Part shown: piece after piece, positions 1 through 24,000 of the stretch
Position numbering within the stretch: position 1 is the stretch's first letter
How the letters are laid out: each line of letters opens with the position of its first letter
From: an uncultured Solirubrobacteraceae bacterium
Lineage (GTDB): Bacteria > Actinomycetota > Thermoleophilia > Solirubrobacterales > Solirubrobacteraceae
Direction of reading: 5' to 3'
Length of the DNA stretch: 24,000 nt
NCBI GenBank assembly: GCA_963730115.1
Contig: CAVSQM010000004.1
Location: 446,771 to 470,770, forward strand
Program-made: the position numbers and the translations under genes
Notes under the pieces: model-generated
Told to the model about the DNA's origin: nothing
What the model saw: only the letters and a program-made list of their open reading frames with translations
Database searches by the model: none

Positions 1-503
1 ATCACGCCGCCGAGCACCCAGCCGGACGCGCCGCCGCCGGCGGCGGCCGCGGTCCAGATCGCGAGCGCGCGCTGCCGGGCCGCGCCCGCCGGCTCGGTGG
101 CGACGAGCAGCGCGAGCGCGGAGGGGGCGACGAGCGCCGACCCCATGCCCTGGACCGCGCGCGCCGCGATCAGCGCGGCAGCGGTGGGGGCGAGCGCGCA
201 GGCGAGCGACGCCGCGGCGAACACGAGCAGCCCGAGCCGGAACACCCGCCGCCGCCCGTAGCGGTCGGCCACCCGGCCGGCGAGCAGCAGCCCGCCGCCG
301 AAGGTCAGCGTGTACGCGGTGATGACCCACTGCAGCCCTGCCGCGTCGAAGCCCAGGTCGCGCCCGATGGCCGGCAGGGCGATCGCCACGATCGTGACGT
401 CGAGGACGACGACGAACTGCGCGACGCAGAGGAGCGCGAGGCGAGGCCCGCTCGCCGTTATGGCGCCGCCGACGGCGCTTTGACGGTCGTTACTGCCTTT
501 CAT
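1..503 (-). CDS. MFS transporter, DHA2 (EmrB/QacA-like) drug:H+ antiporter, N-terminal fragment (gene continues beyond window start)
   Basis: Manual minus-strand translation from ATG at 503-501 gives MKGSNDRQSAVGGAITASGPRLALLCVAQFVVVLDVTIVAIALPAIGRDLGFDAAGLQWVITAYTLTFGGGLLLAGRVADRYGRRRVFRLGLLVFAAASLACALAP... It shows alternating TM helices and MFS motif A (G-R-x-x-D-R-x-G-R-R). It is missing from the ORF track only because it is open at the window edge. Confidence 0.8.
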   Translation of the reverse strand, partial: MKGSNDRQSAVGGAITASGPRLALLCVAQFVVVLDVTIVAIALPAIGRDLGFDAAGLQWVITAYTLTFGGGLLLAGRVADRYGRRRVFRLGLLVFAAASLACALAPTAAALIAARAVQGMGSALVAPSALALLVATEPAGAARQRALAIWTAAAAGGGASGWVLGGV

Positions 504-556
504 GATTTTGGTGGTAACCGACTGTCGTTACGGGTAAACTCGCGTTTGGTGGTAAC
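486..556. promoter_or_regulatory. Divergent MFS/CGNR control region with repeated GGTAAC/GTTAC half-sites and a perfect 12-bp direct repeat
   Basis: TTTGGTGGTAAC occurs at 507-518 and again at 545-556. An imperfect inverted repeat GTAACCGAC-T-GTCG-TTAC lies at 514-531, and a further GTTAC at 490-494. The region is locally AT-richer than its surroundings and sits between two divergent start codons. Confidence 0.4.
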
Positions 557-1132
557 GCGCAGCGTCGAGAACATCGAGTTCTGGGGCAACGACCTCGCGC
601 TCGACTTCGCGAACACGATCGAGCGGCCGGCCGATGGCGCGGCGGTCACCGACCATCTGCACGCCTACGCCGACCTCGTCACCTGGGCCCGCCGCGCCGG
701 CGCGCTGCCGGACGGAGCGCGGCCCGGAGGTGGCGACCTCGAGCGGGCGCGCACGCTGAGGGCCGCGATCGCCGACGTGTTCGCCGCCAGGCAACGGGCG
801 GGCGGTCGCCGCGGGCGTCGATGCGCGCGCTGATGGTCGCCTACGGCGACGCGGTCCAGAACGGGGTTCTCGCCGCCGGCGCCGACGCCGGGAGACCAGG
901 CGGCCTCGACTGGGTCTGGACCGGGCGCCACCCCGACCGGCCGCTGTGGCCGATCGCGGTCGCCGCCGTCGACCTGCTCCGCTCCGAGCGGCTGGCGCGC
1001 GTCAAGCAGTGCGCCAACTGCAACTGGCTGTTCGTGGACCGCAGCCGCAACGGCTCACGCCGCTGGTGCTCGATGGACGAGTGCGGCGTCCACGTGAAGA
1101 TGCGCCGCTACCGCGCGGCGCGGCGGGGGTGA
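549..1132 (+). pseudogene. CGNR zinc-finger / ABATE-domain putative regulator; reading frame broken (net +2 or -1) between ~785 and ~830
   Basis: The N-terminal part is in frame 3 (ORF 480-833: ..IEFWGNDLALDFANTIERP..DLVTWARRAG..). The C-terminal part is in frame 2 (ORF 821-1132: ..RVKQCANCNWLFVDRSRNGSRRWCSMDECGVHVKMRRYRAARRG), which is the CGNR zinc-finger signature C-x2-C-x-W-x-F-x-D-x-S-x5-RRWCSM-x2-CG. The start is uncertain (TTG 546 or GTG 549 preferred over TTG 480). Confidence 0.75.
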
Positions 1133-1684
1133 ATCGTCTCGCCGCGCGACAGCATCGCGACGAACTCGGCGATCCGCTTCGCGCGCGTCTCCGCTCGCTT
1201 CGCGTTCTGGATCCGGAAGAGGATCGCGTAGCGGTTGTTGCCGTCGAGCTCGCCGAAGAGCTTCGCGGCGGCCGGGTCGGCGTCGAGCGCGGCGCGCAGG
1301 TCGTCCGGCACCGTCGCGGTCGTCGGTGAGTCGTAGGCGCGCTCCCAGCGGCCGTCGGCCTTCGCGCGCTCGACCTCGGCCAGCCCGGCCGGCTGCATCG
1401 CGCCCGATGCGATCAGGGCCTCCGCCTTGGCGCGGTTGATCTTCGACCAGATCGAGCGCGCGCGGCGGGGCGTGAAGCGCTGGCGGTACCAGTCGTCGTC
1501 GATGCGCTTGGACTGGCCGTCGATCCAGCCGTACATCAGCGAGAGCTCGACCGCCTCGGCGTAGACGACGGTCGGGATGCCGCTCGCCTTCTTGGCGAAC
1601 TTGATCCAGATCCCGTCGGAGGACCCGTGGTGCTCTGCGAGCCAGGCCTCGAACGCCGCCCGGCTCGCGAACGGGATCGCCTCG

Positions 1685-1692
<8 letters not shown>
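1108..1692 (-). CDS. YdeI/OmpD-associated family protein (COG4430-like)
   Basis: 194-aa ORF. It contains FEAWLAEHHGSSDGIWIKFAKKASG..YAEAVELSLMYGWIDGQ..RFTPRRARSIWSKIN..AEALIASGAMQPAGL..ADGRWERAY, the typical family pattern. Its ATG overlaps the upstream ACAD stop (8-nt overlap). Confidence 0.7.
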
Positions 1693-2784
<1,092 letters not shown>

Positions 2785-2788
<4 letters not shown>

Positions 2789-3593
2789 GACGTCGCCCGC
2801 CTCGCGATCAGCGACCCGGCGCCGCCCAGCGCCGCCGCCCCCGCCAGCGCGCCCGCGAACCGCAGCCGCCGGTTGAGCCGCTCGAAGCGCAGGATCTCCC
2901 AGCCCTCCTCCTTCGCCACCCGCGCCAGCGTCGGGTCCGGGTTGACCGCCACCGGATGCCCGACCGCGCGCAGCATCGGCAGGTCCGACTCGGAGTCCGA
3001 GTAGGCCCACGACGCCGCCAGGTCGATGCCCTCGTTCTCGGCCAGCTCGCGCATCGCCTCCGCCTTGCCCTCGCGGTAGGTGAACGGGCCGCCCGGGCGC
3101 CCGGTGTAGGAGCCGTCGACGATCTCGGCGCGCGACCCGACCGCCCCGTCGAAGGTCAGCACGATCGCCAGCAGCTCCGCCATCTCCTGCGACGCCGCGG
3201 TGCAGATCACGATCGGCCGGCCCGCGTCCTGGTGGCGGTAGGCCAGCTCGAGCATCCGCGGGTACAGCCGCGGCAGCACGCCGGACAGCACGTCCGGCGC
3301 CAGCCGCTGGAGATCGCGCACCCGGACGCCGCTCAGGAGCTCGCCGATCCGCGCCCGCAGCGCGTCCGCGCCGGCGTCGGTCGACCCCCGCAGGCGGAAC
3401 AGCACGTTCTCGTAGAAGTCCCGCAGCAGCACCCGCCGGTTGACCAGGCCCGCCTTGTACGCGGCGCGACCGAACTGGAAGGCCGACGAGCCCTCCATGA
3501 GCGTGCGGTCGAGATCGAAGAACGCGGCTCCCCGTTCCTCGGGACGGCGCACCGCGCCGCCTCCGGGAGGGGGTGGGAGCAGCCGGAGCTTGC

Positions 3594-3597
<4 letters not shown>
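2785..3597 (-). CDS. HAD-IB family hydrolase (SerB-like phosphatase fold) with C-terminal hydrophobic tail
   Basis: This is the C-terminal 270 aa of ORF 2785-4509, starting at GTG 3597. It has HAD motif I FFDLDRT, a conserved Lys (YREGKAEA) and motif IV YSDSESDLPML. The tail FAGALAGAAALGGAGSLIA is hydrophobic. The GTG overlaps the thiolase stop (GTGA). Confidence 0.8.
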
Positions 3598-4769
<1,172 letters not shown>

Positions 4770-4780
4770 AGCCGAGAGAC

Positions 4781-4786
4781 TAGTAT
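4781..4786. promoter_or_regulatory. -10-like AT island (TAGTAT on +, ATACTA/TACTAG on -) centred in the 29-bp thiolase/pepA divergent gap
   Basis: This is the only AT-rich hexamer between start codons 4769(-) and 4799(+). It lies 12 nt from the pepA ATG and 11 nt from the thiolase ATG, and neither side has a Shine-Dalgarno sequence. Confidence 0.3.
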
Positions 4787-4798
4787 CCGCGCCTTCGC

Positions 4799-6247
4799 AT
4801 GGACGTTCGCGCCACCACCGAGGCGCCCCCAGGGACGGGGGCGGACACGATCGCCGTCGGTCTCTTCGAGGATGAGGGGATCGCGCACGACACGCCGGAC
4901 GGCGCGCTCGGCGCGCTCGTCGACGCCGGTGAGGCGAAGCCCGCCTTCCGCAAGCTGGCGCTCACGCACGCCGAGGGCAAGCGCTGGCTGATCGCCGGCC
5001 TCGGCAAGCGCGACGAGTTCGACCCCGAGCGTGCCCGGATCGTGGCCGGCGGCGTGCTCGCCCGCGCCCGCGAGCTCGGTGCGAAGACGCTGTGCTGGGA
5101 GCTCCCCCACCACGTCTCCGACGCCCACGCCGCCGCCTTCGTCGAGGGCTCGGTCATGGGCGCCTACGACTTCACGATGTTCAAGAGCGGCGGCGACGAC
5201 GAGGACGGCCCCGAGCTCGGGCGAGCTGATCGTCTCCGCCCACCACGACGTCGCCGCGCCGGTCGAGACGGGCCGCATCATCGGCGAGTCGGTCAACCTC
5301 ACGCGCGACCTCCAGAACCGCCCCGCCAACGACCTCACCCCGCGAGCGCTCGCCGAGCGGGCGCGCGAGATCGCCGACAACCACGACACGCTGACCCTCG
5401 AGGTCATGGGCCGCGACGAGATCGTGGCGGCCGGCATGGGCGCGTTCGCCGGCGTCGCCCAGGGCAGCTACGAGGAGCCGCAGCTGATCACGCTGCGCTA
5501 CGACGGGCCGGACGCGAGCGGCCCGGTGCTCGGCTACGTCGGCAAGGCGGTGACGTTCGACTCCGGCGGCATCTCGATCAAGCCCGGCAACAAGATGAGC
5601 GACATGAAGTTCGACATGTCGGGCGGCGCGGCCGTGCTGGGCGCCACCGCGGCGGTCGCGCGCCTCGATCTGCCCGGTCCGCCTCATCTCGCGTGATCGG
5701 CGCCACCGAGAACCTCCCGTCCGGCCGCTCGATGAAGCCCGGCGACATCCTGCGCGCCCGCAACGGCACGACGATCGAGGTCATCAACACCGACGCCGAG
5801 GGCCGGCTCGTGCTCGCCGACTGCCTGCACCATGCGGTCGAGCAGGGCGCCGAGCGGCTCGTCGACCTCGCCACGCTCACCGGCGCGATCGTGACGACGC
5901 TCGGCACCACCTACGCCGGCCTGATGGGCACCGACGACGACTGGTGCGAGGAGGTCTCCGCCGCGGGCCGCCGCGCCGGCGAGATCCTCTGGCGGCTGCC
6001 GCTGCACCCCGAGTACGCCGACCTCATCAAGGGCAAGTACGGCGACATCCTCAACGCGGTCGAGAACCGCCGCGCCGCCTCGGTGACCGCCGCGGAGTTC
6101 CTCAAGCGCTTCGTCGGCGAGGTGCCGTGGACGCACCTCGACATCGCCGGCGTGGCCTGGGACACCGGCAAGGCCTACGCGCCCAAGGGCGGCACGGGCT
6201 ACGGCGTGCGGCTGCTGGTCGAGCTGGCCTCGTCTGACAGCGCCTAG
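4799..6247 (+). pseudogene. pepA: Leucyl aminopeptidase (M17, PepA), disrupted by three +1 insertions that together restore the frame
   Basis: N-terminal residues 1-~140 and the C-terminal ~185 aa (NTDAEGRLVLAD, LATLTGA, LDIAG) are in frame 2. The conserved middle (VNLTRDLQNRPANDLTP, GKAVTFDSGGISIKPG, MKFDMSGGAAVLG) is in frame 3 (ORF 5031-5696). Inferred extra bases are in the GGG run 5219-5221, at G 5676 and at C 5692. After correction, LDLPVRLISVIGATENLPSG aligns residue-for-residue with the recalled E. coli PepA segment [20 protein letters not shown]. Confidence 0.85.
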
Positions 6248-6265
6248 CCGCCGATAAGCACCGGA

Positions 6266-6946
6266 ATGGTGCTCTTCGCCGGACCGATCGTCATCGAGTG
6301 GTACTACCTCCCGATCTTCGTCCTGCTGGGCGTCGTCGCGCCGGTCGTCCTCGTCGGGCTCGTCTCCGAGCTCATCCTGCGGGCCCCTCGCCGCTCGGAG
6401 CCGCTCACGTGGGCGAAGCGGCGCCGGACGTGGGCGGGCGTCGCGGTCGGTTGGCTGCTGCTCGCGCTCGTCTTCGACGGCGTGATCCCGAAGCTGCGCG
6501 AGGGCGGCGAGGCGCGAGCCACCAAGCGCGCGCTCGACTTCACGCCGCACGAGCCGCAACCGCTCCCGGCGACGTTCAGCGTCACGGCCGTGAACGCCAC
6601 GCTCGGCCCGCCGAGGCTGGTCAGCTACTACCTGATCGGCTCGAGCGCCCTCACCGATTCCCAGCAGCGGCCGGTGGGGCGGGTCGTGGCAGAGGACGGC
6701 AAGTGTGCGCTCACGCAGCTGGGACCGAAGCCGTTCCGGTGCCGCGAGCGGCGCACGCCCGCGGGCATCCGGGTCTTCTTCGCCGAGTCGCGCCGCAGCC
6801 AGGTGGGGCGCCGCATGGCGTTCGCCGTGCTGGACGGCACGCTGGTGCGCGTCACCTTCGAGCCGCTGCCCGAAGACTCCGTGCTCGCCTACTTCGACTC
6901 GCTGCGGCCGGTCGACAAGGACGACATCGAGTTCACGCGGGGATGA
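6266..6946 (+). CDS. Hypothetical membrane-anchored protein, tandem paralog 1 (two N-terminal TM helices plus extracytoplasmic domain)
   Basis: 226-aa ORF with TM segments IEWYYLPIFVLLGVVAPVVLVGLV and WAGVAVGWLLLALVF. The soluble domain has DFTPHEPQPLP, two Cys residues, and a C-terminal AFAVLDGTLVRV...VLAYFDSLRPVDKDDIEFTRG. It has clear similarity to the next ORF. Confidence 0.6.
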   Translation: MVLFAGPIVIEWYYLPIFVLLGVVAPVVLVGLVSELILRAPRRSEPLTWAKRRRTWAGVAVGWLLLALVFDGVIPKLREGGEARATKRALDFTPHEPQPLPATFSVTAVNATLGPPRLVSYYLIGSSALTDSQQRPVGRVVAEDGKCALTQLGPKPFRCRERRTPAGIRVFFAESRRSQVGRRMAFAVLDGTLVRVTFEPLPEDSVLAYFDSLRPVDKDDIEFTRG

Positions 6947-7623
6947 TCGTGGCGCCGTTCGCCGGCCCGGTCTTCCCGGAGTGGTACTGGGGCCCGATCT
7001 TCTTCGCCCTGGTCTACGGCCCGGGTCTGCTGGCCGTCGCCTTCGTCGTCGACGTGGTCGCCCGCCGCCGGCTCAAGGGCTCGCGCCGCGCGGCGCTCGC
7101 GGCCGGCGTCGTGCTCGGCGGGACGCTGCTCATCCTGGGCGGGCGGGCGCTGATCGAGGACGTGCGCTTCGAGCGTGAAGCGACCGCCGTCGCCCGCGGT
7201 TTCGACTTCACGACCTACCGGCCCGCGCCGCTGCCGCGGCCGTTCACCGAGGAGCGGGTGACAGCCGACGACAACTGGACCGGCCCCGCCCTCATCAGCC
7301 ACTACGCCGCCGGCCCGGGCGCGTACGCCACCGCCTTCCAGCAGCGGCCGATCGGCGAGGTCTCGCTCCAGGACGGGCACTGCTCGCTCACGAAGCTGGC
7401 CGGCAGCGGCACCAACTTCTTCGACGGACCGTGCCGGGCGCTCGGATCAGGCGTGTTCCTCGGCGCGTCCGAGACGATCGTCGACGGCAACGACGCCTTC
7501 GCCGTGCTCGACGGGACGCTGGTCCGGCTGCAGGCGTCGCAGGTCGGCGACCGCGATGTGCTCGCGTACTTCGACTCGCTGCGGCCGGTCGACAAGGCGA
7601 ACCTGGAGTTCAAGCGCGGCTGA
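6943..7623 (+). CDS. Hypothetical membrane-anchored protein, tandem paralog 2
   Basis: This is the 226-aa C-terminal part of ORF 6298-7623, starting at ATG 6943 (ATGA overlap with the paralog 1 stop). It begins MIVAPFAGPVFPEWYWGPIFF, contains DFTTYRPAPLP and two Cys residues, and ends AFAVLDGTLVRL...VLAYFDSLRPVDKANLEFKRG. The length is identical to paralog 1. Confidence 0.6.
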   Translation: MIVAPFAGPVFPEWYWGPIFFALVYGPGLLAVAFVVDVVARRRLKGSRRAALAAGVVLGGTLLILGGRALIEDVRFEREATAVARGFDFTTYRPAPLPRPFTEERVTADDNWTGPALISHYAAGPGAYATAFQQRPIGEVSLQDGHCSLTKLAGSGTNFFDGPCRALGSGVFLGASETIVDGNDAFAVLDGTLVRLQASQVGDRDVLAYFDSLRPVDKANLEFKRG

Positions 7624-7636
7624 TACCAATGCCCGC

Positions 7637-8772
7637 ATGGACTTCGACCTCTCTGACGACCACGAGCTGATCCGCCGCACCGTCCGCGACTTCGCCGAGG
7701 GCGAGGTCGCGCCGGTGGCCGAGGAGCTGGATCGCGAGAAGCGCTTCCCGTACGAGATCGTCGCCAAGCTCGGCGAGCTCGGGCTCATGGGCATCCCGTT
7801 CCCCGAGGAGTACGGCGGCGCCGGCGGCGACACGCTCGCCTACGCGCTCGCCGTCGAGGAGCTCACGCGCGTCGACTCGAGCGTGGCGATCACGATGTGC
7901 GCGCACACGTCGCTCGGGACGCAGCCGATCTACCTGTTCGGCTCGGAGGAGCAGAAGCAGGAGTGGCTGCCGGAGCTGACCGCGGGGCGCAAGCTCGGCG
8001 CGTTCGGGCTGACCGAGCCGGAGGCCGGCTCGGACGCCGGCAACGTCCGCACCCGCGCGCGCCGCGACAACGGCGACTGGGTGATCGACGGCGCCAAGCA
8101 GTTCATCACCAACGCGGGCACCGACATCTCCGGCGTCGTCTCCATCACCGCCCGCACCGGCGCGGACGAGATCTCCAACTTGATCGTGCCGAACGGGACG
8201 CCCGGCTACGAGCAGGGCGAGCCGTACCGCAAGATGGGCTGGAACGCGTCGGACACGCGGCCGTTGACGTTCACGGACTGCCGGGTGCCGGAGGACGCGC
8301 TGCTCGGGCCGGTCGGCCAGGGCTTCAAGCAGTTCCTCCACATCCTCGACATCGGCCGCATCGGGGTCGCGGCGATGGGCGTCGGGCTCGCGCAGGGCGC
8401 GCTCGACGAGGCGCTGAAGTACGCCAAGGAGCGGCGCGCGTTCGGCAAGCCGATCTCCAAGTACCAGGCGATCCAGGCCAAGCTCGCCGACATGGCGACC
8501 GAGATCGAGGCGGCGCCGGCTGCTGACCTACAAGGCGGCGCGGCTCAAGGACGCGGGCCGCAACTTCACGCTGACCGCCGCGCAGGCCAAGCTCAAGACC
8601 GGCCGCCTCGCGGTGCGCGCGACCGAGGAGGCGGTCCAGATCCACGGCGGCTACGGCTACATCGAGGAGTACCCGGTGTGCCGCTTCTACCGCGACGCCA
8701 AGATCCTCACCATCGGCGAGGGCACCGACGAGGTCCAGCAGATGGTGATCGCGCGGGCGCTGGGGCGCCTAG
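7637..8772 (+). pseudogene. Acyl-CoA dehydrogenase (second copy), two apparent +1 insertions near the 3' end
   Basis: Translation from ATG 7637 (MDFDLSDDHELIRRTVRDFAEGEV...) contains GAFGLTEPEAGSDAG and GAKQFITNAG, up to ...ADMATEIEAA. The frame then shifts (extra C in CC 8516-8517) to LLTYKAARLKDAGRNFTLTAAQAKLKTGRLAVRATEEAVQIHGGYGYIEEYPVCRFYRDAKILTIGEGTDEVQQMVIARAL. The stop TAG 8770-8772 is reached only if one G of GGGG 8762-8765 is removed. Total length is 3n+2, consistent with two insertions. Confidence 0.85.
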
Positions 8773-9814
8773 GCGGCGGTGCCCGCCTCGATCGCCCACC
8801 GCCGCCCGGCGCTGCTTGGCGCGGTAGAGGTCGGCGTCGGCGGCGCGGTGCAGGTCCTCGGCGCAGAGGCCGTCGACCGGCAGCGCGGCGATCCCGATCG
8901 AGGCGTCGGCGACGGCGCCGAGCCGCTGCTCGAGCCGCTCGGCGGCCGCGCGCAGCTCGCCCGGGCCGGCCTCGGGCAGCAGCACCGCGAACTCGTCGCC
9001 GCCGAGGCGGCCGAGCACGTCGGCCGGGCGCAGGTCGGCGGCGAGCGTCCGCGCCACCTCGCACAGCAGGTCGTCGCCGGCGGCGTGGCCGCGGGTGTCG
9101 TTGATGCGTCTTGAAGTCGTCGAGGTCGATCACGATCAGGCCGAGCGGGCGGCCGTCGTGGCGGAGGTGGTCGGCCAGCTCGGCCGTGAAGCGCTCGGTG
9201 AAGCCGCGGCGGTTGAGCGCGCCGGTCAGCGGGTCGGCGCGCGAGAGCGACTGCAACTCGCCGCGCTGGCGCTCGCGGTTGACGGCCTGGGAGAACCCCA
9301 TGACGGTGCCGGTCGCCAGCAGCGCGGCGAACACGACGATCGTCTCGGGCGTCGCGCTGCCGGCGAGCACCGCCCCGCCGACGTAGCCGGCGACCGACAA
9401 CGCTCCGGTGGCGATCACGGAGCGCGGCGGGTACGACAGCGCCGCGAAGAACAGCGGCAGGAAGAACAGCGCCCGCAACGGGCTGTCGTCGCCGCCGTCG
9501 GCCGCGACGACGAGCGCGATCAGCGTCACGTCGAGCGCGGTCCAGACGAGGAAGAACGCCTCGCGCCAGTGCGAGCGCATCAGCGCGGCGGTGGGCAGGC
9601 GCGACATCAGGTAGCCGGAGGCCATGGCGACCGCCACCAGCGCCGCGATCTCCGCGCGGTGCGGCTGCTCCCAGGAGGCGCAGGCGTAACCGAGCACGAC
9701 CAGCGCGACGGCGTAGGTCAGCCAGGCCCCGTCCCGGAGGGTGCGTTCGCGGAACTTGAGGAAGGCCTCGTCTGGCTCAGGGGTTGGCCACCAGCGCGCC
9801 ATTTGGAGGAACAT
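8769..9814 (-). pseudogene. Membrane-bound diguanylate cyclase (multi-TM N-terminal domain plus GGDEF), two apparent +1 insertions
   Basis: The N-terminus from ORF 8687-9901 (start ATG 9814 or 9802) has 5-6 hydrophobic helices, then DPLTGALNRRGF...LIVIDLDDFKT. A frame change at ~9104-9109 leads to INDTRGHAAGDDLLCEVARTLAADLRPADVLGRLGGDEFAVLLP (ORF 8707-9057), with an RxxD I-site (RPAD) 5 aa before GGDEF. A second shift at GG 8808-8809 gives LYRAKQRGRRWAIEAGTAA and a stop at 8771-8769. Total length is 3n+2. Confidence 0.8.
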
Positions 9815-9845
9815 CGGCAGAAAGGCCAGACAGTTGAGCGGCAAC

Positions 9846-11166
9846 GTGCCCGATCGGGTCCGCCGGTGGGCCCGGCTACGGTGCTCGGGATGCGCGTGCA
9901 TCGCCGTGTGGGCGGTCCTGTTCGCCGTCTACGCGGCCACGCTCGGGGTCGACGCGCTCGGCAGGAGCGACTTCGCGGGCGACGAGCCGCGCCATCTGCT
10001 GACGGCCGAGTCGATCGTCTCCGACTTCGACATCGACCTCGGCGACGAGTTCTCCACCCGCGCCTACGCCGAGTGGCACCCGGGCGCGCTGCAGCCGGAG
10101 GGGATGGTCGTGCTCGGGCGCCGGCTCGAGCCGCAGGGCTTCGGCTTCGCGCTCCTGATCGCCCCCGCGTACGCGCTCGGCGGAGCGTTCGGCGTCGAGC
10201 TCTTCCTCGCCGCGGTGGCGGCGCTCGCGTTCGCGCTCGGGGCGCTGGTGGCGCGGCGGATCGTGCCGGAGCCGTGGGCGAGCGGCGGCGCGCTGCTCGT
10301 CGGGCTCTCGCCGCCGGCGCTCGCGAACGCCACCAGCGTCTACCCGGACCTGCTGGCCGGGGCGATGCTCGCCGGCGCCATGCTGGCCGCGCTGCGGGTG
10401 CGCGAGCGGCCGGACCTCTCCAGCGCGGTGGTGGGCGCGACGCTGCTCGCGCTGCTGCCGTGGCTGGGCCCGAAGTTCCTGCTCCCGGCGGCGCCGGTGG
10501 CGGTCGCGCTGGTGCGCTGGACGGCGCGCCGCGGGCGCCGCACGGCGGCCCTGGCGGCCGCCGAGATCATGGTCGCCTCGCTGATCGTCTGCGCGACGAT
10601 CAACGACCGCCTGTACGGCGGGCTCGTGCCCTCGGCGGTCGCGGCCTCGGGCGAGTCACCGACCGGCGCGGACTCGGCCGCCGACTACCTCGAGCGCGCG
10701 CCGCGCCTCGCCGCGCTGTGGATCGACCGCGACGTCGGCCTGCTCCGCTGGGCGCCCGTGCTCGCGCTCGCCGTGTTCGCGGTCTGGCTGCTGTGGCACT
10801 CGCGGCACACGCACGTCGCCCGTGTGGCGGCCGAGCGCGGCGACGCCGAGGTCGCGGCCGGGCTGGCGCTGCTCGTGTGCGCCGCCGTCGTGCTCGTGGC
10901 CGCGTTCGCCGCGCCGACGCTGACCGGCGACTGGTTCCCCGCGCGGCACCTGATGGCGGCGTTCCCGATCGCCTCGGCGCTCGTGGCCTGGGGTCTGCGG
11001 CACGCGCCGCGCACCGGCGCGGTGCTCGGCGCCCTGACGCTGCTGTGCTCGGCGTGGCTGGTGATCGCGCTGGCGCTCGGCGACGCCGACGGGTGGGTGC
11101 GCGCCGGGCGTGGACGCGCCCTACGGGCCGGCGGTCGAGCTGCTGCCGCGGTTCGGGCGTCCGTGA
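9846..11166 (+). pseudogene. Polytopic membrane protein, GT-C-type (ArnT/PMT-like) glycosyltransferase candidate; one apparent +1 insertion near the 3' end
   Basis: From ORF 9741-11246 (start GTG 9846 or TTG 9834). It has more than 10 hydrophobic segments and an early loop with FAGDEPRHLLTAESI (a D-E containing first loop, as in GT-C enzymes). Removing one G from GGG 11106-11108 gives the natural-looking end ..GWVRAGVDAPYGPAVELLPRFGRP and stop TGA 11164-11166. The family call rests on architecture only. Confidence 0.45.
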
Positions 11167-11170
11167 GCGA

Positions 11171-11316
11171 ACGTCAACTGCGGCTGGGTAGGGAGCGGGT
11201 TCGAGGCTGCCGCGGAGCCCACGAGTGTCGTCTCGACCACCCATGAGGTGGTCGAGGTGACATTCGTGCCCGCTCGCAGCGGTTCGGACCGACCCCTACC
11301 CCGCCGCTGTTGACGT
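11171..11316. repeat. Imperfect-palindromic intergenic repeat, copy A (~146 nt, termini ACGTCAAC...GTTGACGT)
   Basis: It shares long identical blocks with 19098-19241: ACGTCAACTGCG, CTGGGTAG, CGGGTTCGA, GGAGCCCACGAGTGTC, TCGAGGTGACATTCGT, CCCTACCC, GTTGACGT. The arms are self-complementary, with an apical stem CTCGACCACC/GGTGGTCGAG around the loop CATGA. It fills the gap between two convergent stop codons (11166 and 11319) almost exactly. Confidence 0.8.
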
Positions 11317-11318
11317 TG

Positions 11319-12318
11319 CTACCGAGCGGCCTCGGCCTGCTGATCCGGCCGCGCCGCCTCGCCGGCCTCGACCGCGCCCCGCGCGAGGATCGCGGAGGCG
11401 GCGCTCGCCGGGTCCAGGCGCCGCGCCACGACCTCGTCGAGCAGCTCCTGGACCTCGGGGTCCTCGCGCAGGGAAGCCTCCAGTGCGCGCCGTAGCCGCA
11501 CGGTGGCGAGCCCGAGCACCTCGTTCATGAGGTTGCGGCGGCGGCGCTCGGCCAGCAGCCCCTCGGACTCGACGTACTCGCGGTGCTGGGCGAGCTTCTC
11601 GGCCAGCGCCTCGACGCCCTCGCCGCGGTGCGCCTCGGTCTTGACGATCGGGACCGGCCAGTCGCCCTGCGGCGCGAGCGACAGCACGCCCTTGATCTCG
11701 CGCACCATCGTGTCCGTCAGCGGGTGGTCGGACTTGTTGACCACGATCACGTCGGGGATCTCCATCACGCCCGCCTTGAGCGCCTGGATCGAGTCGCCGG
11801 AGCCGGGGATCAGCACGAGCACGACCGAGTCGGCGTGGTCGATGACGTCGACCTCGGCCTGGCCGACGCCGACCGTCTCGAGGAAGACGTCGTCCTTGCC
11901 CGCCGCGTCCATCAGCAGCGCCGCCTGCAGCGCGGCCTCGGCCAGGCCCGCCGAGCGCGCCGCGGGTCGCCATCGAGCGGATGAAGACGCCGGGGTCGAG
12001 GAAGTGCTCGGAGAGCCGGATCCGGTCGCCGAGCAGCGCGCCGCCGCGGAACGGCGAGGACGGGTCGATGGAGAGCACCGCCACCTGGCGGTCGGCCTCG
12101 CGCCGGTGCTTCACCAGCGCGCCGATCAGGGTCGACTTGCCGGCGCCGGGCGGGCCGGTGAAGCCGACGATCGCCGCCTTGCCGGTGTGCGGGTAGATCT
12201 CGCGGACGAGCGCCCAGCCCTCCGGGTCGTCGTCCTCGACCAGCGAGATGCCGCGCGCCAGTGCGCGCTTGTCGCCGTTGAGCAGGCGCTCTGCGAGGGA
12301 GGGCTTTTCATCGGCCAT
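11319..12318 (-). pseudogene. meaB: Methylmalonyl-CoA mutase-associated GTPase MeaB/ArgK (G3E family), one apparent +1 insertion
   Basis: From ATG 12318 the translation is MADEKPSLAERLLNGDKRALARGISLVED...GFTGPPGAGKSTLIGAL (P-loop)...LSIDPSSPFRGGALLGDRIR...FIRSMATRGALGG. The frame then shifts (CCC 11947-11949 on the + strand) to LAEAALQAALLMDAAGKDDVFLETVGVGQAEVDV...VVNKSDH (ORF 11319-11912). Total length is 3n+1. Confidence 0.85.
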
Positions 12319-12332
12319 CGGGCGGCGAACAA

Positions 12333-12338
12333 TACGAT
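12333..12338 (+). promoter_or_regulatory. -10-like hexamer TACGAT 8 nt upstream of the acetyltransferase ATG (leaderless-type arrangement)
   Basis: It lies in the only AT-rich patch (AACAATACGAT) of the 28-bp gap between divergent starts 12318(-) and 12347(+). There is no Shine-Dalgarno sequence. Confidence 0.3.
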
Positions 12339-12346
12339 CCGCCGCG

Positions 12347-13015
12347 ATGGACACCCTGCTGGAACAGGTCCGGCGCGCCGAGGTCCGCGGCGCTCCGCCG
12401 CCGCTCCACGGCGGCCCGCTGGCGCTGCTGCGCTTCATGCGCGCCAACGGGCTGCTGACGTTCGGCTACGCCCGCCTGATCGTCCGCTGGGCGTGGCTGA
12501 AGCTGCGCTGGCGCGGCCGGCTGGAGACCGACGGGCTGTGCTTCGTCGGCCCCGGCGTGATCTTCGAGATCGGCAAGGGCGCGAAGGTCCGTCTCGGCCG
12601 CTGGTGCTGGATCGGGCACGGCTCGAAGATCCGCGCCCACGAGGGCGAGGTCGAGATCGGGGCGAAGACCGTGATGGGCCAGGAGTGCACGATCTCCGCC
12701 TTCCAGCACGTCAGCGTGGGGCGCGAGTGCATCGTCGCCGACCGCGTGATGCTGATCGACTTCGACCACGGAGTCGTGGAAGTCGAGCGGCCCATACGGC
12801 TGCAGGGCATCTACAAGCGCGACGTCCGTGTCGGCCACAACTGCTGGATCGGCTACGGCGCATGCATCCTCCGCGGCGCCACCGTCGGCGACAACTCCGT
12901 GATCGGCACGAGCTCGGTCGTCACCAAGGACCTCCCCGCCAACTCGGTCAGCGCCGGCCAGCCCGCCCGCATCCTGCGGATGCGGGACGAGCCGGCAACG
13001 CTCCACTGGGGTTGA
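12347..13015 (+). CDS. Hexapeptide-repeat (left-handed beta-helix) acyl/acetyltransferase
   Basis: ORF 12248-13015 trimmed to ATG 12347 (MDTLLEQV...). It has repeated [LIV]-G-x4 hexapeptide units: VRLGRWCWIGHGSKIRAHEGEVEIGAKTVMGQECTISA...VRVGHNCWIGYGACILRGATVGDNSVIGTSSVVTKDLP. Confidence 0.75.
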   Translation: MDTLLEQVRRAEVRGAPPPLHGGPLALLRFMRANGLLTFGYARLIVRWAWLKLRWRGRLETDGLCFVGPGVIFEIGKGAKVRLGRWCWIGHGSKIRAHEGEVEIGAKTVMGQECTISAFQHVSVGRECIVADRVMLIDFDHGVVEVERPIRLQGIYKRDVRVGHNCWIGYGACILRGATVGDNSVIGTSSVVTKDLPANSVSAGQPARILRMRDEPATLHWG

Positions 13016-13023
13016 GCTCCGCC

Positions 13024-13053
13024 GCGGGTTTCGCCCTCAGGGCGAATACCCGC
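13024..13053. terminator. GC-rich hairpin between convergent genes (13-bp stem with 1-nt bulge, loop TCA)
   Basis: GCGGGTTTCGCCC-TCA-GGGCGAATACCCGC. It lies 9 nt after the acetyltransferase stop and 28 nt after the rpf-like stop on the other strand. There is no U-tract, which is common in high-GC actinobacteria. Confidence 0.5.
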
Positions 13054-13055
13054 AA

Positions 13056-13085
13056 GGTAACCCGGCCCCCAGGGCCAGCGTTACC
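13056..13085. terminator. Second hairpin (GGTAAC..GGCCC-CCA-GGGCC..GTTACC) overlapping the rpf-like stop codon
   Basis: Outer stem GGTAAC/GTTACC and inner stem GGCCC/GGGCC, read directly from the sequence. Confidence 0.35.
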
Positions 13086-13731
13086 CGCAGACCGGCCAAG
13101 GGCTCGACCCGCGCTGCGCGTAGAGCTTGGCCGCCATCGCGTCCTGGACCGACTCGGCCGCGGCGGCCGGGTCACCCTTGCCGCCGAGGTCGCGCCAGGT
13201 CGCGCGGGAGAACTGGTACTTGCCGCGGTACTGCCCGGTCGAGGAGACCGCGGTCGGGTCGCCCCCGGACTCGCAGCGGGCGATCCGGGCGAGCGTGCCG
13301 GAGCCGCCCGAGCCGCTCGAGGTGGAGGTCCCGCCGGTCGACTGCGTCTTCACCGAGCCGGCGGCGATGCCGAGGCTCGAGAGCGTGGCCGGGCCGGCGA
13401 TGCCGTCGACCGCGAGGCCCTGGTTGCGCTGGTAGTTGCGGATCGCCCGGCGCGTGACCGGGCCGATGATGCCGTCGGCGGGGACGCCGAGCGCGGTCTG
13501 CAGCGCCACCACGCCCGAGGCGCTGGTGCTGCGCTTGCTGGTGGCCGGGCCGTCTTGCGCGACCGCGCCGCCGGCGACGAGGGTCATGGCCGCGAGCAGC
13601 GCGGCGCCGCCGCCGCGGCCGGCGCGCCGGCGGCGTGCCTGCCGCGCGGCGTCGGCTCTCCGGCGCCGCGAGGCGCTGAGCGACGCGAGCCACGGGCTCG
13701 GGTTCGCAGGATCGATGAAGGGCACTGCCAC
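13081..13731 (-). CDS. Resuscitation-promoting-factor-like secreted muralytic protein (signal/TM, PG_binding_1 domain, Ser/Gly linker, Rpf transglycosylase-like domain)
   Basis: 216-aa ORF. It has an Arg-rich N-terminus plus hydrophobic AALLAAMTLVAGGAVA. The PG-binding repeat is VVALQTALGVPADGIIGPVTRRAIRNYQRNQGLAVDGIAGPATL. The C-terminal segment is IARCESGGDPTAVSSTGQYRGKYQFSRATWRDLGG...SPWPVCG (Rpf domain with catalytic Glu in CES). The alternative start GTG 13725 has better spacing from the AGGAGG. Confidence 0.8.
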   Translation of the reverse strand: MAVPFIDPANPSPWLASLSASRRRRADAARQARRRRAGRGGGAALLAAMTLVAGGAVAQDGPATSKRSTSASGVVALQTALGVPADGIIGPVTRRAIRNYQRNQGLAVDGIAGPATLSSLGIAAGSVKTQSTGGTSTSSGSGGSGTLARIARCESGGDPTAVSSTGQYRGKYQFSRATWRDLGGKGDPAAAAESVQDAMAAKLYAQRGSSPWPVCG

Positions 13732-13741
13732 CTCCTGGGTC

Positions 13742-13880
13742 TTGGTGCCTGCGGGGTTAGCTGTCGGGCTCGCGCTAAGACCTGCGCTACGCCGGGCTCT
13801 AACCGGCGATTCGCCCCGGGCGCCGAAGCGCCAGTGGGTCCCCCGCTCCCCGCCGCTCGTCGGGCGGAGACTCGGCCGTG
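13742..13880 (-). promoter_or_regulatory. ydaO/yuaA-type cyclic-di-AMP riboswitch in the 5' UTR of the rpf-like gene
   Basis: The minus-strand transcript contains the class-defining blocks GAGCGGGGGACCCA (13848-13835), GGGGCGAAUC (13817-13808) and CCCGACAGCUAACCCCGCAGGC (13768-13747). Intervening GC hairpins (GGCGCUUCGGCGCC; GCCGG..CCGGC) are present, followed by AGGAGG and the start codon. The boundaries are approximate. Confidence 0.85.
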
Positions 13881-13900
13881 TTCAGTTCAAGAAGGCGAGC

Positions 13901-13906
13901 ACTATA
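13901..13906 (-). promoter_or_regulatory. Candidate -10 box TATAGT for the riboswitch/rpf transcript
   Basis: An AT-rich island (CAGTTATGTGCCTATAGTGCTCGCC on the minus strand) lies ~20 nt upstream of the riboswitch start. No convincing -35 was seen. Confidence 0.35.
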
Positions 13907-13949
13907 GGCACATAACTGCGCCGAATGCGGCGAGATTGTGCCAACATGG

Positions 13950-15327
13950 CTAAGCCTGAAGTCGAGGGTTAGCCAGGTCGAGAGATGGTGCAAGGTTGCG
14001 CAGACGGGGAGCGATACCGGCCGGATCGGCGAGCGCCCGCGCGAGTTCGGCGGCGTGCCCGTCGGCCCGCTCGTGCGAGTACGAACCCGCGGTCGCGTGG
14101 GTCACTCCGAACGCCCAGTCGGAGGCCTGCAGCGCCAGCAGCTCGCGCAGCGCACGCGGGCTCGGATGATCGCCTTCGGCCAGCACCCGCAGCTCCGCCT
14201 CGCGCGCCTGCCACGCCAGCGGAGCGGCCGGCGGCGCGCTCCAGGTGGCGAGGGTTCGCGGGTCGCCCCAGCTCGTGGCCGGCAGCTCCGCCGGCGCCGG
14301 CCACCGGCTCGGTCTCCGCGAGCGCGGCGTCGAGCGGCACGAGCTCCACGCCCGCCTCCTCGCACGCCGCGATGACCGCGGCGAGCCAGCCGACGCCCTC
14401 GTGCCAGAAGTGCCCGAGCAGCTCGGTGTCGAGCGCGCAGACGGCGAGCCCTCCGCCCTCGAGCCGGCGCGCCGCGGCGGCGGCGAAGTCGCGCGCGTGC
14501 GCCTGCACCTGCGCGGCCGCGCGCGCGGGGTCGTAGGCCGCGCCGTCGACCGCCCACGGTGTGTGGCGGTACTCGGTGTGGCGGCGCGTGTTGCGGTACG
14601 CCCCCGCCGACGGGTAGCCGCTCGGGTGCCACACGAGGTCGATCAGCGCGCGGTCGATCGGGACCAGCAGCGGGCCGGCGTCGCTGCGCAGGGGCTGGAG
14701 CTGCGCAGGATCGCCGTGGCCCAGCACGTCGGTGAGGTCGACGCACGTCGCGTGGACGCCCGCTTCCTCGAGCAGCGGGTCCAGCCACGGCGCGTGTCCG
14801 CACTCCGGCAGCCACAGCCCGCCGCCCCAGTGGCCGAAGCGCTCGCGGTGCGCCGCGATCCCCACTCCCAGCTGGAGCCGCACGCCGGCCGCGGTGGCGA
14901 GCAGCGGCAGCACCGCGTGGGTGGCGGCCGATGTCCAGGCGGCGTGCGGCGCGAAGGCGGCCACCAGGTCGCCGCCGCGCGCGTCGAAGCGCGCGGCGGC
15001 CGCGGCGTAGAGCGCGGCGGAGCGCTCGAGCTCGCGGGCCACCCCGGGGTCGTCCGCCGCCGCGACGTCGCGGCGATGGGTCTCGGGCCGGAGCTCGCGC
15101 ATGAAGGTCAGGAAGCGCTCGGGCACGCCCTCCGCCTCGAGCTGGTCGCACAGGACCGGAGTCAGCGACAGCGTCACGCGGCCGGGATGCGCGTCGAGCA
15201 CGTCGAGCAGCGGCAGGTAGGAGGTGGCCATCGCCTCCCACAGCCACTCCTCGCCGAACGGCCACGTCCCGAAGCCCTCCACGTAGGGCATGTGGGTGTG
15301 GAGGACGATGCTGAGGCGGCCGCTCAC
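13950..15327 (-). pseudogene. GH57-family alpha-glucan enzyme (DUF1957-type 1,4-alpha-glucan branching enzyme-like), one apparent +1 insertion
   Basis: From GTG 15327 the translation is VSGRLSIVLHTHMPYVEGFGTWPFGEEWLWEAMATSYLPLLDVL... up to ..ETEPVAGAG (ORF 13969-16116). The frame changes at CC 14288-14289 to ELPATSWGDPRTLATWSAPPAAPLAWQAREAELRVLAEGDHPSPRALRELLALQASDWAF... (ORF 13950-14186). Total length is 3n+1. The GTG overlaps the methyltransferase stop (GTGA). Confidence 0.85.
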
Positions 15328-16088
15328 GGCCGCAGCACGGCGAGGAAGTCGAGCGCGCGGTCGAGGTCGCCGGAGCGCAGCGCGAAGTCGCGCTCGGAGA
15401 TGGCCGGCGTGAAGCGGTCGTAGAACGGCTTGGTGATCCGCAGCCGGGCGTGGACCGAGTCCCAGCCGGCGTGCTCGATGGCCAGCTCGTGGGTGCGCAG
15501 CTTGCGCGCGTGGAACAGGCCGAGCAGCTCGACCGAGCCGAAGTGCCGCTCGCACAGCGCGCGGTACTCCTCGGCGCGGTACTCGCGGACGTGCCACGGG
15601 TTGCCGGAGCGCTCCTCGCCCTTCGGCGCCAGCGTGAGCACGTTGGGGGTCGAGACGTAGGCGACACCGTCGCGGCCGATCAGCTCGCGGATGCGAGCGA
15701 GCACGGCGTCGGGGTCCTGGACGTGCTCGATCGTCTGCAGGAACACGACGCAGTCGACGTCGCCCTCCCACAGCTCGAGCATGTTGCGCTCGAAGCTCAG
15801 CCTCGGCCCCGAGTACTTGAGGCGGGCGTGCTCGAACGCCTCCGGGTTGGCGTCGACCCCGACCACCGAGACGGCGTTCGCGGCCAGCACGGCCGAGCCG
15901 TATCCCTCCCCGCAGGCGAGGTCGACCACCCGCCGGCCGCCGATCCGCGAGGCGATCCAGCGGTACACGACGAGGTGCCGGCGGTACCAGTAGTTCTCCT
16001 CCGGCACGTCGGGGAGCGTGCGCTCGCCGGTCAGCTGGAGGGGCGGGACGCCGGGCGGCTGGTCGCGCTGGAGGTAGAGCTCGGGCAC
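15324..16088 (-). CDS. Class I SAM-dependent methyltransferase
   Basis: This is the C-terminal 254 aa of ORF 15324-17378, starting at GTG 16088. It has motif I VVDLACGEGYG, then VVGVDANPEAFEHA and VVFLQTIEHVQDP. Confidence 0.8.
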   Translation of the reverse strand: MPELYLQRDQPPGVPPLQLTGERTLPDVPEENYWYRRHLVVYRWIASRIGGRRVVDLACGEGYGSAVLAANAVSVVGVDANPEAFEHARLKYSGPRLSFERNMLELWEGDVDCVVFLQTIEHVQDPDAVLARIRELIGRDGVAYVSTPNVLTLAPKGEERSGNPWHVREYRAEEYRALCERHFGSVELLGLFHARKLRTHELAIEHAGWDSVHARLRITKPFYDRFTPAISERDFALRSGDLDRALDFLAVLRP

Positions 16089-16102
16089 GGCGGGCGCGGA
16101 CC

Positions 16103-17455
16103 TTAGCGGTCCGCACCCATCGCGCCGTAGAGCTCCATCGCGCGCCGCCGCTCCTCCTGGTGGTCGACGACCGGCTCCGGGTAGTCCTCGCCGATCGTGC
16201 ACCCCGCCGCGGCTTGCTCGTCGGCGCTCATCGTCCACGGCTCGGCGAGCTTCTCGAGCGGGACGTCGCGCAGCTCCGGCAGCCAGCGGCGGACGTACTC
16301 GCCGTCGGGGTCGTGGCGGCGCTGCTGGGTCATCGGGTTGTACATGCGGCGGAAGTAGGGCGCGGGGTCGACGCCGACCGACGCGATCCACTGCCAGTTG
16401 CCGTTGTTGGACGCCTCGTCGCCGCACAGCAGGTGGCGCATGAAGTGCGCCTCGCCGGCCCGCCAGTCGAGGTGCAGGTCCTTGGTCAGGAACGCGCCGG
16501 TGATCAGGCGCGCGCGGTTGTGCATCCAGCCGCAGTGGAGGAGCTGGCGCATCGCGGCGTCGACCACCGGGTAGCCGGTGCGGCCCTCGCGCCAGGCGTC
16601 GAGCAGCTCCTCGTCCTCGTCCCACTCGGGCTCGCGCTTGTGGGCCTCGCGCGTGTTGCCGGGGTTGTTGAGGAGGACATGGGCGTAGAAGTCGCGCCAC
16701 GCGAGCTGGCGGACGAAGGCGCGGCCGCCGCGCTCGAGCGCGCGCTCCTCGAGCTCGCGGGCGGAGATGCAGCCGAAGTGCAGGTACGGCGACAGCTGCG
16801 ACGTCCCGCCCGCGAGCCGGTCGTGGCGCTCCTCGTAGTGCTCGAGGTCGCCGGCGAGCCAGGCGGTCGCGCGCTCCCGGGCGGCCCGCTCCCCGGGCGG
16901 GAAGGGGCCGGCCGCCTCCGGCCGGGGAGAGGCCGGGAGGCGACCGACGGTGAGCCCGCTCGGGACGTTCAGCGCGCGGGGGGCGCCGTGGACCTCGCGG
17001 CGATCGAGCTGCTCCCAGGCGCGGTGGAACGGGCTGAAGACCGAATACGGCTTGACGTCGCCCACGTCGGCCACGAACAGGCCCGGGGTGCGGTGCACCT
17101 CGAGGTCGAGCGCCTCCTCCACCCGGCGGTCGCGGGCGGTGGCGAACGGCGACACGTCGGCGGCGAAGTAGAGCGCGGTGGCGCCGACTTCGCGGGCGAG
17201 TTCGGGGAGCTCCTTCTCGGGTCTGCCCTCGCGGATGACGAGCTCGCCGCCGCGCTCGCGCAGCGCGTCGCGCAGCTCGGCGAGGCAGCCGTGGAGGAAC
17301 CACGCGCGGTTGGGGGACGGGAAGCGCCCTTCGAGCAGCCGCGGGTCGAGCACGAAGACGGGCACCACGCGATCGCACTCGCGGTGGGCGGCGGTCAGGG
17401 CCGGGTTGTCGTGCACGCGGAGGTCGCGCCGGAACCAGACGAGGGCGGTGCTCAC
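16103..17455 (-). CDS. phr: Deoxyribodipyrimidine (CPD) photolyase, class I
   Basis: This is the 450-aa C-terminal part of ORF 16103-18376, starting at GTG 17455. It begins VSTALVWFRRDLRVHDNPAL and contains TSQLSPYLHFGCIS, WRDFYAHV, TGYPVVDAAMRQLLHCGWMHNRARLITGAFLTKDL, DEASNNGNWQWIASVGVDPAPYFRRMYNP. Confidence 0.9.
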   Translation of the reverse strand: MSTALVWFRRDLRVHDNPALTAAHRECDRVVPVFVLDPRLLEGRFPSPNRAWFLHGCLAELRDALRERGGELVIREGRPEKELPELAREVGATALYFAADVSPFATARDRRVEEALDLEVHRTPGLFVADVGDVKPYSVFSPFHRAWEQLDRREVHGAPRALNVPSGLTVGRLPASPRPEAAGPFPPGERAARERATAWLAGDLEHYEERHDRLAGGTSQLSPYLHFGCISARELEERALERGGRAFVRQLAWRDFYAHVLLNNPGNTREAHKREPEWDEDEELLDAWREGRTGYPVVDAAMRQLLHCGWMHNRARLITGAFLTKDLHLDWRAGEAHFMRHLLCGDEASNNGNWQWIASVGVDPAPYFRRMYNPMTQQRRHDPDGEYVRRWLPELRDVPLEKLAEPWTMSADEQAAAGCTIGEDYPEPVVDHQEERRRAMELYGAMGADR

Positions 17456-17482
17456 CCCTGGGGTACGGGCGAGCGGCGGACG

Positions 17483-17488
17483 TAGACT
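17483..17488 (+). promoter_or_regulatory. -10 hexamer TAGACT exactly 6 nt upstream of GTG 17495 (leaderless-mRNA arrangement)
   Basis: It matches the TANNNT pattern. Spacing puts the predicted transcription start on the start codon, and there is no Shine-Dalgarno sequence. Confidence 0.4.
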
Positions 17489-17494
17489 CAATCT

Positions 17495-18118
17495 GTGGCG
17501 CTCGTCCGCGACTTCCCGCTGTTCCCGCTCGGCCTCGTCGCGCTGCCGACCGAGCTGATCCCGCTTCACATCTTCGAGGAGCGCTACAAGACGATGGTCG
17601 CGCGCGTGCTCGAGGAGGAGGGCGAGTTCGGGATCGTGTGGGTCGCCGACGACGGGCTGCGCGAGATCGGCTGCGCGTGCGAGATCGCCGAGGTGCTGGA
17701 GCGGATGCCCGACGGCCGGATCAACCTGGTGGCGCGAGGCACGCGGCCGTTCCGGATCGAGGCGCGGCAGGAGGAGCTCGCCTACCCGGCGGGGATCGTC
17801 GAGTTCCTCGAGGACGAAGACGAGCCGATCGACCCCGAGGCCGCCGCGGCGGCCCACGAGTCCTACGCGGAGCTCGTCGAGCAGGCGACCGACCGGACGC
17901 CGGACGCGGAGGAGATCGGCGCCATGAGCGCGTACGAGATGGCGGCCACCGTCGACTTCGGCCTCGACGCCAAGCAGGGCCTGCTCGACCTGCGCTCCGA
18001 GGCCGCCCGGCTGGCGCTCGCCGCGAAGCTGTTCCGGGCGGCGCTCAAGCGGCTCGACTTCGTCGAGCGCGCGCAGGCGCGGGCGCGCTCGAACGGGCGC
18101 GTGCGCTTCCCCTCCTAG
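17495..18118 (+). CDS. LON N-terminal (substrate-binding) domain protein
   Basis: 207-aa ORF. FPLFPLGLVALPTELIPLHIFEERYKTMV is the characteristic LON-N-domain opening. No ATPase or protease domain follows. Confidence 0.75.
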   Translation: MALVRDFPLFPLGLVALPTELIPLHIFEERYKTMVARVLEEEGEFGIVWVADDGLREIGCACEIAEVLERMPDGRINLVARGTRPFRIEARQEELAYPAGIVEFLEDEDEPIDPEAAAAAHESYAELVEQATDRTPDAEEIGAMSAYEMAATVDFGLDAKQGLLDLRSEAARLALAAKLFRAALKRLDFVERAQARARSNGRVRFPS

Positions 18119-18522
18119 GTCCGCGTGATCTTGCAGACCCGCTTCGCCACGTCGGAGGTGAAGGCGACGATGCGGCTGAACGACTTCGGGATCCCGCGCG
18201 AGCGGTCGGAGAAGCTGATCGTGCCCTCCTCCAGTCGCACGCGATAGGAGAGGATCGCGCCCTTCTCGGCCGGCAGCTCGAGCCCGAGCGCGGCCTGCTT
18301 CTGGAGGTCGCGGGCGAGCTGGCGCGCGGTCAGCAGCCGCTCGGCGCCGAGCGGCACGGCGGCCTTCTTGTTGCACCGCACGGTGCCGTCGTCGGAGACG
18401 AGCAGGCGGACGTTCGCGTTGGGGTCCTTGCCGCTGCGCACGACCTCGAACAGGTCGGCCGACGGCGCGCCGCAGCCCGCCAGCAGCACGACCGCGCCGA
18501 GCGCGGCGAGCGCGCGCCTCAC
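18115..18522 (-). CDS. Putative lipoprotein, function unknown
   Basis: This is the C-terminal 135 aa of ORF 18115-18990, starting at GTG 18522. VRRALAALGAVVLLAGCGAPS has a lipobox (LLAG-C). The GTG overlaps the upstream DsrE-like stop (GTGA). Confidence 0.6.
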   Translation of the reverse strand: MRRALAALGAVVLLAGCGAPSADLFEVVRSGKDPNANVRLLVSDDGTVRCNKKAAVPLGAERLLTARQLARDLQKQAALGLELPAEKGAILSYRVRLEEGTISFSDRSRGIPKSFSRIVAFTSDVAKRVCKITRT

Positions 18523-18869
18523 ACGACCACCAGCTGCGCGCCCTCGACCTCGCGCAGGAAGCGCGGGGTCGACATCACGCCGTCGAGCCGCGCCTCGACC
18601 GCCGCGGGGTCCGCGCCGGTCAGCTCGACCGCTGCCGCGCACGCGTACAGGCGGCAGTCCTCGAGCTCGCGCGCGGTCGCGCGCAGCTCGTGCAGCGAGC
18701 GGGAGAACGTGTCGTCGGCGGGCTCGGCGTCGTCGAGCAGCGGCCCGAGCGCGCCGAAGGAGACGAGCCCGCGCGCGGGCCGGCCCTCGGCGGCGGCCGA
18801 CACGAGCAGCGACAGGCCGGTGTAGAGCCGCTCGCGCTCGCCCGACTCCAGGATCGCGGCGATCATCAT
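18519..18869 (-). CDS. DsrE/DsrF-like (COG2210-type) sulfur-relay family protein
   Basis: 116-aa ORF. MMIAAILESGERERLYTGLSLLVSAAAEGRPARGLVSFGALGPL...CRLYACAAAVELTG...FLREVEGAQLVVV matches the small alpha/beta DsrE-like pattern with its conserved Cys. It is divergent from a TusA-like gene. Confidence 0.5.
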   Translation of the reverse strand: MMIAAILESGERERLYTGLSLLVSAAAEGRPARGLVSFGALGPLLDDAEPADDTFSRSLHELRATARELEDCRLYACAAAVELTGADPAAVEARLDGVMSTPRFLREVEGAQLVVV

Positions 18870-18880
18870 GCGGAGAGCGT

Positions 18881-19117
18881 ATGCCGCAGCTGATCGACGC
18901 CCGCGGGCTCCTGTGCCCGCTCCCCGCGCTGAAGGCCCGCCGCGCGCTGGCGGGGTTGGCCCCTGGCGAGGTGCTCGTGGTGCTGGCCACCGACCCCGAG
19001 GCGCCGGTCGACGTGGGCGCGCTGGCCGCGGAGGGCGGGCACGGGTTCGAGGCGGAGCGCTCGGGGAGTGAATGGCGCCTGACGGTGACGAAGGCTCACG
19101 TCAACTGCGCTGGGTAG
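18881..19117 (+). CDS. TusA/SirA-family sulfurtransferase-like protein
   Basis: 78 aa from ATG 18881: MPQLIDARGLLCPLPALKARRALAGLAPGEVLVVLATDPEAPVDV..., with the CPxP active-site motif. The last 6 codons and the stop lie inside repeat copy B. Confidence 0.75.
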   Translation: MPQLIDARGLLCPLPALKARRALAGLAPGEVLVVLATDPEAPVDVGALAAEGGHGFEAERSGSEWRLTVTKAHVNCAG

Positions 19118-19241
19118 CGATCGGGTTCGATACCCCGTGGAGCCCACGAGTGTCAGCTCGATAGGCCCACAGCCCGATCGAGGTGACATTCGTCGCCTCG
19201 GTGGCACCCGCACCCGATCCCTACCCAGCCGCCGTTGACGT
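19098..19241. repeat. Imperfect-palindromic intergenic repeat, copy B (~144 nt)
   Basis: It has the same termini and internal blocks as 11171-11316, and its arms are self-complementary (e.g. GATCGGGT/ACCCGATC, CACGAGTGTCAGCTCGAT/ATCGAGGTGACATTCGT). The apical sequence differs from copy A but still pairs. Confidence 0.8.
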
Positions 19242-19303
19242 TCGCCGGCGCCACCAACAAACACTCCGGCTAGCCGTACCAATCGCCCCACCGACATCCG
19301 CTA

Positions 19304-19332
19304 CTTTATCGATACAGTCTTAATCGATCCAG
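19304..19332. promoter_or_regulatory. Two tandem 14-bp CG-centred palindromic boxes (LacI-family operator-like)
   Basis: CTTTATCGATACAG (19304-19317) and CTTAATCGATCCAG (19319-19332) give the consensus CTTWATCGATMCAG. This is the most AT-rich patch of the window and lies ~130 bp upstream of the LacI-family gene. Confidence 0.4.
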
Positions 19333-19343
19333 AAAGGCTCCCC

Positions 19344-19448
19344 GTGTACCTCACCGGCGTCCCCATCCTCGACATCACCGGCCCCAACTCCCTCGCCCGC
19401 TCCGCGCTTCCGCACGCCCCGATCCGGCGGGAGCGCCGCCGCAAGTAG
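19344..19448 (+). CDS. Candidate small ORF (34 aa) between the operator-like boxes and the LacI gene
   Basis: GTG 19344 to TAG 19446-19448 encodes VYLTGVPILDITGPNSLARSALPHAPIRRERRRK. Of 34 sense codons, 33 end in G or C. AAAGG lies 7 nt upstream. No homology was recognised. Confidence 0.2.
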   Translation: MYLTGVPILDITGPNSLARSALPHAPIRRERRRK

Positions 19449-19459
19449 GCTCGGCGCCC

Positions 19460-20644
19460 GTGGGAGACCGGGTGACGCTGCAGACCCTCGCCGACCGGCT
19501 CGGCGTCTCCCGCACCACCGCGTCGAACGCGTTCAACCGGCCCGACCAGCTGAACCCGGCGCTGCGCGAGAAGGTCCTCGCGCTCGCGGCCGAGCTCGGC
19601 TACGCGGGGCCCGACCCGGCCGGGCGGGCCCTGCGGTCCGGCCGGGCCGGCGCGATCGGCGTCCTCCTGACCGAGCGGCTCTCCTACGCGTTCGCCGATC
19701 CCGCCGCGGTGGCGACGCTGCGCGGCCTCGCCGTCGAGGCCGAGCAGTTCGGCATCTCGCTCTCGCTCCTCCCCGCCCCGCTCAGCGACGGCGTCGCCGA
19801 CCCCGCGGCCGTCCGGCACGCGCTCGTCGACGCCTGCTTCGTCTACGCGCTCCCCGCCGGCCACCCGAGCGTGCAGGCGGCGCTCGACCGGCACCTCCCG
19901 GTCGTCGTCTGCGACACGCCGCAGCTCGCCGGCGTCCCGTTCGTCTCGATCGACGACCGCGGCGGCGCCCGCGCCGCCGCGCAGCACGTGCTCGACCTCG
20001 GCCACCGCCGGCTCGTGATCGTCTCGCTGCGGATGCGCGACGACGGGCACCTCGGCTTCGCCGACGTCAACCGCCGCTGCGACCCCGCCTACCGCGTCAC
20101 CGCCGAGCGCCTCGGCGGCTACGAGGACGCGCTGACCGGCGCCGGCATCGGCTGGGACGAGGTGCCCGCCTACGAGGTCAACCAGAACGCCCGCGCGCTC
20201 GCCCGCGAGGCCCTGCCGGCGCTGCTCGAGCACCAGCCGACCGCGATCCTCGCGATGTCCGACGAGCTCGCGCTCGGCATCGTCGACGGCGCCCGCGCGG
20301 CCGGCATCGACGTGCCGCACGAGCTGTCGGTCGTCGGCTTCGACGACGCGCCACCCGCCGCGCCCCGACGCCTCACCACGATCCGCCAGCCGCTCGTCGA
20401 GAAGGGCCGCACCGCCGGCCGCATGCTGCTCGAGGCGATCGAGGGCGGCACGCCGGCGGACGTCGCCCTGCCGACCACGCTGGTCGTCCGCGAATCCACC
20501 GCGGAGCCGCTTGAGGCGGTGACCACCGCGCCGCCCCGGCGGGGGTCGCCGGCGCCGACCATGTCGCCGGACGCCGGGTCGCGGCGGACCGCCTGGGCGC
20601 CGCCGAAGAAGACGTTGAGCGACTCGAACAGGGCGACCTCGTAG
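19460..20644 (+). CDS. LacI-family transcriptional regulator (ORF as written; homology ends ~20503, expected stop missing)
   Basis: The HTH is VTLQTLADRLGVSRTTASNAFNRPDQLNPALREKVLALAAELGY, followed by a periplasmic-binding-protein-like core (ILAMSDELALGIVDGARAAGIDVPHELSVVGFDD...TTIRQPL...LVVREST). Start is GTG 19460 or GTG 19472 (GGGAG 5 nt upstream). The tail after ~20505 is antisense to the GGT gene and looks non-genuine. Confidence 0.8.
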   Translation: MGDRVTLQTLADRLGVSRTTASNAFNRPDQLNPALREKVLALAAELGYAGPDPAGRALRSGRAGAIGVLLTERLSYAFADPAAVATLRGLAVEAEQFGISLSLLPAPLSDGVADPAAVRHALVDACFVYALPAGHPSVQAALDRHLPVVVCDTPQLAGVPFVSIDDRGGARAAAQHVLDLGHRRLVIVSLRMRDDGHLGFADVNRRCDPAYRVTAERLGGYEDALTGAGIGWDEVPAYEVNQNARALAREALPALLEHQPTAILAMSDELALGIVDGARAAGIDVPHELSVVGFDDAPPAAPRRLTTIRQPLVEKGRTAGRMLLEAIEGGTPADVALPTTLVVRESTAEPLEAVTTAPPRRGSPAPTMSPDAGSRRTAWAPPKKTLSDSNRATS

Positions 20645-21984
20645 CCGGCGGTGGCGAGCGCGTCGGCGTCCGCTCCCGGCTCGGCGTAGACCGTCCCGGC
20701 CTCCCAGTGCACGCGCGGCGCCTCGACCGCGTCGACGAGGCTGAGCCCGCGGTCGATGACGCCGAGGATCACCTGCAGGATCGCCGAGCGGATGCGGTTC
20801 GAGCCCGCCGAGCCGAGCGCGAGCAGCACCTCGCCGTCGCGCTCCACCACCGTCGGCGCCATCATCGACGGCAGCCGCCGCCCCGGCGGGTGGGTGAAGA
20901 AGCCGAGCGGCGAGAGGTCCTCCTCGCCCATCATGTTGTTGAGGTGGATGCCGGTGCCGGGCACGATCACGCCCGAGCCCTCGCCGTTCGTGCACGTGAC
21001 CGCGCACGCCCGGCCGTCGCCGTCGAGCACCGAGATGTGCGTGGTCGAGCCGAGCTGGGAGGCCATGAACTCCTCGAGGAAGCCCGGCCGCGCGAGCCCT
21101 TCGAGGAACTCCGGCGTCCGCGCGCGCTGCGCCGCCTCCATCGCCGCCACCAGCTCCACCTCGCTGGGCGGACCGGCATCGCGCTCGAGCAGCGCGAGCA
21201 CGAAGGCGATGAGGATCCCGCCCGCCGACGGCGGCGGGTTGGTGAACACGTCGTGCCCGCGGTAGCGCACGCGGATCGGCTCGCGCGGGGTCGCCTCGTA
21301 GGCCGCGAGGTCGGCGAGCGTCAGCGTGCCCCCGCCTTCCGCCACGCGCTCGACGGCCGCCGCCGCGATGTCGCCCGTGTAGAACGGCGCCGCGCCCTCG
21401 GCGCCCAGCCGCTCGAGGGTGTCGGCCATCTCCGGGTCGGAGAGCACGTCGCCCTCGCGCGCCACGCGGTCGCCGAGCCAGTACTTCTCGCGCGCCTCCG
21501 GGCTCGAGCGGGTCAGCGGCGCGAGCAGGTCGAAGATGTAGGCCTGCTGCGCGTTGACCTCGACCCCCGCGCGCGCCAGCGCCGCGGCGGGCGCGACGAG
21601 CTCGGGCAGCGGCACCGACCCGTAGCGCGCGTGCGCCGCGCAGATCCCGGCCGGCGTGCCGTAGACCCCGCACGCGGCGGCGCCGACGTGGAACACCTGC
21701 GCGACCGTCCCGAAGAACACCTCGGCCGCCTCGAGCGGCGCGCGCGCCGACGGGTCGGCGCCGTCACCGGGCGCGGCCACGAAGAAGTCGAGCAGCGCCG
21801 GCTCCTCACCCGGCTCGGCGACGAGCATGTAGCCGCCGGCGCCGAGCCCGGTGAGCTGCGGCTCGGCCACGAACGATGCGGCCATGGCGGCGAGCGCCGC
21901 ATCGACCGCGTTGCCGCCGGCGCGCAGCACCTGCGCGCCGGCGTCGGCGGTGAGCGGATGGCCCGCGGCAACGACGCCCTTCAT
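20170..21984 (-). CDS. Gamma-glutamyltransferase family protein, cytoplasmic YwrD-like (ORF as written; homology ends ~20510, expected stop missing)
   Basis: It begins MKGVVAAGHPLTADAGAQVLRAGGNAVDAA with no signal peptide. It has the autoprocessing/nucleophile context QLGSTTHISVLD and LNNMMGEED, ending in GGAQAV..GAGDPRRGGAVV. The following ~110 aa are a low-complexity antisense read-through of the LacI gene. Confidence 0.8.
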   Translation of the reverse strand: MKGVVAAGHPLTADAGAQVLRAGGNAVDAALAAMAASFVAEPQLTGLGAGGYMLVAEPGEEPALLDFFVAAPGDGADPSARAPLEAAEVFFGTVAQVFHVGAAACGVYGTPAGICAAHARYGSVPLPELVAPAAALARAGVEVNAQQAYIFDLLAPLTRSSPEAREKYWLGDRVAREGDVLSDPEMADTLERLGAEGAAPFYTGDIAAAAVERVAEGGGTLTLADLAAYEATPREPIRVRYRGHDVFTNPPPSAGGILIAFVLALLERDAGPPSEVELVAAMEAAQRARTPEFLEGLARPGFLEEFMASQLGSTTHISVLDGDGRACAVTCTNGEGSGVIVPGTGIHLNNMMGEEDLSPLGFFTHPPGRRLPSMMAPTVVERDGEVLLALGSAGSNRIRSAILQVILGVIDRGLSLVDAVEAPRVHWEAGTVYAEPGADADALATAGYEVALFESLNVFFGGAQAVRRDPASGDMVGAGDPRRGGAVVTASSGSAVDSRTTSVVGRATSAGVPPSIASSSMRPAVRPFSTSGWRIVVRRRGAAGGASSKPTTDSSCGTSMPAARAPSTMPSASSSDIARIAVGWCSSSAGRASRASARAFWLTS

Positions 21985-21992
21985 GGGCGGGG

Positions 21993-21998
21993 AATGTA
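21993..21998 (-). promoter_or_regulatory. -10-like TACATT 8 nt upstream of the GGT ATG (leaderless-type)
   Basis: The minus strand reads ..CACTACATTCCCCGCCCATG. There is no Shine-Dalgarno sequence, and the hexamer lies just downstream of the ftsZ terminator hairpin. Confidence 0.3.
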
Positions 21999-22010
21999 GT
22001 GCCGCCCGGT

Positions 22011-22037
22011 CCCGGCCGAAGGATCCCTTCGGCCGGG
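22011..22037 (-). terminator. Perfect 12-bp GC-rich hairpin 8 nt downstream of the ftsZ stop
   Basis: CCCGGCCGAAGG-ATC-CCTTCGGCCGGG. It lies between the ftsZ stop (22046-22048) and the GGT start (21984). There is no U-tract. Confidence 0.55.
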
Positions 22038-22045
22038 CGCGGCGC

Positions 22046-23368
22046 CTAGAACCTCGGGATGAATTCGGGGACGTCGACGTCGATACGCGCCGACGGCCGG
22101 CCGTTGCGCGTCACGCGCGGCTCGCCCCGCGGCTCGGAGAAGCCGGACAGCCCGCGCCCCTCCTCCTCGCGGCGCGGCGGCCGGCGGTCGCCGTAGCCCG
22201 TCGCCACGACGGTGATCCAGACCTCGTCCTCGAGCTTGTCGTCGAGCATCGCCCCGAAGATGATGTTGGCCTCCGGGTGCGCCGCCTCCTGGACGGTCTT
22301 CGCGGCCTCGTTGACCTCCCACAGCGAGAGGTCGCGGCCGCCGGTGATCGACAGCAGGATCGAGCGCGCGCCCTCGACCGACGTCTCCAGCAGCGGCGAC
22401 TCGACGGCCTGACGTGCCGCGTCGACCGCCCGCGTCTCGCCGGTGCCCATGCCGATGCCGAGCAGCGCGTTGCCGGCGTCGGCCATGATCGTCCGCACGT
22501 CGGCGAAGTCGAGGTTGATCAGGCCCGGGAGCGTGATCAGGTCCGAGATGCCCTGGACGCCCTGGCGCAGGACGTCGTCGGCGACCCGGAACGCCTCGAC
22601 CATCGAGGTGTTCTTCTCGAGCACCGAGAGCAGGCGGTTGTTCGGCACCACGATGAGGGTGTCGACCTCCTCGCGCAGGGCCTCGATGCCCTTCTCGGCC
22701 GCGGCCAGGCGGCGCGAGCCCTCGAAGCCGAACGGCTTGGTGACCACGCCGACCGTCAACGCGCCGAGCTCGCGCGCGATCCGCGCGACCACCGGAGCGG
22801 CGCCCGTGCCGGTGCCCCCGCCCTCGCCGGCGGTGATGAACACCATGTCGGAGCCCTTGAGCAGCGACTTCGTGCGGTCGTAGTCCTCCATCGCGGCCGT
22901 GCGGCCGAGATCGGGATCGGAGCCGGAGCCCAGACCGCGCGTCGACTCGTTGCCGATCTGCAGGCACACGTGCGCGTCGGCGGACTGCAGCGACTGCGCG
23001 TCGGTGTTGACGGCGATGAACTCGACGCCCGACACCTCGGCCTCGATCATCCGGTTGACGGCGTTGACGCCGGCGCCGCCGACGCCGATGACGCGCAGCT
23101 GCGGCTTGCCGACCGGGCCCGCGCCGTCCCAGCTCGAGTACGGCTGCTCGACCGGCGGCGGCTCGGCGCGCGGCGGAGCCATCAGGTTCTCCGGCAGGTC
23201 CGAGGAGAAGGCGTGGCGCAGCCGCTCCTGCGGCGACGGGATCTTCCGCTGCTCGTCCTCGCCGGCAGGCTCGGCAGCCACGGGACTCTCTTCCAGCCCC
23301 TCCGTCTCCGTCTTGCGGAACAGGGCGGCGAGGGGGCCCTCGCGCATGCTCGCCCGCTTACCTGCCAT
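22046..23368 (-). CDS. ftsZ: Cell division protein FtsZ with an unusual ~90-aa N-terminal extension
   Basis: 440-aa ORF with VIGVGGAGVNAVNRM, FIAVNTDAQSL, the tubulin signature ITAGEGGGTGTGAAPVVA, NLDFADV and the C-terminal peptide DVPEFIPRF. AAGGAGG (23384-23378) lies 9 nt upstream of ATG 23368. Confidence 0.9.
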   Translation of the reverse strand: MAGKRASMREGPLAALFRKTETEGLEESPVAAEPAGEDEQRKIPSPQERLRHAFSSDLPENLMAPPRAEPPPVEQPYSSWDGAGPVGKPQLRVIGVGGAGVNAVNRMIEAEVSGVEFIAVNTDAQSLQSADAHVCLQIGNESTRGLGSGSDPDLGRTAAMEDYDRTKSLLKGSDMVFITAGEGGGTGTGAAPVVARIARELGALTVGVVTKPFGFEGSRRLAAAEKGIEALREEVDTLIVVPNNRLLSVLEKNTSMVEAFRVADDVLRQGVQGISDLITLPGLINLDFADVRTIMADAGNALLGIGMGTGETRAVDAARQAVESPLLETSVEGARSILLSITGGRDLSLWEVNEAAKTVQEAAHPEANIIFGAMLDDKLEDEVWITVVATGYGDRRPPRREEEGRGLSGFSEPRGEPRVTRNGRPSARIDVDVPEFIPRF

Positions 23369-24000
23369 TCGAGAGCACCTCCTTCGCCAGCTGGCGATAG
23401 GCGTCGGCAGCGGAGCCCGACGGGTCGTACTTCAGCACCGACATTCCCTTTACGGGGGCCTCCGCGAAGCGGATCGTCTTGCGGATCCGTGCGCCGAACA
23501 CGCGATCCCCGAAGTTCTCCTCGAGGATCTGGATCGCCTCCTTGGCGTGGAGGGTCCGCGAGTCGACCATCGTCGGCAGGATGCCGGCGATGTCCACGTC
23601 GGGATTGAGGTTCTCGCGGATCATCGAGAGCGTGTTCTGGAGCTGGATCAGCCCCCGCATCGACAGATACTCGCACTGCACGGGGACGATCACCTTGTCG
23701 GCCGCGGTCAGCGCGTTGATCGTCAATAGTCCCAGGGACGGCGGCGTATCGATGCAGACGAAGTCGTAGTCCTCGTCAACCACCCGCAGCGCCTTGTCCA
23801 GCGAGCGCTCGCGGCCGATCTTCGTCGACATCGCGATCTCCGCCCCGGCGAGGTCGATCGACGCGCACGCGATGTCGATCTCGCGCTTGCGGACCACCTC
23901 CCGGATGGAGAGGTCGTGCACGAGCACGTCGTACATCGACTTCTCGAGCCCGTCGGGGTCGATGCCCTGCGACATCGTGAGGTTGCCCTGCGGGTCCATG
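23358..24000 (-). CDS. ParA/Soj-family ATPase, C-terminal ~213 aa (gene continues beyond window end)
   Basis: (D)PQGNLT..., DFVCIDTPPSLGLLTINALTAADKVIVPVQCEYLSMRGL, ILPTMVDSRT, IRKTIRFAEAPVKGMSVLKYDPSGSAADAYRQLAKEVL. The Walker A region is outside the window. Confidence 0.85.
   Translation of the reverse strand, partial: MDPQGNLTMSQGIDPDGLEKSMYDVLVHDLSIREVVRKREIDIACASIDLAGAEIAMSTKIGRERSLDKALRVVDEDYDFVCIDTPPSLGLLTINALTAADKVIVPVQCEYLSMRGLIQLQNTLSMIRENLNPDVDIAGILPTMVDSRTLHAKEAIQILEENFGDRVFGARIRKTIRFAEAPVKGMSVLKYDPSGSAADAYRQLAKEVLSNGR

Follow-up and report, generated by a model that had tools for sequence, protein, structure and literature searches.

A clade-restricted family of nested palindromic repeats found mostly between convergent genes in uncultured Solirubrobacteraceae

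The window analysed here, a 24,000-nt stretch from the genome of an uncultured Solirubrobacteraceae bacterium (GCA_963730115.1, contig CAVSQM010000004.1, positions 446,771 to 470,770), contains two copies, A and B, of a long imperfect palindrome (Table 1). Copy A fills the gap between the stop codon of an upstream membrane-protein gene, for which there was no Pfam match, and the stop codon of meaB, a convergent GTPase gene. An earlier note on this DNA, made from the letters of the window, had placed the copy 4 nt after the TGA of the upstream gene, with 2 nt separating its other end from the stop codon of meaB (read as CTA on the + strand), and this placement was correct. Copy B lies at the end of a TusA-family gene; its left arm, together with the insert base just before it, supplies the TAG of that gene and its last 7 codons (AHVNCAG), of which about six lie inside the copy. 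The Pfam TusA domain itself spans residues 5-71 of the 78 residues.

Table 1. Features of the two repeat copies and of their flanks, in positions of the window
Feature	Position	Strand	Description
Upstream membrane-protein gene	9756..11166	+	ends at TGA 11164-11166; frame break ~11102-11108
Copy A, palindrome	11171-11316	.	coordinates of the earlier note, confirmed
Copy A, whole element	11167..11319	.	includes the extended inverted repeat GCGAACGTCAAC ... GTTGACGTTGC
Copy A, left arm	11167..11219	.	outer layer GAACGTCAAC-TGCG-GCTGGGTAGGG; middle layer GCGGGTTCGAGGCTGCCGCGGAGCC
Copy A, central hairpin (core1)	11220..11268	.	CACGAGTGTCGTCTCGA-CCACC-CATGA-GGTGG-TCGAGGTGACATTCGTG
Copy A, apical stem	11237-11241 / 11247-11251		loop 11242-11246
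Copy A, right arm	11269..11319	.	left arm inverted; terminates in GTTGACGTTGC
meaB (GTPase), convergent on copy A	11319..12318	-	stop codon 11319-11321
TusA-family gene	18881..19117	+	stop TAG 19115-19117
Copy B, as inserted DNA	19095..19262	.	~168 nt, delimited by comparison with the orthologous locus of congener G003, which is empty
Copy B, core palindrome	19098-19241		extended right repeat to 19246
Copy B, core1	19145-19193		

Both genes that flank copy A are broken in the window assembly. The MeaB profile (Pfam) is split over two frames, and the TGA-ending frame before copy A is reached solely via a 1-nt assembly indel near 11102-11108, as indicated by a switch of GC3 phase and by a public contig with one base fewer at 11102. 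Because relatives have meaB as a single intact open frame (343-387 aa; 381 aa in three of them) and the public contig lacks base 11102, the frame breaks in the two genes are long-read assembly indels and not signs of pseudogenes. The C-termini of orthologues of the membrane-protein gene (..LLPRF..) align as far as the insertion point.

Copies A and B share the termini ACGTCAACTGCG...GTTGACGT and all of the internal blocks that the earlier note had listed (CTGGGTAG, CGGGTTCGA, GGAGCCCACGAGTGTC, TCGAGGTGACATTCGT and CCCTACCC), with a mean column identity of 83% in a pairwise alignment. Their apices are self-complementary as described (CTCGACCACC/GGTGGTCGAG in copy A; CTCGATAGGC-CCACA-GCCCGATCGAG in copy B), and folding of both strands confirmed that each copy can form one long imperfect hairpin. 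The predicted folding energies were −107.7 kcal/mol (+ strand) and −99.0 kcal/mol (− strand) for copy A (z −11.5 and −10.8) and −88.3 kcal/mol (+ strand) and −95.8 kcal/mol (− strand) for copy B (z −10.5 and −9.1). Across this range of z from −9.1 to −11.5, none of 200 shuffles folded as stably as the copies.

The two copies are members of an undescribed, clade-restricted, multi-copy palindromic repeat family of uncultured Solirubrobacteraceae. In the same genome (G000; a 4.4-Mb assembly of 12 contigs with 72.7% G+C) we found 52-55 loci by blastn and an nhmmer profile, corresponding to ~51 elements, and dozens more are present in sister species, as expected from the suggestion that the repeat forms a family. 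The alternative that the earlier note had itself put forward, a local duplication, fails against ~51 dispersed elements (55 loci by nhmmer). The relatives compared were uncultured soil Solirubrobacteraceae MAGs. The genomes, all MAGs, are 71-98% complete, so that a gene missing from any one of them counts for little. Nine of 10 congeners carry the family, with 14-59 matches each; one congener, G006, has zero copies and another has very few. Twenty genomes outside the genus, drawn from the rest of the family and order, gave no match. When the arm motif was searched as the pattern GAACGTCAAC-N(3-6)-GCTGGGTAGG, it occurred 29 times in this genome and was present in 39 of 401 family genomes (6 of 51 genera), with up to 142 arms per genome, and a reversed control of the pattern gave 0 occurrences both in this genome and across the family genomes. 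In a scan of one genome per species (185,579 species), all of the matches listed came from Solirubrobacteraceae, Solirubrobacterales or Actinomycetota MAGs, and no viral contig or plasmid record matched the element.

The expectation that the repeat would match no described RNA family also held, in that a search of the window against Rfam at E <= 1 gave no hit for either copy. Seventeen loci with other cores likewise gave nothing above the gathering score at E <= 0.1, and sub-threshold hits of miRNA models on two loci (L194 and L114) were taken as chance. We found no report of palindromic repeats in Solirubrobacterales in the literature. Because G006 has no copies and an element occupies only ~5% of the ~650 convergent gaps, we conclude that the family is dispensable.

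Each element is built as a nest of inverted-repeat layers. The arms are the best conserved layer (GAACGTCAAC-N4-GCTGGGTAGGG and its complement); inside them lie a middle layer (GGGTTCGAACC-GCCGCGG) and then the central hairpin, which in copies A and B is core1, CACGAGTGTC..CTCGA-apex-TCGAG..GACATTCGTG (CACGA.TGTC..CTCGA-apex-TCGAG..GACA.TCGTG). For copy A, the layers of the left arm were defined from the invariant and near-invariant columns in an alignment of 36 elements. The inverted repeat does extend further than the palindrome, as had been suspected, with GGCGAACGTCAAC / GTTGACGTTCGCC as the family consensus of the ends. An optional outermost layer (GGCGTYCGCGG..; GGCGTYCGCGGCAGCGCCRCCGA) lies outside the arms in about half of the copies. 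This layer belongs to the inserted DNA at element el0, where an empty site is available for comparison; a regular-expression search for it was crude and too noisy for use.

The centre of the nest is interchangeable. In this genome the same arms enclose at least four types of central hairpin, namely core1 and at least three unrelated ones, and core1 also stands alone, without arms, at at least seven loci. Other MAGs contain arms-only elements, which form a hairpin of 57-81 nt, as well as arms that enclose several stacked hairpins. The earlier note had suggested a variable core, and the centre does vary, but it is better read as a set of exchangeable hairpin modules nested within conserved arms.

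Several individual elements depart from this plan. At G000 C12:524625-524835 (211 nt), one arm pair encloses two tandem core1 hairpins with different apices and opposite orientations. At L047 7038-7228, one left arm is followed by four tandem right arms spaced ~53-60 nt apart, an array form of which none was seen in the window's genome. The arm itself comes in two allelic versions, GCTGGGTAGGG (complement CCCTACCCAGC) and GGCATYGAGGG (complement CCCTCRATGCC), and elements with one arm of each allele carry an internal loop (arm-allele examples at G000 C4:520176, C1:367395 and C12:964050); such mixed elements suggest recombination between copies. At L052 6395-7797 (CAVSRU010000005.1), an IS481-family insertion sequence (IS) with a 367-aa transposase lies between two element arms, inside which it keeps inverted repeats of its own (6557-6577 and 7724-7744). 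Short derivatives of IS481 ends also lie between L052 arms, with similar derivatives in L047 and L039, and the apex of the arm hairpin thus seems to collect other mobile DNA.

We compared the element-bearing loci with their orthologues in other species. The copy A locus is empty in three congeners (G008, G010 and G002), whose stop codons are 0-14 nt apart, and is filled in four others (G003, G004, G005 and G007) with other central modules or in the other orientation. For 24 further elements, the joined flanks were queried against three well-assembled congeners and then aligned, which gave clean empty sites for 8 of the 24, copy B (el5) included; in a ninth case (el22), G008 holds only a short arms-only version. 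In the eight insertion/empty pairs, the insert starts 0-16 nt past the stop codon and replaces a spacer of 0-24 nt, and in three cases the empty site has overlapping convergent stops (CTAG). The tusA orthologue of G003, an empty site, ends ..LTLTKESG* and is followed directly by the sequence that follows copy B here. None of the eight pairs has a flanking direct repeat of more than 2 nt, and the copy A locus gave the same outcome. The absence of a target-site duplication (TSD) that the earlier note had reported from the window is therefore upheld by comparison with real empty sites, and orthologous loci are polymorphic for insertion without such a duplication.

Four of the tested elements, including copy B, are missing from G003, the apparent sister species, in which the flanks are 75-97% identical, so that these insertions are comparatively recent. 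Precise deletion that restores overlapping stops is much less likely than insertion. We conclude that the elements were evidently inserted whole, immediately after stop codons and for the most part at places where convergent genes abut, and we infer movement of the element from its presence and absence between species.

One explanation for such insertions is that the element is a classic MITE, that is, a deletion derivative of an IS with a DDE transposase that is mobilised in trans via its terminal inverted repeats. Long terminal inverted repeats (GGCGAACGTCAAC / GTTGACGTTCGCC), small size, high copy number and presence or absence at orthologous loci are all in keeping with a MITE, as is the IS481-family transposase found between arms in one MAG. 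However, a TSD was seen at 0 of the 8 insertion/empty pairs, and the palindrome spans the whole element and not its ends alone. An arm-flanked parent transposase was found neither in G000, where no arm pairs lie more than 320 nt apart, nor at the 119 loci fetched from other MAGs, in a search of incomplete genomes that was not exhaustive. The sole long arm pair among those 119 loci is the one that holds the IS481-like IS, which we rejected as the parent element; because it keeps its own inverted repeats inside the arms, it is a nested guest. We consider a classic MITE quite improbable. Of the ideas in the earlier note, a MITE-like element with a variable core nevertheless came closest: the variable core stands, and the resemblance to a classic DDE-type MITE does not (no TSD, no parent IS).

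After insertion, arms and centre appear to follow different courses. At orthologous sites filled in at least two species, the arms are common and the central module or apex is different in 11 of 11 cases; at one of these sites the species share even a deletion of the arm tip, and the el20 site is occupied in all four species compared. The apex in G003 is nearly always GAGGTCG-CATAC-CGACCTC where this genome has CCACC, GGGC or GGCG types; in addition, some apices are inverted with respect to the stem around them. The centre must be replaced, because point mutation cannot change 4-5 of five stem pairs while the flanks diverge by 10%. These comparisons of species indicate that the arms, once resident, are evidently inherited vertically, whereas the central module or apex is replaced or inverted, leading to apex types that are each species' own, and the different cores on orthologous arms point to concerted evolution or core exchange. 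Turnover of the core would most simply proceed by gene conversion or recombination between copies, with arms and stems serving as homology, and inversion of the core by recombination between the palindrome halves, which would flip the intervening DNA.

The pairing of the hairpin is conserved through these changes. In an alignment of 36 core1 elements from six species, the terminal and core helices have standard pairs in 94.7% of their cells, and two-sided changes occur in 64 cells, compared with 24.9 in column shuffles, with 0 of 500 shuffles reaching the observed 64; the covariation signal is lost when partner columns are slid. The five apical pairs switch freely (e.g., CG 16 / UA 11 / GC 6), and these strong two-sided changes in the apical stem bear out the proposal that the apex varies in a manner that preserves structure. 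The outer arm and the outer core stem, by comparison, are nearly invariant in sequence, which looks like recognition of sequence beyond shape alone. The covariation could stem from DNA-level homogenisation of the palindrome arms instead of selection on RNA; since gene conversion or recombination appears to replace the central modules, the covariation may in part be mechanical and not selected.

We examined the location of the elements with the coding strand assigned from third-position G+C phase. Convergent gaps hold 32 of 50 elements, against a baseline of 17.3% of gene junctions (p = 3e-13), and divergent gaps hold 3 of 50; the coding signal of the flanking genes begins at the element edge. 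In MAGs of other genera the convergent bias is weaker but present (19 convergent, 18 tandem, 6 divergent). Elements in tandem contexts show no orientation bias, with ~10 along transcription and 7 against it, and orientation calls from G.U wobbles are unstable, since apex and outer stem can be inverted with respect to each other. The suggestion of a structured RNA gene is unsupported, given that orientation is unlinked to transcription and that the two strands are equally able to fold. The excess of elements at convergent 3′ ends may mirror purifying selection on the sites at which insertions are tolerated, and not targeting or function.

The same features could instead belong to a functional hairpin evolved by the host, such as a bidirectional terminator, a 3′-UTR stabiliser or a BIME-like binding site for gyrase or IHF, with function and not selfish mobility explaining spread and conservation. 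The strong bias to 3′ ends and convergent gaps speaks for this view, yet the great majority of such gaps do without an element (~5% of ~650 are occupied), orthologous genes manage without one where their stop codons abut, one congener has no copies and another very few. Equal folding of both strands, as a bidirectional element should have, agrees with such a role, but there is no U-tract. The invariant blocks of the arms and of the outer core stem point to a protein that recognises them, pairing is preserved via two-sided changes, and some sites (el20) are filled in all four species compared; on the other hand, copies interrupt gene ends, as at tusA, and the identical modules at ~50 unrelated loci would still require a mechanism of dispersal. 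We regard a host-evolved functional hairpin of this kind as unlikely.

Four candidates for the mobilising enzyme were tested: a Y1/RAYT transposase, an IS110-family transposase, an integron integrase and a transposase flanked by arms. The missing TSD argues against a DDE transposase and fits enzymes that act on hairpins or on specific sites, and thus points to an enzyme of the latter kinds, if weakly, because the genomes are incomplete MAGs. An IS110-family transposase was considered and rejected as the mobiliser: four genomes with elements lack it, the genome without elements has it, and it never lies beside arms. Two Y1_Tnp genes of the IS200/RAYT type, with open frames of ~200 aa, are found in the genus, at G008:C14:26467-26787 (L140) and G010:C6:763696-764022 (L141).

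The Y1_Tnp family bears on the possibility that the element is a REPIN, or doublet of REPs, that moves by means of a RAYT (REP-associated tyrosine, HUH-type, transposase). Insertion without a TSD, an extragenic 3′ site and a convergent bias have all been reported for REPs (PMC3184786, PMC3733652), REPINs likewise combine a variable spacer with inverted ends that are conserved (PMC3116915), and the GTAG and CGTC tetranucleotides in the arms recall tagged REPs (PMC3733652). In contrast, G000 lacks RAYT/Y1 transposases (Pfam Y1_Tnp, PF01797), as do 9 of 11 genus genomes, a search of 1.5 kb around each of the two hits showed neither arms nor core1, and the arms themselves are not 20-40-nt hairpins. 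This makes RAYT-driven mobilisation very unlikely. CGTC and GTAG do occur in each arm, but the arm forms no hairpin by itself. We take the likeness to tagged REPs as a lead and not as membership; for the CGTC class of tagged REPs, which includes dRS3, Di Nocera et al. found no dedicated transposase (PMC3733652).

Enzymes that act on specific sites include the integrases of integrons, whose attC sites are imperfect palindromes with ..AAC / GTT.. ends and a variable centre at gene 3′ ends. The element ends, CGTCAAC / GTTGACG, match the attC consensus RYYYAAC / GTTRRRY at 5 of 7 positions and miss it at 2 of 7 at each end. Size range, variable centre and location behind stop codons are similar, but the elements are dispersed in both orientations, mostly between convergent genes, and do not form cassette arrays. 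An integron-type integrase (NCBIfam TIGR02249) was above the cut-off in 0 of 11 genomes, and the attC reading is effectively refuted.

Among known repeats, those closest in behaviour are REP, BIME and REPIN elements, ERIC and SPRITE. REP and BIME elements of Enterobacteria and Pseudomonas, and REPINs, are also GC-rich extragenic palindromes in many dispersed copies, with no TSD, a convergent or 3′-end bias and mosaics of modules. REP elements are reported to lack a TSD and to be biased to 3′ ends and convergent gaps (PMC3184786, PMC3733652), and REPINs have conserved inverted ends around a variable spacer that yield a long hairpin (PMC3116915). Other insertion sequences land inside REPs (PMC1525189), as does the IS481-like copy in L052 here. 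The differences are that the conserved arm here lacks a 20-40-nt hairpin of its own and pairs arm to arm, that the element is a single hairpin of 145-200 nt with 3-4 nested layers, and that no RAYT gene is associated with it. The REP survey by Di Nocera et al. does not mention Actinobacteria (PMC3733652).

ERIC elements (enterobacterial repetitive intergenic consensus, or IRU; 127 bp) are long imperfect palindromes of similar size that lie behind genes, at their 3′ ends, in intergenic DNA that is transcribed; a genome has tens of copies, and internal insertions give rise to size variants (PMC3184786). They are thought to affect mRNA stability, and elements of this type are described with terminal inverted repeats (TIRs), target duplications (TDs) and a flanking TA (PMC3184786). 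In contrast, the family here has neither a TA nor any other duplication, its centre is exchanged between species, and its sequence is unrelated, as judged from the hits listed, all of them in Solirubrobacteraceae and related MAGs, and from none in plasmid and viral collections. SPRITEs resemble the element in being hairpin repeats at convergent 3′ ends (PMC3184786), but they have a terminator-like motif, whereas the element here has no U-tract and is far longer and more stable. A consensus scan detected no U-tract, consensus terminator or consensus promoter at copy A or B; of the two parts of an intrinsic (Rho-independent) terminator, the hairpin is present at both copies and the T-run is absent. 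Public RNA and DNA runs yielded no more than fragments from relatives.

Neisseria NIMEs (RS units flanked by dRS3) have short conserved inverted repeats that bracket variable repeat units, and Correia elements show a TA duplication and contain a site for IHF. Conserved inverted repeats around variable units are a likeness of the family here to NIMEs, but NIMEs are arrays of units, whereas the family is a single nested hairpin. It has no sequence similarity to NIMEs or to Correia elements, which are intergenic MITEs of ~104-157 bp (PMC3184786). With no RAYT, no small arm hairpins, no TA duplication, no terminator motif and no sequence similarity, the family lacks the defining features of REP/REPIN, ERIC and SPRITE elements. 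What is distinctive of it is the onion-like modular build, the duplication-free insertion at abutting stops and the exchange of the centre while the arms stay.

The explanation that we favour, with a probability of roughly 0.7, is that the family is a non-autonomous palindromic repeat of a REP/BIME/NIME/ERIC-like kind that inserts without duplication behind stop codons, the arms being inherited and the cores exchanged, and that has a probable role as a hairpin at gene 3′ ends. Insertion without duplication would occur through recognition of a single-stranded hairpin or through site-specific recombination, in either case by a trans-acting enzyme and not by a DDE transposase. The element would be co-transcribed with the upstream gene or genes, and its RNA hairpin (−90 to −108 kcal/mol) would form a barrier at the 3′ end, either as a bidirectional terminator or as a block to exonucleases, for both convergent transcripts. 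Such a barrier would make insertions tolerable or mildly useful and would explain their survival behind genes; both the terminator or stabiliser role and the co-transcription are predicted from the model of the element.

A more speculative variant, which we think unlikely, is that the arms act as a docking hairpin whose apex is the landing or exchange site for mobile hairpin modules of ~50 nt, moving without a cis transposase or target duplication by a single-stranded-DNA hairpin mechanism. If true, it would amount to a cassette system made of nested palindromes alone and targeted to where convergent genes meet, by an as yet undescribed mechanism.

Most descriptions of dispersed palindromic repeats concern Proteobacteria, and for the majority of these repeats both the mobilising activity and the function are still debated. 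The family described here belongs to a deep lineage of uncultured actinobacteria and shows clear polymorphism from one sister species to the next. It also sets arms that are inherited vertically apart from central hairpins that are exchanged rapidly, and does so with unusual clarity. It thus provides a clean natural data set for the movement of palindromic repeats that have no RAYT and for the concerted evolution of palindrome halves. In addition, the elements alter the 3′ ends of genes, tusA being a case in which the element provides both C-terminus and stop codon. They will confuse gene callers, and they are likely points of breakage or collapse in assemblies of these abundant soil bacteria.

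Two other features of the window were noticed. Between copy B and the start of the next gene, at 19290-19345, lies an AT-rich block, CTACTTTATCGATACAGTCTTAATCGATCCAGAAAGG, which is nearly unchanged across all four species compared and looks like an operator or promoter, with symmetry of the TCGAT-N-ATCGA type. At 13730-13887 on the − strand is a c-di-AMP (ydaO-type) riboswitch (57.9 bits, against a gathering score of 38), and a second riboswitch of this type is present in a related MAG, at L047 5600-5748.

Follow-up and report, generated by a model that had tools for sequence, protein, structure and literature searches.

In the 24,000-nucleotide stretch of DNA analysed here (the window), the reverse strand carries an ftsZ gene directly downstream of a gene for a ParA-type ATPase. 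The features of the two genes and their junction are as follows.

22011..22037 (-): 12-bp G+C-rich hairpin, CCCGGCCGAAGG-GAT-CCTTCGGCCGGG, 9 nt past the ftsZ stop, read directly
22046..23368 (-): ftsZ, 440 codons plus stop, with TIGR00065, Pfam Tubulin and FtsZ_C matches
22049..22084 (-): conserved peptide at the FtsZ C-terminus, IDVDVPEFIPRF, where partners of FtsZ usually dock
22181..23098 (-): GTPase core and C-terminal domain of a canonical FtsZ, residues 91-396, from TIGR00065, Pfam and structure matches
23099..23368 (-): N-terminal extension, FtsZ residues 1-90, predicted to be intrinsically disordered
23186..23239 (-): motif 2, PSPQERLRHAFSSDLPEN (PSPQERLRHAFSS), FtsZ residues 44-61, a second conserved short helix-forming motif
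23306..23359 (-): motif 1, KRASMREGPLAALFRKTE, FtsZ residues 4-21, an invariant basic amphipathic peptide, candidate ParA-interaction or ATPase-activating peptide
23358..23368 (-): ftsZ start and parA end overlapping by 11 nt, with the parA stop TAA at 23360-23358
23378..23384 (-): Shine-Dalgarno (SD) sequence AAGGAGG of ftsZ, inside the last parA codons and 9 nt before ATG 23368
23358..24000 (-): 3' part of parA, 213 codons plus stop, orphan and Soj-like (PF13614 AAA_31, 2.5e-39), with the 5' end and its Walker A beyond the window edge

As the original prediction had it, the ORF 22046-23368(-) encodes a genuine FtsZ. It is an ordinary GTPase with an ordinary C-terminal docking peptide. Residues 88-396 match the NCBIfam model TIGR00065 (ftsZ) with 423 bits against a cut-off of 295, Pfam Tubulin (PF00091) and FtsZ_C (PF12327) are placed at residues 92-250 and 299-391, and the B. 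subtilis and M. tuberculosis FtsZ structures are matched with ~400 bits. The nucleotide-binding signature GGGTG[ST]G is present as GGGTGTG (residues 183-189) and the T7 loop N-x-D-x-x-D as NLDFAD (residues 285-290). Homologues repeatedly end in VPEF[IM]P, and the variable linker before this C-terminal peptide is only 34% identical. The core had been read as starting around residue 91, and we place LRVIGVGGAG at residues 91-100; in the B. subtilis and M. tuberculosis structures this motif lies at residue 10-14, and 90 residues precede the core in the window FtsZ instead of the ~10 typical of actinobacteria. The hairpin past the ftsZ stop may be a terminator without a U-tract or an mRNA-stabilising stem which ends the parA-ftsZ unit; a consensus terminator scan, in which a T-run is required, gave it no score, and the consensus promoter and terminator scan of the parA-ftsZ locus returned no matches.

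The upstream ORF 23358-23999(-), which is cut by the window edge, encodes the ParA/Soj-family ATPase that had been proposed there. We took its full 254-aa sequence from the near-identical contig L081, where a deviant Walker A with the signature lysine is present as NQKGGVAKTT (KGGVAKT) at a site outside the window. The solved proteins closest to it are M. smegmatis 4pfs with 214 bits, M. xanthus ParA 8ray with 202 bits and T. thermophilus Soj 1wcv with 180 bits, and its similarity to the last two covers the entire protein. K215 and R218 fall opposite the R-x-x-R of T. thermophilus Soj PRNVRLAEAP, and by this alignment the putatively DNA-binding basic residues of ParA occupy the non-specific DNA-binding positions of Soj. 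M. xanthus ParA binds the ParB N-terminal peptide in a hydrophobic pocket (PMC12462528), and the ParA studied here is hydrophobic at 6/6 of the peptide-binding positions (I96, L130, L132, I135, M167 and L172). A pocket of this kind is shared among Soj-type ParAs, so its presence does not mark out FtsZ in particular as what it binds. The C-terminus (...AKEVLSNGR) carries no amphipathic tail of the kind that forms a MinD-type membrane helix, and the minD models gave 17-47 bits, far under their cut-offs. An identification as MipZ was rejected, with PF09140 reaching 23 bits over 81 residues versus 135 bits for AAA_31 and no MipZ chain among the PDB matches of ParA at E<=1e-10. An identification as PldP orthologue was also considered; the best PDB relative, 4pfs, is by gene context the Rv3213c orthologue, and since the similar scores of 4pfs and 8ray do not separate 4pfs from canonical ParA, we claim orthology of the window ParA neither to PldP nor to the Rv3213c family.

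Conservation of the gene pair and of the FtsZ extension

The genes parA and ftsZ are a conserved, translationally coupled two-gene module of Solirubrobacterales. In 80/80 related loci of this order parA lies directly 5' of ftsZ, a synteny whose conservation in relatives had been put forward as a check, and ParA identity across the order is 82-96%. The AAGGAGG 9 nt upstream of ATG 23368 and the 11-nt overlap with parA, both read from the sequence in the original prediction, were found again at 23384-23378 and at the stop TAA 23360-23358. Among relatives, the GGAGG core stands at an equal distance from the ftsZ start in 69 of 81 homologous loci, and the two genes overlap by 8-17 nt in 68 of the 70 loci for which the position of each end was settled. 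A divergent response regulator 5' of parA was considered as part of the module and discarded, being unconserved beyond the closest relatives.

Neither parB nor dcw genes were detected in the window or in contig L081, and domain searches concur with the earlier observation that the window has no parB between parA and ftsZ and no flanking dcw genes. Within 10 kb in the 80 loci, the ParB domain, the GERRxRA box and the GLGRGL peptide are absent, no dcw gene occurs near ftsZ, and the gene downstream of parA is ftsZ rather than a cognate parB. In actinobacteria, ftsZ typically closes the dcw cluster and has divIVA close by (PMC4255298), a placement that was not found in the 10 kb around the gene in any of these loci. 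Actinobacteria generally retain canonical ParABS (PMC4255298), and this ParA could have a ParB partner elsewhere or could be co-expressed with ftsZ for other reasons.

The extension, whose conservation in orthologues had been named as a check, is found in 80/80 related genomes, with a length of 95-179 aa in the 50 homologues measured; the same tail together with the same parA-ftsZ junction in all 80 is far beyond chance. No family in Pfam or NCBIfam matches FtsZ residues 1-90, and a profile of the tail matched nothing in the PDB at E<=10. Against 1.84 billion representatives the tail profile gave 762 matches, of which the best 150 are all FtsZ N-termini. Many of these best 150 come from fragments or frameshifted contigs.

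That third codon positions stay G/C-rich through the extension was confirmed by a GC3 of 0.92 in frame versus 0.55 and 0.76 in the other two frames. No other segment of FtsZ is as conserved as motif 1, whose mean identity to the window is 97%; the GTPase core reaches 81% and the linkers 24-30%. Every codon of motif 1 has 2-5 synonymous variants while its amino acids are invariant, so it is the protein that is under selection, including the residues 5' of Met8. This codon-level evidence supports the view, already taken in the original prediction, that translation of the extension starts at ATG 23368 and not at Met63, both conserved motifs lying 5' of Met63. It also shows strong selection on the extension as a protein. 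A mis-called start, with translation from Met8 or Met63 and non-coding DNA 5' of it, is highly improbable and was rejected, since, although Met8 is invariant and is chosen by gene callers in 9/120 database homologues, R5, A6 and S7 are invariant with 4-5 codons each (serine in both codon families), a strong SD precedes Met1 by 9 nt, Met8 has none in front of it, and Met63 would leave out motifs 1 and 2.

According to AlphaFold2, the extension has pLDDT values of 36-54 with short helices at residues 13-18 and 46-54, the values around the former being <50, and neither tail motif packs confidently on the FtsZ core. In motif 2, P46, R49, L50 and F54 are invariant and a helix is predicted at 46-54; its pLDDT is ~71 in the ParA-tail fusion model versus ~54 in FtsZ alone, a rise that pLDDT alone does not explain. 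In motif 1, an unbroken run of 16 residues is essentially invariant on every side of the helix, and this constraint (A14, A15, R18, K19, T20) fits a groove-bound peptide. FtsZ residues 1-21 have a net charge of +3.

Readings of the invariant N-terminal peptide

Known ParA/MinD partners act via a positively charged, disordered N-terminus, and the genes of the ATPases are usually found close to cargo loci, ParB and MinE being examples of known partners whose gene comes directly after that of the ATPase (PMC10241942). The data support that the FtsZ extension shows the generic hallmarks of such a partner peptide: an extreme N-terminal position, disorder, a charge of +3, a short amphipathic helix, and a gene directly 3' of the ATPase gene. 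The order-wide coupling of parA and ftsZ suggests direct action of ParA on FtsZ. We infer, with a confidence that stops just short of an even chance, that FtsZ carries its own ParA-partner peptide, which would bind ParA, stimulate its ATPase and serve positioning of a positive or inhibitory kind. In an AlphaFold2 model of monomeric ParA that runs on into the FtsZ tail, as a natural frameshift makes it do in P0185(1-344), ParA is well folded and motif 1 is not confidently docked, being mostly at pLDDT <50, with only residues 274-278 >50.

The undocked state of motif 1 in this monomeric-ParA model would also be expected if motif 1 were a membrane-targeting amphipathic helix or a dock for another division protein, either of them holding FtsZ by way of the long flexible linker, with ParA only co-expressed or using another FtsZ surface. 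The membrane-targeting sequences of MinD, FtsA and SepF are short, basic, amphipathic and terminal, as is KRASMREGPLAALFRKTE, which moreover sits on a long disordered linker in a protein whose gene lies away from the dcw genes, so that the usual ftsZ neighbours are absent. However, membrane helices usually keep their amphipathicity and not each residue, whereas here 16 residues are essentially invariant although synonymous changes occur freely; FtsZ has kept the canonical C-terminal peptide by which membrane anchors are recruited; and the strict translational coupling of parA and ftsZ in 80/80 genomes would be left unexplained. We regard this reading as rather unlikely, though it fares best among the alternatives.

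Less probable still is that any effect of ParA on FtsZ is exerted through the globular domain in a MipZ-like manner. The ParA-like MipZ works on FtsZ filament ends and not on a tail (PMC9897490), the N-terminal FtsZ peptide of Anabaena is required for normal polymerisation (PMC6175996), and it was motif 2, not motif 1, that gained confidence in the ParA-tail fusion model. Against this stand the AlphaFold2 result that neither motif is confidently packed on the FtsZ core and the fact that the ParA is not MipZ-like (PF09140 23 bits versus AAA_31 135, no MipZ among the PDB matches). The cyanobacterial FtsZ N-terminal peptide is also not known to be linked to a parA gene.

A further reading concerns origin, namely that a parAB operon once had the 5' end of its parB joined to ftsZ (parA-parB'::ftsZ) and that the tail is what is left of it. 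It is compatible with a ParA-partner peptide on FtsZ, and in itself we hold it to be doubtful, at a level slightly below that of a MipZ-like action. The original prediction had named a parB'-ftsZ fusion as its alternative; in its favour, the gene order and overlap are typical of parA-parB junctions. Actinobacterial ParB N-peptides carry G-L-A-A-L-I, and motif 1 has L-A-A-L-[IF] in common with ParB N-peptides. Its residues L13, L16 and F17 repeat the i, i+3, i+4 spacing of ParB L15, L18 and I19, a point that, like the gapped match below, counts for the ParA-partner reading. As for the proposed likeness of the tail to the ParB N-terminal peptide, the generic traits hold and the specific likeness is only weak: five ParB N-termini were used for comparison, the consensus looked for was L-G-[RK]-G-L-x-A-L-[LI], and motif 1 scored at chance level against the ParB N-peptide PSSM when ungapped (p=0.40) and at p=0.017-0.037 when one residue (P12) was allowed as an insertion. 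For IPSPQERLRHAF, previously likened to the PNP-x-QPR box of ParB, the comparison of motif 2 with that box came out no better than shuffles (p=0.7-0.9), and without this box the idea of a parB'-ftsZ fusion is weakened. The profile comparison of the extension with ParB, suggested as a check, likewise gave no match by Pfam, NCBIfam, PDB profile search or hhalign: Pfam ParBc, and with it a ParB/Srx CTPase domain, was not detected in the extension, the tail profile gave no signal from PDB ParB chains with their N-termini included, and hhalign returned no alignment between the tail and the five ParB N-termini.

A possible two-gene positioning system and its closest relatives

Returning to an FtsZ that carries its own ParA-partner peptide, we consider it possible, somewhat more tentatively than the peptide itself, that FtsZ serves ParA as cargo and at the same time as the partner that activates its ATPase, in a self-contained two-gene system for division-site positioning, conserved across Solirubrobacterales. 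Such a system would do without MinCDE, Noc, MipZ-ParB or PomXY adaptors. In this scheme, FtsZ has acquired a disordered tail of 90-180 residues with motif 1 at the tip and motif 2 further in, and the Soj-like ParA would bind ATP, dimerise and coat the nucleoid non-specifically. FtsZ filaments would be tethered to nucleoid-bound ParA and would stimulate ATP hydrolysis and ParA release; since an FtsZ polymer would display many peptides, it would act as a multivalent ParA cargo, and the ParA gradient would position the Z-ring relative to the nucleoid without a separate adaptor. Literature searches on Solirubrobacter or Thermoleophilia FtsZ and ParA returned nothing relevant, and an FtsZ with a built-in ParA-partner peptide is undescribed in the searchable literature.

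To our knowledge, actinobacteria have neither MinCDE nor Noc, and the choice of their division site is a long-standing gap; we also know of no identified activating partners for the orphan actinobacterial ParA-like ATPases PldP, Rv3213c and Rv1708. The locus offers a testable candidate here, an order-wide coupled ParA-FtsZ pair whose FtsZ has an invariant N-terminal peptide of the ParA/MinD-partner kind, and if it acts as proposed, FtsZ or the divisome could be the missing partner class for ATPases such as PldP. Should the interaction prove real, no simpler connection from a ParA gradient to the Z-ring is known: the target itself would carry the fused adaptor, and nature would have its own version of the engineered FtsZ tethers. 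The pair would also lend itself to reconstitution as a compact system, with Conexibacter and Solirubrobacter as culturable hosts. Even if the interaction were not real, the invariant motifs would still point to partners of FtsZ in a lineage that is very abundant in soil.

Among known systems, the FtsZ of heterocyst-forming cyanobacteria differs in that its extension has ~50 residues, is unrelated in sequence, has no parA link, and is implicated in polymerisation and partner contacts, not in ATPase activation. It resembles the present case as a lineage-specific conserved N-terminal extension on a canonical FtsZ that is relevant to division (PMC6175996). PldP of Corynebacterium glutamicum and the Rv3213c family (4pfs) are, like the ParA described here, Soj-like ATPases without an encoded parB; their genes, however, do not adjoin ftsZ, and the FtsZ of these organisms has no tail. 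PldP is nucleoid-associated and septum-enriched, has a division-site phenotype, and is not stimulated by ParB, its activating partner being unidentified (bioRxiv 10.1101/2025.07.02.662783).

MipZ of Caulobacter and MinCDE share with the proposed system a ParA/MinD-family ATPase that governs the site of FtsZ polymerisation, and MipZ contacts FtsZ directly (PMC9897490). Unlike the system proposed here, MipZ requires ParB and works at the plus-end of the FtsZ filament, and MinD acts via MinC and the membrane, whereas the window ParA is Soj-like and has no C-terminal membrane helix; in both cases FtsZ is without an N-terminal tail. In the PomXYZ system of M. xanthus, an N-terminal peptide of PomX activates the ParA/MinD ATPase PomZ (PMC7993993, PMC13170346). 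A nucleoid-bound ParA-like ATPase that places the Z-ring and is activated by a short N-terminal peptide of its cargo protein would be common to both. The Pom cargo, however, is a PomX/PomY condensate to which FtsZ is then recruited, while here the peptide would be on FtsZ itself with no adaptor genes, and no sequence similarity to PomX exists.

As for ParABS, the carrier of the peptide here is FtsZ and not a CTP-dependent DNA clamp, with no ParB/Srx domain, HTH domain or parS logic. The ParA-binding peptide of M. xanthus ParB comprises residues 11-19, L-G-R-G-L-x-A-L-I (PMC12462528); motif 1 needs the one-residue insertion at Pro12 to align with ParB, and its basic residue is out of register with ParB R13. 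The two share a Soj-type ParA whose pocket residues are the same, a partner gene directly downstream that overlaps parA, a partner peptide at the very N-terminal end of a region that is disordered and positively charged, and a hydrophobic i, i+3, i+4 triad with basic residues following or flanking it.

FtsZ and its extended N terminus

The features at the parA-ftsZ junction are as follows.

22046-23368, minus strand: ftsZ ORF, 440 residues
Upstream of ftsZ, minus strand: 3' part of parA, 213 codons visible, encoding a ParA/AAA_31 ATPase
23360-23358, minus strand: parA stop codon, in an 11-nt overlap with the ftsZ ATG at 23368
23384-23378, minus strand: Shine-Dalgarno sequence AAGGAGG, 9 nt ahead of the ATG at 23368

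Judged by its sequence, the window protein is a standard FtsZ with 90 extra residues in front. The NCBIfam FtsZ equivalog matches residues 88 to 396 with 423 bits (cut-off, 295), the Pfam models Tubulin and FtsZ_C match residues 92 to 250 and 299 to 391, and the FtsZ structures of B. subtilis and M. tuberculosis score ~400 bits, their residues 10 to 14 aligning with residues 87 to 91 here. The GGGTGTG signature lies at residues 183 to 189, the T7 loop NLDFAD at residues 285 to 290, and the C-terminal peptide is IDVDVPEFIPRF. The Pfam and NCBIfam models gave no match to the 90 extra N-terminal residues.

Scanning one genome per species identified 80 homologous loci, nearly all labeled Solirubrobacterales, Solirubrobacteraceae, Conexibacter, or Paraconexibacter, the remainder being a few broader actinobacterial labels and one, evidently wrong, of Bifidobacterium. 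All 80 align to the query FtsZ from residue 1 to 4 through to the end, with 59% to 91% identity, and all 80 carry parA directly upstream (79 to 96% identity, and at least 82% wherever the complete 213-aa fragment aligned). The extension and the parA-ftsZ synteny, whose conservation among orthologs the original prediction had proposed to check, are thus kept throughout. An alignment of 81 proteins resolves the tail into two conserved islands within unconstrained acidic, proline-rich linkers.

Conservation along FtsZ (mean identity to the window sequence, 81 proteins)
Residues 4-21: motif 1, KRASMREGPLAALFRKTE, 97%
Residues 22-43: linker 1, 24%
Residues 44-61: motif 2, PSPQERLRHAFSSDLPEN, 79%
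Residues 62-87: linker 2, 30%
Residues 88-396: GTPase core, 81%

Except for Met8, each motif-1 codon occurs in two to five synonymous variants (AGC, AGT, TCC, TCG, and TCT for Ser7) while the amino acids are unchanged, and from this codon pattern we conclude that motif 1 is under protein-level purifying selection. In the codon comparison, the same holds for R5, A6, and S7, which precede the invariant Met8. GGAGG is found at a fixed distance from the ftsZ start in 69 of 81 loci, the ATG overlaps the parA stop by 8 to 17 nt in 68 of 70, and the in-frame GC3 of the extension is 0.92. Because of the selection upstream of Met8 and the position of the Shine-Dalgarno sequence, translation is placed at Met1; an internal start at Met63, and a mis-called ftsZ start in general, are excluded. 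What the original prediction had observed, namely, the ftsZ identity, the long coding extension, the Shine-Dalgarno sequence, the 11-nt overlap, and the G/C-rich third positions, was correct throughout. About 9 of 120 database FtsZ homologues are annotated from Met8 (MREGPL...; e.g., P0008, P0011, P0027, P0057, P0058, P0089, P0117, and P0120), which removes the conserved KRAS residues.

In the 50 homologues where it was measurable, the tail spans 95 to 179 residues. A third motif, [RD][ED]SG[LV]PHP[AS]L, lies between motifs 1 and 2 in 55 of 81 tails (e.g., at loci L017, L018, and L053) and is absent from the short-linker lineage of the window, so the tail is modular. AlphaFold2 predicts the tail of full-length FtsZ to be disordered (pLDDT, 36 to 54), with short helices at residues 13 to 18 and 46 to 54, and does not pack it against the core with confidence. 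Given the conservation islands and the predicted disorder, the tail looks like a disordered region with candidate short linear binding motifs.

Gene neighborhood

On the 426-kb ENA soil-metagenome contig L081, 98.6% identical to the window, parA is complete (254 aa); a divergent response-regulator gene lies upstream and a gene for gamma-glutamyltranspeptidase (ggt) downstream. The block conserved across the order is parA-ftsZ-ggt, with ggt present in 77 of 80 loci. Farther neighbors encode an RpoD-type sigma factor, a PilT-like ATPase, ArsA-like ATPases, an HxlR regulator, and a Lon-N-domain protein. The originally noted absence of a parB between parA and ftsZ and of dcw genes flanking ftsZ holds at all 80 loci, where none of dcw, sepF, divIVA, or parB occurs within 10 kb of parA-ftsZ.

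An upstream neighborhood 3 to 7 kb from parA, conserved in about half of the order, contains the sigma factor (regions 1.1 to 4), the PilT-like T2SSE ATPase, one or two ArsA-like ATPases, the HxlR regulator, and a 473-aa protein that matches no Pfam model (e.g., L052 3372-4487, L055 4527-5723, L015 7105-8304, and L065 6479-7900). The 123-aa stand-alone receiver gene (L081 8789-9160 and contig L082 4462-4833, both minus strand) diverges from parA across an 86-bp gap; since it had no match in the 80 loci at E≤1e-8, it probably does not belong to the module. An extracellular contractile injection system/phage-tail-like cluster (Phage_sheath_1, Pvc16_N, AAA ATPase, and eCIS_core), present in few related loci, occupies L081 1-4630, ~5 kb upstream of parA and outside the window.

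Nine nucleotides past the ftsZ stop lies a hairpin (22011-22037, minus strand) whose 12-bp G+C-rich stem is perfectly paired around a loop of 3 nt. It has no T-run and may be a terminator lacking a U-tract; a consensus terminator scan did not flag it, and the ggt ORF starts ~26 nt beyond. The convergent ggt (20170-21984, 604 aa) and lacI-family (19460-20644, 394 aa) ORFs overlap by ~475 nt (20170-20644), both with implausible C-terminal tails, and the genes called at this site in L081/L082 (98.6% identical contigs) do not overlap. The 23 gap openings in 12 kb between the window and L081 suggest that one of the two assemblies contains indel errors or frameshifts. Many FtsZ entries from long-read metagenome-assembled genomes are frameshifted, and we rejected as frameshift/assembly artefacts the apparent ParA-FtsZ fusions P0185, P0129, and P0248, joined at the parA/ftsZ overlap, and P0271, a ParA with an internal duplication.

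The ATPase and the resemblance of motif 1 to ParB

The full ParA carries a deviant Walker A motif, KGGVAKT, which includes the signature lysine; it lacks a MinD-type C-terminal helix over its full sequence, and matches MipZ only marginally in Pfam. Among solved structures, it scores best against M. smegmatis 4pfs (214 bits), followed by M. xanthus ParA 8ray (202 bits) and T. thermophilus Soj (180 bits). Gene context identifies 4pfs as the orthologue of Rv3213c, an orphan mycobacterial ParA. The structures 4pfs, 5ihp, and 5if9 carry the PDB title "cobyrinic acid a,c-diamide synthase," and sequence and gene context identify them as the Rv3213c-type orphan ParA of mycobacteria, whose M. smegmatis gene (L083 6001-6807) neighbors whiB, entC-like, gpm2-like, and rhlE-like genes.

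In M. xanthus, ParA residues V116, L150, L152, L155, L187, and L192 make up a hydrophobic pocket to which L11, L15, L18, and I19 of ParB bind, and ParB(1-20) with DNA stimulates the ParA ATPase (PMC12462528). The positions corresponding to the pocket here, from the alignment with 8ray, are I96, L130, L132, I135, M167, and L172, all hydrophobic and invariant or nearly so across the order, and K215 and R218 are aligned to the basic residues in the DNA-binding segment of Soj. With the Walker A lysine, the pocket, and K215/R218, this ParA would be equipped for nucleoid binding and peptide activation, features generic to Soj-type ParAs.

Partner proteins of ParA/MinD ATPases share N-terminal, disordered, positively charged segments and are encoded near the ATPase (PMC10241942; for PomX, PMC7993993). 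The motif-1 peptide agrees with this generic description, since it lies at the extreme N terminus, is disordered, has a net charge of +3 across 21 residues, and belongs to a protein whose gene directly follows that of the ATPase, and the spacing of L13, L16, and F17 is that of ParB L15, L18, and I19 (i, i+3, i+4). Beyond these generic traits, the specific likeness to the ParB N-terminal peptide seen in the original prediction is weak. A search of the PDB with the tail profile retrieved no ParB at E≤10, even though the ParB N-peptide is present in chains such as 1vz0, and hhalign aligned nothing between the tail and five ParB N termini, of which those of B. subtilis and T. thermophilus were largely verified. 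A BLOSUM-averaged ParB-peptide PSSM scored motif 1 at chance without gaps (P = 0.40), reaching P = 0.017 to 0.037 only with Pro12 treated as an insertion. The proposed correspondence of IPSPQERLRHAF to the ParB PNP-x-QPR box is no better than that of shuffles (P = 0.7 to 0.9). Because of this weak ParB-specific similarity and the chance-level box match, an origin as a parB'-ftsZ fusion is possible and thinly supported.

Possible roles of the tail and related systems

We tentatively favor a direct interaction of the FtsZ tail with ParA. A ParA-partner peptide would then be built into the FtsZ of this order: ParA-ATP dimers bound to the nucleoid would hold FtsZ via motif 1, multivalent FtsZ polymers would stimulate ParA turnover, and the resulting ParA gradient would place FtsZ polymers relative to the nucleoid. 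AlphaFold2 was used to predict the structure of residues 1 to 344 of the database protein P0185, where ParA and the FtsZ tail are joined by a frameshift within the overlap; the input alignment combined ParAs of Solirubrobacterales and mycobacteria with FtsZ tails. The ParA part reached a pLDDT of ~90; motif 1 formed a helix mostly below 50, with only residues 274 to 278 above. The model thus lends the interaction no support, but it is of a monomer, whereas the site known to bind the peptide extends across the dimer interface. Motif 2 rose to ~71 from ~54 in FtsZ alone, values that are per-residue confidence and carry no contacts.

The main alternative, in which motif 1 anchors FtsZ to the membrane or binds a different division protein, is rather unlikely; motif 1 is almost invariant on every face of the helix and the parA-ftsZ coupling is strict, both of which argue against a simple membrane helix. 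Regulation of FtsZ assembly in cis by the tail, as described for the N-terminal region of cyanobacterial FtsZ (PMC6175996), appears quite improbable.

Our literature search turned up no work on the FtsZ or ParA proteins of Solirubrobacter or Thermoleophilia, nor any description of an FtsZ bearing a ParA-partner peptide. Related systems are known: MipZ is in direct contact with FtsZ (PMC9897490), corynebacterial ParB is reported to interact with FtsZ (PMC4255298), and C. glutamicum PldP is a septum-enriched orphan ParA whose activator is unknown (bioRxiv 10.1101/2025.07.02.662783). Since ParABS was reported in all of ~100 surveyed actinobacterial genomes, Conexibacter woesei included (PMC4255298), the genomes with the parA-ftsZ pair likely also keep a canonical parAB. 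With no prior report and such relatives, we class the arrangement of parA and the FtsZ tail as a variation on the ParA/MinD positioning theme and not as a separate category: a direct interaction of the tail with ParA would follow a logic similar to that of PomXYZ and ParABS, with the difference that here the adaptor is fused to the target.
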